DNA from: Gaiellales bacterium
GTDB taxonomy: Bacteria; Actinomycetota; Thermoleophilia; Gaiellales; JAICJC01
DNA: 64,000 nt
NCBI GenBank assembly: GCA_036273515.1
Contig: DASUHM010000057.1
Location: 1,782-65,781 of the forward strand
Direction of reading: 5' to 3'
This document shows, piece by piece, positions 1-64,000 of this stretch. Position numbers and translations under genes: made by a program. The notes below the pieces were generated by a model, which did no database searches, was not told the DNA's origin, and saw only the letters and a list, made by a program, of their open reading frames with translations. Position 1 is the first letter of the stretch; every line of letters begins with the position of its first letter.

Positions 1-30
1 CTTCAGACGGCGGATCTCGCCCATATCCTG

Positions 31-1332
31 ATGGCGTTTGCGGCGCTGCTGCTGGTCGCGCACGGCATGGGCTCGCTGTTCGTCCGCTTCCGCCAGCCGC
101 GCGCCATCGGCGAGGTCGTCGGCGGCCTGCTGCTCGGCGCGACCCTGTTCGGAGAGCTCGCCCCGCACGCCCAGGCCTGGCTCTTCCCGACCACCGGCGC
201 GACGCCGACCGTGCTCGCCGCCGTGAACCAGCTCGGCCTGCTCCTGCTGCTCTTCGTCACCGGCGTCGAGATCCGCCGCGTCTTCCATCGCGACGAGCGC
301 CGCACGGTCGGCGCCGTCTTCCTCTCCGGGATGCTGATCCCGTTCGTCGCGGGGATCGCGATCCTCCAGGTCACGAACCTGCACCGGATGTGGGGCCCGA
401 GCGGGAACAGCAAGTCCTTCCTGCTCATCTTCGCCATCTCGATGGCCGTCACCAGCATCCCGGTGATCTCGCGAATCATGCACGACCTCGGCATCCTCGA
501 CACGAGCTTCGCCCGCGTCGTCCTCGGCGTCGCGGTGCTCGAGGACCTCGTCCTCTACGTCGTGCTCGCGATCGCGATCGGCTACGCAGGCGCCCAGGCC
601 GGCGCGCTCTTCGGCCTGCCGGACGCGCTCGGCATCGCCGGCGGCTCGAACACCGACCTGGCCTACCACATCCTCGCGACCGTGGCCTTCCTGGCCGTGT
701 CGCTGCTCGCCGGCCCGCGCGCCTACCGCTCGATCGGCGGCCTGCGCGTGAACCTGATCCAGCGCGCCAGCCCGATCGGCCACCAGCTGACCTTCATGCT
801 GCTGCTCACGATCGCCGCGCTCGGCCTGGGGATCGAGGCCTTCTTCGGCGCCCTCGTCGCCGGCATCGTCGTCGGCTCGGCCGAGCAGGAGCCCTCCGAG
901 GCCACCATGGCGCTCACGAGCTTCGCCCTCGCCTTCTTCATCCCGATCTACTTCGCGATGATCGGGCTCGGGCTCGACCTGGTGCACGGCTTCAGCCTCG
1001 TCTTCTTCGCCGGCTTCCTGTTCGCCGCCTGCGCGATCAAGGCCGTGAGCGTCTACGCCGGCGCCCGCGTCGCCGGGGAGACGGGCCGCTCGTCGCTCAA
1101 CCTCGCTGTCGCCATGAACGCGCGCGGCGGCCCCGGGATCGTGGTTGCCTCGACGGCCTTCGCGGCCGGGATCATCAGCCAGCCGTTCTACGCGGTGCTC
1201 GTCCTGCTCGCGATCGTGACGTCGCTCGCGGCCGGCGCGTGGCTCGACCGCGTGCCGCGCGAGGAGCTGCTCGCGCGCCCGCTGGATGAGCCGTCCGAGG
1301 TGGCTGCCGAGGCGGTCGCGACCGCCGTGTAA
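31..1332 (+). CDS. cation:proton antiporter (CPA2 / Kef-type Na+/H+ exchanger family) membrane protein
   Basis: 433-aa polytopic hydrophobic ORF with an N-terminal FRQPRAIGEVVGGLLLG motif typical of CPA2 exchangers. The frame stays open to base 1, so the true start may lie upstream of the window. Confidence 0.8.
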   Translation: MAFAALLLVAHGMGSLFVRFRQPRAIGEVVGGLLLGATLFGELAPHAQAWLFPTTGATPTVLAAVNQLGLLLLLFVTGVEIRRVFHRDERRTVGAVFLSGMLIPFVAGIAILQVTNLHRMWGPSGNSKSFLLIFAISMAVTSIPVISRIMHDLGILDTSFARVVLGVAVLEDLVLYVVLAIAIGYAGAQAGALFGLPDALGIAGGSNTDLAYHILATVAFLAVSLLAGPRAYRSIGGLRVNLIQRASPIGHQLTFMLLLTIAALGLGIEAFFGALVAGIVVGSAEQEPSEATMALTSFALAFFIPIYFAMIGLGLDLVHGFSLVFFAGFLFAACAIKAVSVYAGARVAGETGRSSLNLAVAMNARGGPGIVVASTAFAAGIISQPFYAVLVLLAIVTSLAAGAWLDRVPREELLARPLDEPSEVAAEAVATAV

Positions 1333-1422
1333 AGGCCCTGTCGGCCCGGTGGCACACCCGTCCAAGCGCGACTAAGGTTAGAGAACGGCTCCGGGGGCCC
1401 GACCCTTGGCGTCACCCCCCGT

Positions 1423-2817
1423 ATGAAGACCCAGGTCTCCGAACTCGCCGACAACCGCGTCCGTCTCGACATCGAGGTGCCCGCAGGCGACGTCGACCAC
1501 GCGTTCGAGCACGCGCTCTCCGATCTCTCGCGGGCGGTGCGCGTGCCGGGCTTCCGCAAGGGCAAGGCGCCCAAGCCGCTCGTCATGCGCCAGGTCGGCC
1601 GCGACACCGTGGTCGAGGAGGCGCTGCGCGACCACCTGAGCGGCTGGTACTCGCGCGCGGTGGCGGTCGCGGGCATCGACCCGATCGACCGGCCCACGAT
1701 CGACTGGACGGACGAGCCGCTCGAGGGCGCGCCGTTCGCGTTCACGGCCGAGGTCGAGGTGAAGCCGCCGCCGGAGGTCAAGTCGTACAAGGGCCTCGAG
1801 GGCGTGAAGCCCGAGACCGAGGTGCCGCAGGAGGCGGTCGACGGCGAGATCGAGCGGCTGCGGGCGACGGTCGCGGAGCTGACCACGGTCGAGCGCGCCG
1901 CCCAGGACGGCGACTTCCTCGTCATCGACTTCGAGGGCACGATGGACGGCACGCCGTTCGAGGGCGGCTCCGGCTCGCAGTACGCGGTCGAGCTCGGCAC
2001 GGGCCGGCTGGTCGCGGAGCTCGAGCAGGGCCTGGTCGGCATGAAGGCGGGGGAGGAGCGCGACATCCCGCTGACGATGCCCGAGGACTACGCCGCCGAG
2101 CACCTGGCCGGCAAGGACGTCAGCTTCCACGTCAAGATGAGCGCCGTGAGGGAGCGGGTGCTGCCCGAGCTCGACGACGAGTTCGCGATGTCGGTCAGCG
2201 AGTTCGACACGCTGGACGAGCTGCGCGCCGACGTCACCGAGCGGGTGCGAAACGTGATCGAGGCCGAGTCCGAGCGGCGCTTCCGCTCGTCGGTGCTCGA
2301 CTCCCTCGGCCAGGAGCTCCAGACGCCCGTCCCCGACGCGCTCGTCACGAGCCGGCTCTCGAGCATGACCCGCTCGTTCAGCCAGACGCTGCAGGCGCGC
2401 GGTGTGGCCCTCGAGGACTACCTGCGCGTCACCGGCATGACGCCCGAGCAGCTGGTCGAGGACATGCGCGCGCAGGCGCTCGACCTCGTCCGCAAGGACC
2501 TCGCGCTCGAGGCGGTCGTCGCCGCGGAGAACATCGAGGTGACCGACGAGATGGTCGAGGAATGGGTGCGCGAGCAGGCGGTCGAGGCCGACGAGGACGT
2601 CGAGGCCGCGGTCGAGCGTCTGACCGGCGATCCGGCCGCGCTGACGGCGCTTCGGCTCGACCTGGCGGCGCAGAAGGCGCTCGACATCGTCACCGAGAAC
2701 GCCAAGCCGATCACGGCCGAGCAGGCGGACGCGAAGCAGAAGTTGTGGACGCCCGAGAAGGAAACCGTGCAGGAGAGCGCCAAGTCTTCTGCGATCTGGA
2801 CCCCCGGCGCGAGCTAG
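1423..2817 (+). CDS. tig: trigger factor
   Basis: 464 aa. The N-terminus has VPGFRKGKAPKPLV (ribosome-binding GFRxGxxP signature), followed by a central FKBP-like region. The tig-clpP-clpX order is conserved. Confidence 0.95.
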   Translation: MKTQVSELADNRVRLDIEVPAGDVDHAFEHALSDLSRAVRVPGFRKGKAPKPLVMRQVGRDTVVEEALRDHLSGWYSRAVAVAGIDPIDRPTIDWTDEPLEGAPFAFTAEVEVKPPPEVKSYKGLEGVKPETEVPQEAVDGEIERLRATVAELTTVERAAQDGDFLVIDFEGTMDGTPFEGGSGSQYAVELGTGRLVAELEQGLVGMKAGEERDIPLTMPEDYAAEHLAGKDVSFHVKMSAVRERVLPELDDEFAMSVSEFDTLDELRADVTERVRNVIEAESERRFRSSVLDSLGQELQTPVPDALVTSRLSSMTRSFSQTLQARGVALEDYLRVTGMTPEQLVEDMRAQALDLVRKDLALEAVVAAENIEVTDEMVEEWVREQAVEADEDVEAAVERLTGDPAALTALRLDLAAQKALDIVTENAKPITAEQADAKQKLWTPEKETVQESAKSSAIWTPGAS

Positions 2818-2838
2818 CCGGCCTACCGAGGAGCACAT

Positions 2839-3423
2839 GTGAGTCCACTGATTCCGATGGTGATCGAGCAGACGTCGAGGGGCGAGCGCTCCTTCGACAT
2901 CTACTCTCGGCTGCTGAACGAGCGCATCATCTTCCTGGGGACGCCCGTCGACGACCAGATCGCCAACCTGATCGTGGCCCAGCTGCTGCACCTCGAGAGC
3001 GAGGACCCCGACAAGGACATCTCGCTCTACGTCAACTCCCCGGGCGGCAGCGTCTACGCCGGCCTCGCCATCTACGACACCATGAACTTCGTGAAGCCGG
3101 ACGTGCAGACGATCTGCGTCGGCATCGCGATGAGCATGGGCGCGCTGCTCCTGGCCGGCGGGGCCAAGGGCAAGCGGATGGCCCTCCCGAACGCCAAGAT
3201 CCTGATCCATCAGGTCAGCTCTGGATTTCAGGGCCAGGCGACCGATATTGAGATACATGCACGCGAGATCATCGACCTGCGCAAGCGCCTCGATCAGATC
3301 ATCGCGGACAAGTCGGAACAGCCGATCGAGAAGGTCGCCCGCGACACGGAGCGCGACTTCTTCATGAGCGCCGACGAGGCCAAGGAGTATGGAATCATCG
3401 ACCGCGTGATCGCCCACCACTAG
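2839..3423 (+). CDS. clpP: ATP-dependent Clp protease proteolytic subunit
   Basis: 194 aa with [19 protein letters not shown] and [17 protein letters not shown] motifs. GTG start preceded by GAGGAG. Confidence 0.97.
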
Positions 3424-4704
<1,281 letters not shown>

Positions 4705-4722
4705 ATTCACGAGCGACGCGGT

Positions 4723-4760
4723 TGCACCAAAAGGGGTCTGACGCCGTCTGGTGCGCCGGC
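4723..4760. repeat. REP-like element copy (38 nt, core GGGGTCTGACGCC flanked by GCACC/GGTGC arms)
   Basis: TGCACCAAAAGGGGTCTGACGCCGTCTGGTGCGCCGGC. It matches the reverse complement of 63152..63189 at 36/38 positions. Confidence 0.8.
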
Positions 4761-4768
4761 GTACTGTG

Positions 4769-4798
4769 CCTGACCGGGCCTGACCGGGCCTGACCGGG
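4769..4798. repeat. short tandem repeat, 3 x CCTGACCGGG
   Basis: Three direct 10-nt units read directly from the sequence. They abut the next palindromic core. Confidence 0.85.
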
Positions 4799-4858
4799 GT
4801 CAGACCCCGAACGGAACTGCAACGAAAGTGTCACGGCCGGCGTTCGGGGTCTGACCCC
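4796..4858. repeat. inverted pair of REP-like cores (GGGGTCAGACCCCGAACG ... CGTTCGGGGTCTGACCCC), possible bidirectional terminator between convergent clpX and the LysE gene
   Basis: Cores at 4796..4808 and 4846..4858 with complementary GAACG/CGTTC flanks, located between two convergent stop codons. Confidence 0.75.
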
Positions 4859-4860
4859 GA

Positions 4861-5481
4861 TTAGCGGTCGTGGACGGCGCTGTACGCCAGCAGGCCGCCG
4901 AAGGCGAGCAGGCCCAGGCCGGCGATCGCGTCGGCGATGCGCATCGCGCGCGGGCCGACCGCGCGGCGCACGACCGCGATGCCGCTCGCCAGGGCCGTCA
5001 TCCAGGCGGCGCTGCCGAGCGCGACGCCGACCACGAGCATCGCGGCGGCGCTCGCCGACGCCCCCGTCCGGGCGCTCGCGGCGGCGAAGATCGCCGCCCA
5101 GGAGGCGATCGTGAGCGGGTTCGACGCGGTGCCCACGAGCGACGTCACGAAGGCGCGGCGCGGGCCTGACACCTCGTAGTCGAGCTCGCCGCCCGTCCGC
5201 ACCCGGAATGCGCTCCAGAGCGTGCGCGCACCGAGCACGACGAGCACGGCGCCGCCGGCCAGGCCGAGCACGACCCGCAGCGGGCCGATCGTGAGCAGCG
5301 GGACGGCCCCGGCCGCGCCCAGGGTCGCGTAGGCCGCGTCGATCACGGCCACGCCGGCGCCGATCGCAACGCCGACGGCCCAGCCGCGGCGCAGGGTCGA
5401 GCGGATCAAGAAGAGCGACATCGGCCCGAGCTGGAGCGCCACGAAGAAGCCCAGCCCGAACCCCACGAGGACGACATGCAC
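4861..5481 (-). CDS. LysE/RhtB family amino-acid exporter
   Basis: 206-aa hydrophobic ORF whose N-terminus (GFGLGFFVALQLGPMSLFLIRSTLRRG) is typical of the LysE/ArgO family. Confidence 0.8.
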   Translation of the reverse strand: MHVVLVGFGLGFFVALQLGPMSLFLIRSTLRRGWAVGVAIGAGVAVIDAAYATLGAAGAVPLLTIGPLRVVLGLAGGAVLVVLGARTLWSAFRVRTGGELDYEVSGPRRAFVTSLVGTASNPLTIASWAAIFAAASARTGASASAAAMLVVGVALGSAAWMTALASGIAVVRRAVGPRAMRIADAIAGLGLLAFGGLLAYSAVHDR

Positions 5482-5645
5482 GCCGCCACGTTACCGGACG
5501 CCGAAACGGGCCTCCAGCGCGTCGTGCTCGTGCTCCCACAGCGAGCTCCTCCCGCCCGTGCGGCAGCCACATGCGCGTCTCGACGCGATGGTCCCGCACG
5601 TCCACGGCCGAACCGATCACGGATCGCAGACTAGGGAGGGGGCGT

Positions 5646-5858
5646 TCAGCCCTGGCGCATGCGCTCGCGCGCGCACCGGCAGCGCACCGGCACCGCCGCG
5701 CACTCGCCGCATCGGGACTGCACCTGGACGGCCGTCCAGCAGGCGAGCAGGAAGAGGCACACCGCCGCCCCGAACGCGTGGCTCGGGTCGAACGTGAAGG
5801 CCGCGTGGCCCGGGTGCTGGAGCAGGTAGTCGTGCCAGAAGTTGGACTCGCGGCTCAT
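5646..5858 (-). CDS. hypothetical small protein (one hydrophobic segment, Cys-rich C-terminus)
   Basis: 70-aa ORF with strong GC3 codon bias consistent with real coding. No family recognised. Confidence 0.45.
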   Translation of the reverse strand: MSRESNFWHDYLLQHPGHAAFTFDPSHAFGAAVCLFLLACWTAVQVQSRCGECAAVPVRCRCARERMRQG

Positions 5859-5914
5859 GGGGGGACTATCGACCGGTGGGGCCCAGACTTGACGCCCAAC
5901 TACGATCCGCCGTC

Positions 5915-8428
5915 ATGGATGCCCGCTACGACCCTGCCGCCGCCGAGGGGCCGATCTTCGCCCGCTGGGAGGAGACCGGCGTGTTCGCGGGCGGGCCGGC
6001 GGGCGGCGAGCCCTATGCGATCGCCCTGCCGCCGCCGAACATCACCGGCGACCTGCACATGGGCCACGCCCTGAACGGCTCGATCCAGGACACGCTCATC
6101 CGCCTGCGCCGCATGCAGGGCCGCGACGCCCTCTGGATCTGCGGCACCGACCATGCCTCGATCGCCCTGCACGCGGTGATCGAGAAGCAGCTGCGGGCCG
6201 AGGGCAAGACCCGCTATGACCTGGGCCGCGACCGCTTCCTGGAGCGGGTGTGGGAGTGGCGGGCGACCACCGGCGCCACGATCATCCAGCAGTTCAAGCG
6301 GCTCGGCTGCACGCTCGACTACGAGCACGAACGCTTCACGATGGACGAGGGCTACGTCCGCGCGGTGCTCGAGATGTTCGTGCGCTTGCACGCCAAGGGC
6401 TGGATCTACCGCGACAACCGGCTGATCAACTGGTGCCCGACCTGCGCCTCGACGATCTCCGACCTCGAGGTGCGCTACGAGCACGCGGTCGACACGCTCT
6501 TCGAGGTGCGCTACCGGATCAAGGACACCGACGACTTCCTGACGGTCGCGACGGTACGGCCCGAGACGATCCTGGCCGATACCGCCGTGGCGGTGCACCC
6601 GGCCGACGACCGCTACCGACACCTGGTCGGCGGCACCGCCATCGTGCCGCTGGTCGACCGCGAGGTGCCGATCATCGCCGACGAGTACGTGAAGATGGAG
6701 TTCGGCACCGGCGCGCTCAAGATCACGCCGGGGCACGACCCGAACGACTTCGAGATCGGCCGCCGCCACGGCCTGGCCGAGCTCTCGGCGATCGGCTACG
6801 ACGGCCGCATGACCGAGCTCGCGGGCGAGTTCGCCGGCCTGCCCGTCGGCGAGGCCCGCGGCCGCGTGCGGGACGCCCTCTTCGCCCGGGGGCTGATCCG
6901 CGACGAGGAGCCGTACGAGCACGAGGTCGGCCACTGCGACCGCACGGGCGACCGCATCGAGCCGCTGATCTCCCTGCAGTGGTTCATGCAGATGGACGAC
7001 CTCGCCGCCGCCGCGAACGCGCAGGTGCGGTCGGGGAACGTGCGCTTCCACCCGAAGTCGCAGGAGAACACCTACTTCAACTGGATGGACAACATCCGCC
7101 CGTGGTGCATCTCGCGCCAGCTCTGGTGGGGGCACCGGATCCCCGTGTGGTACTGCCCGGACGGCCACCACACGGTCGCGGCGGAGGAGCCCGCAGCCTG
7201 CGCGACCTGCGGGTCGGCGAAGCTCGAGCGCGACCCGGACATCCTCGATACGTGGTTCTCGTCGGCGCTCTGGCCGTTCGCCACCATCGGCTGGCCCGGG
7301 GAGGACCCGCGGCTCGAGAGGTACTACCCGGGCCACGTCGACTCGACCGCCCGCGACATCATCAACCTGTGGGTGGCGCGGATGCTGATGATGGGGCTCG
7401 AGTTCATGGGTGAGATCCCGTTCTCGGACGTGATCATTCACTCCACCATCCAGGCCCCGGACGGCCGGCGGATGTCGAAGTCGCTCGGCACGGGCGTCGA
7501 CCCGCTCGACCTCGTGAGCCGCTTCGGCGCCGACGCCACCCGCTACGGGCTCATGAAGATGAGCTCGACCCAGGACGTGCGCTTTTCGGAGGGCATGATC
7601 GCCGAGGGGGCGAAGTTCGCGAACAAGCTCTGGAACGCCGCTCGCTTCGTGATCACGCAGGCCGACCTCGAGGCCGAGCCGGCGCCGGCGGGCGACGAGC
7701 CGGCCGACCGCTGGGTGCGTTCGCGCCTGGCCCGCGCGAACGAGGAGGTGCTGCGCCAGCTCGAGGCCTACGATTTCTCGGCCGCGGTGAAGGCCCTCTA
7801 CGCGTTCGTCTTCGACTACTGCGACTGGTACATCGAGGCCTCCAAGCCGCGGCTCGCGGGCGACGACGCGGCCGCCCGCCGGGCCGTCTCGGCGAACCTG
7901 CTCTGGACGCTCGGGCGGATCCTCGCCCTGGCGCACCCGATCTGCCCGTTCGTGACCGAGGCGGTCTGGTCGCACCTGCCCGGCGAGCGCGGCCTGCTCA
8001 TGCTCGAGGCCTATCCGGCGCCCGTCGCCGAGCACCGCGACCCGCAGGCCGAGGGCGACGTGCAGGCGGCGATCGAGGCCGTGACGCAGGCCCGCTCGAC
8101 GCCGGAGGTGCGCCTGCTCCTGCCGAACGGCTTCGCGGCCGCCGCGCTCGTGCGCGCGCTGGCACCGCGGGCGACCGACGTCGTGGAGGACTCCGTCGCG
8201 TCGGTCGTGGTCGAGGCCAAGGCGGAGGATCCGGCGGTCGTGCGCGCGCGGCTCGAGCAGGACATCGCCCGCGCCCGCTCGGAGCGCGACCGCTCGCGGG
8301 CCATGCTCGCGAACGAGCGCTTCACCGCCAAGGCGCCGCCGCAGAAGGTGGAGGAGGAGCGCGCCAAGGAAGCCCGCCACACGGCCGAGCTCGAGGAGCT
8401 GGAGGCGAGGCTGCGGGAATCGGTTTGA
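5915..8428 (+). CDS. valS: valine--tRNA ligase
   Basis: Class I HIGH motif region (PPPNITGDLHMGHA), KMSKS (RMSKSLG) and a C-terminal coiled coil. ATG at 5915 is preferred over GTG at 5876 by N-terminal alignment logic. Confidence 0.95.
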   Translation: MDARYDPAAAEGPIFARWEETGVFAGGPAGGEPYAIALPPPNITGDLHMGHALNGSIQDTLIRLRRMQGRDALWICGTDHASIALHAVIEKQLRAEGKTRYDLGRDRFLERVWEWRATTGATIIQQFKRLGCTLDYEHERFTMDEGYVRAVLEMFVRLHAKGWIYRDNRLINWCPTCASTISDLEVRYEHAVDTLFEVRYRIKDTDDFLTVATVRPETILADTAVAVHPADDRYRHLVGGTAIVPLVDREVPIIADEYVKMEFGTGALKITPGHDPNDFEIGRRHGLAELSAIGYDGRMTELAGEFAGLPVGEARGRVRDALFARGLIRDEEPYEHEVGHCDRTGDRIEPLISLQWFMQMDDLAAAANAQVRSGNVRFHPKSQENTYFNWMDNIRPWCISRQLWWGHRIPVWYCPDGHHTVAAEEPAACATCGSAKLERDPDILDTWFSSALWPFATIGWPGEDPRLERYYPGHVDSTARDIINLWVARMLMMGLEFMGEIPFSDVIIHSTIQAPDGRRMSKSLGTGVDPLDLVSRFGADATRYGLMKMSSTQDVRFSEGMIAEGAKFANKLWNAARFVITQADLEAEPAPAGDEPADRWVRSRLARANEEVLRQLEAYDFSAAVKALYAFVFDYCDWYIEASKPRLAGDDAAARRAVSANLLWTLGRILALAHPICPFVTEAVWSHLPGERGLLMLEAYPAPVAEHRDPQAEGDVQAAIEAVTQARSTPEVRLLLPNGFAAAALVRALAPRATDVVEDSVASVVVEAKAEDPAVVRARLEQDIARARSERDRSRAMLANERFTAKAPPQKVEEERAKEARHTAELEELEARLRESV

Positions 8429-9567
8429 CGCCCGCCGATGCGTACATCGACTCGCTGCAGCTGTTCGGCATGCAGTTCGGGCTCGAGCGGATGCACGACC
8501 TGCTCGGCCGGCTCGGCCACCCGGAGCGGGGATTCGACGCGATCCACGTCGTCGGCACCAACGGCAAGGGCTCGACGACCCTCTTCGCCGAGTCGCTTCT
8601 GCTGGCCGAGGGCGTGCGCACCGGCGCGTACCTCTCGCCCCACCTGACCTCGTTCAAGGAGCGCATCCGCATCGGCGGGCGCGAGATCGACGCGGCCGCC
8701 TACGAGGCGGCCGTGCTGCGCGTGCGCGAGGCGGTGGGGACCGACATCACGCAGTTCGAGGCGCTCACCGGCGCCGCGTTCGCCGCGTTCGCCGCGGCCG
8801 GCGTGGAGTGGGCCGTCGTCGAGGCCGGCCTGGGCGGCCGCCTGGACGCCACGAACGTGCTCGCCCGCTCGCGCGTGCAGGTGCTGACGAACGTCTCGCT
8901 CGAGCACACCGAGCTGCTGGGCGACACCCGCGAGGCCATCGCCGCGGAGAAGACGGCGGTCGTTCCGCCAGGCGGCGACGTTGTCATCGGGGAACCCGGC
9001 TGGGAGGGGTTCGTGCCCCAGGCGCGTACTGTCAAGGAGGTGACGGTCGCCGGCACATACCAGGATCAGAACCGGGCGGTGGCGCATGCCGCGGTCGAGC
9101 TCGCGCTCGGGCGCGACGTCGACCCCGTGCCGATGCAGGCGGTGCGCGTGCCAGGGCGCATGGAGGTGCGCGGCCGCGACCCCCTGGAGATCTGGGACGG
9201 CGCCCACAACCCCGCCGGGATGCGCCGGCTGGTGACGGAGCTCCCGGGCCTCGTCGGCGACCGCCCGTGCGTCGCGGTGTTCTCGACCCTGGGTGAGAAG
9301 GACGTGCGGTCGATGGTCGACCTCCTGCGCCAAGTCTGCCCCAAGATCGTTGCGACACAATCGACCAATTCACGTGCACTGGCGGCGGATACACTGGGAT
9401 CCCTCACCGGGGGCCCCGCCGAGCCTGATCCCGTCGCGGCCCGAGAGCGCGCGATCGCCCTCGCCGGGCGGTCCGGAGCAGTCGTAATTTGCGGTTCCCT
9501 GTATCTTCTACATGACCTGACGACACGGCTTTCCGGCGCCGCGACCCGACCGGCGACCGTACACTGA
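8425..9567 (+). CDS. folC: folylpolyglutamate synthase / dihydrofolate synthase
   Basis: P-loop VGTNGKGST of the Mur-ligase family. TTG start overlaps the valS stop. The valS-folC order is conserved. Confidence 0.9.
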   Translation: MTPADAYIDSLQLFGMQFGLERMHDLLGRLGHPERGFDAIHVVGTNGKGSTTLFAESLLLAEGVRTGAYLSPHLTSFKERIRIGGREIDAAAYEAAVLRVREAVGTDITQFEALTGAAFAAFAAAGVEWAVVEAGLGGRLDATNVLARSRVQVLTNVSLEHTELLGDTREAIAAEKTAVVPPGGDVVIGEPGWEGFVPQARTVKEVTVAGTYQDQNRAVAHAAVELALGRDVDPVPMQAVRVPGRMEVRGRDPLEIWDGAHNPAGMRRLVTELPGLVGDRPCVAVFSTLGEKDVRSMVDLLRQVCPKIVATQSTNSRALAADTLGSLTGGPAEPDPVAARERAIALAGRSGAVVICGSLYLLHDLTTRLSGAATRPATVH

Positions 9568-9578
9568 GCCACCCTTCC

Positions 9579-10130
9579 GTGCTATTCGCCGTCACATCCA
9601 CCTCCACCACCGATAGCTCGAGCGCGTTCTCGGGCGTCTCCAACTTCTTCGACTCGAGCTACTTCTCGGCGTTCGAGAAGCTGATGATCCTCTTCGGGGT
9701 CGCGCTGTACGCGGCGCTCGTGTTCTGGACGTGGAAGGACGCGCGGCGGCGGATCGACGACCCGGTGATCGTCGGCGTCTGCGTCGCGACGGCCATCTGC
9801 TTCCCCTTCGTCGGCGTGCTGATCTATCTGATCCTGCGGCCGCCGGAGTACCTCGCCGACGTGCACGAGCGCGAGCTGGAGATCAGGGCGATGGAGCGCC
9901 GCCTCGGCTCCGACTCCGCCTGCCCGTACTGCCGCAACCCGGCTGAGGCGAGCTTCCTGTCGTGCCCGCACTGCGGCACGAAGCTGAAGCAGGCCTGCCG
10001 CCGCTGCAAGGCCCCGCTCGACCCGACCTGGCGCCTGTGCCCCTACTGCGAGACGGTGGCGACGACGCTGCCGGCGCAGCCCGAGCGGCCGCGGCGCGGG
10101 ACGAGCCAGCGCACCACCACCGAGGCCTGA
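9579..10130 (+). CDS. membrane protein with PLD-nuclease N-terminal-like domain and double zinc ribbon
   Basis: 183 aa. Two TM segments around WTWKDARRR..LILRPPEY, then CPYC..CPHC..CRRC..CPYC. Confidence 0.7.
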   Translation: MLFAVTSTSTTDSSSAFSGVSNFFDSSYFSAFEKLMILFGVALYAALVFWTWKDARRRIDDPVIVGVCVATAICFPFVGVLIYLILRPPEYLADVHERELEIRAMERRLGSDSACPYCRNPAEASFLSCPHCGTKLKQACRRCKAPLDPTWRLCPYCETVATTLPAQPERPRRGTSQRTTTEA

Positions 10131-10151
10131 CCCCACTCCCCGGGAGACACC

Positions 10152-10577
10152 GTGGCAGATGTCGAGCGCACCCTGTTCCTGATCAAGCCCGATGCCGTCG
10201 AGCGGGGGCTGATCGGAGCGATCGTCGCCCGCTTCGAGCGGCGCGGCTTCCGCATCCGCGGGATGAAGCTCATCCGTGTCACCGAGCAGCAGGCCGCCGA
10301 GCACTACGTCGAGCACGTCGGCAAGCCGTTCTACCCCGAGCTGGTCGAGTTCATCACCTCCGGCCCGGTCGTCGCGATGGCGATCGAGGGCCTGGGAGCG
10401 GTCGCGACCGTCCGGTCGATGATGGGCGCGACGAACCCGCTCGACTCGGCGCCGGGCACGATCCGGGGCGACTTCGCGCTCGACCTGGGCCGGAACGTCG
10501 TCCACGGCTCGGACGCGCCCGGCTCCGCCGCGCGCGAGCTCGCGATCTTCTTCACGGACTCAGAGCTCACGGGATGA
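10152..10577 (+). CDS. ndk: nucleoside-diphosphate kinase
   Basis: 141 aa with [12 protein letters not shown] and NVVHGSD active-site His motifs. Confidence 0.96.
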
Positions 10578-11140
10578 TCCCGGAGGGGCTCTCGCAGCCC
10601 CTGCTGCTGGCGTCGCGCTCGCCCCAGCGGCGCGCGATCCTCGCGATGCTCGGCATCGAGTTCGAGGTGGTGAGGCCGGACTACGACGAGCCTGAGCTGC
10701 CCGGCACGCCGGAGCAGATTGCCGTGACCCACGCCCGCGGGAAGGCGGCGTCGGTCGCGGGTGACCTCGTGCTGGGCGTCGACACGATCGTCGTCATCGA
10801 CGGCCGCATCCTGGGCAAGCCGCCCGGCGAGGACGAGGCGCGCGAGTACCTCCGCCTGCTCTCGGGCCGCACCCACGAAGTGCACTCGGGCCTGTGCCTG
10901 CGCGCCGGCGAGGCCGAGCACGTCCGCCACGCCGTCACCGCGGTGACGTTCGCCCCGCTCGACGCGGCGGACGTCGACTGGTACCTCGCCTCCGGCGAGT
11001 GGCGCGACCGGGCCGGCGGCTATGCGGTGCAGGGCCTGGGCGCGGCGCTGGTGCGCTCGATCGACGGCCACTACCAGAACGTGGTCGGCCTGCCGGTCCC
11101 GGCGCTGATCGATGCGATGGCAGCAGCCTCGACTTGCTAG
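10574..11140 (+). CDS. maf: Maf-like nucleoside triphosphate pyrophosphatase / septum formation protein
   Basis: [24 protein letters not shown] at the N-terminus and GGYAVQG near the C-terminus. ATGA overlap with the ndk stop. Confidence 0.9.
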
Positions 11141-12260
11141 ACTCGCATGGCCGTTTTTGCGGCGAATTGCAGCCAATCCCCACGCCGACACCATCAGCTT
11201 CCTCAACTCTCTCACTGGCCTCGGCGGCCGCGACATGGCCGTCGACCTCGGTACTGCGAACACGCTCGTGTACGTGCGTGGCCGCGGCATCGTGCTGTCC
11301 GAGCCGTCCGTCGTGGCGATCGACCAGCACTCCGGCGAGGTGCACGCCGTGGGGATCGAGGCGAAGCGGATGCTCGGCCGCACGCCCGGCAACATCTCCG
11401 CGATCCGCCCGCTGAAGGACGGCGTCATCGCCGACTTCGACGTGACAGAGCAGATGCTGCGCCACTTCATCCAGAAGGTGCACCAGAACCGGTTCGCCCA
11501 CCCGCGCGTCGTGGTGTGCGTCCCGTCCGGCGTCACCGGGGTCGAGAAGCGCGCCGTGATCGAGGCGACCGAGTCCGCCGGCGCCCGCCAGGCGCTCCTG
11601 ATAGAGGAGCCCATGGCCGCGGCGATCGGCGCCGGCCTGCCCGTGTCCGAGGCGACCGGCAACATGATCGTCGACATCGGCGGCGGGACGACCGAGGTGG
11701 CGGTGATCTCGCTCGGCGGGATCGTCGTCAGCCAGTCGATCCGGGTCGGCGGCGACGAGCTCGACGAGGCGATCATCGAGCACGTCAAGCGCGAGTACAA
11801 GCTGATGATCGGGCCGTCGACGGCCGAGGAGGTGAAGCTCGAGATCGGCTCCGCCGCCGAGCTTCCCGAGGAGGTCGAGGCGGAGATCCGCGGCCGCGAC
11901 CTGGTCACGGGCCTGCCGAAGACGATCGTGCTCTCCTCCAAGGAGGTGCGCCACGCCCTCGACGTGCCGCTCACGCAGATCATCGACGCGGTCAAGCAGA
12001 CGCTCGACAAGACGCCGCCCGAGCTGGCGTCCGACATCATGGACCGGGGGATCGTGCTCGCCGGCGGCGGCTCGCTGCTCCAGCGCATGACCGACCGCCT
12101 CCGGGCCGAGACGCAGATGCCCGTGCACCTGGCCGAATCGCCGCTCACATGCGTCGCGGTAGGCTCCGGCCGGTCGCTCGAGGAGTTCGAGGTCATCTAC
12201 CGGGCCAACCAGACCTACGCGGCCAGCCGCCGCAACGGGCGACGCCAGTACCACTACTAG
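11112..12260 (+). CDS. mreB: rod shape-determining protein MreB (start uncertain)
   Basis: The core starts [32 protein letters not shown]. Homology clearly begins upstream of ATG 11235. Candidate starts are ATG 11112 (overlaps maf) or TTG 11157. Confidence 0.93.
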
Positions 12261-12297
12261 ATTTGATCCATCGACCGTACGGCAGGGCTGCGTCCTG

Positions 12298-13179
12298 GTG
12301 ATCCTCACCGCGCCGATCACCTATGGACAGGCCATCATCCTGGGCCTGCTCCAGGGCGTCGCCGAGCTCTTCCCGATCTCGAGCCTCGGCCAGAGCGTGG
12401 TGGCGCCGCGCGTCTTCGGCTGGGACATCCACCAGAACGACAACTACTTCATCGCCTTCCTGGTCGCGACCCATCTGGCCACGGCGATCGTCCTGCTCGG
12501 GTTCTTCTGGCAGGACTGGGTGCGCATCCTGACCGGCATGTGGCGCTCGCTCCAGGAGCGCGAGATCTCGGCCGCCAACCCGGACGGCAAGCTCGGCTGG
12601 CTGATCGTGGTCGGCACGATCCCGGCCGGCATCCTCGGCCTGCTGCTGCAGGACAAGCTCCAGTCGGTGTTCGCGTCGGCGCGATCTGCGGCGTTCTTCC
12701 TGATCCTGAACGGGATCATGCTGTTCGGCGCCGAAATGCTGCGCCGGCGGGCGCCCGAGCTGCCCGAGACCGAGGAGGACGGCGACCACCGCATCGCACA
12801 CACGGCCGGATGGCGCCACGCCGTCGGCGTCGGCGCGTCGCAGGCGATCGCGCTCATCCCCGGGTTCTCGCGCTCCGGCGCCTCGATGGGCGGCGGCCTT
12901 CTGGTCGGCTTCTCGAACGAGGACGCCGCCCGCTTCGCCTTCCTGCTGGCGACGCCGATCATCGGCGCGGCGGCGATCCTCAAGATCCCGGTGCTGCTCG
13001 GCCCCGACGGCGACGGCGTGCGCGGGCCGGCGCTGGTCGCGTCGCTCTGCTCCGCCGCGACCGCCTACGTCTCGATCCGCTTCCTGATGCGCTACTTCGA
13101 GACGAACCGGCTGACGCCGTTCGCCGTCTTCTGCTTCGTCGAGGGAATCATCCTCTCCGTGTGGTTCGCCGTCAGCTGA
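12298..13179 (+). CDS. uppP: undecaprenyl-diphosphate phosphatase
   Basis: 293-aa polytopic ORF with GLLQGVAELFPISSLG and PGFSRSGASM, the BacA/UppP signatures. Confidence 0.9.
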   Translation: MILTAPITYGQAIILGLLQGVAELFPISSLGQSVVAPRVFGWDIHQNDNYFIAFLVATHLATAIVLLGFFWQDWVRILTGMWRSLQEREISAANPDGKLGWLIVVGTIPAGILGLLLQDKLQSVFASARSAAFFLILNGIMLFGAEMLRRRAPELPETEEDGDHRIAHTAGWRHAVGVGASQAIALIPGFSRSGASMGGGLLVGFSNEDAARFAFLLATPIIGAAAILKIPVLLGPDGDGVRGPALVASLCSAATAYVSIRFLMRYFETNRLTPFAVFCFVEGIILSVWFAVS

Positions 13180-13425
13180 TCAGCTGGAGCTGACCGTCTT
13201 GTGCCTGGGGCCGCTCTGGAACCAGGCGAACGCGAAGCAGGCGAGCCCGACCAGGAACGAGGCGACGCCGTGCTTCACGTGCACGGCCGAAACCCCGTTC
13301 TCGTGCCCGAGGAAGTTCGGCACGGGGAGGGACTTGGGCGGGACGGTCCAGTACATGATCGCGACGGCGATAAAGAAGATGCCGGCAGCGATGCCGAGGA
13401 TGACGAGCGCGCGTTGTCGGTTCAT
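13180..13425 (-). CDS. hypothetical small membrane protein (2 TM)
   Basis: 81 aa starting at MNRQRALVILG within a longer ORF. Two hydrophobic helices. Its stop abuts the uppP stop. Confidence 0.5.
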   Translation of the reverse strand: MNRQRALVILGIAAGIFFIAVAIMYWTVPPKSLPVPNFLGHENGVSAVHVKHGVASFLVGLACFAFAWFQSGPRHKTVSSS

Positions 13426-13542
13426 GGCCCGAGTATCCGTGGCCAGATTGGCGAATCGTTGGCGAGCTCGGGTCCGTTGTGGCCATATGCGGGCGCTTCC
13501 GAACCCGTCAGGTAGAATCGCCCGACCGACCCGCCCTGAAGG

Positions 13543-14406
13543 ATGCTGCTCAGCAAGAATCGTGTCATACGCAGGCGGGCCGTCGTCGGCCTGCTGGTCG
13601 CCGCTTCGCTCACGCTCCTGACGATGTCGTACCGGGAGGGGTCGACCGGCGTCGTCGGCTCCGTGCAAAACGGAGTTACGCAGGTGACCGCGCCGTTCGC
13701 GAGCGTCGCCCACCGCGTCACGAGCCCGTTCGTCGACGCCTGGCACTGGACGACCGGTCTGATCAACGCCCGCGACCAGACCGCGAGGCTGCACCAGCTG
13801 GAGGCCCAGCTAGGGCGCGACACCTCGATGATCAACCAGCTCCAGGCCGACAACGCCACGTACCGCGCCGCGGCCCACTGGGTACAGCAGAACCCCCAGT
13901 TCCACAGCGTCTCCGGCTCGGTGATCATGGAGTCTCCCGACAGCGACACGCCGCTGGTCACGCTCGGGATCGGCACTGATCAGGGCGTTCAGGTGAGCGA
14001 CCCGGTGATCGCGCCCGTCTCGAGCGGCGGGGCGCTGGTCGGGCGGGTCAAGGATGTCACCAGCACGACCGCCACCGTTCAGATCCTGCTCGACCCGTCG
14101 ATCGGCGTGACCGCCGCGGTGCAGGGCCGGCAGGGCGCGAACGGCACGATCGTGCCGAGCACGGGGACGCCGGGCGAGCTGACGATGGCGGAGGTGCCGC
14201 AGTCGGTGCTCGTGAAGGACGGCGACACCGTCGTGACCACCGGCTACGCCGGCCGGCTGAACTCGCTCTACCCCGACGGCATCCCCATCGGCAAGGTGAC
14301 CTATGTCCAGAACGACGACCTGGGCCAGCAGAACAAGCAGATCCAGGTGACGCCGTTCGTGAACTTCGACAACCTGTCCGGGGTCGTCGTGCTGGAGCTC
14401 AAGTAG
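13543..14406 (+). CDS. mreC: rod shape-determining protein MreC
   Basis: 287 aa with an N-terminal TM, a coiled coil and beta-rich domains. Its position between mreB and mreD fits. Confidence 0.85.
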   Translation: MLLSKNRVIRRRAVVGLLVAASLTLLTMSYREGSTGVVGSVQNGVTQVTAPFASVAHRVTSPFVDAWHWTTGLINARDQTARLHQLEAQLGRDTSMINQLQADNATYRAAAHWVQQNPQFHSVSGSVIMESPDSDTPLVTLGIGTDQGVQVSDPVIAPVSSGGALVGRVKDVTSTTATVQILLDPSIGVTAAVQGRQGANGTIVPSTGTPGELTMAEVPQSVLVKDGDTVVTTGYAGRLNSLYPDGIPIGKVTYVQNDDLGQQNKQIQVTPFVNFDNLSGVVVLELK

Positions 14407-14943
14407 GTGCTCGACTACCCGAAGGCGCTCGTCTGCGTGTTCGTGCTGATGGTGCTGCAGGTGTCGGTGACGCCGCAGCTCTACCCGTTCGGCGGCGGGC
14501 CTGACCTGATCGCGATCCTCGTCGTCGCCCTGGCTCTCTGGCGGGGCATCGAGCTGGCGGCGGTGGCCGGGTTCGTCGGCGGCCTCCTGCTCGACGCCGT
14601 GCTCTACCGCCACCTCGGTATGACGTCGCTGGCGTACCTCGCCTGCGCCTGGATGGTCACGAGCCTCGCCGGGCGCGGCGAGGCGGGGGCCGGCATGCTC
14701 GAGCCGGCGCCGCCGCGGCCGCTGCCGTGGGTGATCGCCGGGGCGCTGCTCGTGCAGCTCTGCCTCGTCGCCGTGCAGGTGCTGCTCGGCGTCAGCTACG
14801 ACCTCGGCTTCCTGGTGTGGCACCAGATCGTGCCGTCGCTGCTCCAGACGACGCTCCTCGCCCTGCTCCTGCTGCCGCTCCTGCGGCGGCTCTTCCGACC
14901 GACCCGGATGCGACCGGATGTATCTGCAGCGGCCGCCGTCTAG
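14407..14943 (+). CDS. mreD: rod shape-determining protein MreD
   Basis: 178-aa polytopic membrane ORF immediately after mreC. Confidence 0.75.
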   Translation: MLDYPKALVCVFVLMVLQVSVTPQLYPFGGGPDLIAILVVALALWRGIELAAVAGFVGGLLLDAVLYRHLGMTSLAYLACAWMVTSLAGRGEAGAGMLEPAPPRPLPWVIAGALLVQLCLVAVQVLLGVSYDLGFLVWHQIVPSLLQTTLLALLLLPLLRRLFRPTRMRPDVSAAAAV

Positions 14944-16939
14944 GCCCGAGCCGGCGCCCGACCCGGTGCCGCTGGCGATCCGGGCGGCGACGCTGGGCGT
15001 CATCGCCGCGGCGCTGCTCGGCATCCTGCTGTTCCGGCTATGGGCGCTCCAGGTGTTGCATTCCGACCAGTACGTCGCCGCCGCCGCCCAGAACAGCATC
15101 CGCACGTTCCAGATGCCGGCGCCGCGGGGCCAGATCCTCGATCGCAACGGCAACGTGCTCGTCTCGAACCAGGCCAGCATCGCCGTTCAGGTCGACGCCG
15201 CCCGGCTGCCGCAGGGCACGAACTGCGGGCCGACGATCGCGACGCACCGGGTCCACGACCAGGCCGGCTGCGGCGTGCTGAAGCGGCTCGCCTGGGTGCT
15301 CGACGTGCCCTACAAGCGCATGTGGCACCAGTTCTCGCGCCTTGCGAAGGCCAACCCGGGCTACCCGGTGACGCTGCTCTTTCCCGTCGACCGCCGCCAG
15401 ACCGCCTACGTGCTCGAGCGGCGCTGGCTCTTCCGTGGGGTCCAGTTCGAGCACGTCTACCAGCGCTCCTACCCGTCGCTCAGGGAGTTCGGCCCGACGA
15501 ATCCGAACCTGCTCGGCTTCGTCGGCGCGATCACGCGCCAGAACGTGCTGGATCCGTCCTACCACGAGAAGCTGCCGCTGATCGGCACTGCCGGGCAGGC
15601 GGGCATCGAGAAGACCTACGACCGCTACCTGCGCGGCCAGGACGGCCAGATCCAGGAGACCGTCGACCCATCCGGGGCTCCGGTCGGCCAGGCCTTCCTC
15701 ACCCAGGCACCGGTCGCGGGCGACAACCTGCGCCTGACGATCGACGCCCACCTGCAGAAGGAAGCCCAGTACGCCGTTGGCCAGGGCATCCTGATCGCGC
15801 ACGCGAACGGCGAGCCGGCGGATTACGGGGCCGTCGTCGCAATGAACCCGGACAACGGCGCGATCTACGCCATGGCGTCGAGCCCGACATACAGCCCGAC
15901 GGTGCACGTGCCGCCGTACAAGGGGTCAAAGGCCGCCTTCAAGAGCAAGCTCACGCCGGCCTATGACAAGGCGTTCCAGGGCGTGTATCCAGCCGGCTCG
16001 ACCTTCAAGCCGATCACCGCGACCGCCGCCTACGAGTCAGGCGTCTTGACGCCGGGCGAGAACCTTGACTGCCCTGGGACGTATTACTCGAAGTACGACA
16101 TCGCCAACCAGAGAACCCCTTTCCACGACTGGACGCTGCTCTCGATGGGGACGATGGGCCTCTCGAAGGCGCTCGAGGTCTCCTGCGACACGTTCTTCTA
16201 CCAGCTCGGCGACGCCTTCTACGGCAAAACGGGGAACGGCCAGGAGTTCCAGGGGTGGATCCGCAAGCTCGGCTACGGCTCGGCGCCGCCACTCGACGCC
16301 GGCGGCGCCCAGGCGGGCGTCGTCCCCGACCCGAAGTGGAAGGCCACCCAGACCTGGCCGGGCACCCCTGCCCAGCAGGCCATCGAACAGCAGTGGCTCC
16401 CCGGCGACGACATCAACATGTCGATCGGTCAGGGCAACCTGCTCGTCTCTCCCTTGCAGCAGGCGGTTGCCTACAGCGCCCTCGAGAACGGCGGCAAGGT
16501 CGTGTCTCCACACGTCGGGGAGGCGCTGCTCGAGCCCGGCTCGACGACGCAGACCGTCCCGGGCGGCCGCATCAGCCCCAGGCCGGTGCGAAACCTGCAC
16601 CTGCCGGCGGAGCTCCTGAGCGAGATCAAGCAGGGGCTCTACGGCGCAACCCACGCCGGCGACGGCACCTCGACGGCCATCTTCGGCGGCTTCCACCCGA
16701 CGGTCTATGGCAAGACCGGCACCGCAGAGGTGCCGACGACCACCTGCCCGAACTGCGCGGACGCGTGGTGGGCCGGATGGGCGTCTGAGGGCGGCAAGTC
16801 GCTCGTCGTCGTCGCGTTCATCCACAACGGCGGCCACGGCGGCGTCTCGGCCGCGCCGGTCGCCGCGAGCGTGTTCCAGTCGTTCTTCGCTCCGCGCCAG
16901 CACTACACGTTCACCGCCGGGACGGACGCCTCGCGATGA
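14918..16939 (+). CDS. mrdA: penicillin-binding protein 2 (elongasome transpeptidase)
   Basis: 673 aa. STFKP (SxxK), SIGQG (SxN-like region) and KTGTA motifs. Lies upstream of rodA. Confidence 0.92.
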   Translation: MYLQRPPSRPEPAPDPVPLAIRAATLGVIAAALLGILLFRLWALQVLHSDQYVAAAAQNSIRTFQMPAPRGQILDRNGNVLVSNQASIAVQVDAARLPQGTNCGPTIATHRVHDQAGCGVLKRLAWVLDVPYKRMWHQFSRLAKANPGYPVTLLFPVDRRQTAYVLERRWLFRGVQFEHVYQRSYPSLREFGPTNPNLLGFVGAITRQNVLDPSYHEKLPLIGTAGQAGIEKTYDRYLRGQDGQIQETVDPSGAPVGQAFLTQAPVAGDNLRLTIDAHLQKEAQYAVGQGILIAHANGEPADYGAVVAMNPDNGAIYAMASSPTYSPTVHVPPYKGSKAAFKSKLTPAYDKAFQGVYPAGSTFKPITATAAYESGVLTPGENLDCPGTYYSKYDIANQRTPFHDWTLLSMGTMGLSKALEVSCDTFFYQLGDAFYGKTGNGQEFQGWIRKLGYGSAPPLDAGGAQAGVVPDPKWKATQTWPGTPAQQAIEQQWLPGDDINMSIGQGNLLVSPLQQAVAYSALENGGKVVSPHVGEALLEPGSTTQTVPGGRISPRPVRNLHLPAELLSEIKQGLYGATHAGDGTSTAIFGGFHPTVYGKTGTAEVPTTTCPNCADAWWAGWASEGGKSLVVVAFIHNGGHGGVSAAPVAASVFQSFFAPRQHYTFTAGTDASR

Positions 16940-18087
16940 CCCATTACCTGCGCCACCTCGACTACCTGATGCTCGCGACCGCGCTCTCGATCTCGGCGTT
17001 CGGCCTGTGGATCATGCAGTCGGCGACGAAGAACTACGCCGGCAACCTCTATGGCCACCAGTTGCTCTACGTCGCGGCCGGCACCGTTGGCATGCTGGCG
17101 GTCGCGGCCATCCCGCCGGCGCTGATGCGGCGGGTGCGCTGGCCGCTCTACGCCTTCGTGCTCTTCACCACCGCGGCCGTGCTCGCGGTCGGGACGTCGA
17201 TCGGCGGCGGTCGCCGCTGGATCAACCTGGGCGCCTTCCAGTTCCAGCCGTCCGAGTTCGCGAAGCTGCTCCTGATCGTCGGCCTCGCGGCGGTGCTGGC
17301 CTCCCGCCGCGGCGTCACCAGCCCCGCCCGCCTGACGCTGCTCGCCATCTGCTACGTCGGGCTGCCGGCCCTGCTCGTGTTCAAGGAGCCGGACTTCGGA
17401 ACGATGCTCGTCTTCCTCGCGATCATGCTCGGCATGCTGTTCGTCTACGGCATCCCATGGCAGCACTTCGTGTGGATGCTCCTGGCCGTGTGCGTGATCG
17501 GCGCGCTCATCTTCTCGGTCCTGCCGGGGATGGGCATCACGGTCGTCCAGGAGTACCAGGTGACCCGGCTGACGTCGTTCCTGCACCCCAACCCGAACGA
17601 CGTCCAGTCGGGCGGGTTCCAGCTGCGCCAGTCGGTCATCGCGGTCTCGCACGGCGGCCTCGGCGGCACCAACAACGACGCGTCCGTGCCCGGCCAGGAG
17701 CTCGGCGCCACCCAGACGTCGCTCGGGTTCCTGCCCGAGGCGCCCACCGACTTCGTGTTCGCGGTCGTCGGCGAGGAGCGCGGGTTCGTCGGGGCGGCGT
17801 GGCTGATCTGTCTCTACGCCCTGCTGCTCTGGCGCGGGCTCAAGGTGATCACGAAGTCGCGCTCGACGTTCGGCAGCCTGGTCGCCGCCGGCGTCGTCTC
17901 GATGCTGCTCTTCCAGATCTTCATCAACATCGGCATGACGATCGGTCTCGCGCCCGTGACCGGCATCCCGCTGCCGTTCATGAGCTTCGGCGGCTCGCAC
18001 ACGATCACGAACCTGCTCGCGATCGGGGTGTTGCAGGCGATCCACGTCCACGCCCAGGCGGCCGACGACCCGGTGTTCGCGGTATGA
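16936..18087 (+). CDS. rodA: SEDS family peptidoglycan polymerase RodA
   Basis: 383-aa polytopic protein of the FtsW/RodA/SpoVE family (PSEFAKL, GIPLPFMSFGGS). Overlaps the mrdA stop. Confidence 0.92.
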   Translation: MTHYLRHLDYLMLATALSISAFGLWIMQSATKNYAGNLYGHQLLYVAAGTVGMLAVAAIPPALMRRVRWPLYAFVLFTTAAVLAVGTSIGGGRRWINLGAFQFQPSEFAKLLLIVGLAAVLASRRGVTSPARLTLLAICYVGLPALLVFKEPDFGTMLVFLAIMLGMLFVYGIPWQHFVWMLLAVCVIGALIFSVLPGMGITVVQEYQVTRLTSFLHPNPNDVQSGGFQLRQSVIAVSHGGLGGTNNDASVPGQELGATQTSLGFLPEAPTDFVFAVVGEERGFVGAAWLICLYALLLWRGLKVITKSRSTFGSLVAAGVVSMLLFQIFINIGMTIGLAPVTGIPLPFMSFGGSHTITNLLAIGVLQAIHVHAQAADDPVFAV

Positions 18088-18998
18088 GCAAGAAGGACAA
18101 GGAGCCGAAGTTCGGCGCCGTGGGCTCGGCGCAGATGGCGCAGAAGGCGCTGCGCGAGATCGGCGAGGCGTCCGAGGGCGTCGGCCCGATCATCCTGTGC
18201 GGCCGCTCGAACCCGGTCGAGCAGGTGCGCGCGGCGCTGCTCGAGGCCAAGCTCAGCCGAAGCTCGGCGGTCGAGTCGTACGCGATCCGGCGGCTGCGCC
18301 CGGAGGACCGCGACCAGCTGCGGCGGGCATCGGTGGTCGTCTACGGCGGCGAGGTGGCCCATCGCCTCGACGACGAGACCCGCGCGGACCTCGAGGTGCT
18401 CGGGCGGCTGGGGAAGCCGCTGCTGGTCGTGCTCGAAGGCGTCGACCTGCCGATGGACGCGTCCGTCGAGGCGGCCCGCGTGCGCGGCGTCGAGCCGGAC
18501 CACGTGCTGGCCGTCAAACGCGGCCATTTCCCGGAGCGGCGCGTGCTGCACGAGATCGCGAAGAAGGCCGGGCACGGCGCCCCGGCCCTGGCGGCACGCC
18601 TGCCGGCTCTGCGAAAGCTGGTCGTCGACTCCATCATCGAGACGTCGTCGCGCCGGAACGCGCTCATCGCCGCCGCCATCTGGATCCCCGGCGCCGACCT
18701 GCCTGTACTGGCCGCGGTCGAGATGCGGATGGTGCTCCAGATCGCGGTCTGCTACGGCGTCGAGATCGGTCCCGACCGGGCCGTCGAGCTGCTGGCGCTG
18801 CTCGGCGCCGGGTTCGGCCTGCGCACGGCCGCCCGCGAGCTGCTGGACGTCGTCCCGATCGCAGGCTGGGTGGTGAAGGGTGGCGTCGCCTACTCCGGCA
18901 CCGTGGCCCTGGGCCGCGCCGCCGTCGAGTACTTCGAGCGCGGTGCCCCCGCGAGCGTCGCCCACCTGCGCGCCAAGGCCGAAGAGCTCCGCGGCTGA
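18084..18998 (+). CDS. DUF697-like protein with degenerate GTPase-like N-domain
   Basis: 304 aa from the ATG in ATGA overlap with the rodA stop. The C-terminal half (AAAIWIPGADLPVLAAVEMRMVLQIAVCYG) resembles DUF697. The N-terminal half is Ras-like in layout but lacks a GxxxxGK[ST] P-loop. Confidence 0.6.
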   Translation: MSKKDKEPKFGAVGSAQMAQKALREIGEASEGVGPIILCGRSNPVEQVRAALLEAKLSRSSAVESYAIRRLRPEDRDQLRRASVVVYGGEVAHRLDDETRADLEVLGRLGKPLLVVLEGVDLPMDASVEAARVRGVEPDHVLAVKRGHFPERRVLHEIAKKAGHGAPALAARLPALRKLVVDSIIETSSRRNALIAAAIWIPGADLPVLAAVEMRMVLQIAVCYGVEIGPDRAVELLALLGAGFGLRTAARELLDVVPIAGWVVKGGVAYSGTVALGRAAVEYFERGAPASVAHLRAKAEELRG

Positions 18999-19003
18999 AT
19001 GTT

Positions 19004-19020
19004 AAGGGGACAGTCCCCTT
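19004..19020. repeat. 17-bp palindrome AAGGGGACAGTCCCCTT (variant of the REP-like core)
   Basis: Perfect palindrome in the 63-nt gap between the DUF697 gene and the radical SAM gene. Confidence 0.7.
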
Positions 19021-19061
19021 GACACGGTCGACTACCAGACTCTCGACTACCATCCGGAACG

Positions 19062-20828
19062 ATGGGCAACGCGCTGCTCGAGGACAGGATCGAAGCCGTG
19101 CTGGAGACGGTGCAGAAGCCGTCCCGGTACATCGGCGGCGAGCCGAACCAGGTGCGCAAGCTGCAGGCGACCTCGCTCGTCGCCCTCTGCTACCCCGACG
19201 CGTACGAGATCGGGATCTCGAACCAGGCCCTCCAGATCCTGTACCAGCAGGTGAACGTCCGCGAGGGGATGGCGGCCGAGCGCGTCTACTGCCCGTGGCC
19301 CGACATGGCCGACGCGATGCGCCGCCAGCGCCTGCCGCTCTTCACGCTCGAGTCGTGGCGGCCGGTGCGCGAGGCCGACCTGCTCGGCATCACGCTGCAG
19401 GCGGAGCTGACCTACTCGAACGTGCTCGAGGTGCTCGACCTGGCGGGCATCCCGCTGCGCGCCGCCGACCGCGGCGACGGCGACCCGATCGTCGTCGCCG
19501 GCGGGCCGAGCGCGTCGAACCCCGCGCCGCTCGCGCCGTTCTTCGATGCCGTCTTCATGGGCGAATCGGAGCGCGCCTTCGACGCCGTCCTCGACGTGAT
19601 CTCCTCGGTGTCCGTCCGGGCCGAGCGGCTCGCCCGCCTGGCCGAGAACCCGTACCTGTACGTGCCGTCCCGCGGCCGCCACGCGGTCGAGCGGGCGGTG
19701 TACGCCGACTTCGCCATCGACACGCACCCGACGCAGGTCGTCGTCCCGTACTCGTCGGCGATCTTCTCGCGCGCCTCGGTCGAGGTGATGCGTGGCTGCA
19801 CCCGCGGCTGCCGCTTCTGCCACGCCGGCACCTGGTACCGGCCCGTGCGCGAGCGCCCGCCCGACGAGGTCGTCGAGGCCGGGCTGGCCCAGCTCGCCTG
19901 CACCGGCTACGACGAGCTCTCGCTGACATCGCTCGCGTCGAGCGACTACACCGGCATCGTGCCGGCGATCGAGAAGATCAAGACGCGCCTGCCGACGCTG
20001 CACCTGTCGCTGCCGTCGAATCGGGTGGACACCGGCCCCGTGGCCCTGACGGCGGCTGCGAACGCGCGCCAGAGCTCGATCACGCTCGCGCCCGAGGCGG
20101 CCACCCAGCGGATGCGTGACATCATCTGCAAGACGATCACCGACGAGATGATCGAGCAGGCCATCGAGGCGGCCTTCGCGGCCGGCTACACGAGCCTGAA
20201 GATGTACTTCATGATCGGCCTGCCGCGCGAGACGCACGACGAGGTGCAGGGGATCGTCGACCTGGGGATCAAGGCGCGCGCCATCGGGCGCCGGGTGCGG
20301 CCGGGCGGCGGCCGCTTCTCGGTGCATGTGAGCGCCTCGAACTTCGTCCCCAAGCCGCACACGCCCTTCCAGTGGGAGGGCATGTCGAGCCGGGCGCAGC
20401 TCGAGGCCAAGCAGGCGTACATGCGCCGGGCGATGCCGACGCGCCAGATCCGGCTCTCGCTGCACGACCTGCGCACCTCGATGCTCGAGGGCGCGCTCGC
20501 GCGCGGCGGCGAGCAGGTCGCAGACGTCATCGAGGCGGCGTGGCGCGGCGGAGCCCGCTTCGACGCCTGGAGCGAGATGTACCGGGAGGATGCCTGGGAG
20601 GCGGCGTTCGCGGCCGCCGGAACGAGCATCGACGAGCAGGCCACCCGGGAGTTCGGAGAGTGGGACGAGCTGCCGTGGGATCACGTGCGCTCGGGCATCT
20701 CCAAGGAGTTCCTGCTGGACGAGTGGGGGCAGAGCCGCGCCGAGGTGGCGACGGGCGACTGCCGCTGGGACGGATGCACCGACTGCGGTGCGTGCTTCGG
20801 GCCCGTCCGCAACAGATTGGTGAATTGA
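19062..20828 (+). CDS. B12-binding-domain radical SAM protein (TIGR03960-like)
   Basis: 588 aa with the CTRGCRFC (CxxxCxxC) cluster motif. Followed by a DUF2344-type gene and rne, a known conserved arrangement. Confidence 0.85.
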   Translation: MGNALLEDRIEAVLETVQKPSRYIGGEPNQVRKLQATSLVALCYPDAYEIGISNQALQILYQQVNVREGMAAERVYCPWPDMADAMRRQRLPLFTLESWRPVREADLLGITLQAELTYSNVLEVLDLAGIPLRAADRGDGDPIVVAGGPSASNPAPLAPFFDAVFMGESERAFDAVLDVISSVSVRAERLARLAENPYLYVPSRGRHAVERAVYADFAIDTHPTQVVVPYSSAIFSRASVEVMRGCTRGCRFCHAGTWYRPVRERPPDEVVEAGLAQLACTGYDELSLTSLASSDYTGIVPAIEKIKTRLPTLHLSLPSNRVDTGPVALTAAANARQSSITLAPEAATQRMRDIICKTITDEMIEQAIEAAFAAGYTSLKMYFMIGLPRETHDEVQGIVDLGIKARAIGRRVRPGGGRFSVHVSASNFVPKPHTPFQWEGMSSRAQLEAKQAYMRRAMPTRQIRLSLHDLRTSMLEGALARGGEQVADVIEAAWRGGARFDAWSEMYREDAWEAAFAAAGTSIDEQATREFGEWDELPWDHVRSGISKEFLLDEWGQSRAEVATGDCRWDGCTDCGACFGPVRNRLVN

Positions 20829-20857
20829 CCGGCCGGGGTCTGACCCCGAACGGCCGG
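20829..20857. repeat. REP-like element copy (CCGGCC-GGGGTCTGACCCC-GAACGGCCGG)
   Basis: Core at 20835..20847, in the 52-nt gap between the two radical-SAM-associated genes. Confidence 0.75.
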
Positions 20858-20880
20858 CGGGTGAAAGCTGAGAAAGATCG

Positions 20881-21528
20881 TTGACATATCGAATTACCTT
20901 TGCGGTCACCGGGCGCGCGCGCTTCCTGTCGCACCTGGAGACCGTTGACACCATGCTCGGCGCGCTGCGGCGCGCCGGCTACCAGATAGCCCTGTCGAAG
21001 GGCATGAAGCCCCGCCCCGTGATCTCGCTGGCGCTGCCGCGGGCCGTGGGCGTGCAGGCGCAGGCCGACCTGGCGGACGTCTCCCTGCACGGGGATCACG
21101 ACCCGGCCGAGGTGGCGGAGCGGCTGGACGCCCAGCTGCCGCACGGCATCGCCGTCGTCGCCGTCGAGCCCGCCGAGGGCCCGAAGGCGGCCGCGCGCGT
21201 CGATGCCGCCGAGTACGAGGTGGAAGTCGAAGACGACGTCGACTGGGAGCGCGCCCTGCGCGCGTTCGCGGCCGCGGACAGCTGCGAGGTGGTGCGAACC
21301 GCCCCCGGCAAGCCCGACCGCACGGTCGACGTCACGAAGTACTGCTCGAGCATCGAGCACGAGCCGGGCCTTTTGCGGATGCTGCTTCGGATGACCGACG
21401 CCGGCACCGCCCGCCCGGACGAGATCGCACAGGCGGTCGCCGGCCTCGACGGCCGGACCGCGACCATCAAGCGGCTGGTGCGGACGCGGATCGATCTGCG
21501 TCCCCAGCCGGTAGGAGCACGCACTTGA
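20881..21528 (+). CDS. radical SAM-associated protein (DUF2344 / TIGR03936-like)
   Basis: 215 aa with an N-terminal RITFAVTGRARFLSHLE motif characteristic of this family. TTG start. Confidence 0.75.
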   Translation: MTYRITFAVTGRARFLSHLETVDTMLGALRRAGYQIALSKGMKPRPVISLALPRAVGVQAQADLADVSLHGDHDPAEVAERLDAQLPHGIAVVAVEPAEGPKAAARVDAAEYEVEVEDDVDWERALRAFAAADSCEVVRTAPGKPDRTVDVTKYCSSIEHEPGLLRMLLRMTDAGTARPDEIAQAVAGLDGRTATIKRLVRTRIDLRPQPVGART

Positions 21529-23915
21529 CACTCACATCCAACGTTTCCAAGACAATCCTGATCTCGGTCGACCTGTCCGAGCTGCGGGTGGCCGTGATCG
21601 AGGAGGGCCGCACCGTCGAAGCGCTGATCGAGCGCCGCGGCGAGGGCTCCCTGGCCGGCAACATCTACAAGGGCAAGATCGACAACGTCCTGCGCGGCAT
21701 GGAGGCGGCGTTCGTCGACCTCGGCCTGCCCCGCAACGGCTTCCTGTACGTCGACGACGTCGTCGTGCCCGGCCAGGATCCGAAGTCGCGCCGCCGGCGC
21801 AAGATCGACGAGCTCCTGAAGCCCGGCCAGGAGGTTCTGGTGCAGGTCGTCAAGGACTCCATGGGCACGAAGGGCCCGCGCGTGACGATGGAGCTCTCCA
21901 TCGCCGGCCGGTTCCTGGTGCTCTCGCCGCACGGCGAGGGCTCCGGCGTGTCCCGGCGCCTGCCCGACGGCGAGCGCGAGCGGCTGCGCAAGCTGGCGAA
22001 GTCGCTCGAGCAGGACGAGGGCGGCATCATCGTCCGCACCGCCGCCGCCGGCGCCACGGCCGAGGACCTCGAGCGCGACCTGCGCTTCCTGCACAAGATG
22101 TGGGCGCAGGTGGAGGCGCGGGCCAAGCCGGCCAAGGCGCCGAGCCTCGTCTACGCCGAGGCCGACCTCTCGCTGAAGGTGATCCGAGACCTGCTGGCGC
22201 GCAACGTCGACGAGGTGATCGTCGACTCCGAGCGCCAGTACCGCCGCATCCTGGGATGGGTGCGCACGACCCAGCCGGAGTTCGTCGACCGCATCAAGCT
22301 TCACTCCGACAGCGTGCCGCTGTTCGAGCGCCACGGCGTCGACCAGGCCATCCTCTCGACGCTGAACAAGCGGGTCGACCTGCCCTCCGGCGGCTACCTG
22401 ATCTTCGACTACGCCGAGGCCTTCACCGTCATCGACGTGAACACCGGCCGCTTCGTCGGGTCGTCGGGGCGGCTCGAGGACACGATCACACGCAACAACA
22501 TCGAGGCGGCGCGGGAGGTCATGCGCCAGCTGCGGCTGCGCGACATCGGCGGCATCATCGTCATCGACTTCATCGACATGGCGTCGGCGAAGAACCGGGC
22601 CGAGGTGCTGAAGGTGCTGCAGTCCGAGCTCGAGCACGATCGCACCAAGACGTACCTGGTCGAGATCTCCCCGCTCGGCCTCGTCGAGATGACCCGCCAG
22701 AACGTGACGGCGGGCGTCCGCGAGATCCTCACCCGCACCTGCCCGACCTGCGGCGGCGAGGGCGTCGTCCTCTCCGAGCAGACGATGGCGGTCGAGGCGG
22801 AGCGGCGGCTGCGCAAGATGGCCCGCTCCTCCGGCTCCGACGCGTTCCTCGTCAAGATGAACGCCAAGGTCGCCTCGGGCCTGGTCGGCCCGGGCGGGAT
22901 GAAGCTGCTCGAGCTCGAGCGCGAGACCGGCAAGCACTTCACGCTCGAGCCGGTCGAGCGGATGTCGCTCTCCGACGTCGAGCTCGTGCGCGAGGGCACG
23001 CGCGTCGACGTGGACGGCGAGAGCCTGGCGGTGAAGGACGGCGACGAGAAGTCGGTCAAGATCTCCGAGCCGCACATGTACAACCTGACCGACGGCGTCG
23101 CCCGTCTCGACGGCGGCTACCCGGTCGTCGTCGGGGGCGCGATCGGCTACGTCGGCCAGCAGCACAAGGTGCGGATCGACCGGGCCACGCGCACGGCGGC
23201 GTACGCCTCGCTGCTCGATGCGAAGCCCACGGCCATCGACCTGCCGCCGGAGCCCGGCGACTACGAGCTGCCGGAGTTCGACCGCGAGGTGGGGGAGCGG
23301 CTCGAGCTCGAGCAGCGGACGCGGCCGCGCTCGCGCCGAAAGACGCCGGCGAAGACGACCGCGGCGGTGTCGTCGACGGCCACCGACGAGGCGGCAGACG
23401 CCGAGCCGACGGACGAGGCTCCGGCCGAGAAGCCGAAGCCGCGGCGGCGCACGCGGGCCAAGTCCGCGACGGCCAAGGCCGCAGAGGCCAAGGCCGCCGA
23501 CGCGAAGGCCGATGAGCCGGCGGAGGATGGGGCCGCCGACGCAGACGTGGTCGACGCGACCGCGGTCGACGGCGGCGAGGAGACGGCGACCAAGAAGCGG
23601 CGGCGCGGCAAGCGCGGCGGCCGGGGGCGGTCGAAGTCGGCGGCTGCGGCATCGGCCGACGGCGCGGCGCCCGCCGACGGCGACACGCCGGCCGCCTCGG
23701 ACGCCTCGGCGGACGCTGCGGCCCCGGCCCCCAAGCCGCGGACGCGGCGGCGGGCTCCGGCCAAGAAGACGACCAAGGCGGCGGCCGCGGCCGACGCCGA
23801 GCCCGCCCCGGCCGCGGCCCCGGAGCCGGCGCCCGCCGCGGTTGCCGGCGACGGCGACGGCGGCGATGCGGGTGAGCGCAAGCGCGGCCTGCTGGGAAAG
23901 ATCCTGGGTAGCTGA
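21525..23915 (+). CDS. rne: ribonuclease E/G family endoribonuclease with long basic disordered C-terminal tail
   Basis: 796 aa. S1 domain (GNIYKGKIDNVLRGMEAAFVDLG), catalytic core (VIDFIDM, CPTCGGEG zinc link), then an Ala/Pro/Arg/Lys-rich tail from about 23217. Confidence 0.93.
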   Translation: MTLTSNVSKTILISVDLSELRVAVIEEGRTVEALIERRGEGSLAGNIYKGKIDNVLRGMEAAFVDLGLPRNGFLYVDDVVVPGQDPKSRRRRKIDELLKPGQEVLVQVVKDSMGTKGPRVTMELSIAGRFLVLSPHGEGSGVSRRLPDGERERLRKLAKSLEQDEGGIIVRTAAAGATAEDLERDLRFLHKMWAQVEARAKPAKAPSLVYAEADLSLKVIRDLLARNVDEVIVDSERQYRRILGWVRTTQPEFVDRIKLHSDSVPLFERHGVDQAILSTLNKRVDLPSGGYLIFDYAEAFTVIDVNTGRFVGSSGRLEDTITRNNIEAAREVMRQLRLRDIGGIIVIDFIDMASAKNRAEVLKVLQSELEHDRTKTYLVEISPLGLVEMTRQNVTAGVREILTRTCPTCGGEGVVLSEQTMAVEAERRLRKMARSSGSDAFLVKMNAKVASGLVGPGGMKLLELERETGKHFTLEPVERMSLSDVELVREGTRVDVDGESLAVKDGDEKSVKISEPHMYNLTDGVARLDGGYPVVVGGAIGYVGQQHKVRIDRATRTAAYASLLDAKPTAIDLPPEPGDYELPEFDREVGERLELEQRTRPRSRRKTPAKTTAAVSSTATDEAADAEPTDEAPAEKPKPRRRTRAKSATAKAAEAKAADAKADEPAEDGAADADVVDATAVDGGEETATKKRRRGKRGGRGRSKSAAAASADGAAPADGDTPAASDASADAAAPAPKPRTRRRAPAKKTTKAAAAADAEPAPAAAPEPAPAAVAGDGDGGDAGERKRGLLGKILGS

Positions 23916-23949
23916 GCGGGCTCGGCGCTCTGGTACCATTCCGCGGCTC

Positions 23950-24451
23950 ATGTATGCGGTGATCAAGATCGGCGGCAAGCAGTATCGGGTCGAGGAGGGC
24001 CAGAAGCTCCTCGTCGACCGGCAGCCGCATGCCGCCGGCGATGCGTTCACGCCCGACGTCCTGATGACGGGCGGCGACGACGTGGTCACCGACCGCTCGA
24101 AGCTCGAGGGCGCCGTCTCGGTGCAGGTCGTCGAGCATCTGCGGGGCGAGAAGATCAAGGTGTTCAAGTTCAAGCCGAAGCGCGGCTACAAGAGAACCCG
24201 CGGGCACCGCTCTGAGCTGACCCGGATCTCGGTCGAGTCGATCGGCGGATCGTCGAAGCCGAAGCGGGCACCGGCCCGCAAGGCGGAGCCGGAGAAGGCC
24301 GAGGCGAAGCCGGCCGCGGACAAGCCGAAGCCCAAGCCCAAGCCGAAGGCGGCCGCCAAGCCACGGGCCGCGGCGAAGCCGAAAGCCGACGCCGCCGAGA
24401 AGCCGGCGCCGAAGCCGCGGCGCACGCGGGCGAAGAAGGAGGACGCGGACG

Positions 24452-24462
<11 letters not shown>
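23950..24462 (+). CDS. rplU: 50S ribosomal protein L21 with Lys/Pro/Ala-rich C-terminal extension
   Basis: [18 protein letters not shown] core. About 70 extra residues include KPKPKPKPK. Confidence 0.93.
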
Positions 24463-26569
<2,107 letters not shown>

Positions 26570-26626
26570 GCTGATCGCGTCGATGGGGATCAGCGTCTGA
26601 CAGACACCACCCAGCTCGCGCATCGC

Positions 26627-26947
26627 ATGGCGTCCCTGGCGGCGGAGAAGCTCGCCACCGACATCGTGATCCTGGACATGCGCGACGTGGTCAGCTACAC
26701 GGACCATTTCGTGATCTGCTCCGGGCGGAATCCCCGGCAGGCGCAGGCGATCGCCGACCAGATCGCCGAGGTGCTGAAGCGCGACCGGCTGATGCCGCGA
26801 CGGGTGGAGGGGCACCGCCAGGGCGACTGGATCCTGCTGGACTACCTGGACGTCGTCGTGCACGTCTTCACGCCCGAGGCGCGGTCGTTCTACCGGCTCG
26901 AGGCGCTCTGGGGCCAGGTGCCCAGCGAGACGTACGCGGCCGGGTAG
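26627..26947 (+). CDS. rsfS: ribosome silencing factor
   Basis: 106 aa with KLATDIVILDMRDV..DHFVICSG..Q..AIAD motifs. The nadD-rsfS order is conserved. Confidence 0.88.
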   Translation: MASLAAEKLATDIVILDMRDVVSYTDHFVICSGRNPRQAQAIADQIAEVLKRDRLMPRRVEGHRQGDWILLDYLDVVVHVFTPEARSFYRLEALWGQVPSETYAAG

Positions 26948-26953
26948 CAACCG

Positions 26954-27361
26954 GTGGAGCAGGAGCGGCGGTTCACCCGGGAGGAGGCGCAGCGGCTCCT
27001 CGACTCGGAGCTCCGCGCGCTGGCCGAGCGGATGGTGGAGGAGCGTGCGAAGAGCCGCGACCTCGAGTCGCGCTGGCGCAAGCTCGTGATCGCGATCGGC
27101 TCGAACGGCGGCAACATGGAGCGGCCCGAGGTGCGCGACCTGCAGGCCGCGGTGCAGGCGTCGCACGCCGAGCTCGAGCAGATCGTCGCCAGGTTCACCG
27201 CCGAGGGCGTGCAGGTGAAGGACATGGACCGCGGCCTGATCGACTTCCCCGCCTGGGTCGGCGACCAGGATGCGCTCCTATGCTGGCACGTCGGCGAGGA
27301 GCGGATCGCGTTCTGGCACTCGCCGGAAGACGGGTTCGCCGGCCGGAAGCCGCTCGAGTGA
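26954..27361 (+). CDS. DUF2203-like protein
   Basis: 135 aa. An N-terminal coiled region, then GLIDFPAW...LCWHVGEERIAFWH, typical of DUF2203. Confidence 0.65.
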   Translation: MEQERRFTREEAQRLLDSELRALAERMVEERAKSRDLESRWRKLVIAIGSNGGNMERPEVRDLQAAVQASHAELEQIVARFTAEGVQVKDMDRGLIDFPAWVGDQDALLCWHVGEERIAFWHSPEDGFAGRKPLE

Positions 27362-27939
27362 GCGCCGGCGAGCACCTGAACGCGGCGCTCGCCGCCGAGG
27401 CCGACGCCTACCGGGCGCTGTTGGCCGGCGAGGACGCGCGGCCGGCACTGGTGCGCGCCCGCGACGCGTACCTCGCGTCGCACGCCGAGACCGGGCCGAG
27501 CAGCTGGGGCCGGATTCTGGGCGCGCTCAAGATGTCGATCCTGGCCGGCGACGGAGCGGAGACGATCGCACGGCAGGCCAGCGTCGAGGCGCGAGAGGCC
27601 GACTCGCCCGCCTCCACGTACGTGCGCGCGCTGGCCCGGGTGACGCTCGGCGAGGCGCCGGACGTCGACGCGATGCTTGTGGCGGGCGAGCCGTTCGCGC
27701 GGACCGGCCGTGCCCTGGCGGCGCTCGCGGCCGGCGACCGGCCCGGCTACGCGGCCGCGCTGGCCGACATCGTGGCCGACTTCGAGGCCCGCGACCAGCA
27801 CCTCTCCGGGGTCGCGATCGCCGACACCGCCCTCGTCCTGGAACGGCTCGCCGAGCCGCGCGGGATGGCCGTGCGCCCGTCCGGGCCGCTGGTGCCTGCG
27901 GTCCGCGCGGGTATACTGCGGCCCGATCTGGGGCTATAG
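27358..27939 (+). CDS. hypothetical protein (Ala-rich helical)
   Basis: 193 aa from a GTG in GTGA overlap with the previous stop. Coding-like composition. The 3' end overlaps the tRNA by 10 nt. Confidence 0.55.
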   Translation: MSAGEHLNAALAAEADAYRALLAGEDARPALVRARDAYLASHAETGPSSWGRILGALKMSILAGDGAETIARQASVEAREADSPASTYVRALARVTLGEAPDVDAMLVAGEPFARTGRALAALAAGDRPGYAAALADIVADFEARDQHLSGVAIADTALVLERLAEPRGMAVRPSGPLVPAVRAGILRPDLGL

Positions 27940-28002
27940 CTCAGCTGGGAGAGCGCCACGCTGGCAGCGTGGAGGTCGTCGGTTCGAGCCCGACTAGCTC
28001 CA
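27930..28002 (+). tRNA. tRNA-Ala (anticodon GGC)
   Basis: Cloverleaf read by eye: acceptor GGGGCTA/TAGCTCC with G3:U70, D-arm GCTC/GAGC, anticodon stem CCACG/CGTGG with loop CTGGCAG, T-arm GTCGG-TTCGAGC-CCGAC. CCA is not encoded. Confidence 0.93.
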
Positions 28003-28304
28003 TCCTCGGATCGCCGGTCGGGCGCCGGCTCAGGCACGCGGCCGGTGCGCACACGAGCCGGCTGCGATTCGCGCGACTACGCCCGCAGCCGCCCACAGGA
28101 GCTCGGCCCGAAGCGGGTGCAGGCGGTACGGCGGGGCGCCGCCAGAGTGGACGAGAGAAGCGGCGGCGAGAACATCCGCCAGGTGATCACGCCCGCGATG
28201 GCGAGGGCGGCCGCCAGCGCCGCGGCGCCGACCGGGAGCAACCAACCTCGGTACCGCTTCGCAGCCACGGCTCACGGATACGCCCCCCTACACTTCGCCG
28301 CCAC

Positions 28305-28675
28305 ATGGACCGGCAAGCGGAGAACGAGCGGCTCGGCCTCGAGCCGACGGCGGACGCCGGCACCCGGCTGAGCGCGGACGCCGCCTGGGACGAGTCGACC
28401 CGCCCGCACCGCGAGGCGGCCGACGCCGGCGTCGAGTACAGCCGCCGACGCGGCCGCCTGGTCGGCCGGCACCTGATCGACGTGCACGACACTGCGGCGC
28501 GCCCTGGATCAGCTGCGCGACGTGCTCGCCGCGGTGCGTGACGGTGCCCGTAGCGCAGGGGAAGCCCGCGATCGACCTGCTCACCGACGGGCTGCGCTCA
28601 CACGTGTCCTACGGGGAGCACGAGATCGTCGAGCCCCTCGCCCGGCTCGGCTTCTCTCCCGGTCAGGTCAGCTGA
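28305..28675 (+). pseudogene. possible decayed gene fragment (hemerythrin/HHE-like helices split over three frames)
   Basis: Sensible peptide pieces (HLIDVHD / LRRALDQLRDVLAAVRDG / KPAIDLLTDGLRSHVSYGEHEIVEPLARLGF) lie in three different frames. No intact ORF is present. Confidence 0.3.
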
Positions 28676-28971
28676 AAGACCGAGATGACCTGGTCGTCCG
28701 GGTCGCGGAACCAGGCGATCAGCATGTCGCCGAGGTCGGCGACGGTCGCGGCGAGGTCGTCAGTCTGGAACGAGGCAAGCGGCCAGTCGGCCTGGCCGGC
28801 GTACGCGGCGACGTCGAGCAGGAACAGCCTCGTCGTGCCGCCCGCCCGCAGCGCGTAGCCGCCCGGTGCAGGCTCCCCGTCGAGCTCGAGCGTGCCCTCG
28901 TAGAAGGCGCGCGATGCGTCCATGTCGGACACGGGGATGATCGCCCCGGCGTTCAGGGAGCGCAGCTGCAT
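28663..28971 (-). CDS. VOC (glyoxalase/bleomycin-resistance/dioxygenase) family protein
   Basis: 102 aa with IIPVSDMDASRAFYEGTL and FRDPDD motifs. Confidence 0.75.
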   Translation of the reverse strand: MQLRSLNAGAIIPVSDMDASRAFYEGTLELDGEPAPGGYALRAGGTTRLFLLDVAAYAGQADWPLASFQTDDLAATVADLGDMLIAWFRDPDDQVISVFQLT

Positions 28972-29018
28972 GGCGCTCCTCTGCCCCTGAGGGGGCTGTT
29001 TTTTTACCCCGACCGCGG

Positions 29019-29306
29019 CTAGGCAGCCGCTTCGTCGGCTCCGGCGAGCGGCGGGGGGAAGCCGATGTAGTTCAGCTCGTTCGAGATGACCTCGATCGGG
29101 TGGTAGGCGTCCTGGTGCAGCTCGCCGTCGGCGTTCACCGTGAACGGGATGATGCAGGCGCGCACGAACGCGAGCCGCTCGACGGCCCGCTCGATGTTGC
29201 GCAGGATCTCACCCGCCTCGCCGTGGTTGATCACGGCGTCGAAGTACGCCGCCATCTGCGACCGGTACGCCGCCTCCTCGGGCGTGTCATGCACGTTCTC
29301 CGCCAC
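29019..29306 (-). CDS. hypothetical protein
   Basis: 95 aa from a GTG preceded by AGGAGAG. No family recognised. Confidence 0.5.
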   Translation of the reverse strand: MAENVHDTPEEAAYRSQMAAYFDAVINHGEAGEILRNIERAVERLAFVRACIIPFTVNADGELHQDAYHPIEVISNELNYIGFPPPLAGADEAAA

Positions 29307-29430
29307 GGAAACCACTCTCCTCGTTCGACTCGAGGCGCGCCCGGATGGGGCCGAGCTGGGCATGCGCCGCAACCCTAGCATCCTGCAATACCTGCCGATG
29401 TCAACCGGCGGACGCTGCGAGAATTGCCGC

Positions 29431-29655
29431 TCAGGCGGCCGCGGCGAGGGCGGCGTACGCGTACGGGTGGTTGAACGCGTTCAGCGCCTGGTCGCGGGCG
29501 ACGGGGAGCTCGAAGCAGGCTTCCGTGTCGCGCTCGATGACCTGCACCGAGATCGCGTCGCTGACCGGGTTCCAGAGCAGCGTCACCTCGACGCCGTCGG
29601 CGCTTCTGTGGGCGAGCTCTCGCCGGCCCATCTCGATGTTCTGCGCGTCTGCCAT
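29431..29655 (-). CDS. hypothetical small protein (actinobacterial LLW...HPYAYA-type family)
   Basis: 74 aa from an ATG preceded by GGAGGA. VEVTLLWNP..ISVQVIE..FELPV..ALNAFNHPYAYA resembles a widespread small actinobacterial protein. Confidence 0.55.
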   Translation of the reverse strand: MADAQNIEMGRRELAHRSADGVEVTLLWNPVSDAISVQVIERDTEACFELPVARDQALNAFNHPYAYAALAAAA

Positions 29656-29720
29656 CTCCGGTCCTCCGGATCTCGTCGTCTCCATGGAGTACGACTGCCG
29701 GAGGAGCGCGGATTCAGCGG

Positions 29721-31355
29721 TCAATCAGGAGGAAGCTCCCGGTAGACCAGGTCGACGTCCACGCCGGAGCCCTTCCGCCACACCCGGGCGCCGTAGTAGA
29801 CCAGGAGCCCGAACGCCGCGGTCGCGAGCATGAACGCGGGCACGTACCAGCGGTGGCTCGAGACTCCGGAGAGCGCCAGGTCGGGGTACTTGAGCGTGTC
29901 GTAGACCAGGAACGCCATCGCCAGGAACGAGAGCGGCGAGACGATCTTGAGCAGCGGGATGCCGCCGACACTCACGTTCGCGGGAGACGAGTTGTACAGG
30001 TCGGGGCGCCGGTCGGGGAAGACGAACGCCGCGATGCAGACGATCCAGACGCAGACGACGCCGGCCAGCACGCCGAGCGCGAGCCAGGTCTGGAAGGTGG
30101 TCTTCTCGACGCTCCAGATCAGCATCACGGTGACGATGCCCATCACGAGCAGGATCGCCGGGACGGGCGAGTGCGTGCGCTCGTTCACCTCGGCGAACTT
30201 CTCGGGCAGGAGCCGGTCGAACGCCCAGGCGAATACCGTGCGCACCGGCATGAACGTGTTGCCGACCATCGCCGGCAGGCTCCAGAAGGCGAACGACGCC
30301 ACGATCAGGATCGTCAGGAAGTCGTTGTTGAAGACCAGCGAGGCGATGAAGTGGTACCAGGGCCCGGTGGGGATCGTGTAGTCGGCCGGGCCGGCGTTCA
30401 CGCCCGCCATGAACGGGTAGCCGGCGACCTTGTAGATCAGGAGGACGCCGATGATCAGGAACACGACGTCCCACACCAGCGCGCCGAACATGATGCCCAT
30501 CTGGCGGTTGCGGTTGGCGGCGCTCTTGAGCTCGCCGGCCAGGTAGACGCTCCACCAGTTCCACATCATGAAGGTCATGATCACGAAGACGGCCGGGAGC
30601 GTTGCGCTCCACTCGCCGGGGTGCCCCGACGTGGCCGGCGCCGCCGCGACGATCCTGTGGAACACGTCGCCGTGGCCGCCGAACGTGTGCGCCAGGTTGT
30701 TGAAGTTGTTCTGGAGATCCGAGGAGCTCCCGAACAGGAACACGATGAAGGCGATGAACGTCCCGATCGAGGCGATCGCCCAGAACGTGTTCTGCCACCG
30801 GAACACGGCTTTCGTGCCGGCGATGAGGATCGCCGTCATGAGCACGATCATCGCGAGGGCGCCGAAGAAGATCCACCACTTGTGGGTCTGGAAGTTGTTC
30901 CCCCACCGGATCAGATCGGGCTTGTTGAAGATGACGCCGAGCGTGGAGAGGATGGGGCCGAGTCCGAACACCGGGAAGTAGCGGGCCCAGAACGTCGCGC
31001 CGATCAGCGCGGAGAACGCCGCGCCGAAGTTCGAGACGACGGCGAGCGGCGGCGACAGGATGCGGCTCACCCAGACGTAGTCGCCGCCCGTGCGCGGCAT
31101 GCTGGCCGCGAGCAGCGACATCATGATCAGGACGGGGATGTTGAGGGCGAACGCGATCAGCGTCGCCGTGACCAGGTCGCTGCCGGGGAACACGGCGAGC
31201 GCGAAGAACACGCCCCAGGCCAGGGTCGCGCCGACCGGGGCCGAGAAGACGGCGTTGAAGATGGCCGCGTCGATGGCCGACGCCTCGCGCACGAGGCCGG
31301 TGCTCCGACGCACGAACAGCTCCTGGGTCGGCGTCCCGTCGCTCGTCTCGCTCAT
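29721..31355 (-). CDS. APC superfamily amino acid/polyamine permease
   Basis: 544 aa with about 12-13 TM segments, from an ATG preceded by GGGAGGGG. Divergent from the DeoR regulator gene. Confidence 0.85.
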   Translation of the reverse strand: MSETSDGTPTQELFVRRSTGLVREASAIDAAIFNAVFSAPVGATLAWGVFFALAVFPGSDLVTATLIAFALNIPVLIMMSLLAASMPRTGGDYVWVSRILSPPLAVVSNFGAAFSALIGATFWARYFPVFGLGPILSTLGVIFNKPDLIRWGNNFQTHKWWIFFGALAMIVLMTAILIAGTKAVFRWQNTFWAIASIGTFIAFIVFLFGSSSDLQNNFNNLAHTFGGHGDVFHRIVAAAPATSGHPGEWSATLPAVFVIMTFMMWNWWSVYLAGELKSAANRNRQMGIMFGALVWDVVFLIIGVLLIYKVAGYPFMAGVNAGPADYTIPTGPWYHFIASLVFNNDFLTILIVASFAFWSLPAMVGNTFMPVRTVFAWAFDRLLPEKFAEVNERTHSPVPAILLVMGIVTVMLIWSVEKTTFQTWLALGVLAGVVCVWIVCIAAFVFPDRRPDLYNSSPANVSVGGIPLLKIVSPLSFLAMAFLVYDTLKYPDLALSGVSSHRWYVPAFMLATAAFGLLVYYGARVWRKGSGVDVDLVYRELPPD

Positions 31356-31515
31356 TCGTCCCCTCCCTGCTGGCACGTTGTCCGGACCGTGTATATAACA
31401 AGATCGAACATCGAAGGCAAGTGACTGCTGTGATCGGACAGGGGTCTGAGGGTGGCAAGCACGCAACAGGACATGTTCTCGTGTCATCTAGTGTGATCGA
31501 ACCGGGGCGACAGCC

Positions 31516-32298
31516 GTGAGCATGCCCGCCGTCGACCGGCGGCACCGCATCCTGGAACGCGTGGCGGAGGAGCAGACGATCCACATCCGCGAGCTCGCGA
31601 CCGACCTCGACGTCTCGGAGATGACGATCCGGCGCGACATCACCCGCCTGGAGCGCGACGGCTTCCTGCGCCGGACGTACGGCGGCGCGACGGCCCACGT
31701 CACCCGCTCGCTCGAGCTCGCGTTCAATGCCCGCGCCCTGCAGAGCGCGTCGGCCAAGCGCCTGATCGGGATGACCGCCGCGCCGCTCGTCGCCGGCGCG
31801 TCGACCCTGTTCGTCGGCACGGGGACGACCGCCGAGCAGCTGGCCCTCTTCCTGCCGGCCCGCGACGACGTCACGGTGGTCACCAACTCGCTCCCCGTCG
31901 CCAGCCTGCTCGGCACCCGGCCGGGCCGCGTCGTCATCCTGGGCGGCGGGGTGCGCCGCCACGAGCTGTGCTGCGTCGGGCCGGTCGCGGGCGCGACCGT
32001 GCGCCGCTACCACGCCGACTTCGCCGTGCTCGGCGCCGCCGGGCTCTCCGCCCGCACCGGCGTGATGGAGCTCGACGACGAGACCGCCGAGGTGCACCGG
32101 CTGATGGCCGAGCACGCGGACGTGGTGCTCGCCGTCGTCGACGGGTCGAAGGTGGGGGAGACCGCGCCCGCCGCCGTCCTGCCGGCGGATGCGGTGACCA
32201 CGCTCGTCACCGACGTGTCCGCGCCGGCGGCCGAGTCCGAGGCGCTGCGGGAGCGCGGCGTGAACGTCATTGTCGCCAGACCGCAGGGAGGGAGCTGA
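31516..32298 (+). CDS. DeoR family transcriptional regulator
   Basis: N-terminal wHTH (RHRILERVAEEQTIHIRELATDLDVSEMTIRRDITRLERDGFLRRTYGGA) plus a DeoR C-terminal sugar-phosphate sensor domain. Confidence 0.9.
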   Translation: MSMPAVDRRHRILERVAEEQTIHIRELATDLDVSEMTIRRDITRLERDGFLRRTYGGATAHVTRSLELAFNARALQSASAKRLIGMTAAPLVAGASTLFVGTGTTAEQLALFLPARDDVTVVTNSLPVASLLGTRPGRVVILGGGVRRHELCCVGPVAGATVRRYHADFAVLGAAGLSARTGVMELDDETAEVHRLMAEHADVVLAVVDGSKVGETAPAAVLPADAVTTLVTDVSAPAAESEALRERGVNVIVARPQGGS

Positions 32299-33116
32299 TG
32301 GACGCGCTCACGCGCATCTTCGGGATCGAGAAGCCGCTGATCGCGATGTGCCACCTCGGTGGCCTGCCCGGGCGGCCGCGCCACGACGTCGCCGGCGGGA
32401 TCGACGCGGTGGTCGAGGCGCTGCGGGCCGACGTCACCGCCCTCCAGGACGCGGGCGTCGACGGGCTCCTCTTCTGCAACGAGAACGACCTTCCCTATCT
32501 CACCCGCGTCGGCACGGAGGTGGCGACCGCGATGACCGCCGCGGTGACGGCGCTTCGGCCCGAGATCCGGCTGCCGTTCGGCGTCGACCTGCTGTGGGAC
32601 CCGTTCGCGTCGGTCGCCGTCGCCCGGGCCACCGGTGCGGCGTTCGTGCGCGAGGTGTTCACGGGCGTGTTCGACAGCGACATGGGCCTGCTCGCGCCCG
32701 ATCTCGGCGAGCTGGCCGGCTACCGGCACGCGATCGGGGCCGACGACGTCGCCCTGTTCGGCAACATCACGCCCGAGTTCAGCCGTTCGGTGGCCGGCCG
32801 CAGCGTCGCCGAGCGCGCCCGCGGCGCCGAGTACCTGGGCGTCGACGCGCTCCTGATCAGCGGCCAGGCGGCCGGCGTCGGCGCCGACATGGCCGACCTG
32901 CGCGAGGCCAAGGAGGCCGTCAATCGCATCCCGGTGCTCGCCAACACCGGCGTCAACCACGAGACGGTGGGCAAGGTGCTCGACCTCGTCGACGGCGCGA
33001 TCGTCGGCACGAGCCTCAAGGTCGACGGCGACACCTGGAACCCGGTCGACCGTGACCGCGCGGCGCGGATGGTGGAGCTGGTCGCGGCGGCCCGCGAGGG
33101 GTCGCGGGCGGCGTAG
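32298..33116 (+). CDS. BtpA/SgcQ family TIM-barrel protein
   Basis: 272 aa with PLIAMCHLGGLPG, LLFCNENDLPY, LLISGQAAG and IPVLANTGV, as in the BtpA/SgcQ family. Start overlaps the DeoR stop. Confidence 0.7.
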   Translation: MDALTRIFGIEKPLIAMCHLGGLPGRPRHDVAGGIDAVVEALRADVTALQDAGVDGLLFCNENDLPYLTRVGTEVATAMTAAVTALRPEIRLPFGVDLLWDPFASVAVARATGAAFVREVFTGVFDSDMGLLAPDLGELAGYRHAIGADDVALFGNITPEFSRSVAGRSVAERARGAEYLGVDALLISGQAAGVGADMADLREAKEAVNRIPVLANTGVNHETVGKVLDLVDGAIVGTSLKVDGDTWNPVDRDRAARMVELVAAAREGSRAA

Positions 33117-33118
33117 GC

Positions 33119-34072
33119 ATGGCCCGGAAGATCAAGCTGTTCTTCGCCACCGACGTGCACGGCTCGGAGCAGTGCTTCCGCAAGTTCCTGAACGCCGGCG
33201 CCGCGTACGGGCCGGACGTGATGGTCCTGGGCGGCGACGTGGCCGGCAAGGCCGTGCAGGCGATCGTGCGGGTCGGCGACGACCGCTACCGGTTCACCTT
33301 CCGCGGGCGCGAGCACGACCTGCCGGACGGCGATGAGCTGCGACACGTCGAACGGCTGATCTCCGACAACGGCTACTACCCCTGGCGGTCGGCGCCGGGC
33401 GAGCTGGACGCACGCGTGGCCGACGGGACGGTGGACGCGCTCCTGCTCGAGCTGATGCGCGAGCGCCTGGAGGCGTGGATGGCGCTCGCCGACGAGCGGC
33501 TGCGCCCGCAGGACCTGCCCGCGTTCTGGATGCTCGGGAACGACGACCCGCCCGAGCTCGAGCCGCTGCTCGAGTCCGCGCCGTGGGGGACGCATGCCGA
33601 CGACCGCGTCTGCGACCTCGGCGACGGCCACGCCCTGGTCTCGCTCGGCTACGCCAACGCGACTCCCTGGAACACCCAGCGAGAGCTGCCCGAGGAGGAG
33701 CTCGGCGCCCGCATCGACGCCCTCTTCGCCCAGGTCGAGGATCCCCGCCGGGCCGTCCTGAACGCGCACGTCCCGCCGTACATGAGCGGCCTGGACGAGG
33801 CGCCGGTGCTCGACGAGGGGCTGCGCGTGCAGACCGCGGCCGGACAGGTCAAGATGGGCGCCGTGGGGAGCACCGCCGTCCGCGACGCGATCGAGCGCCA
33901 TCGGCCGATGCTGAGCCTGCACGGCCACGTGCACGAGTCGGCCGGGTTCCGGCGCATCGGCAAGACGCTCGCGGTCAACCCGGGCAGCGACTACGGCACG
34001 GGCGCGCTGAACGGCGCGCTGCTCGTCCTCGACGGCGGCAAGGTGCGGGCGCACCAGCTCGTGCGCGGATGA
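33119..34072 (+). CDS. metallophosphoesterase family protein
   Basis: 317 aa with FFATDVHGS, VLGGDVAGK, LGNDD and LHGHVHE, the calcineurin-like phosphoesterase motifs. Confidence 0.8.
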   Translation: MARKIKLFFATDVHGSEQCFRKFLNAGAAYGPDVMVLGGDVAGKAVQAIVRVGDDRYRFTFRGREHDLPDGDELRHVERLISDNGYYPWRSAPGELDARVADGTVDALLLELMRERLEAWMALADERLRPQDLPAFWMLGNDDPPELEPLLESAPWGTHADDRVCDLGDGHALVSLGYANATPWNTQRELPEEELGARIDALFAQVEDPRRAVLNAHVPPYMSGLDEAPVLDEGLRVQTAAGQVKMGAVGSTAVRDAIERHRPMLSLHGHVHESAGFRRIGKTLAVNPGSDYGTGALNGALLVLDGGKVRAHQLVRG

Positions 34073-35574
34073 GCGCCGGCGGGCCGCTGCTCGCGGCCGT
34101 GGACGTCGGCACGACCGGCGCGCGGGCCGCGGCGATCGATCTGTCCGGAACGCTCGTCGCCGAGGCCCGGCGGCCCTACCGCACGCGCGCCCCGCACCCC
34201 GGCTGGGCCGAGCAGGACGCCGTGGAGTGGGGCGAGCACGCCGTCGCCGCCCTCGCCGCGCTCAGCGCCCGCCTGCCGCACCCGGAGCGGGTGGCCGGGA
34301 TCGGGCTCACCGGCCAGTGCCCGACGGTCGCGCCGATCGGCGCCGACGGGCGCCCGGTCGGCCCGGGGATGCTCTACCGCGACAACCGCGCCGTGGCCGA
34401 GGCGCGGGAGATGCGCGATGCGCTCGGCCCCGCCGCCATGCACGCCCGCACCGGCCACGTCGCCGAGGCGTTCCACATCGGCCCCAAGGTGCTGTGGCTG
34501 CGCCGCCACCTCCCGGACGTCTACGCAGCGACGCGATGGTTCCTGCAGCCGCGCGACGTCGTCCTGCGGCGGCTCACCGGCCGGGTCGCGACCGACGAGA
34601 CCCACGCCGATGCGACGATGTTCTTCGACCTGCGCGCCCGCCGCTGGGCGGACGACCTGCTGCGCCGGTTCGACGTCGATCCGGGGCTGTTCCCCGAGGC
34701 GCTCCCGAGCTGGGAGACGGCCGCGGAGCTGCCGCGCGCCGCCGCCGCCGAGACCGGCCTTCGGGCCGGCATCCCGATCGTGATCGGCGCCGCCGACAGC
34801 CAGTGCGTCGCGTTCGGCGCGGGCGTCGTCGACCCGGGGCCGGTGAGCGAGATGGCGGGCGCGTCGTCGTGCCTCAACTCCGCCGTGACCGAGCCGCTCG
34901 CGGACATCCGCATCACGCACTACAGCCATGTCGTGCCGGAGCGGTTCACGACGGAGCTCGGTCTCAACACCACCGGGGCGGCGATCGACTGGGCGGTGCG
35001 CCGGCTGGGCTACCGCGGCCACGCCGCCCTGGCCGGCGACGCCGAGCGGCTGCGCCGGCGCCTGGGCCGCTCCGGTGCCGATCCCCGCGATCTTGCGCCG
35101 ATCTTCCTGCCCTACCTCGGCGACGGCGAGCGTGACGACCCCGACCTGCGGGGCGCGTTCGTCGGCCTCTCGCTGCGCCACGACCGGCCGGCGCTGGCCT
35201 ACGCCGTGCTCGAGGGGATCGCGTTCGGCGTGTACGGCGCGCTGGCCGACCTCGAGGCCGCCGGATCGCCCGTCGACGAGCTGCGCATCGCCGGCGGCGG
35301 CGGGCGGCTGGCGGCGCTCTCGCAGATCAAGGCCGACGCCCTCGGCCGGCCGGTGCTCGCGCTGCGGTCGGACGCCGCGGCGATCGGGACCGCGCTCCTG
35401 GCCGGAAGCGCCTCCGGGATGGCCGACGAGGTGCCGGCCGCCGTCGCGTCCGTGCTGCGGTCGGCCCGGCGGTACGAGCCGTCCCCGGCGGCGGACGGCC
35501 TACGGGTGCGGCGGGAGTGGTACGAGACGACGCGCGCCGCGGCGGCGGTGCGTGGGGACTGGGGGTCGGGATGA
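34069..35574 (+). CDS. FGGY family carbohydrate kinase (xylulokinase-like)
   Basis: 501 aa with LAAVDVGTTGARA, HPGWAEQD and a C-terminal GGGGR motif. ATGA overlap with the previous gene. Confidence 0.85.
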   Translation: MSAGGPLLAAVDVGTTGARAAAIDLSGTLVAEARRPYRTRAPHPGWAEQDAVEWGEHAVAALAALSARLPHPERVAGIGLTGQCPTVAPIGADGRPVGPGMLYRDNRAVAEAREMRDALGPAAMHARTGHVAEAFHIGPKVLWLRRHLPDVYAATRWFLQPRDVVLRRLTGRVATDETHADATMFFDLRARRWADDLLRRFDVDPGLFPEALPSWETAAELPRAAAAETGLRAGIPIVIGAADSQCVAFGAGVVDPGPVSEMAGASSCLNSAVTEPLADIRITHYSHVVPERFTTELGLNTTGAAIDWAVRRLGYRGHAALAGDAERLRRRLGRSGADPRDLAPIFLPYLGDGERDDPDLRGAFVGLSLRHDRPALAYAVLEGIAFGVYGALADLEAAGSPVDELRIAGGGGRLAALSQIKADALGRPVLALRSDAAAIGTALLAGSASGMADEVPAAVASVLRSARRYEPSPAADGLRVRREWYETTRAAAAVRGDWGSG

Positions 35575-36482
35575 GCGCGCCGGACCACACGCTCGGGATC
35601 AACACCTGCTTCGCCGTCAAGCGCTGGCCCGAGCCGGAGCGATGGGCCGCGATCGTCGCCGACGAGCTCGGCCTGGGGATGGTGCAGCACAGCCTCGACC
35701 TGGTCGACCTGGACGCGGACGCGCCGATCCGCGAGCAGGCCCAGGCGGTCGCGGCGGCGTGCGCCGCCCGCGGGATCGCCGTGCACTCGACGTTCACCGG
35801 CCTCGGCGCGTACGGGCGCAACCTGCTGCTCGACCCCGACCCGGTCCAGCGCCGGCGGGCGGCGGCCTGGTTCCGGCGCGCGGTCGACTTCACGGCGGCC
35901 GCCGGCGGGCGGGCCGCGGGCGGCCACATCGGCGCGTTCAGCGTCGCCGACTGGCGCGACGACGCCCGCCGTGCGCAGCTGTGGGACGGGTTGCGCGCCG
36001 ACCTGGGCGAGCTGGCCGCCTATGCCGGCGAGCGCGGGCTCGAGGCGCTCCTGTTCGAGAACATGGCGGCGCGGCGGGAGCCCTCGACGATCGCCGAGGC
36101 CGAGGAGCTGCTCGCGCCCGCAGGCGACGGTCGCGCCGCGGTCGCGCTGTGCCTCGACGTCGGCCACCAGTGCGTCGTCGGGACGAGCGGGGACGACCGC
36201 GACCCGTACGCCTGGCTGCGGCGGCTGGGTGCCAGCGCCCCCGTGATCCATCTCCAGCAGTCCGACGAGGAGGCCGACCACCACTGGCCGTTCACCGCCG
36301 AGCGCAACGCTCAGGGCCGGATCGACGCCGGCGGGGTGCTCGACGCCCTCGATGCCTCCGGCGCCCGCGAGGTCGCGCTCGTGCTCGAGGTCATCCCCAG
36401 CTTCGAGCAGGACGACGACCTCGTCCTGGCCGAGCTGGTCGAGTCGGCCGAGCACTGGCGGGCGGCGCTCGCGGGCCGTTAG
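35571..36482 (+). CDS. sugar phosphate isomerase/epimerase (xylose isomerase-like TIM barrel)
   Basis: 303 aa with LLFENM, LDVGH and IHLQQSD metal-ligand-type motifs. ATGA overlap with the kinase gene. Confidence 0.75.
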   Translation: MSAPDHTLGINTCFAVKRWPEPERWAAIVADELGLGMVQHSLDLVDLDADAPIREQAQAVAAACAARGIAVHSTFTGLGAYGRNLLLDPDPVQRRRAAAWFRRAVDFTAAAGGRAAGGHIGAFSVADWRDDARRAQLWDGLRADLGELAAYAGERGLEALLFENMAARREPSTIAEAEELLAPAGDGRAAVALCLDVGHQCVVGTSGDDRDPYAWLRRLGASAPVIHLQQSDEEADHHWPFTAERNAQGRIDAGGVLDALDASGAREVALVLEVIPSFEQDDDLVLAELVESAEHWRAALAGR

Positions 36483-36960
36483 GGCGGCGGTTCAGCCAGC
36501 GCCGTTCTGCGTGCCAGCGCCGGAGGGTGCGGCGGCTGGGGGTGTGGGCGGTGCAGGCTTGGCAGGGGTGCGTGTGTGTTGTGTCGAGCGGTGGGGCGCT
36601 GGTGGCGTAGTGGGCTTCGAGGCGGCGGCGCAGGTCGGGCCAGGCGTCGCTGCCTGGCCTTGGGCGGGGTGGTTTGGCGCGGAGCTGGTTGAGGTGGGCA
36701 TCCAGGGCACGATGGCGGGCTGCTGTGAGGCACCCGTTGGCCTGCCACACGCCCATCAGCGTCCGCACGAAGTCTCTGCCGCCGCGTTTGGTCTGGAACG
36801 CCTGGGATGCGTGGCCGGGACACAGCCACACCGACACGCGGTAGCCGAGCCGGATCTCCTCGGTGCGCCCTCTCGTCCTGTCGATGCAGATGGCGCAGAC
36901 GGGCCGCTTCAGCGACGGCAGGTTGCGCGCGTTGTAGAGGGTGGGGAGGGAGTACATCAC
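36391..36960 (-). CDS. hypothetical protein (CxxC...CPGH N-terminal region), orphan in a lower-GC patch
   Basis: 189-aa ORF. The first ~125 aa look protein-like (CAICIDRTRG..WLCPGHASQAF..GRDFVRTL). The tail is Arg/Pro-rich and overlaps the convergent isomerase gene by 92 nt. Confidence 0.4.
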   Translation of the reverse strand: MMYSLPTLYNARNLPSLKRPVCAICIDRTRGRTEEIRLGYRVSVWLCPGHASQAFQTKRGGRDFVRTLMGVWQANGCLTAARHRALDAHLNQLRAKPPRPRPGSDAWPDLRRRLEAHYATSAPPLDTTHTHPCQACTAHTPSRRTLRRWHAERRWLNRRPNGPRAPPASARPTRPARPGRGRRPARSWG

Positions 36961-37148
36961 TTCTGCCAGTGTGAAGGGCTAGATGTCTCCCGTGGGTGAC
37001 GAGGTGTGGCAAGTGCGTCCGGGATCTGCAAATGACACCTGCCAACACCGCCAACTGCCGTTTACCGGCCGGGCCCGTTGCGCAAGCGGAGGCCGCCTCC
37101 GACGGCCGCCTCGCCGCGATCGACGACGACGGCGCTCGCCGCCCGCGC

Positions 37149-38186
37149 CTAGCCGAGGTAGTACACGAGCGCCTCGTAGGCGTGGCGCATGTCGGTGGTG
37201 TCGGTGTGCGGGCGCCGCAGCGTCGTGACGAAGCTTGCGATGTCCGCGAGCGCCCACAGGCGGCGGTAGAGGCCGAGCGCTTCGTGATCGAGCTCGACCG
37301 GGCCGGCGGCGGTGCGGTACTCGGCCCAGCCGGTCAGGTCGTCGTCGAGCACCATCTGCAGGTCGCGCTCGCGCGGGGCGACCAGCGCCGTGTCCCAGTC
37401 GATCAGGTGCAGGCCGCCCTCGTGGTCGCGGATCACGTTGCCGCCGTGGGGCTCGCCGTGCGTCACCACCCAGGCGGCTCGAGTCTCGAGCACCCGGGCC
37501 GCCACCGCGTCGTGGCCGGCCAGCCGCTCGGCCACCTCCTCCGCCCGTGCCGCCAGCAGCGCGCGGGCCGGTTCGGCCCAGGGCCCGGATGTCCACGGCC
37601 GGCCGGCCTCCGCGAGGGCGACCTCGAGCGACGCCCGGGAAGGGATTTGCAGGTCGGCCACCTGGGGCAGACCCGCCGGTACGCGCCCAGTCGCGCCGTG
37701 CAGACGGGCCACGACCGCCGCCACACGGCGCCGGTCGCCGGTCGCATACTCGCCGAACACCCCGGGCTGCCCCGGCACGAGCGGTTCCACCCGCACGGCG
37801 TAGCCGCGGCCGAGCCGGCGCAGCGGCCTGCCCTCGCGGTCGGGGATCTGGGCGACGACGAACTCGAGCCCGCCCAGATCGCGCAGCGCCCTGGCCGTGG
37901 CGTAGGCCCGCTCGAGAGCGGCGAACGCCGCGTCCTCGTCCGTCGCCGCGTGGAACGTCGCGGTCAGGTCGTCGACGCTCACGAACAGCTCCTCGCTCCC
38001 GGCCCGGCAGCGCCAGTGGTGGCTGCCGCCGCCCTCGGGGACATACTCGAGCTCGGCGCCGTGAAGGCGCCAGCTGGCGGCGAGCGCCGCGGCCAGATCG
38101 GCGCGGTCGAGGTCGGCGGGCTCGGTGCGCACCGGCGCACCATAGGCCGGGCCTGTAACGCTCCGGCCGCCCCAGAGACGGAGCAT
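37149..38186 (-). CDS. aminoglycoside/choline-kinase-type phosphotransferase (APH family)
   Basis: VTHGEPHGGNVI (HxxxxN catalytic loop) and LIDWDTA (DxD). Alternative GTG start at 38132. Confidence 0.8.
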   Translation of the reverse strand: MLRLWGGRSVTGPAYGAPVRTEPADLDRADLAAALAASWRLHGAELEYVPEGGGSHHWRCRAGSEELFVSVDDLTATFHAATDEDAAFAALERAYATARALRDLGGLEFVVAQIPDREGRPLRRLGRGYAVRVEPLVPGQPGVFGEYATGDRRRVAAVVARLHGATGRVPAGLPQVADLQIPSRASLEVALAEAGRPWTSGPWAEPARALLAARAEEVAERLAGHDAVAARVLETRAAWVVTHGEPHGGNVIRDHEGGLHLIDWDTALVAPRERDLQMVLDDDLTGWAEYRTAAGPVELDHEALGLYRRLWALADIASFVTTLRRPHTDTTDMRHAYEALVYYLG

Positions 38187-38192
38187 TGCGAG

Positions 38193-38846
38193 ATGCTTAC
38201 GCTCGTGCCGACTCCGGATGCCGACACCCCCGTCGCCGCATCGCCCGAAGACCTGCGCACCGTCGCCGCGATCCTGGCCGGCGACGAGCGCGCGTTCGAG
38301 GGGCTCGTCGACCGCTACAACCCGTCCCTCCTGCGGGTGGCGCAGGGGTACGTGCGCACGCGCAGCGCCGCCGAGGAGGCCGTCCAGGACACGTGGCTCG
38401 GCGTCCTGCGCGGCCTGCCGGCCTTCGAGGGCCGCTCGTCGCTTCGCACCTGGATCTTCCGGATCCTCGTGAACCAGGCGATCACCCGCGGTGTACGCGA
38501 GAGCCGGTCGGTTCCCTTCTCCTCGCTCGGCGAGGAGGAGGCCGCGGTCGACCCCGAGCGGTTTCTGCCGAGCGGCGCGTGGGCCGTGCCGCCGCAGCCG
38601 GTCGACGGCATCCCCGAGGATGTCCTGCTCTCGGCCGAGGCGCGGGCGCTCGTGCTCGCCGCGATCGCAGAGCTCCCGGCCCAGCAACGGCAGGTGATCA
38701 CGCTGCGCGACGTCGAGGGGTGGACGTCGGCGGAGGTGCGCGAGGCGCTCGACCTGTCGGAGGGGAACCAGCGGGTGCTGCTGCACCGGGCCCGGTCGAA
38801 GGTGCGGGCGCGCCTGGAGAGCTACCTCGACGAGGCGGCTGCATGA
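38193..38846 (+). CDS. ECF-type RNA polymerase sigma factor
   Basis: 217 aa. Region 2 (AEEAVQDTWLGVLRGL, RTWIFRILVNQAI) and region 4 (LPAQQRQVITLRDVEGWTSAEVREAL). Confidence 0.9.
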   Translation: MLTLVPTPDADTPVAASPEDLRTVAAILAGDERAFEGLVDRYNPSLLRVAQGYVRTRSAAEEAVQDTWLGVLRGLPAFEGRSSLRTWIFRILVNQAITRGVRESRSVPFSSLGEEEAAVDPERFLPSGAWAVPPQPVDGIPEDVLLSAEARALVLAAIAELPAQQRQVITLRDVEGWTSAEVREALDLSEGNQRVLLHRARSKVRARLESYLDEAAA

Positions 38847-39103
38847 GGCTCCTGCGCCGCAGACACGACCTGGCCTGCCGCGAGGTCGTCGAGCTCGTCA
38901 CCGACTACCTCGAGGGGGCGCTGGACGACCGCGACCGGGAGCGGTTCACGCGCCACCTGGGCGGCTGCGACGGCTGCGCTGCCTACCTCGAACAGATGCG
39001 GGTCACGCTGCGCGTCGCCGGCCGGCTCGAGCCGGAGGCGATCGATCCCGTCTTCCGCGAGCGGCTGATGCAGGCATTCCGCGACTGGGAGGCGGAGCGA
39101 TGA
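38843..39103 (+). CDS. zinc-binding anti-sigma factor (ZAS, RsrA-like, cytoplasmic)
   Basis: 86 aa with C12 and H38-x3-C42-x2-C45 (HLGGCDGC), the same spacing pattern as RsrA. ATGA overlap with the sigma gene. Confidence 0.85.
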   Translation: MRLLRRRHDLACREVVELVTDYLEGALDDRDRERFTRHLGGCDGCAAYLEQMRVTLRVAGRLEPEAIDPVFRERLMQAFRDWEAER

Positions 39104-39801
39104 CGCTCGCGCCTCTACCGGAGGCCTTCGCCGAGACCCGCGACGCGCTGCACCGGCTCGCCGTCTACGTGATCTCGCCCGCGCAGCGGCTGGTGAACGG
39201 CGAGATCATCATGCGGGCGACGCCCGGGGGGTTCTCGACGTTCCCCGTCGACGGCCGCGTGATCGGGGTCGACGGGGCGGAGCTGGTCGTGGACGGCGCC
39301 CGGCAGCCGATCGGCTCGCTGAACGAGGCGGCGCGCATCGTCGGGATCGAGCCGGACGTCGGCCAGGAGGCGCGGTTCGACGTCCCGCCCCACGGCGATC
39401 TCGACGCGCCGCTCGCCGTCGACCCGGAGGCGGCGCGGGCGCTGGGGGAGTGGTTTGCGTTTGCGACCGCCGTGCTCGAGGCAATCCGTGCCGATGCGGC
39501 GGCGGGGGACGACGCATCGATCGTGCGCATCTGGCCCGAGCACTTCGACGCGGCCATCGACACGGGCGACCAGGCGGCCGGCAGGCGGGCCACCTACGGC
39601 GCGTCGCCGGGCGACGGCCACCACGCCGAGCCGTACCTGTACGCGTCTCCCTGGGCGGGCCGGATCGACCCGTTCTTCAACGACCCGGGCTTCCGCGGGG
39701 CCGCGCGCACCTTCTCGCAGCTGATCGCCTCGCCCGACCCCGAGGCGGCTGGAATCGCCTTCCTGCGCGAGGCCTCAGGGCTGGTGCGGCGGCACGCCTG
39801 A
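39100..39801 (+). CDS. hypothetical protein co-transcribed with the sigma/anti-sigma pair
   Basis: 233-aa ORF in ATGA overlap with the anti-sigma stop. Coding-like composition. Confidence 0.6.
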   Translation: MTLAPLPEAFAETRDALHRLAVYVISPAQRLVNGEIIMRATPGGFSTFPVDGRVIGVDGAELVVDGARQPIGSLNEAARIVGIEPDVGQEARFDVPPHGDLDAPLAVDPEAARALGEWFAFATAVLEAIRADAAAGDDASIVRIWPEHFDAAIDTGDQAAGRRATYGASPGDGHHAEPYLYASPWAGRIDPFFNDPGFRGAARTFSQLIASPDPEAAGIAFLREASGLVRRHA

Positions 39802-39839
39802 ACCCGCTGGAATACCCGGCCCCTCCGGCGCGTTATGAT

Positions 39840-39851
39840 TTTGGATCCAAA
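39840..39851. promoter_or_regulatory. perfect 12-bp palindrome TTTGGATCCAAA next to a TATGAT -10-like hexamer upstream of the peroxiredoxin gene
   Basis: Read directly from an AT-rich island in otherwise GC-rich DNA, 34 nt upstream of ATG 39885. Confidence 0.4.
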
Positions 39852-39884
39852 CGTTTTGAGACAGCCTCGAGGGAGGACAAGCAC

Positions 39885-40541
39885 ATGGCGTTGCAGCTGA
39901 ACGACACCGCGCCGGACTTCACGGCCGACACCACCGAGGGCGAGATCAACTTCCACGAGTGGATCGGCGACTCGTGGGCGGTGCTCTTCTCGCACCCGAA
40001 GGACTTCACCCCGATCTGCACCACCGAGCTCGGCTACATGGCCAAGATCAAGCCCGAGTTCGACAAGCGCGACACGAAGATCATCGGTCTCTCCGTCGAC
40101 CCGGTCGAGAAGCACGACGACTGGTTCAAGGACATCGAGGAGACGCAGGGCACCGCGCCGAACTACCCCCTGATCGGCGACAAGGACTTCACGATCTCGA
40201 AGGCCTACGGGATGCTTGCCGCCGACGTGTCCGGCGATGCCGCCGACCGCACGCCGGCCGACAACCAGACGGTCCGCAACGTGTTCATCATCGGCCCGGA
40301 CAAGAAGATCAAGCTGATCCTGGTCTACCCGATGACGACCGGCCGCAACTTCGACGAGGTGCTGCGCGTGCTCGACTCGCTGCAGCTGACCGCGAACCAC
40401 AAGGTCTCGACCCCGGTGAACTGGAACAAGGGCGAGGACGTGGTGATCGCCGGCTCGGTGAACAACGAGCAGGCGAAGGAGATCTTCGGCACCTGGAAGG
40501 AGCCGAAGCCCTACATCCGCATCGTCCCCGACCCCAGCTGA
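39885..40541 (+). CDS. peroxiredoxin (1-Cys Prx6-like)
   Basis: 218 aa with WAVLFSHPKDFTPICTTEL, the peroxidatic Cys motif. GGGAGGA Shine-Dalgarno sequence. Confidence 0.92.
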   Translation: MALQLNDTAPDFTADTTEGEINFHEWIGDSWAVLFSHPKDFTPICTTELGYMAKIKPEFDKRDTKIIGLSVDPVEKHDDWFKDIEETQGTAPNYPLIGDKDFTISKAYGMLAADVSGDAADRTPADNQTVRNVFIIGPDKKIKLILVYPMTTGRNFDEVLRVLDSLQLTANHKVSTPVNWNKGEDVVIAGSVNNEQAKEIFGTWKEPKPYIRIVPDPS

Positions 40542-40550
40542 GCCTCCGGC

Positions 40551-40586
40551 GCCCGCCCGGCGCGCCATGCCGGGCGGGCGTTTCTT
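40551..40586 (+). terminator. intrinsic terminator after the peroxiredoxin gene
   Basis: Perfect 11-bp stem GCCCGCCCGGC / GCCGGGCGGGC with a 7-nt loop, followed by TTTCTT. Confidence 0.75.
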
Positions 40587-40613
40587 GACTCCGAAGATAT
40601 GCGCGCTTATGAT
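40585..40613 (+). promoter_or_regulatory. near-consensus sigma-70-type promoter (TTGACT-17 nt-TATGAT) for the SRPBCC-MarR operon
   Basis: -35 at 40585..40590 and -10 at 40608..40613. GATATGCGC direct repeats overlap it. AAGGAG Shine-Dalgarno sequence before ATG 40639. Confidence 0.6.
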
Positions 40614-40638
40614 ATGCGCACATACAAAAGGAGAAGCC

Positions 40639-41058
40639 ATGTGGAAGACCGAGCACACGCACGAGAGCGCCGCCGCCCCCGAGGCGATCTTCGCCCTGTG
40701 GGCCGACGTCGCGGGCTGGCCGTCGTGGGACGCGAGCCTGGTCGCGACGACGCTCGCCGGGCCCTTCGCCGCCGGGACGAGGGGGACGCTTCACCCGCTG
40801 GGGATGCCCGGGCCGATCGCCTTCACGCTCACGGCCGTCGAGGACGGCGCCGGGTTCTCCGACGAGACGCGGCTGGGGCCGCTCGTGCTGCGCTTCGACC
40901 ACCGCGTCGAGCCGCGCCCGGGCGGGTCGCGCATCGTCGTCTCGATCGAGGCCGACGGGCCTGACGCCGAGCAGGTCGGCCCGGCCGTTGCCGAGGATCT
41001 GCCCGAGAGCGTCGCCGCGCTCGCGGCCGCCGCGATGCGGGCAGGACAGCCCGCGTGA
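40639..41058 (+). CDS. SRPBCC (START/polyketide cyclase-like) family protein
   Basis: 139 aa. PEAIFALWADVAGWPSWD is typical of the SRPBCC fold. Confidence 0.7.
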   Translation: MWKTEHTHESAAAPEAIFALWADVAGWPSWDASLVATTLAGPFAAGTRGTLHPLGMPGPIAFTLTAVEDGAGFSDETRLGPLVLRFDHRVEPRPGGSRIVVSIEADGPDAEQVGPAVAEDLPESVAALAAAAMRAGQPA

Positions 41059-41495
41059 GGTCGCGGCACGCCTCGGCCTGGGACAGCCCGGGGTTCCTGC
41101 TCTGGCACGCGACCCTGCGCTGGCAGCGGGCGATGCGGGCCGCGCTCGCGCCGCACGGCCTCACGCACGTCCAGTTCGTCCTGCTCGCCTCGGCCTGGTG
41201 GCTGGGCGAGCAGGGCGAGCAGCCGGCCCAGCGGCGGCTGGCCGAGCACGCCGGCACCGACGCGATGATGACGAGCCAGGTGGTGCGGGCGCTCGAGCGC
41301 GAGGGGCTGGTCGAGCGGCTACGCGACCCGGGCGACGCCCGCAGCGTCCGCGTCACGGTGACGCCGGCCGGGCGCGGGCGGCTGCGCGGGGCGCTGGCCG
41401 ACGTCGAGGCGGCCGACGCGGAGTTCTTCGCCGACGTCGCCGACGAGGCGCTCGTGCCGAGGCTGCGCACGCTCGCCGGACGCGGCCCGGCATAG
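41055..41495 (+). CDS. MarR family transcriptional regulator
   Basis: 146 aa with GLTHVQFVLLASAWWL..QRRLAEHAGTDAMMTSQVVRALEREGLVER, a winged HTH. Confidence 0.88.
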   Translation: MRSRHASAWDSPGFLLWHATLRWQRAMRAALAPHGLTHVQFVLLASAWWLGEQGEQPAQRRLAEHAGTDAMMTSQVVRALEREGLVERLRDPGDARSVRVTVTPAGRGRLRGALADVEAADAEFFADVADEALVPRLRTLAGRGPA

Positions 41496-41499
41496 CCGC

Positions 41500-42285
41500 T
41501 CAGGCGACCCGGTCTGCCATCTCCCGGCAGGTGGTGACCCATACGTCCGTGTGTCGGCGAACATGGGCGATGAAGCCGTCGAGCAGCGCGAGGCGGCTGG
41601 GCCGGCCGATGATCTGCGGGTGCATCGTCAAGACGAAGGCGCCGCCGAGATCGCGGATGCCTGCGAACTCGGCGTCCCAGATCTCGCGCACCTCGCTCGG
41701 CGTCGAGATCCGCCGCGTCCAGCTCTCGCGACCGTCGAACCAGAAGTGGGCGGCGTCGTCGAGGATCCACTGGATCGGCAGCTCGACGAGCTGCTTGCCC
41801 TCGTGCCGGTACGGACGCAGGTCGTCCATCAGGTTGGACGAGTAGGCGAACCCATGCTTCTCGAGCAGGCCGAGCGTCGCCTTGCTGAAATCCCACGCGG
41901 GCGATCGGTACCCGACCACGGTGGCCCCGAAGCCACGCAGGATCTCGAGCGCTTTGACGAGCTCCTCCTCCTCGGCGGCCGCGTCCAGGTTCGCCGGCGA
42001 CGTGTGCGTGTAGCCGTGGTGGCCGACCTCGTGGCCGTCGGCGATGATCTCGCGCACCCGGTCGGGATGTGCTTCGGCCACGCGACCAGGGATGAAGAAC
42101 GTTGCCTTGATTCCCTGCCGGCGCAGCAGCGCCAGGATCTGGGGCACGGCCACCTTGGCGCCGTAGGTGCCCTGCGAGAGTGTCCCCGGCCGCTCGGCGT
42201 TGGCCGGGTCCTCGCCGATCCAGACCTCCTCGGCGTCGAAGTCGAACGTGAAGGCCGCCGCCGCGCGTTTACCGTCGGGCCACAT
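41500..42285 (-). CDS. polysaccharide deacetylase (CE4) family protein
   Basis: 261 aa with FTFDFDAEE, ATFFIPG and GHEVGHHGYTH (NodB motifs). Confidence 0.85.
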   Translation of the reverse strand: MWPDGKRAAAAFTFDFDAEEVWIGEDPANAERPGTLSQGTYGAKVAVPQILALLRRQGIKATFFIPGRVAEAHPDRVREIIADGHEVGHHGYTHTSPANLDAAAEEEELVKALEILRGFGATVVGYRSPAWDFSKATLGLLEKHGFAYSSNLMDDLRPYRHEGKQLVELPIQWILDDAAHFWFDGRESWTRRISTPSEVREIWDAEFAGIRDLGGAFVLTMHPQIIGRPSRLALLDGFIAHVRRHTDVWVTTCREMADRVA

Positions 42286-42335
42286 GGGTGCTCTCCTGGT
42301 CTCTGGTCGGTTCGAGGCCGACTCTACGCTGTTTC

Positions 42336-42357
42336 GCGAACGCCAATTGGCATTCGC
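42336..42357. promoter_or_regulatory. 22-bp near-perfect palindrome GCGAACGCCAATTGGCATTCGC (candidate operator)
   Basis: Lies in the divergent region between the deacetylase and phosphoesterase genes. Two further GCCAATTG boxes sit at 42365..42372 and 42408..42415. Confidence 0.45.
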
Positions 42358-42523
42358 CGCGGGCGCCAATTGCGGGGCTTGGCCGGCCGGATGTGAAGGC
42401 CTTAGCAGCCAATTGTTAGCTGTCCGCAAAATCCCGCCCGGCTAGGCGAAATGGGCCGCTAGGTTTGCATCGAACGAGCGTGGGCACGGAAGCGTGGGAG
42501 AGATCCGCCCTGGAGGTGGTTGG

Positions 42524-43501
42524 ATGCGACATGCCCGGTTCCGGCGGCTGCGACTGCCGGCCGCGATTGCAATGACGATGGCCGCCGCCTGCCTGATGGC
42601 GGGCGTACGGGCCCCGGCGGCCTCCGCAGCCGGGCATCTCTGCGGCGGGCGCACCGGCGTCGCCCCCGCGACCTATCGCCACGTCGTCGTGATCATGGAC
42701 GAGAACCAGAGCTACGGCGACATCATCGGACGCTCGTCGGCGCCCTACCTCAACCACCTCGCAGCCGCGTGCGGGCTTGCGACCAACTACCGCGGTGTGA
42801 CGCATCCGAGCCACCCGAACTACATGGCGGTCACCGGCGGCATCCGCACCCCGGCGGGCTACATCGACGCGCCCAACATCTTCCGCCAGGTACGCCGCGC
42901 CGGCGGGTCGTGGCGTGTCTACGAGGAAGCGATGCCACACAACTGCGACCGCCGGTCCGCCCCTCCCTACAAGGCGGGCCACAACCCCGGGATCTCGTAC
43001 GCCTCGATCCGGTCCGGATGCCGGATGTGGGACGTCGGCTGGCCGGCCTTCAAGCGCGACGTCGCCGCCCATCGGCTGCCGACCTACGCGTTCATCACCC
43101 CGGACCAGTGCCACAACATGCACGCCAGCTGCACCAGGGGCACGAACGCGATCCGGGCGGGCGATGACTGGCTGCGCCGCGTCATCCCCCAGATCGTCAA
43201 CACCCCGGGATACCAGCGTGGCCGCACCGTCATCTTCATCACCTGGGACGAGGGCTCGAACGGCCAGAGCGCCGAGCAGCGGGGCGAGAACTGCCTCGCG
43301 CTCGTGCACCTCAACGACCGCAGCTGCCACGTGCCGACGTTCGTCATGTCCGAGTACATCGCGCCCGGCACGCAGAGCGGCCTGCTCTTCAGCCACTACT
43401 CCGTGCTGCAGACGACGGAGCGGCTGCTCGGGGTGGAGCCCTTCATCGGCCACGCGGCCGATCCGGCCACCGACGGGATGCGGGCCGCGTTCGGGTTCTA
43501 G
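42524..43501 (+). CDS. secreted phosphoesterase family protein (AcpA/phospholipase C-like)
   Basis: 325 aa with a signal peptide (RFRRLRLPAAIAMTMAAACLMAG..ASA), then VVVIMDENQSYGDI and HPSHPNYMA motifs. GGAGGTGG Shine-Dalgarno sequence. Confidence 0.75.
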   Translation: MRHARFRRLRLPAAIAMTMAAACLMAGVRAPAASAAGHLCGGRTGVAPATYRHVVVIMDENQSYGDIIGRSSAPYLNHLAAACGLATNYRGVTHPSHPNYMAVTGGIRTPAGYIDAPNIFRQVRRAGGSWRVYEEAMPHNCDRRSAPPYKAGHNPGISYASIRSGCRMWDVGWPAFKRDVAAHRLPTYAFITPDQCHNMHASCTRGTNAIRAGDDWLRRVIPQIVNTPGYQRGRTVIFITWDEGSNGQSAEQRGENCLALVHLNDRSCHVPTFVMSEYIAPGTQSGLLFSHYSVLQTTERLLGVEPFIGHAADPATDGMRAAFGF

Positions 43502-43502
43502 C

Positions 43503-44136
43503 TCACCGCGGGAGCGGCACGACCTCGGCGGCGAAGATCCGCATGGACTCGTCGCGGACGGCGGGGTCCATTCCCGGCCAGTGGAGCCGGGCGATGGAGT
43601 GCAGCCGGCCGCCGGCGGCGTCGCGCAGCGCGAGGATCCGCTCCGCCACGGCGGCGGGCTCGCCGAGCAGGATCGAGTCGCACAGCTCCACCTCGCGGTC
43701 GGCCGGGATCGGCGGCGCCGCGGGCGGGCTCCATGTCGTCGTACTTCCAGCTCACGTACCAGTGGTGGTCGCGCACGCGGTCCCAGGCGTCGTCGCCGTG
43801 CCACGGGAACGTCGGCAGGTGGACGCTCACCTCGAACGCCTCGGGCTGGCCCGGCGCTCGACCTCCTCGCGCGCCCAGCCGACCGCCTCGGCCGGCGACT
43901 CCGGCGCGACGTCGCTGCCCATGAACCCGTCGGCGATCGCGCCGGCGCGGCGCACGGCCGGCCCGCGAAGCCGCCGATCCAGATCGGCGGGCCGCCCGCC
44001 CGAGCCGGCTTGGGTGTGACCGACACGCCCGGAAACGGCGCCGTCTCGGTGCCAAGAGGTCGGCGTCCGTGCGGGCGTCGCCCGGAGAGCGCTGGCAGGT
44101 GATGAGCCCGAAGCCGACGTCCACGCCGCCGATCAT
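43503..44136 (-). pseudogene. LLM-class (luciferase-like) flavin/F420-dependent oxidoreductase remnant with multiple frameshifts and a probable internal deletion
   Basis: Homologous pieces lie in three frames: MIGGVDVGFGLITCQRSPGD, PKPARAGGPPIWIGGFAG, AVRRAGAIADGFMGSDV, FEVSVHLPTFPWHGDDAWDRVRDHHWYV, and LGEPAAVAERILALRDAAGG...AAEVVPL. The start is in ATGA overlap with the SDR stop. Confidence 0.65.
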
Positions 44137-44873
44137 AGGAGCGTCGAGCCCCCGTCGATCGGCAGAGCCGCACCGGTGATGTACGCGGCCCCGTCGGAGG
44201 CCAGGAACGCGATGGTCGCGGCCACCTCGGCGGCCGTCCCAAGGCGCCGCAGCGGCACCGAGTCGCGCAGGTAGCGCTCGCCTGCGGCCGGGTCGTCCAT
44301 CAGGCGCAGCATCGGGGTGTCGATCACGCCCGGGCAGACGCAGTTCACTCGGATCGCGTGCGGTGCGAGCTCGATCGCCATCTGCCGCGTCAGCGACACG
44401 ACGCCCGCCTTGGACGCGTTGTAGTGCGCGCCCGGCTCGTCGGCGTCGCCGACCAGGGCGGCGGTCGAGGCCAGGTTGACGATGGCGCCGGGCCGGCGGG
44501 CGGCGACGAGGGCGCGGGCGAACGCCCTCCCCGTGAGATAGGTGCCGCGCAGGTTCGTGGCCATGACGTCGTCCCATTCGTCCGGCTCGAGGTCGAGCAC
44601 CGGCGCGATCCGGTAGATGCCGGCGCTGGCGACGAGGACGTCGGCGGGGCCGTCCAGGCGCTCGGCCGCGGCGGCGACCGCCCTCTCGACCGAGTCCGCG
44701 TCGCGCACGTCCACTGCCACGTCGGCGTCCGCCCGGCGGTCGAGCACGGCCACCGCCGCGCCGCGCGCCCGCAGCAGGGCCGCGGTTGCAGCGCCGATGC
44801 CGGAGAGCCCGCCCGTGACGATCGCCCGCCGGCCTGCGAATGTCCTGGACACGTCTGGCTGGTCGGCCGTCAC
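44133..44873 (-). CDS. SDR family oxidoreductase
   Basis: IVTGGLSGIG cofactor motif and YNASKAG catalytic motif. GTG 44873 preferred; the maximal ORF extends to 44924. Confidence 0.88.
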   Translation of the reverse strand: MTADQPDVSRTFAGRRAIVTGGLSGIGAATAALLRARGAAVAVLDRRADADVAVDVRDADSVERAVAAAAERLDGPADVLVASAGIYRIAPVLDLEPDEWDDVMATNLRGTYLTGRAFARALVAARRPGAIVNLASTAALVGDADEPGAHYNASKAGVVSLTRQMAIELAPHAIRVNCVCPGVIDTPMLRLMDDPAAGERYLRDSVPLRRLGTAAEVAATIAFLASDGAAYITGAALPIDGGSTLL

Positions 44874-44949
44874 GGCGGAGAGTCTCGCAGGCGGACAGCG
44901 TCGGGGCGCGGCCGAGGGCGTCATCGCAAGAACCTGGTACGGTGGTCAC

Positions 44950-45879
44950 GTGATCGTCGACACGAGCGCTCACCGCGCCGCTCCGCCGCTCTCGACGTCC
45001 GTCGTCGAGGCGATCGGCGGGACGCCCCTGCTCGCGATCGAGGGCATCTACGCGAAGCTCGAGTACCTGAACCCGTCCGGCTCCGTGAAGGCGCGCCTGG
45101 CCCGCTACATGATCGAGCGGGCCGAGCGGGAGGGGATGCTGCAACCCGGCGACACGATCGTGGAGGCGTCCAGCGGCAACACCGGCAACGCGATGAGCAT
45201 GGTCGCCGCCGCCAAGGGCTACCGCATGCTGGTCGTCATGCCCGAGGGCATGAGCCCCGAGCGGGTCGCCATCTCGCGCGCCCACGGCGCCGACGTGCTC
45301 CTGATCGGCGACTTCCACGTCACCGCCGCCCTCGAGCATGCCCGCCACCTGGGCGAGCGGCCGGGCTACTTCCATCCCGGCCAGTTCGACTCGGAGTGGA
45401 ACGTGACGGAGAACCGGGAGTGGCTCGGCGCCGAGATCCTTGCCCAGCTCCCCGAGCCGCCCGACGCGCTCGTCGTCGGTGTCGGCACCGGCGGCACGCT
45501 GATCGGCGTCGGACAGGCCTTCCGGGCCGTGAACCCCGAGGTGCTGGTCGTCGGCCTCGAGCCGGGCGAGTCGCGCACGATCTGCTGCGGCGAGATCGCC
45601 ATGCACGCGATCGAGGGCATCTCGGACGGCTTCGTGCCCGGCATCATCGGCCGCCACCGGTCGGAGATCTGCGAGTTCGTGAGCGTCTCGAGCGACGACG
45701 CGCTGGCCGAGATGCGCCGGCTTGCGCATGACCACGGCATCTTCGTCGGCCCGAGCTCCGGGGCGCACATGCTGGCGGCGAAGACGCTGCGCCGGCAGCG
45801 TCCGGAGCTCCAGACGGTTGTCACGCTCTTCTGCGACGAGGGCGAGAAGTACATCGCCGACCACCACGGCCCGCGCTGA
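44950..45879 (+). CDS. PLP-dependent cysteine synthase / cystathionine beta-synthase family protein
   Basis: 309 aa with LEYLNPSGSVKAR (PLP Lys), SSGNTGNA and GVGTGGT. Confidence 0.85.
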   Translation: MIVDTSAHRAAPPLSTSVVEAIGGTPLLAIEGIYAKLEYLNPSGSVKARLARYMIERAEREGMLQPGDTIVEASSGNTGNAMSMVAAAKGYRMLVVMPEGMSPERVAISRAHGADVLLIGDFHVTAALEHARHLGERPGYFHPGQFDSEWNVTENREWLGAEILAQLPEPPDALVVGVGTGGTLIGVGQAFRAVNPEVLVVGLEPGESRTICCGEIAMHAIEGISDGFVPGIIGRHRSEICEFVSVSSDDALAEMRRLAHDHGIFVGPSSGAHMLAAKTLRRQRPELQTVVTLFCDEGEKYIADHHGPR

Positions 45880-46042
45880 CGCCGCGCGCCGGTAGCGCCG
45901 CTCACATCGGATTCGGATCGTGACCTGGCGCACATGCGCCCGGATCGCGTGACCCGACTCACACGCCCCGAATCCGCCCTCCCCCCGCCGGAGTACCCCC
46001 CGGTCGCGGGGCAGATCGAACCCAAACGGAGAGGGAGGGCAG

Positions 46043-47203
46043 ATGGAGTCGACCACGAGCAACGAGGGCGTGCCCACGGCAGCCGAGCTGGACGAGCACT
46101 GGGGCCGCGTCGTCGGCCGGCGCGGGTTTTTGGTGGGCGTGGGGGCGGCCGGCGCGGCCGCGCTCGCGAGCGGAGGCCTGGCCACGGCAGGGGCGGCGTT
46201 CGCCTCCGGCGGGCGGCTGTCCTCCGGCGATGCGGCCATCCTGCGGTTCCTGGCCGCGGCCGAGATCATCGAGACCGATCTGTGGCAGCAGTACACCGAG
46301 CTCGGCGGCGTGAACGGCGGCAACCAGGCCTACATGGCGGCGCTCGAGAACCTCGACGGGGACATGCCGCAGTACATCTCGGACAACACCGACGACGAGC
46401 ACAGCCACGCCGCGTTCCTGAACGCGTACCTGCGCTCGAAGGGCGAGGACGCGGTGAACCTCGACGAGTTCCGGACGCTGCCGAGCAGCAAGGCGACCGG
46501 CGCGAAGCAGATCGGGCGGCTGACGAACCTGATGAACCTGAATGTCGACACGAGCTGGTACACCCGATACCGCAGCGGCAAGAACCCCGACTTTGGGGCC
46601 ACGTTCCCGCAGGCGGTGCACATCCAGGGTGAGCCGGCGATCCCGCTGAGCGACGCCGACACGCCGCCCGGCATGTCGCAGCCGGTGCCGCCGACGACGC
46701 CGCAGCAGCGGCGGATGCAGGCGATCGCGAACACCGCCGGCTTCCACTTCGCGATGATCGAGCAGGGCGGGTCGAGCCTCTACACCACGATGAGCCTCAA
46801 GGCGACCGACCTCGAGGTGCTGCGGATCATCGTCTCGATCGGCGGCACCGAGGTGAACCACTTCGCCGTCTGGCACGACAAGGCGGGGAACGCGGTCGCG
46901 CAGCCGCTCGCGGGCGTGAAGGACCCGGAGACCGGGGTGATGTTCCCCGACCTGAACTCGCCGCCCTTCGGCGGGGAGCTCTTCCAGACCAACCTGATCA
47001 TGCCGGAGCCGACGGACTTCATCAGCAAGAGCCTGCCCAAGTGCTCGGTGATCCGGCCGTCGCTCGACATGAACGCGGGGGCGAGGGCGGTGGTGGCGTT
47101 CCTGACGTCGACCGGCCTGTTCCAGGGGCAGTCGAAGAAGTTCTTCAAGGCGGCCCGCGAGCTCGCCCGCGAGGCCGACGCCGCCCAGCGCGGGAAGCGC
47201 TGA
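46043..47203 (+). CDS. Tat-exported ferritin-like domain protein
   Basis: 386 aa. Twin-arginine signal GRRGFLVGVGAAGAAALA and ferritin-like helices (FLAAAEIIETDLWQQY, DDEHSHAAFL, GTEVNHFAVWH). Confidence 0.75.
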   Translation: MESTTSNEGVPTAAELDEHWGRVVGRRGFLVGVGAAGAAALASGGLATAGAAFASGGRLSSGDAAILRFLAAAEIIETDLWQQYTELGGVNGGNQAYMAALENLDGDMPQYISDNTDDEHSHAAFLNAYLRSKGEDAVNLDEFRTLPSSKATGAKQIGRLTNLMNLNVDTSWYTRYRSGKNPDFGATFPQAVHIQGEPAIPLSDADTPPGMSQPVPPTTPQQRRMQAIANTAGFHFAMIEQGGSSLYTTMSLKATDLEVLRIIVSIGGTEVNHFAVWHDKAGNAVAQPLAGVKDPETGVMFPDLNSPPFGGELFQTNLIMPEPTDFISKSLPKCSVIRPSLDMNAGARAVVAFLTSTGLFQGQSKKFFKAARELAREADAAQRGKR

Positions 47204-47277
47204 ACGAGGCGGAGCCACGCTCGGGCGGCGGCGCGACGGGATGTGCGCCGCGGCCCGAGTCGTGGCACCCTACGGGT

Positions 47278-47937
47278 GTGAGGCGTTTCGCGTTGGCTCT
47301 CGGCACGGTGGCGGCCGTGCTGGTGGTCGCGGCCCCGGCCGGGGCCGCCACGCCCACCATTCCGCAGCCCGAGCTGGGCCAGATCCGCACGCTCCTTCGG
47401 GCCTTCATCCCGGCCGCGATCGGCCGTCACCATCCCGGCCGCGCCTGGGCGCTGGCCGCGCCGAAGATGCGCGTCGGCTCGACCCAGGCCGACTGGCGCA
47501 AGGGCGACCTGCCGGTGTTCCCGTATCCCGTCTCGACGACCGGCTTTGGCATGCGCCCGATCACGGTGGCGCCGGGCGACGTCACCTTCGACCTCATGGT
47601 GCACCCGGAGGCGGGCAGCAACGCCGGCGTCGAGGTGTTCACGACCGAGGTGCAGAAGATCGGCGGCAAGTGGCGGGTGGCCTCGATGGCCGCCGAGGCG
47701 GCCTTCGCCGGCTCGGACACCCCGGCGACGATCATGGCCCAGCCGGACTACGCCCCGCACGCAAATGGCATCACCACCCACCGGAACCTGAGCGCAGGCT
47801 GGGCGCTCGTGCCGCTGCTCGCGATCGGGCTGCCGCTGATCGCGGCGCCGTTCGCGCTCCTGATCGTCTGGCGCCGCGGCCGGTCGCTGACCGCGGACGT
47901 CGAGGCACGCGACCGCGCCACCGCCCCCTGGCGGTGA
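47278..47937 (+). CDS. hypothetical exported protein with C-terminal TM anchor
   Basis: 219 aa from a GTG. Signal peptide (ALALGTVAAVLVVAAPAGAA) and a C-terminal hydrophobic helix followed by WRRGR. Confidence 0.55.
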   Translation: MRRFALALGTVAAVLVVAAPAGAATPTIPQPELGQIRTLLRAFIPAAIGRHHPGRAWALAAPKMRVGSTQADWRKGDLPVFPYPVSTTGFGMRPITVAPGDVTFDLMVHPEAGSNAGVEVFTTEVQKIGGKWRVASMAAEAAFAGSDTPATIMAQPDYAPHANGITTHRNLSAGWALVPLLAIGLPLIAAPFALLIVWRRGRSLTADVEARDRATAPWR

Positions 47938-47958
47938 AGGACCGGTGCCAGGCACCGG

Positions 47959-49011
47959 CTATTCAGCCGGCAGCTGCGCCAGCTCCGCCAGCAGCGTGAA
48001 CGACCGCGCCCGGGCGCCCGCGTCGGGGACGCTCGCGATCGCCATCACCTCGTCGGCGCCCGTCTCGGCCAGCAGCGCCTCGAGCCGCGCCTTCACCGTG
48101 GCCGGGCTGCCGATCACCTGCGGCGCCAGGTAGTCGTCGGCGAACGTCCGCTCGGCGTCCGTCCAGGCGTGATTCTGCACCTGCCGCAGCGACGGCAGCG
48201 GCCCCGGCGGGCGTCCGGTGTTTCGCAGGGCGAAGCTGAGCGCCATCGCCGAGGCGAGCAGGTTCGCCTCCTCGTCGGAGTCGGCGCAGACGCAGAACGC
48301 GGTCACCTGCGCGTAGGGCCGGTCGAGCCCGGGTGAGGCCTCGAACGACGAGCGGTAGAGCTCGAGCGCCGGCAGCGTGTTGCGGGCGCTGAAGTGGTGC
48401 GCGAACGCGAACGGGAGGCCCATCAGCCCCGCCGCCTGAGCGCTGTAGCCGCTCGATCCGAGCAGCCACAGGGCCGGCATGCTGCCGCCGTAGCCCGGGA
48501 AGGCATGGATGCCCTCGTACGTCTCGCCCGGGGCGAAGCCCTTGAAGAAGCCATGCAGCTCGTGCAAGAGGACGAGCAGGTCGTCGTTTCCGGCCATGCG
48601 GCGCAGGGCCAGCATCGTGCGGTGATCGGTGCCGGGGGCGCGGCCGATCCCGAGGTCGATCCGGCCCGGGTGAAGCGCCTCCAGCGTGCCGAACCGCTCG
48701 GCAACGACGAGGGGCGAGTGGTTCGGCAGCATCACGCCGCCGGAGCCGACCCGGATCCTGCCCGTGCGCGCCGCCGCGTTCGCGATCAGCACCTCCGGCG
48801 CGGAGCTCGCGATGCCGGGCATGTTGTGGTGCTCGGCGTACCACAGCCGCAGGTAGCCGAGCCCGTCGACCAGCGTCGCCAGCTCGGTCGCCTCGGCCAG
48901 GGCCGCGGGCGCGCTCGAGTCGGTCGTGACCGGCGCGACGTCGAGCACGGAGAGGGGGACGCCGAAGACGGGGCTGGCCGCGGCCTTCGCAGCGTCGTGG
49001 AGTGCGCTCAC
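47959..49011 (-). CDS. LLM-class flavin-dependent oxidoreductase (luciferase family group 1, YhbW-like)
   Basis: LRLWYAEHHNMPGIASSAPEVLIA and GSGGVMLPNHSPLVVAERFGTLEALHPGRIDLGIGRAPG motifs. GTGA overlap with the zur stop. Confidence 0.85.
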   Translation of the reverse strand: MSALHDAAKAAASPVFGVPLSVLDVAPVTTDSSAPAALAEATELATLVDGLGYLRLWYAEHHNMPGIASSAPEVLIANAAARTGRIRVGSGGVMLPNHSPLVVAERFGTLEALHPGRIDLGIGRAPGTDHRTMLALRRMAGNDDLLVLLHELHGFFKGFAPGETYEGIHAFPGYGGSMPALWLLGSSGYSAQAAGLMGLPFAFAHHFSARNTLPALELYRSSFEASPGLDRPYAQVTAFCVCADSDEEANLLASAMALSFALRNTGRPPGPLPSLRQVQNHAWTDAERTFADDYLAPQVIGSPATVKARLEALLAETGADEVMAIASVPDAGARARSFTLLAELAQLPAE

Positions 49012-49400
49012 GCGGCGGCGCAGCGGGCGCAGCGGCCGGGGAGCGACTGGAGCGCCCGATCGGACAGCTCGAAGCCGACCGTCTCGGCGGCCTGGCGCAG
49101 GGAGACGAGCGCGCAGCCCTCGAGCGTCGACACCGCACCGCAGTCGACGCACACGATGTGGTGGTGGTGGCCGTCGGCCCCGCACATCACGAACACGGCC
49201 TCGCCGCCGCGGGTGCCCGCATCCTCGACCAGGCCCTCGTCGCGCCAGCGCTCGATCGCGCGGTAGGCGGTGGTGAGGCCGATCCGGGGCTGGTCGTTGC
49301 GGGCGGCGGCGTGCAGCTCGCGGGCGCTGAAGGCGTGTCCGATCGACTGCCCGGCGTCGAGCAGCGCCTCGCGGTTGCGGCGGTTGCGTCCCGACTCCAT
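49008..49400 (-). CDS. zur: Fur family metalloregulator, probable zinc uptake regulator
   Basis: 130 aa with a wHTH (GLTTAYRAIERWRDEGLV), HHHHIVCVDCG and a C-terminal CARC. Divergent from znuACB. Confidence 0.85.
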   Translation of the reverse strand: MESGRNRRNREALLDAGQSIGHAFSARELHAAARNDQPRIGLTTAYRAIERWRDEGLVEDAGTRGGEAVFVMCGADGHHHHIVCVDCGAVSTLEGCALVSLRQAAETVGFELSDRALQSLPGRCARCAAA

Positions 49401-49430
49401 GCCGTCCAGCGTAGTCGCCCGCGCGGCCGA

Positions 49431-49452
49431 TCTCAAAAAGTTTGAATTGAGA
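49431..49452. promoter_or_regulatory. candidate Zur operator: AT-rich imperfect palindrome TCTCAAAAAGTTTGAATTGAGA
   Basis: TCTCAA/TTGAGA arms in the only AT-rich stretch of the zur-znuA divergent region. An adjacent TTTTCA half-site lies at 49457..49462. Confidence 0.45.
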
Positions 49453-49481
49453 TCCGTTTTCATTTCCGTTAGCCTGCCGGT

Positions 49482-50387
49482 GTGTCGAAGACCCTGCTCG
49501 GATACCTCGTGCTCGCGGCGGTGCTTGCGGCGGGCGGGGTCGCGCTCGCCGCGACGGGTGAGACGGCGCAACCGGCGCGGAACGGGCGCCTCCCGGTCGT
49601 CGCCGCCGAGAACGCGTACGGCAGCATCGCCGCCCAGATCGGCCGCCGGCGCGTCGCGGTGACGTCGATCCTGAACGACCCGGCGGCCGATCCGCACCTC
49701 TTCACGGCCGACACCAGGACGGCCCTCGCGGTCGCCCGCGCGGCGCTCGTGATCCAGAACGGCGCCGGCTACGACAGCTTCATGGGCAAGCTCGAGTCCG
49801 CCGCTCCCAGCAGCGGCCGGATCGTCGTCACGGTCGCCGACGCGCTGGGCGTCCACGGCGCCGGCGCGAACCCGCATCTGTGGTACGACGTGCCCCGGCT
49901 GGATCGGGTCGCCGGGGCGATCGCCGCAGGTCTCGAGCGGGCCGATCCCCGCCACGGCGCCGCCTACCGGGCCGGCCTGCGCCGGTTCGAGCGCCGGCTC
50001 GCGCCGCTGCGCCGAGAGGTGGCGGCGATCCGCGCCCGCGACGGCGGGGCGCCCGTGGCCTACACCGAGCCGGTGCCGGGCTACCTGCTCGCCGCCGCCG
50101 GCCTGCGCAACGTGACCCCGAGGGCGTTCTCGCGCGCGATCGAGGACGGCAGCGAGCCGACGGCGGCAGCCGTCGCCGGCATGACAGGCCTTCTCACCGG
50201 CCACCGTGTGCGGGTGCTGCTCGTGAACACCCAGGCCGTCTCCCCGATCACCGCGCGCATCCGCTCCGCCGCCGAGGCGGCCGGCATCCCCGTGGTCGGC
50301 GTCACCGAGACGCTCCCTGCGGGCGAGACGTTCGAGGCCTGGCAGATGCGCCAGGTACGGGCGCTGGCACGGGCACTGGGCCGGTGA
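49482..50387 (+). CDS. znuA: metal (zinc) ABC transporter substrate-binding protein
   Basis: 301 aa with a signal peptide and the TroA/ZnuA-type DPHLF and NPHLWYD motifs. Confidence 0.85.
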   Translation: MSKTLLGYLVLAAVLAAGGVALAATGETAQPARNGRLPVVAAENAYGSIAAQIGRRRVAVTSILNDPAADPHLFTADTRTALAVARAALVIQNGAGYDSFMGKLESAAPSSGRIVVTVADALGVHGAGANPHLWYDVPRLDRVAGAIAAGLERADPRHGAAYRAGLRRFERRLAPLRREVAAIRARDGGAPVAYTEPVPGYLLAAAGLRNVTPRAFSRAIEDGSEPTAAAVAGMTGLLTGHRVRVLLVNTQAVSPITARIRSAAEAAGIPVVGVTETLPAGETFEAWQMRQVRALARALGR

Positions 50388-51193
50388 GCGGCGAGCGCAG
50401 AGCCGTCGTCGAGGCCCAGGGCCTGCGCCTCCAGTTCGGCGGGCGGCTGTTGTGGGACGACCTCGGCTTCGACCTGAACGAGGGCGAGTTCCTGGCCGTG
50501 CTCGGGCCGAACGGCACCGGCAAGACGTCGCTCGTGCGCATCCTGCTCGGCCTGCTCGCGCCCACGGCCGGGTCGGTGCGCGTGTCCGGCCAGGCGCCCG
50601 ACCTCGCCCGCGCGAAGGTCGGCTACGTGCCGCAGCAGCGCGCCTTCGACCCCGACGCGCCGCTGCGCGGCTGCGACCTCGTCCGGCTCGGCCTCGACGG
50701 GCACCGCTGGGGCCTCGGCCTGCGCTCGCGCGACGCCGACGAGCGCGTGCGCCGGGCGCTCGCCGACGTCGGCGCCACCGGCTACTGCGACCTGCCCGTC
50801 GGCCGGCTCTCCGGCGGCGAGCAGCAGCGGCTGCGGATCGCCCAGGCGCTCGTCTCCGACCCGGCCCTGCTGCTCGCCGACGAGCCGCTGCTCTCGCTCG
50901 ACCTGGCCTCGCAGCGGGTCGTGGTCGACCTGCTCGGCCGCCGCCGCCGCGACGCCGGCACGCCGGTGGTGTTCGTGACCCACGACGTGAACCCGATCCT
51001 GGGCCTCGCCGACCGCGTCCTCTACCTCGCGCCGGGGCGGTGGGCGATCGGGACGCCGGCCGAGGTGTTGACGACCGAGACGCTCTCGCGGCTCTACGAC
51101 ACGCCCGTCGACGTCCTGCACGTGCGCGGCCGCATCGTCGTCGTCGGCACGCCCGACGACGAGGGCGTCCACCACCACGACCACGCCCACTGA
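50384..51193 (+). CDS. znuC: metal ABC transporter ATP-binding protein
   Basis: Walker A GPNGTGKTS, signature LSGGEQQR and Walker B LLLADEP. GTGA overlap. Confidence 0.9.
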   Translation: MSGERRAVVEAQGLRLQFGGRLLWDDLGFDLNEGEFLAVLGPNGTGKTSLVRILLGLLAPTAGSVRVSGQAPDLARAKVGYVPQQRAFDPDAPLRGCDLVRLGLDGHRWGLGLRSRDADERVRRALADVGATGYCDLPVGRLSGGEQQRLRIAQALVSDPALLLADEPLLSLDLASQRVVVDLLGRRRRDAGTPVVFVTHDVNPILGLADRVLYLAPGRWAIGTPAEVLTTETLSRLYDTPVDVLHVRGRIVVVGTPDDEGVHHHDHAH

Positions 51194-51993
51194 TGTTCAC
51201 CGAGCTGCTCGGCCAGCACTTCGTCCACACGGCGCTCATGGCGGGCGCCGTCGTCGCCGTGACCAGCGGCGCGATCGGGACGTTCGTCGTCACCCGCGGC
51301 GCCAGCTTCGCCGTGCACGCCGTGTCCGAGCTCGGATTCACGGGCGCGGCCGGGGCACTCGTCCTCGGCATCGACCCCGTCGTCGGCATGATGGCCGGGT
51401 CGCTGCTCGTGGGCGGCGTGCTCGGGTTGCTCTCGCTGCGCGGACGCGAGCGCGACAGCGCGATCGGCGCGGTGCTGGCGTTCGGGCTCGGCATCGGCGT
51501 GCTCTTCCTGAGCCTCTACCAGGGCTACGCGACCGAGGCCACGAACCTGCTCTTCGGCAGCATCGTCGGGGTCAGCGAGCGCCAGCTCCTGGTGCTTGCC
51601 GCGGTCGCGGCGATCGTCCTCGCCGGCATCGCGGCCGCCTACCGGCCGCTGCTCTTCTCGAGCATCGACCCGGAGGTGGCCGAGGCCCGCGGCGTGCCGC
51701 TGCGGGCGCTCTCGGTGCTGACGTTCCTGCTCCTCGCGCTCACCACCGCCGAGGCGATCCAGGTCGTCGGCGTGCTGCTCGTCCTGACGCTCGTGATCAC
51801 CCCGGCAGCCGCCGCCCAGCGGCTGACCGCCAACCCTGCGACCGCCATCCTGCTCTCGATCGTGATCGCGCTCGTCGCCACCGAGGGCGGGATCCTGCTC
51901 AGCCTGCAGCAGCCCTGGCCGACGAGCTTCTTCATCAGCACGATCTCGTTCGCGGCCTACCTCGGCGCTAGGATGAGGACATGGTCGTCGTGA
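51193..51993 (+). CDS. znuB: metal ABC transporter permease
   Basis: 266-aa polytopic ORF of the ABC-3 family type. Start overlaps the znuC stop. Confidence 0.85.
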   Translation: MFTELLGQHFVHTALMAGAVVAVTSGAIGTFVVTRGASFAVHAVSELGFTGAAGALVLGIDPVVGMMAGSLLVGGVLGLLSLRGRERDSAIGAVLAFGLGIGVLFLSLYQGYATEATNLLFGSIVGVSERQLLVLAAVAAIVLAGIAAAYRPLLFSSIDPEVAEARGVPLRALSVLTFLLLALTTAEAIQVVGVLLVLTLVITPAAAAQRLTANPATAILLSIVIALVATEGGILLSLQQPWPTSFFISTISFAAYLGARMRTWSS

Positions 51994-52134
51994 GCAGTCG
52001 CCGCTTTACCCCGCCCCGGCCGCAGGCTGGGGTGCTGGCGCGCGCTCGCTCGTAGCCGAGCTCGATCGCCCTCTCCTCCCAGCCGTCCCGCGGCCGGGGA
52101 GTCATGTCCCGCCCTGGAACGAGAGGAAACGGCG

Positions 52135-53259
52135 ATGCCGACCACCATCACACCCGCTGAGCTCGACCGCGCGCTCGCGCTGCGCGACCTGTCCGACCCC
52201 GACCGCGGCCCGCACGCGATGCAGCTGCTCGTCGACGCGATCCGCGCTGCCCTGGAAGGGGCGTGGGGCTGCCCCGTGCGCACCTACCGGGCCGATCCCG
52301 TCGTCACCGTCGAGGACAACTACGGCGTCCTCGGCTACCCGCCCGACGCGCCCGCCCGGGAGGCGCGCTACTCCCGGTACGTCGACGCCGGGCGCATGCT
52401 GCGGGCGCACACCACCGCCATGGTGCCGGCCGCCCTGCGTGCGCTCGCGGACACATCCGACGTCGTCGTCGCCTGTCCCGGGCTCGTCTACCGGCGCGAC
52501 GTCGTCGACCGCCTGCACGTCGGCGAGCCGCACCAGCTCGACCTGTGGCGGGCGCGCCGCGACGCTCCCCTGACCGAGGACGACCTCGACGAGATGATCG
52601 ACCTGGTCGTCGGGGCGGTGCTGCCCGGCGCCAACTGGCACATGCTGCGAACGACGCATCCGTACACGACCGCAGGCCGCGAGGTCGAGGTGCGCGTGGG
52701 GGAGGAGTGGGTCGAGCTGCTCGAGTGCGGCCTGGCCGGGGAGCACGTGCTCGCCGCCGGCGGCCTGAACGGCGACCGCTGGACCGGGCTGGCGCTCGGG
52801 CTCGGCCTCGACCGCGCGCTGATGCTGCGCAAGGGCATCGGCGACATCCGCCTGCTCCGCTCGGACGACGCCCGGGTGGCCGGCCAGATGCGCACGCTCG
52901 AGCCCTACCGCGAGGTGAGCGCGATGCCGGCCACGGGCCGCGACCTGTCGATCGCCGTCGCGGCCGGCGTCGACGACGAGGAGCTGGGCGACCGCGTCCG
53001 CCGGGCGCTCGATCCTCGCGAGCTGGACGCGGTCGAGGAGGTGCGCGTGGTGGGTCAGACGCCGGGCTCCGAGCTGCCGCCGCAGGCGATCGCGCGCATC
53101 GGCCTGCGGCCGGGGCAGAAAAACGTGCTCGTGCGGCTCGTCCTGCGCCATCCCACGCGGACGCTGACCGCGGAGGAGGGAAACGCGATCCGAAACCGGG
53201 TCTACGCGGCTGTCCATGAGGGCGATGCGCACCAGTGGGCGGGTACGGTTGGCGGATGA
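52135..53259 (+). CDS. PheS-like class II aminoacyl-tRNA synthetase core fused to a C-terminal FDX-ACB-like domain (monomeric, mitochondrial-PheRS-like architecture)
   Basis: Motif 2-like GLVYRRDVVDRLHVGEPHQLDLW, motif 3-like GLALGLGLDRALMLRKGIGDIRLLRSDD, and a C-terminal ~95 aa (RDLSIAV...NVLVRLVLRHPTRTLTAEE) resembling the ferredoxin-fold anticodon-binding domain. Confidence 0.65.
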   Translation: MPTTITPAELDRALALRDLSDPDRGPHAMQLLVDAIRAALEGAWGCPVRTYRADPVVTVEDNYGVLGYPPDAPAREARYSRYVDAGRMLRAHTTAMVPAALRALADTSDVVVACPGLVYRRDVVDRLHVGEPHQLDLWRARRDAPLTEDDLDEMIDLVVGAVLPGANWHMLRTTHPYTTAGREVEVRVGEEWVELLECGLAGEHVLAAGGLNGDRWTGLALGLGLDRALMLRKGIGDIRLLRSDDARVAGQMRTLEPYREVSAMPATGRDLSIAVAAGVDDEELGDRVRRALDPRELDAVEEVRVVGQTPGSELPPQAIARIGLRPGQKNVLVRLVLRHPTRTLTAEEGNAIRNRVYAAVHEGDAHQWAGTVGG

Positions 53260-53753
53260 CACGTGGGCAGACGTCGATCCGCCGTGGCGGGCGGCCCTCG
53301 AGGTCGCGCGGTCGTCGTCGATGCGTCCGGCGAGATCGTCGCCGAGGGGCAGAACGCCGTCTACCGCCCCGGCGCCGTCGGGCCCCTCGCCGGGAGTCGC
53401 CTCGCCCATGCAGAGGTGGCTGCGCTCGGCAGCCCGAGCGCCGAGGGCGCCCACGAGGACAGGGCGTTGTACGCGTCGCTCGAACCGTGTCTCCTGTGCG
53501 TCGGCGCCGCCGTCCCTGCACGGAGGTCTGTGGCCCGCTCGACGACGCGATCGGCATGTTCGGAGCCGCGCTTCACGTCGAATTCTTCCTTCGCCGTGAT
53601 CCGGACGGACAGGTCGTGGGGGCCCACCTGGAGCACGCACCCGCTGTGGTTGCGGCCGCCCATGCGCTCGGGCGGCTCTCGCTCCGCGAGACGGCTGCGG
53701 CCGGCATGCCCCTGGCCGCGGTCTTCGACGCCGCCCTCGCCTCACTAGACTGA
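53216..53753 (+). pseudogene. CMP/dCMP-type (TadA/guanine deaminase-like) zinc deaminase with at least two frameshifts
   Basis: The N-terminal piece DDTWADVDPPWRAALEVA is in one frame. The core AVVVDASGEIVAEGQN...HAEVAAL...EPCLLCVGAAV (HAE and PCxxC zinc motifs) is in a second frame, and the C-terminal helices are in a third. Confidence 0.55.
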
Positions 53754-53757
53754 AGGC

Positions 53758-54699
53758 ATGGACGGAACCGCCACGCTCACCCGCGGCTTCGAGCTGCCAC
53801 TGGAGCCGCGCCTGCCGCGGATCGGGGCGGTCGACGCCGTCGCGCTGGAAGCGCGGGCGGCCGACCTGGCCAAGCGCTCGATCAAGCGCGAGTCGAAGCT
53901 GGCGGCGCTCGATCTCATCATCCGCATGACCGACCTGACCACGCTCGAGGGGGCCGACACGCCCGGCAAGGTCGCGGCGCTCTGCCAGAAGGCCGTGCGG
54001 CCCGACCCGCTCGATCCGACCGTGCCGTCCGTCGCCGCCGTCTGCGTCTACCCGAACCTCGTGCCGGTCGCGCGCGAGCGGCTCGGCGCCGACCGGTCGG
54101 TGCGGATCGCGTCGGTGGCGACCGCCTTCCCCTCCGGCCAGTCGCCGATCGAGGTGAAGCTGGCCGACGTGCGCGCCGCCGTCGAGATGGGGGCGGACGA
54201 GGTCGACATGGTGATCGACCGGGGCGCCTTCCTGTCCGGCCGCTACGCCAAGGTCTACGACGAGATCGTGAAGGTGAAGGAGGCCGCCGCCCCGGCCCAT
54301 CTCAAGGTGATCCTCGAGACCGGCGAGCTTGGCACCTACGACAACGTCCGCCGCGCGTCGCTGCTCGCGATGGCCGCCGGCGCCGACTTCATCAAGACGT
54401 CCACCGGGAAGATCAGCCCGGCCTCGACCCTGCCCGTGACCCTGTGCATGCTCGAGGCCATACGCGACGTCGAGGCCGAAACCGGTCGTCAGGTGGGCAT
54501 GAAGCCGGCCGGTGGCATCCGCCACGCCAAGCTGGCGATCCAGCACCTGTGCGTGCTCTCCGAGACGCTCGGCCGCGACTGGCTCACGCCGGAGCGGTTC
54601 CGCTTCGGGGCGTCCTCGCTCGTGAACGACGTGCTGATGCAGATCCGCAAGCAGAAGACCGGCGCGTACCAGTCCCCCGACTACTTCACGGTCGACTGA
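53758..54699 (+). CDS. deoC: deoxyribose-phosphate aldolase (long actinobacterial form)
   Basis: MTDLTTLEG, CVYPNLV, DMVIDRG and FIKTSTGK (Schiff-base Lys) motifs. Confidence 0.88.
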   Translation: MDGTATLTRGFELPLEPRLPRIGAVDAVALEARAADLAKRSIKRESKLAALDLIIRMTDLTTLEGADTPGKVAALCQKAVRPDPLDPTVPSVAAVCVYPNLVPVARERLGADRSVRIASVATAFPSGQSPIEVKLADVRAAVEMGADEVDMVIDRGAFLSGRYAKVYDEIVKVKEAAAPAHLKVILETGELGTYDNVRRASLLAMAAGADFIKTSTGKISPASTLPVTLCMLEAIRDVEAETGRQVGMKPAGGIRHAKLAIQHLCVLSETLGRDWLTPERFRFGASSLVNDVLMQIRKQKTGAYQSPDYFTVD

Positions 54700-56180
54700 T
54701 GTCCGAGATCGAGCACCGCGGTCCGGCCGCGCCGGCGCCCCTCGAGTGGGAGTACGCGCCGGCGCCGGAGGCGCGCGACATCGTCGCGTTCCGGGAGCGG
54801 TACGGGCTCTACATCGGCGGCGACGTGGTCGACCCGCGCTCCGGAGAGTGGTTCACGACCAGCTCGCCGGCCGATGAGTCGCCGCTGGCCGAGGTCGCGC
54901 AGGCGAGCGGGGAGGACGTCGGCCTCGCCGTCGGCGCCGCCCGGGCCGCCTACGAGGACGGCTGGTCGAGCCTGCGCCCGGCCGAGCGGGCCAAGTACCT
55001 GTTCCGGATCGCCCGCATCCTCCAGGAGCGCTCGCGCGAGCTGGCGGTGGCCGAGTCGCTCGACGGCGGCAAGCCGATCAAGGAGTCGCGCGACGTCGAC
55101 CTGCCGCTGGCCGCCGCACACTTCTTCTACCACGCCGGCTGGGCCGACAAGCTCGAGTACGCCTTCCCCAACCGCAACCCGCGGCCGCTGGGCGTCGCCG
55201 GCCAGATCATCCCCTGGAACTTCCCGCTGCTGATGCTGGCGTGGAAGGTGGCGCCGGCGCTCGCGTGCGGCAACACGGTCGTGCTGAAGCCGGCCGAGAC
55301 GACCCCGCTGACCGCGCTCATGTTCGCGGACGTGTGCCACCAGGCCGAGCTGCCCGCGGGCGTCGTCAACATCGTCACCGGCGACGGCTCGACCGGCGCC
55401 GAGCTCGTGCGCAACGAGGGCCTCGACAAGGTCGCGTTCACGGGCTCGACCGATGTCGGCAAGGCCATCCAGCGCGAGCTGGCCGGCCGCGGCATCCCGC
55501 TCACCCTGGAGCTGGGCGGCAAGGCCGCGAACATCGTCTTCGACGACTGCGCCCTCGACCAGGCCGTCGAGGGGATCGTGAACGGCATCTACTTCAACCA
55601 GGGCCACGTCTGCTGCGCCGGCTCGCGCCTGCTCGTCCAGGAGTCGATCGCCGAGCCCCTGATCGCGAAGCTCAAGCGGCGGCTGCAGACGCTGCGGGTG
55701 GGCGACCCGCTCGACAAGAACACCGACGTCGGCGCGATCAACTCGCGCGCGCAGCTCGAGAAGATCCGCGAGCTGGTCGCAAGCGGCGAGGCCGACGGCG
55801 CCGAGATCTACCAGCCCCCGTGCGTGCTGCCCGAGCGGGGCTACTGGTTCGCGCCGACCGTCTTCACCAACGTGGCCCAGTCGAGCCGGATCGCGACCGA
55901 GGAGATCTTCGGGCCGGTGCTCTCGGTGCTCACCTTCCGCACGCCGGACGAGGCCGTCGAGAAGGCGAACAACACGCCGTACGGGCTCTCGGCGGGCGTG
56001 TGGACGGAGAAGGGCTCGCGCATCCTGTGGATGGCGTCGCGCCTGCGCGCGGGGGTCGTCTGGGCGAACACCTTCAACCGCTTCGACCCCGCGTCGCCGT
56101 TCGGCGGCTACAAGGAGTCGGGCTTCGGCCGCGAGGGCGGCCGCCACGGCCTCGAGGCGTACCTGAGGTTCGACAAGTGA
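54699..56180 (+). CDS. aldehyde dehydrogenase family protein
   Basis: 493 aa with IPWNFPLLM, LELGGKAAN and GHVCCAGSR (catalytic Cys) motifs. Confidence 0.92.
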   Translation: MSEIEHRGPAAPAPLEWEYAPAPEARDIVAFRERYGLYIGGDVVDPRSGEWFTTSSPADESPLAEVAQASGEDVGLAVGAARAAYEDGWSSLRPAERAKYLFRIARILQERSRELAVAESLDGGKPIKESRDVDLPLAAAHFFYHAGWADKLEYAFPNRNPRPLGVAGQIIPWNFPLLMLAWKVAPALACGNTVVLKPAETTPLTALMFADVCHQAELPAGVVNIVTGDGSTGAELVRNEGLDKVAFTGSTDVGKAIQRELAGRGIPLTLELGGKAANIVFDDCALDQAVEGIVNGIYFNQGHVCCAGSRLLVQESIAEPLIAKLKRRLQTLRVGDPLDKNTDVGAINSRAQLEKIRELVASGEADGAEIYQPPCVLPERGYWFAPTVFTNVAQSSRIATEEIFGPVLSVLTFRTPDEAVEKANNTPYGLSAGVWTEKGSRILWMASRLRAGVVWANTFNRFDPASPFGGYKESGFGREGGRHGLEAYLRFDK

Positions 56181-56977
56181 GCCGGCTCCCCGTCCGCAAG
56201 ACCTACAAGCTCTACATCGGCGGCGCGTTCCCGCGCTCCGAGTCGGGCCGCACATACGAGGCCGAGGGCCAGAATGTCCCCCGGGCCTCCCGCAAGGACG
56301 CGCGCGACGCGGTGCGAGCGGCGCGTGGCGCCATCGCCAAGTGGTCGGGAGCGACGGCCTACAACCGCGGCCAGGTGCTCTACCGGATGGCCGAGATGAT
56401 GGAGACGCGGGCTTCTGATCTCGCGGCGGTGTGCTCGGGCGAGGCCGAGGTGGAACGGTCGATCGACCGCGTCGTCTGGTACGCGGGCTGGGCGGACAAG
56501 CTGGCGCAGGTGCTCGGCGGCGCGAACCCCGTGGCGGGGCCGTACTTCAACTTCACGATCCCGGAGCCCACCGGCGTCGTCGCGATCGTCGCCCCGCCCG
56601 AGCCCGCGCTCGAGGGGCTCGTGTCGCGGCTGCTGCCGGCGCTCGTCGGCGGCAACACGGCCGTCGTCGCGGCGTCGCGCGACCACCCGCTGGCGGCCGT
56701 CGAGCTGGCCGAGGCCGTCGCGACGAGCGACATGCCGGGCGGCGTCGTCAACATCCTGACGGGCGACCCGGCCGAGATCGCGCCGATCCTGGCCGGGCAC
56801 ATGGACGTGAACGCGCTCGACCTGACGGGCGCCGACGCCGATTCGGCCGCCGAGCTCGAGCGGCTCGCCGCCGAGAACGTGAAGCGGGTGGTGCGCGGCA
56901 GCGCGACCGGGCAGAGCGTGTGGGAGATCGAGCCGCTCGTCGAGGCGAAGACCGTCTGGCACCCGATCGGGGTGTGA
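56177..56977 (+). CDS. aldehyde dehydrogenase-like protein lacking the catalytic domain
   Basis: 266 aa. ALDH N-terminal/cofactor-domain motifs are present (YKLYIGGAFPRSESGR, GGNTAVVAAS, GGVVNILTGD) plus a C-terminal tail (EAKTVWHPIG), but there is no ELGG...C catalytic segment. Confidence 0.75.
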   Translation: MSRLPVRKTYKLYIGGAFPRSESGRTYEAEGQNVPRASRKDARDAVRAARGAIAKWSGATAYNRGQVLYRMAEMMETRASDLAAVCSGEAEVERSIDRVVWYAGWADKLAQVLGGANPVAGPYFNFTIPEPTGVVAIVAPPEPALEGLVSRLLPALVGGNTAVVAASRDHPLAAVELAEAVATSDMPGGVVNILTGDPAEIAPILAGHMDVNALDLTGADADSAAELERLAAENVKRVVRGSATGQSVWEIEPLVEAKTVWHPIGV

Positions 56978-56981
56978 CGGG

Positions 56982-57362
56982 ATGTCCGACTCGGGCGCGG
57001 GCCCCGACATCGTCGTCGCGGCCATGTTCGCGGTCGCGGCGATCCTGGGCGTCCTGGCGTTGCTGCCCGAGGGTCGGCTTGCGAATGCGGTCGGCCCGGT
57101 GGCCGCAGCGCTGGTCGTGCTCGCCGTCGCGGGCGCGGCCGCGATCGCCACGATGAAGGCGAGCGTCTACGCCGACGGCACGAGCCACTGGCACCACATG
57201 TCGCAGCTGCTCGTCCTGGCCGGCGGCGCGGTCTCGCTGGCATCGGCGGCCGTGCTCTTCTCCGCGCAACGCGTCGCCGTGCTGCGCGCCGGCCTGGCCA
57301 CCGGCTCTGCCGGCACGCTGATGCTCGCGATCAGCCCGTTCACCTACCAGACGCCCGGCTGA
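56982..57362 (+). CDS. hypothetical membrane protein (4 TM)
   Basis: 126-aa hydrophobic ORF starting 5 nt after the previous gene. Confidence 0.55.
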   Translation: MSDSGAGPDIVVAAMFAVAAILGVLALLPEGRLANAVGPVAAALVVLAVAGAAAIATMKASVYADGTSHWHHMSQLLVLAGGAVSLASAAVLFSAQRVAVLRAGLATGSAGTLMLAISPFTYQTPG

Positions 57363-57380
57363 CAGCCTGGAGCCGCGACG

Positions 57381-57545
57381 TCAGGTCGCCGGTCGTCGCG
57401 GTGCCGCGACCGAGGCGGCGATCGCGGCGAGGGCGGCGATCACGAAGCCAGAGTCATCCCGGCGCATGCGGCCGTCGTCGCCATCCAGCCGGCGATCAGC
57501 CGGAGAACCGATACCTGCCTGCGTTCCGTCATCTGCGGGTTTCAT
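57381..57545 (-). CDS. candidate small tail-anchored peptide downstream of the reverse transcriptase (speculative)
   Basis: 54 aa: MKPADDGTQAGIGSPADRRLDGDDGRMRRDDSGFVIAALAAIAASVAAPRRPAT. Acidic N-terminal part plus one TM helix. Starts 35 nt after the RT stop. The first ~15 codons are unusually A/T-ending for this genome. Confidence 0.25.
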   Translation of the reverse strand: MKPADDGTQAGIGSPADRRLDGDDGRMRRDDSGFVIAALAAIAASVAAPRRPAT

Positions 57546-57580
57546 CGTCCCCGGGCAAGACGAGTTGAACCGCTCTTGCG

Positions 57581-58921
57581 TCAAGTCCAGTCGATCTCGG
57601 CTAGGGCGCGTCGCAGCTTCGCGCCGCGGGCCGGGTTCAGCGCCTCCACCCAGCCGATCCGGCCGAGCAGGTGGGCGCGAAGATCGGGCACACCGGCCCG
57701 GTTCGCCGCCGCCGGCCCGCGCGTGGCCGCCTCGTGCAGCGCGGCCCGCAGCCGGTCGTAGTCGTCCCGCGGCGCGTTCGTGCGCGTGTTCACGACGATC
57801 CCGCACACCCGCTGGCGGCCGGCCCGGGTCGCGAGCGCCGATTTGCGCGGATTGAGCCGGAAGCCCTCGTCGGTGACGATCGCGGCGACCGCGCGCCGCA
57901 GCGCAGGCGCCCGTGCGTTGAGCTTCCGCCCGCCCGAGAACGCCAGGTCGTCCGCGTAGCGCGAGTAGGTCGCCCGGAACGCGTCGGCCAGGCCCGCCAG
58001 GCGGCAGTCGAGCCGGTACGCGCACAGGTTGGCGAGGGCGGGGGAGGTGGGCGCGCCCTGCGGCAGGTGCGGCGCCGCGAGCAGCCGGCCCATGCGCGCG
58101 TGCGCCTGGAGCGCCGCCGGGTCGGATGGCCGCGGCGCCGCCGCCCACGCGTCCGCCGGGACGACGTTCGTGGTGAGGCCGGTCAGGTGGTGGGCGACGG
58201 ACTCCGGGTAGCCGGCCGTGCGGAAGACGCCGTAGATGCGGCCGGCGCGGATCGACGCGAAGAAGTCCTCGAGGTCGAAGCGCAGGACGACCTCCCGCCC
58301 CGTGTGCCGGCGGGCATGGGTGACCGCCGAGTGCCCACGGCGGAATCCCTGCGCCGCCTCGTGCGGCGGGATCGCATCGAGGATGCCGTGCAGGATCCGC
58401 CGCTGCGTCTCCTTGAGCAGCGCCTTGGGCTGCTCGATCAGCCGCGGCGGCCCGCCCGGGCGCGCAAGCCAGCGGTAGCGGTAGTTGCGCAGGCGGAGGG
58501 CGGCCCGGCGCTCGAGGCTGCGGCGGTCGGCCAGCCAGGCGAGCTCGCCCGGGTGGAGGTCGAGGAGCGCCGCCAGGTCGGCCGGCGCCGCGGCGGCCGG
58601 CACCGTCCAGCGGGTCGGCCCCATCTCGGGGACGAAGTGCGCCGCCGGGACGTGGCGAGGCGGCTTCGGGAGCCGGCCGCCTTCGTCGAGCGTCAAGAGC
58701 GACCAGTCGATGATGGCCACGAGCGCCCGCGGCGCGTCGGCCGGCCGGGTCGGGTGGGCGGCACGCGCGTCGTCCACGACGACGCCGAGCCAGCGCGGCC
58801 GCCGACCGAGGGTCTCGGCCGCCCGGCTCGCCATCGCGGCGCGCTCCCACTCGCCCGCCAGGAAGGCCGCCGCCAGCGCCCTGGCGACGCCGGTGCGCGT
58901 CTGGCGCGGCCAGCTGCTCAT
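57581..58921 (-). CDS. retron-type reverse transcriptase with N-terminal extension
   Basis: 446 aa from ATG 58921. RT motifs: RLIEQP, GFRRGHSAVTHARRH (NAxxH-like), LRFDLEDFFASI, LPQGAPTSPALANL, SRYADDLAFS (YADD encoded at 57947..57958), RLNPRKS and RQRVCGIVVN (VTG-like). Confidence 0.88.
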   Translation of the reverse strand: MSSWPRQTRTGVARALAAAFLAGEWERAAMASRAAETLGRRPRWLGVVVDDARAAHPTRPADAPRALVAIIDWSLLTLDEGGRLPKPPRHVPAAHFVPEMGPTRWTVPAAAAPADLAALLDLHPGELAWLADRRSLERRAALRLRNYRYRWLARPGGPPRLIEQPKALLKETQRRILHGILDAIPPHEAAQGFRRGHSAVTHARRHTGREVVLRFDLEDFFASIRAGRIYGVFRTAGYPESVAHHLTGLTTNVVPADAWAAAPRPSDPAALQAHARMGRLLAAPHLPQGAPTSPALANLCAYRLDCRLAGLADAFRATYSRYADDLAFSGGRKLNARAPALRRAVAAIVTDEGFRLNPRKSALATRAGRQRVCGIVVNTRTNAPRDDYDRLRAALHEAATRGPAAANRAGVPDLRAHLLGRIGWVEALNPARGAKLRRALAEIDWT

Positions 58922-59146
58922 CGCGGGGCATCCGGCGGCGCGCCCCGACTGCTCCTGTCGTGCGTGCGCGCACCTGCGACGGAGGCGCAGCGAAGCGCAT
59001 GCGATGCGATGTGTGGTGACACCGGTTCCCCCGGGGGTGCCCCGGAGAGACCCGCCAGTGCGGGCCGGCTCGGGACGCGTCGCCGGACGCTGCCAAGATA
59101 CCCCAGCCGCAACGGGGGGTTGCGCCCACACGTATCCTTATGTTCG
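58922..59146 (-). ncRNA. candidate RT-associated structured ncRNA (msr/msd-like) region, boundaries unknown
   Basis: 225-nt non-coding gap directly upstream of the RT on the same strand. It holds several GC-rich hairpins (for example CGCAAC-CCCCC-GTTGCG, GCGTC-CGGC-GACGC, CCGGGG-CAC-CCCCGG) and a possible long-range pairing GTGTGGGCGC / GCGCACGCAC about 160 nt apart. Confidence 0.3.
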
Positions 59147-59884
59147 ATGGTTCTTCGGGTCTGGGTCGCGGTCGTCCTCGCCGTGGTTGCGTGCAGCGCG
59201 TGTGCCGGCGGATCCTCGAAGGAGGCCGCCGGGAGACAGCCCGCCGCGATGGTTGCCGCCGACGGCGCCGCGCCCGTCCAGCCGGTCGCGCCCCGGGCCT
59301 GGCACGTCCCCGCGAGACCGCGTGGAGCGGGCGCCTACCTGATGGCGCGCCTGCGCCGGCCGCTCCACACCCGGTTTGGGATCGTGCATGCGAAGACGCA
59401 GTTCGACGGGCCGGTATGGGTGCCGATCCTGCGCCACCACGGCGCCCAGGCCTCGCTGCTCGTGCCTCTGCGGCCGTACGGCCGGGTCGTGCACGCCGAC
59501 GTCCGCAAGCTCCAGCTGCGCTGGTCGCGTGTCCGCGTCGTCATCAACCTGGCAACGTCGCGCCTCGCGGTCTTCCGCGGCCGCCGCGCCGTCGGCGCCT
59601 TCCCGGTCGGACAGGGGACGGCGCTCACGCCCACGCCGACCGGCCGCTTCTTCGTCACCGACAGGCTCCAGTTCGGCCTCGGCAGCCCCTACTTCCCGTT
59701 CGCGCTCGGCCTCTCGGCCCACCAGAAGCACCTCTCGCCGACCTGGATCGGCGGCGACCAGATCGCCATCCATCCCGGCCCGATGGGCCACGTCAGCAAC
59801 GGCTGCATCCATGTCGGCCCCGCCGCGATCCGCGTCCTTCGCCGCATCGCGCCGCTGGGGACGTACGTCATCGTGCGGAGCTGA
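59147..59884 (+). CDS. L,D-transpeptidase (YkuD) family lipoprotein
   Basis: 245 aa with a lipobox-like signal (VLAVVACSAC) and the catalytic IHPGPMGHVSNGCIHV motif. Confidence 0.85.
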   Translation: MVLRVWVAVVLAVVACSACAGGSSKEAAGRQPAAMVAADGAAPVQPVAPRAWHVPARPRGAGAYLMARLRRPLHTRFGIVHAKTQFDGPVWVPILRHHGAQASLLVPLRPYGRVVHADVRKLQLRWSRVRVVINLATSRLAVFRGRRAVGAFPVGQGTALTPTPTGRFFVTDRLQFGLGSPYFPFALGLSAHQKHLSPTWIGGDQIAIHPGPMGHVSNGCIHVGPAAIRVLRRIAPLGTYVIVRS

Positions 59885-59885
59885 G

Positions 59886-60674
59886 CTACATACCCATCGG
59901 CATCGTCGGCCCGTGCAGGCCCGGGATCAGGCCGGGGTGCGACGGGGCGAGCAGCCCCAGCACGATCAGGGCTATGCCGACGGCGTACGCGGTCGCCCGG
60001 CCGTAGCGCCATGTCCGCTCGAGCACGACGACGACGGCCAGGGCGGCCATCCAGCGCAGATCCATGACCCCGAGGGCGATCAGCGCCACCATCAAGCCCC
60101 AGCAGCAGCCGACGCAGTAGGCCCCGTGGTAGAGGCCGGCGTGGACGTCGCGCAGCGGGCCGCGATAGCTCCCCACATGGAGCAGGACGCCCATCGGCGA
60201 GCGGCAGTGCGAGAGGCAGCGGTTCTTCGCCGGGGTGAACTGGTAGACCCCGACGGCCACGAGCACGGCGGCGCCGACCCAGCGGGCGGCGTCCGGGTCG
60301 CGGGCCGCCAGCCGGCCGGCGACGTCGGCGATGGCGAACGCGGCCAGGCCGAACGCCGCCCAGGCGCTCAGGTAGCCGGCGACCAGCCCCGCAACCCGGG
60401 CGGCCCGGGCTTGTGGCTGCGCCGTCTGCATCCGGATCGTGCGCGCGTAGAGCCCTCCGACCGGTGCGACCGCGGGCAGCATCATCGCCGCCATCATGAC
60501 CGTCCAGAACGCCAGGAACCCGGCCAGGCCGTAGCCCATCGTGCCCGGCACCGGGACCATCCCGTTCGCCTCGCGGATCACGGCCAGCCAGGCCACGGCC
60601 GCCACCGCGATGATGATCGCGGCCGCGGCGCCGCTGCGCGACCACGACGGCGCCTGCCGGCGCGCCTGTGTCAT
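59886..60674 (-). CDS. DUF2182 family metal-binding membrane protein
   Basis: 262 aa with WTVMMAAMMLP, YQFTPAKNRCLSHCRSP and GAYCVGCCWGLM motifs. ATGA overlap with the amidohydrolase stop. Confidence 0.75.
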   Translation of the reverse strand: MTQARRQAPSWSRSGAAAAIIIAVAAVAWLAVIREANGMVPVPGTMGYGLAGFLAFWTVMMAAMMLPAVAPVGGLYARTIRMQTAQPQARAARVAGLVAGYLSAWAAFGLAAFAIADVAGRLAARDPDAARWVGAAVLVAVGVYQFTPAKNRCLSHCRSPMGVLLHVGSYRGPLRDVHAGLYHGAYCVGCCWGLMVALIALGVMDLRWMAALAVVVVLERTWRYGRATAYAVGIALIVLGLLAPSHPGLIPGLHGPTMPMGM

Positions 60675-62314
60675 CCCGCGAGCGCCGATCCGGGCGCGGC
60701 ATGGACGATCTCGCCCTCGATCAGAGTCGCGAGCACCTGCACGTCCAGGTACTCGGCCGCCGCCGCGGCGAAGAGGTCGCGGTCGAGCACGACCAGGTCG
60801 GCCAGCTTGCCGGCCTCGATCGACCCGGTGTCCGCCTCGATCCCGCAGGCGTGGGCGGCGCCGATCGTCTGGGCGGCGATGGCGGTGCCGAGGTCGAGGC
60901 GCTCGTCCGGCAGGAACGGCTCTTCCGCTTCCCCGAGCGGGTCGCGACGCGAGATGGCGAGGGCGAGCTGCTGGCGCGGATCGGGCGTCGAGACCGCCCA
61001 GTCGCTCCCGAACGCGAGCGCCCCGCCGGCCCGGACGATGCTCGCGAACGGGTACATGCCCGCCCCGGCCCGGCCCGAGATGAACGGGAGCGTCATCTCG
61101 GCGACGTACGCCTCGAGGCGCGCCCACAGCGGCGTCACGTTCGCGATGACGCCGAGCGCGCGGAAGCGGGGCAGGTCGTCGCGATGCGCGAACTGGACGT
61201 GCGCGAGCTGGTGGCGGGCGTCGCGGCGGCCGTTCGCGCGCGCCGCCGCCTCGAGCGCGTCGAGCGAGTCGCGCACGGCCCGGTCGCCGATCGTGTGGAT
61301 GTGGACGCCGAACCCCTCGGCGTCGCACAGGCGCACGAACCGCTCGAGGTCGGACTGGTCGTACATGTGGAGGCCGTGCTCGGCGGTCGGGCGGCCCGCT
61401 GCGTCCAGGTAGGGGTCGAGCATCGCGGCGGTGCGGTTCTCGACGACGCCGTCGTGGAAGAACTTCACGTTGCCGCAGGCGAGCCGGCCGACGGTGCCGC
61501 TGCGGCGCCGCTCCACGAGCTCCGCGACCTGCCCCTCGCCGCGGTGCACCTCCCACTCGAGCGCCCCACGGACGCGCAGGCCGAGCTCGCCGGCCCGCGC
61601 CAGCTCCTCGTATGCCTCCTGCCAGGCGGCGTCGACGCGGGCGTCCTGGCAGGCGGTGATGCCGAGCCGTTGGTAGTACTCGACGCCGGCGCGGATGCCG
61701 GCCACGCGGTCGGCGTGCGTCGGCGCGGGGGCGAGGTCGAGGACGAGGCTCATGGCCTGCTCCTGGAGCGTGCCGATCGGCGCACCGCGCTCGTCGCGCT
61801 CGATCCGGCCGCCGGGCGGATCCGGCGTCGCCGCGGTGATGCCGGCGGCCTCGAGCGCGCGCGAGTTGGCCCAGACGCCGTGGATGTCGCGGTTCGTGAG
61901 GACGGCGGGCCGGTCGGAGACGACGCTGTCGAGCGCCGCCGCCGTCGGGATGCCGCCGGGGAAGTCGCTCATCGACCAGCCGCTGCCGACGATCCAGTCC
62001 CGCTCCGGGTGCGCGTCGCGGTAGGCAGCGATGCGGCGCAGGTGCTCGGCGGCGTCACGGCTGCCCTCGAGGCTGCAGAGCGTCGTCGCGTGGCCGCTCT
62101 CGCCGAGATGGCAATGCGCGTCCTGGAACCCGGGGAGCACCATGGCCCCGTCGAGGTCGACGACGCGGGTTCCCGGGCCGCGCAGCGCGTCCACATCCCG
62201 GTCGTCGCCCACGGCGGCGATCCGTCCTGCCTCGATCGCGACGGCGGCCGCGGTGCGGCGAGCGGCGTCGACCGTGTGGACGGTCGCGCCGCGCAGAATC
62301 AGGTCGGCAGGCAT
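60671..62314 (-). CDS. amidohydrolase family protein (YtcJ-like metal-dependent hydrolase)
   Basis: 547 aa with VLPGFQDAHCHL (HxH metal site), HIHTIGD and AFGSDW motifs. Confidence 0.88.
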   Translation of the reverse strand: MPADLILRGATVHTVDAARRTAAAVAIEAGRIAAVGDDRDVDALRGPGTRVVDLDGAMVLPGFQDAHCHLGESGHATTLCSLEGSRDAAEHLRRIAAYRDAHPERDWIVGSGWSMSDFPGGIPTAAALDSVVSDRPAVLTNRDIHGVWANSRALEAAGITAATPDPPGGRIERDERGAPIGTLQEQAMSLVLDLAPAPTHADRVAGIRAGVEYYQRLGITACQDARVDAAWQEAYEELARAGELGLRVRGALEWEVHRGEGQVAELVERRRSGTVGRLACGNVKFFHDGVVENRTAAMLDPYLDAAGRPTAEHGLHMYDQSDLERFVRLCDAEGFGVHIHTIGDRAVRDSLDALEAAARANGRRDARHQLAHVQFAHRDDLPRFRALGVIANVTPLWARLEAYVAEMTLPFISGRAGAGMYPFASIVRAGGALAFGSDWAVSTPDPRQQLALAISRRDPLGEAEEPFLPDERLDLGTAIAAQTIGAAHACGIEADTGSIEAGKLADLVVLDRDLFAAAAAEYLDVQVLATLIEGEIVHAAPGSALAG

Positions 62315-62381
62315 TCCGAGATGCTAACGGGCCGCCGCGGGCGTTCAAGGCGAGACCCCGCCACGCCGATTACTCAGGGGA

Positions 62382-63152
62382 ATGTCAGAGTTCGCCTCCG
62401 AGCCCCTCCCCGATCCCGATCCCGACGGCGTCCTTCTGGACGAGTTCCTCGGGCTGCTGCCGGCGCTTCCGACCTCGATCGGCGTGTTCTCCGCAGGCGG
62501 CGTCGCCGAGGTCGTCCTCGCCGACCTCGACCGCGGCCTCGTGATCGCCTACGCGCCCCAGATGCTCATGCAGCCGGGGCTCGTCATCGTCTGCCCGCTG
62601 CGGGACTCGAGCGGCGGTGGCTTCGACGTGTCGCTGCGGATCGAGAAGGCCTACTTCCAGTCCTCGAACCAGACGCTGCTGCACCTGCGCGTGGTCGAGA
62701 TCGTGCACCAGCCCGGCCACCGCCGCAGCAAGCGCGCCCACCGCACGGACGACGCCGACGCCGTGGTGCTGCGCTCGAAGATCCTGCCCGACGGCGAGCG
62801 CTTCCGTGTGCGCACGGCGGACATCTCCGAGGGCGGCGTCGCGTTCGTGACCGAGCTCCACCTCGCCATCGGCGACCGGATCATGCTCTCCGTCTGGATC
62901 GGCGCCCGCCCGATCACGATGGAGGCGCTCGTGATGCGGATCGAGCCGATGTCGTTCGGCCGCTCGCGGATCGCCTGCGAGGTCGACTCGATCGCCGACC
63001 ACGACCGCGAGGCCGTCAGCCAGATCGCCGACTCCTACGAGGAGGGCGACGCCTCCGCGCGCAACCCCGAGGCGACCGCGGCCCGCGTCCAGGGCCGGGC
63101 GGAGCAGCACGCGCTCAAGTCGCGCCTGGCCGTGCGCCGCTACATGCGCTAG
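62382..63152 (+). CDS. PilZ domain-containing protein
   Basis: 256 aa. RRSKR (RxxxR) followed by TADISEGGVAF (DxSxxG), the c-di-GMP-binding signatures. The N-terminal domain is unassigned. Confidence 0.7.
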   Translation: MSEFASEPLPDPDPDGVLLDEFLGLLPALPTSIGVFSAGGVAEVVLADLDRGLVIAYAPQMLMQPGLVIVCPLRDSSGGGFDVSLRIEKAYFQSSNQTLLHLRVVEIVHQPGHRRSKRAHRTDDADAVVLRSKILPDGERFRVRTADISEGGVAFVTELHLAIGDRIMLSVWIGARPITMEALVMRIEPMSFGRSRIACEVDSIADHDREAVSQIADSYEEGDASARNPEATAARVQGRAEQHALKSRLAVRRYMR

Positions 63153-63189
63153 CCGGCGCACCAGACGGGGTCAGACCCCTTTCGGTGCA
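63152..63189. repeat. REP-like element copy (38 nt, inverted orientation relative to 4723..4760)
   Basis: GCCGGCGCACCAGACGGGGTCAGACCCCTTTCGGTGCA. Its reverse complement matches 4723..4760 at 36/38 positions. It begins at the PilZ stop codon. Confidence 0.8.
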
Positions 63190-63244
63190 TAGCCGGCGCC
63201 CGGCACCCGTTATGCAGCGGTAGGCCGGCGCAGCGCGTCGATTC

Positions 63245-64000
63245 TCAGCTCCAGTGCACGCTGATCGACTGGCGTTTCGTCGCCAGCCAGCACCGCTCGT
63301 GCAAGCGCGACGCGCTGGTGAACGTGCAGTCCCACGGGCGCGACGCCGCTGTGCACGATCCCCACGTCCCGTGGGGCAAGCGGCGGCACCCGGTCGCCGC
63401 ACGCGCGGCCACGCTGCAGGTGAGGTCCCACGCGATCAGGCCCGTCGCTCGCTCCGGAGGACCGCAGCGCCGCATCGTCGGCCCGCGCGTGAGGACGATC
63501 CGCGCGCCCGGATCCGCGACCACCTGACGGCCGGCGAGCGCGCCGATGCGGTACGAGACGACCATCGATCCGTTGACCGTCAATGGGTCGTGTGGTCGGA
63601 GAGCGTTGCAATGCCCCATGAGAAAGTTCGATTGCACGACCGCACCCTTCCCCGGTGGGATCGCGACTGGCACGAGCGGCCGGGCGCTCCATGCGCGGAG
63701 CACAATCATGACTGCGTCTCCGGTCGGCGGCGGGGGCGCGACGCGCGCCTGGTTTGCAATCCGGCGGATGATCCGCGGCGCGGGCTCGGCGCCACCGACG
63801 TGCGTGATCGTCACGGTCGCGGCGGAGCGGTTCCGCAGCGTGACGGCGACCGCATAGCGGCGTCCAGGCAGGCATCCGAGACTCGACGCCGTATCGCCCC
63901 AGAGACCGCTCCCCGACCCTCCCTCGAAGTCGATCGGGGCCGCGAACGGTCGCACGATCCGGGGGTGGTGCACGGCTGCCGTGCCGGATGAGGAGCCACC
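63245..64000 (-). CDS. hypothetical protein, partial (frame open to the window edge)
   Basis: Beta-rich, Cys-containing ORF. The listed start is a GTG at 63973, but the frame continues without a stop to base 64000. Confidence 0.45.
   Translation of the reverse strand, partial: GGSSSGTAAVHHPRIVRPFAAPIDFEGGSGSGLWGDTASSLGCLPGRRYAVAVTLRNRSAATVTITHVGGAEPAPRIIRRIANQARVAPPPPTGDAVMIVLRAWSARPLVPVAIPPGKGAVVQSNFLMGHCNALRPHDPLTVNGSMVVSYRIGALAGRQVVADPGARIVLTRGPTMRRCGPPERATGLIAWDLTCSVAARAATGCRRLPHGTWGSCTAASRPWDCTFTSASRLHERCWLATKRQSISVHWS

Follow-up and report, generated by a model that had tools for sequence, protein, structure and literature searches.

A probable stand-alone retron, with a covarying upstream RNA and no linked effector gene, in a Gaiellales bacterium

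Introduction

To our knowledge, all characterised retrons are three-part systems, in which the complex of a reverse transcriptase (RT) with its msDNA restrains a linked effector. Retron-Eco1 (Ec86, type II-A3), for example, works with an NDT-like effector. Retrons consisting only of an (msr-msd)-RT cassette have already been catalogued as clade 11 (PMC7736814; bioRxiv 10.64898/2026.05.14.725207), the Clade11-A group being distributed in Pseudomonadota, Actinomycetota and Acidobacteriota (bioRxiv 10.64898/2026.05.14.725207). Our literature search found no function for either clade 11 or actinobacterial retrons.

Here we report the analysis of an RT locus in a stretch of 64,000 nucleotides of a Gaiellales bacterium (assembly GCA_036273515.1, contig DASUHM010000057.1; hereafter, the window). 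As judged by profile match and description, this locus can most probably be assigned to clade 11, the stand-alone retrons of Mestre et al. 2020. Its best matches are untyped retron RT profiles (540 and 512 bits, as against 285 bits for the highest-scoring numbered type), and it is found as a stand-alone cassette in the 82 loci compared. The locus shares with clade 11 a retron RT of the region X/Y kind, a contiguous upstream msr-msd-like ncRNA, the lack of an associated protein cluster, hosts among Actinomycetota, Pseudomonadota and Acidobacteriota, and signs of vertical inheritance. No difference was found in this comparison, which was made by description and profile match. The novelty implied in a preliminary description of the locus is thus superseded by the existing catalogue, and the locus itself brings no new principle. 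It adds a Gaiellales/Solirubrobacterales-like member to the clade 11-type lineage; the analysis further defines the exact limits of the ncRNA, a structure supported by covariation, candidate positions for priming and templating, and a set of culturable hosts.

Among the numbered types, the best-scoring one is type XIII (Mx162/Mx65/Sa163, RT clade 10), for which vertical inheritance has been reported, as is suggested here. The N-terminal regions, however, do not align: the match to the RT_XIII profile begins at residue 106, and as this profile leaves ~100 of its own N-terminal positions unaligned, type XIII RTs also appear to be N-terminally extended. In type XIII the RT is linked to partner genes for SWIM/winged-helix (cluster 114) and HEAT/ARM proteins, of which none were found among the window neighbours (YkuD, membrane ORF, ALDH) or as recurrent genes in the 82 loci. 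Moreover, the msDNA of Mx162 is, by its name, 162 nt long, whereas the msd-like stem at our locus covers only ~41 nt. Ec86 provides the closest solved RT and the same a1/a2 and branching-G logic, but its RT (320 aa) has neither the N-terminal bundle nor the ~35-residue insertion found here at positions 250-285. The Retron-Eco5 (Ec107)-like orphan branch of clade 2 resembles the locus in having no consistently linked effector, yet it falls in another RT clade (just 170 bits with the PADLOC RT_Ec107-like model) and has another taxonomic range. Finally, DRT2 and DRT9 (a UG RT plus ncRNA) have the same two-component layout, while homology to their RTs is limited to the common RT fold and their ncRNA architecture is different.

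Results

Reverse transcriptase

The RT is encoded within a reading frame whose longest form spans 57581..59131 (minus strand); the 446-aa product assumes the ATG at 58921, a start that agrees with the N-termini of 22 homologues. All RT motifs quoted in the preliminary description were found in this ORF (Table 1). Both aspartates of YADD (D324, D325) are invariant in the 202 family sequences compared (202/202), as are H206 and Q288, followed by Y of the same motif and D216 (201/202 each), its A and G374 (200/202 each) and A203 (184/202). The two regions typical of retron RTs are present in variant form, region X (xAxxH) as HARRH (residues 202-206) and region Y (V-C/A/T-G) as VCG (residues 372-374), with their most diagnostic residues (H206, A203 and G374) largely fixed in the same 202 sequences.

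The enzyme groups with retron RTs by both sequence and fold. While in Pfam it matched RVT_1 alone (residues 157-374), PADLOC returned full-length matches to RT_other (540 bits, E 1.3e-162) and to the retron model RT_outgroup (512 bits, E 3.2e-154), with RT_XIII (285 bits, E 2e-85) as the best of the 13 numbered retron types and E-values of 1e-162 to 1e-36 for the retron RT models overall. The retron models of NCBIfam gave ~160 bits. The best solved relatives are the RTs of retrons Ec86, Ec67 and Ec78, of which Ec86 is the closest (E 1.6e-46 by sequence, E 1e-17 by Foldseek); the top 18 Foldseek matches are all retron RTs, the DRT2 and DRT9 structures ranking far lower. We also considered, and rejected, a group II intron maturase, a DGR or a DRT identity: the respective models and structures score far below the retron ones, and three NCBIfam models stay far under their cut-offs (37.1 bits versus 300 for group_II_RT_mat, 26.7 versus 390 for Drt2 and 20.9 versus 200 for Drt3a). 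No Rfam match to a group II intron RNA was found at the locus. The comparison with retron, UG and DRT profiles that the preliminary description had called for therefore upholds its assignment of a retron-type RT, with retron profiles and solved retron RTs the best matches by far.

The extension of ~110 residues ahead of the RT fold, also pointed out previously, is real and conserved in the family (~100-110 residues, with conserved positions including W25, R33, W44, P60 and R65). In the AF2 model, with pLDDT of 85-96 over the bundle helices, it is a small helical bundle and not an enzyme fold. Neither a Pfam match nor a related fold in the PDB (Foldseek, best E 2.3) was found for it. We considered whether it could be a fused effector and rejected this option in view of the confident four-helix model without a significant PDB neighbour or Pfam match and of its absence from the family members that form an Amycolatopsis subgroup.

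Table 1. Features of the RT locus (window coordinates)
Feature	Position	Strand	Basis or remark
Convergent 126-aa membrane ORF	ends 57362	+	follows ALDH-ALDH-DeoC block
54-aa ORF	57381..57545	-	downstream of RT; hydrophobic C-terminus
Retron-type RT CDS, 446 aa	57581..58921 (stop included)	-	ORF; PADLOC match; homologue N-termini
YADD catalytic motif, residues 322-325	57947..57958	-	read from sequence; conservation in 202 sequences
RT N-terminal extension, residues 1-112: four-helix bundle (residues 6-80) and low-confidence linker	58586..58921	-	AF2 model; conserved residues
Retron-like ncRNA (msr-msd), ~168 nt, ending 5 nt before RT start codon	58926..59093	-	conservation; covariance model; covariation
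a2 arm of closing stem	58930..58947	-	covariation; RNAalifold
Conserved G opposite candidate branching G; predicted first templated base	58949	-	'GU' before a2 at least 90% conserved
Two-part msd-like stem-loop; predicted msDNA template	58962..59002	-	helices 9-10
Variable segment between hairpin 2 and msd-like stem	59003..59027	-	predicted hairpin weakly supported
msr hairpin 2, CUCCGGGG-CAC-CCCCGGGG	59029..59047	-	helix 6
msr hairpin 1, length variable across family	59049..59066	-	helices 4-5
Candidate branching (priming) G, unpaired, directly 3' of a1	59069	-	conservation; retron analogy
a1 arm of closing stem	59070..59088	-	pairs with a2; helices 2-3
TATCTT, -10-like hexamer of the TANNNT type; its end lies 7 nt upstream of a1	59095..59100	-	conservation in relatives
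Divergent YkuD L,D-transpeptidase	starts 59147	+	neighbour of RT

Upstream RNA

The 225-nt intergenic region between RT and YkuD, previously described as a structured leader, contains a covarying msr-msd-like ncRNA. This RNA is conserved more strongly than the RT coding sequence: it keeps 87-98% identity in relatives where the third-codon positions of the RT are down to 58-85%. In 88 of 100 sources, which cover several phyla, the covariance model built on it (R1) located the ncRNA on the RT strand and immediately upstream of the RT, with a median gap of ~0 nt between its end and the RT N-terminus; most of the remaining 12 sources gave weaker matches, and matches were obtained in four more independent loci. 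A conserved upstream non-coding region among homologues, set beforehand as a test of the retron assignment, was thereby found across phyla. The only hit of an Rfam scan at a permissive E-value (positions 57200-59400) was a chance lncRNA match (E 4.3), hence the ncRNA is absent from Rfam.

Overall, 92.5% of the alignment cells in the helices are paired, compared with 35-47% when the partners are slid, and double-change cells number 861 against 215 in shuffles. The a1/a2 closing stem (18 bp) is paired in 95-97% of cells, with compensatory changes in 16 of 16 scored pairs; such changes occur likewise in every pair of msr hairpin 1 (93% of cells paired) and in 12 of 12 pairs of the msd-like stem, the two parts of which are paired in 95.5% and 97.5% of cells. 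RNAalifold on 88 sequences independently recovered the a1/a2 stem, both msr hairpins and the msd stem. A third hairpin in the single-sequence fold, occupying the variable segment (59003-59027), was rejected as a family feature: its helices 7-8 are only 64-69% paired, and RNAalifold dropped it. With covariation this strong, the upstream RNA can be assigned, from comparative evidence, a retron-like msr-msd architecture. The msd-like stem, whose two parts add up to 12 pairs, is short next to classical retron msd stems.

A hallmark of retrons is a pair of opposed G residues where a1 and a2 meet (PMC7736814); here, such a pair (G59069 and G58949) reaches at least 90% conservation across 88 sequences. 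The AG dinucleotide that follows a1 shows this same level of conservation, its A being paired with U58948. By analogy with retrons, G59069 is the putative priming G, and the msd-like stem-loop is the predicted template for msDNA. Hairpin 2 of the msr, nearly unchanged across phyla (99.4% of cells paired, sequence conserved in 88 loci), is likely to be the element recognised by the RT. The motif ahead of the candidate branching G reads C(G/A)A-G, unlike UUA-G, the consensus that an experimental census reported before the branching G in RT-DNA-producing retrons.

The TATCTT hexamer, a putative promoter element, is kept in close relatives (84-92% RT identity) and partly in two other loci (L001 and L003). 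Scans for a sigma-70 consensus promoter and for an intrinsic terminator, both of low power in DNA of 74% GC, found nothing.

Genomic context and the missing effector

The immediate neighbours are, as originally described, a convergent membrane protein of an ALDH operon and a divergent L,D-transpeptidase, and the solitary nature of the RT holds at the level of the family. None of the ten nearest window genes matched a PADLOC defence model. The comparison of homologous neighbourhoods proposed in the preliminary description revealed no conserved partner gene: no neighbouring ORF of at least 80 aa recurs in more than 9 of the 82 loci, which represent several phyla. Neither a linked effector gene nor a fused effector domain, as expected of a tripartite retron, was found at the locus or in the 82 loci. 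The 54-aa ORF, which had been offered as a possible miniature membrane effector, lies in a 219-nt spacer that is peculiar to this window and absent even from relatives at 92% RT identity, and is therefore not an effector; it has no Pfam or PADLOC match and is not repeated within the window.

Distribution and inheritance

The family comprises more than 7,600 database proteins and is present in at least 593 representative species. Contrary to the confinement to actinobacteria-like genomes implied earlier, its hosts span Actinomycetota, Acidobacteriota, Planctomycetota, Myxococcota and Burkholderiales, with culturable carriers that include Solirubrobacter soli DSM 22325, Arthrobacter agilis DSM 20550, Burkholderia cenocepacia, and Myxococcus and Pyxidicoccus species.

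The called-gene neighbourhoods of the RT vary between lineages. The synteny LeuRS..PilZ-amidohydrolase-YkuD-RT-ALDH-ALDH-DeoC is preserved at 67-72% RT identity, and RT identity falls inside the range of the flanking-gene identities. In a crude neighbour-joining tree of the RT, sequences cluster for the most part according to host phylum and order, with some cross-phylum placements (L056, L007 and scattered Myxococcota). An origin as a mobile element was considered and rejected, given that no integrase or transposase is a recurrent neighbour, that the phage collection contains no family member and that plasmid carriers are few (a close member only on Burkholderia replicons of ~1 Mb, relatives also on a few small actinobacterial plasmids). 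Taken together, these comparisons suggest that the cassette has been inherited largely vertically, in ordinary chromosomal contexts. The dN/dS of the RT versus its relatives (0.21-0.42) indicates, at the sequence level, that the RT-ncRNA cassette is under purifying selection.

Discussion

We consider it probable that the locus is a functional stand-alone retron, a single minus-strand transcription unit of ncRNA followed by RT, operating without a cis-encoded effector and having RT-msDNA as its working product. Of three options originally put forward, an RT-plus-ncRNA-only architecture is thus the one that is backed by the data, and those of a miniature membrane effector and of a decaying retron are refuted. 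Transcription would start near G59088, downstream of the TANNNT-like hexamer. In the resulting RNA, as covariation shows, the a1 and a2 arms pair, so that both msr hairpins and the two-part msd stem are enclosed. The RT may then bind the near-invariant hairpin 2 and, by analogy with characterised retrons, prime from the 2'-OH that the unpaired G59069 offers, copying the msd from G58949 into a branched msDNA of perhaps ~55-80 nt.

Purifying selection, ordinary chromosomal contexts and largely vertical inheritance make it most likely that the working product is the RT-msDNA/RNA complex itself, together with an unlinked factor of host or partner origin. Its biological role could be either defence with a trans-encoded partner or a domesticated non-defence task. 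Unlike characterised tripartite retrons, this lineage has a strongly constrained RT and ncRNA to which no effector is linked, and learning its job would answer the question raised by Mestre et al. of whether some retrons have been domesticated for non-defence roles. We tentatively entertain the possibility that there is no dedicated toxin partner at all and that the RT-msDNA particle has a housekeeping or regulatory role or provides self-sufficient immunity; in that case, the lineage would represent domesticated retrons whose function differs from that of the tripartite toxin-antitoxin retrons.

An ordinary tripartite retron, the toxic effector of which is encoded elsewhere, restrained by RT-msDNA and freed upon phage infection, appears rather unlikely. 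Characterised retrons do operate in such a fashion, trans effectors for orphan retrons were raised by Mestre et al. (PMC7736814), and an unlinked partner could sit beyond the ~64 kb of the genome in view. On the other hand, linked toxin-antitoxin-like modules are rarely unlinked in every lineage, and no neighbour recurs in the 82 loci, which cover several phyla; homologues of known retron-associated proteins are missing from the majority of orphan-retron hosts (Mestre et al., PMC7736814); and the stable housekeeping synteny and largely host-like tree are unlike those of defence islands.

Self-contained immunity in the manner of DRT2/DRT9, with the cDNA product as the effector, would account for the same partnerless, two-component architecture, but we regard it as improbable. 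The RT is of the retron and not of the UG/DRT type, as reflected in the Drt2 and Drt3a scores and in the rank of DRT2 and DRT9 in the fold search, the ncRNA shows an a1/a2 stem and opposed G residues as in retrons, and the chromosomal, vertically inherited context does not resemble a defence island.

The proximity of the RNA end to the start codon (5 nt), where a2 could occlude translation initiation, would fit a cis-regulatory or RT-binding leader that acts in autoregulation or translation control with no reverse transcription. This is a very improbable explanation, as an RT whose catalytic residues are fully conserved requires a template, the RNA carries specific retron hallmarks, and the experimental census detected RT-DNA for retrons sampled from all RT clades but 3 and 4.

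Two further explanations are scarcely credible. A miniature membrane effector is suggested by the position of the 54-aa ORF just downstream on the RT strand and by its hydrophobic C-terminus, and is contradicted by the lack of the entire spacer in every related locus compared. Decay following the loss of an effector would explain why none is present, but it is at odds with the intact ORF, its dN/dS, the near-invariant catalytic motifs and an ncRNA that covaries across phyla.

Retron-type reverse transcriptase and its N-terminal extension

The longest minus-strand frame containing the reverse transcriptase (RT) is 57581..59131, and the ATG at 58921 agrees with homologues, giving a protein of 446 aa. 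The minus-strand ORF of the preliminary description is therefore real, and every motif quoted there was found, including YADD, HARRH (residues 202-206) and VCG (residues 372-374). The sole Pfam match is RVT_1 (residues 157-374). The catalytic residues do not vary across the family, with one exception (D216 in 201/202, D324 and D325 in 202/202), and region X H206 and region Y G374 are kept in 202/202 and 200/202, respectively.

Two PADLOC profiles, RT_other (E 1.3e-162, residues 4-446) and RT_outgroup, labelled retron (E 3.2e-154), match the protein at full length including its N-terminal extension; the best numbered type, RT_XIII (E 2e-85), aligns from residue 106 onward. Scores are about 160 bits with the NCBIfam retron models, 37 bits with the group II RT/maturase model (cut-off 300) and 27 bits with the Drt2 model (cut-off 390). 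The solved sequence closest to the RT family profile is the retron Ec86 RT (E 1.6e-46); Ec67 and Ec78 come next, and group II, DGR and DRT RTs lie at E 1e-7 or worse. The fold ranking from an AlphaFold2 model (pLDDT 85) is the same. Together with the fixed region X and Y residues, these profiles and rankings bear out the earlier retron-type call: the protein is a retron RT.

Residues 6-80 of the N-terminal extension are confidently predicted to form a four-helix bundle, with a flexible linker after it. Pfam gives no match to the extension, and the best PDB neighbour is not significant (E 2.3). In five Amycolatopsis members (loci L049, L058, L063, L069 and L081, about 5780-6030), the upstream RNA abuts the RT at the equivalent of residue 91-115, so that the predicted bundle is missing there and appears to be dispensable in this one sublineage. 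At another related locus, L002 (a MAG, 5823-6001), the RT match covers the protein only from residue 60 and is preceded by an in-frame stop, while the RNA is intact; a frameshift or assembly error is the probable cause. A conserved insertion of ~35 residues between the fingers and palm motifs (residues about 250-285; W259, H274, R276, R279) is absent from the Ec86 RT.

Conserved RNA upstream of the RT

The ~170 nt before the RT start codon are 87-98% identical in eleven close relatives whose RTs are 67-92% identical; the RT third-codon positions of these relatives are only 58-85% identical. A sequence HMM detects this RNA, upstream of the RT, at 61 loci, and a covariance model built from ten sequences matches 88 of 100 sources, always on the RT strand and abutting the RT (median offset about 0 nt). 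Four independent loci, including Burkholderia cenocepacia, match as well, and most loci outside the 88 have weaker matches at the same position. No Rfam family matches.

In the 88-sequence alignment, 92.5% of cells are standard pairs, as compared with 70% after shuffling and 35-47% with slid partners; compensatory changes occur in 50 of 53 pairs, and double-change cells number 861 against 215 expected. An independent RNAalifold run on this alignment retains the a1/a2 closing stem, hairpins 1 and 2 and the two-part distal stem, and drops a predicted third hairpin. Two opposed conserved G residues lie at the a1/a2 junction, an arrangement that is a hallmark of msr-msd transcripts (Mestre et al., PMC7736814). 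Overall, the structured leader noticed earlier is a conserved, strongly covarying retron-type ncRNA.

Features of the RT locus and of its surroundings in the window
Feature	Position	Strand
Membrane ORF, 126 aa, end	57362
Spacer after RT stop, 219 nt	57363-57581
54-aa ORF	57381..57545
RT	57581-58921	-
YADD	57947..57958	-
Conserved RT insertion	58067-58174	-
RT start codon, first base	58921	-
ncRNA	58926-59093	-
a2	58947-58930	-
U pairing with A59070	58948	-
Conserved G	58949	-
msd-like stem	59002-58962	-
Variable segment	59027-59003	-
Hairpin 2, CUCCGGGG-CAC-CCCCGGGG, nearly unchanged across phyla	59047-59029	-
Hairpin 1, variable length	59066-59049	-
Unpaired conserved G	59069	-
a1	59088-59070	-
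YkuD L,D-transpeptidase, start	59147
PpoB2/DUF2182 protein	59886-60674	-
374-aa PheRS-like protein	52135-53259	+

Search for an effector

The neighbours had been described correctly: a divergent YkuD L,D-transpeptidase, separated from the RT by a 225-nt intergenic region, a convergent membrane ORF behind an ALDH-ALDH-DeoC block, and the 54-aa ORF. An all-against-all BLASTP clustering of stop-to-stop ORFs (≥80 aa) in 82 loci recovered, besides the RT and its antisense shadow ORFs, no cluster common to more than 9 of these loci. Called-gene neighbourhoods of family RTs are ordinary and vary by lineage, and PADLOC models match none of the ten nearest genes in the window. The reported lack of an effector thus holds in both searches. 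The suggestion that the 54-aa ORF encodes a miniature membrane effector is refuted, since no related locus has an equivalent of the spacer containing it, not even where the RT is 92% identical; this spacer is also unrepeated within the window.

Selection, inheritance and distribution

The dN/dS of the RT is 0.21-0.42 (seven relatives), and the proposal of a decaying remnant is rejected. The block LeuRS-DUF2269-PilZ-amidohydrolase-YkuD-RT-ALDH-ALDH-DeoC is kept in genomes with RTs 67-72% identical; in these and in another two close relatives, RT identities of 67-78% fall inside the flanking-gene range (YkuD about 60%, amidohydrolase about 77%, PilZ about 80%, ALDH about 90%, DeoC about 92%). 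In the window, a copper-chaperone-like membrane protein (PpoB2/DUF2182, E 1.6e-55) is inserted between YkuD and amidohydrolase; its gene is absent from the otherwise syntenic loci L001 and L117.

The family comprises 7,677 database proteins (E ≤ 1e-5) and occurs in at least 593 representative species. In a neighbour-joining tree built on the RT core, Acidobacteriota, Betaproteobacteria, Planctomycetota, Verrucomicrobiota and individual actinobacterial orders each cluster together, with a few exceptions. The phage collection searched contains no family member. Among plasmid records, close members (about 52-53% identity) occur only on Burkholderia replicons of about 1 Mb, and weaker relatives on a few smaller plasmids. 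The B. cenocepacia locus L118 (NZ_CP091014.1, 4346-5855), on a replicon of 1.1 Mb that is listed as a plasmid, encodes a 53% identical RT with the ncRNA upstream (41 bits), and similar copies are found in B. arboris, B. pyrrocinia and Burkholderia sp. FXe9. Such carriers offer genetically tractable hosts for function tests.

Relation to clade 11 and proposed mechanism

Clade 11 of Mestre et al. 2020 (PMC7736814) has essentially only Actinobacteria as hosts in that data set, no associated protein cluster and detectable ncRNA structures, with vertical inheritance and domestication considered possible. A 2026 preprint (bioRxiv 10.64898/2026.05.14.725207) lists Pseudomonadota, Actinomycetota and Acidobacteriota as hosts of clade11-A and ranks it low in novelty priority. 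Compared with the published description, our locus agrees with clade 11 in every respect examined. An experimental census took retrons from every RT clade and detected RT-DNA for all of them but clades 3 and 4. Our literature search found no paper giving clade 11 or actinobacterial retrons a function. The locus is most likely a further member of a catalogued, functionally unexplained retron lineage and not a new kind of system; the main interpretation of the preliminary description is supported.

The RT is intact and constrained, with an adjacent covarying RNA of retron architecture. We infer that transcription would start at about 59088, from a TATCTT -10-like hexamer (59100-59095), that the RT would recognise hairpin 2 and prime from the 2'-OH of G59069, and that templated synthesis from G58949 through the msd stem would yield a branched msDNA of about 55-80 nt. 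As there is no cis effector, the RT-msDNA/RNA particle itself is probably the functional product; it could serve in defence together with an unlinked partner, act as a self-sufficient system or carry out a domesticated task.

An unrelated gene in the window

A 374-aa protein elsewhere in the window has a class-II PheRS catalytic core (tRNA-synt_2d, E 1e-29) and also an FDX-ACB anticodon-binding fold, the latter scoring below the Pfam cut-off; its predicted architecture is that of a single-chain PheRS-like protein.
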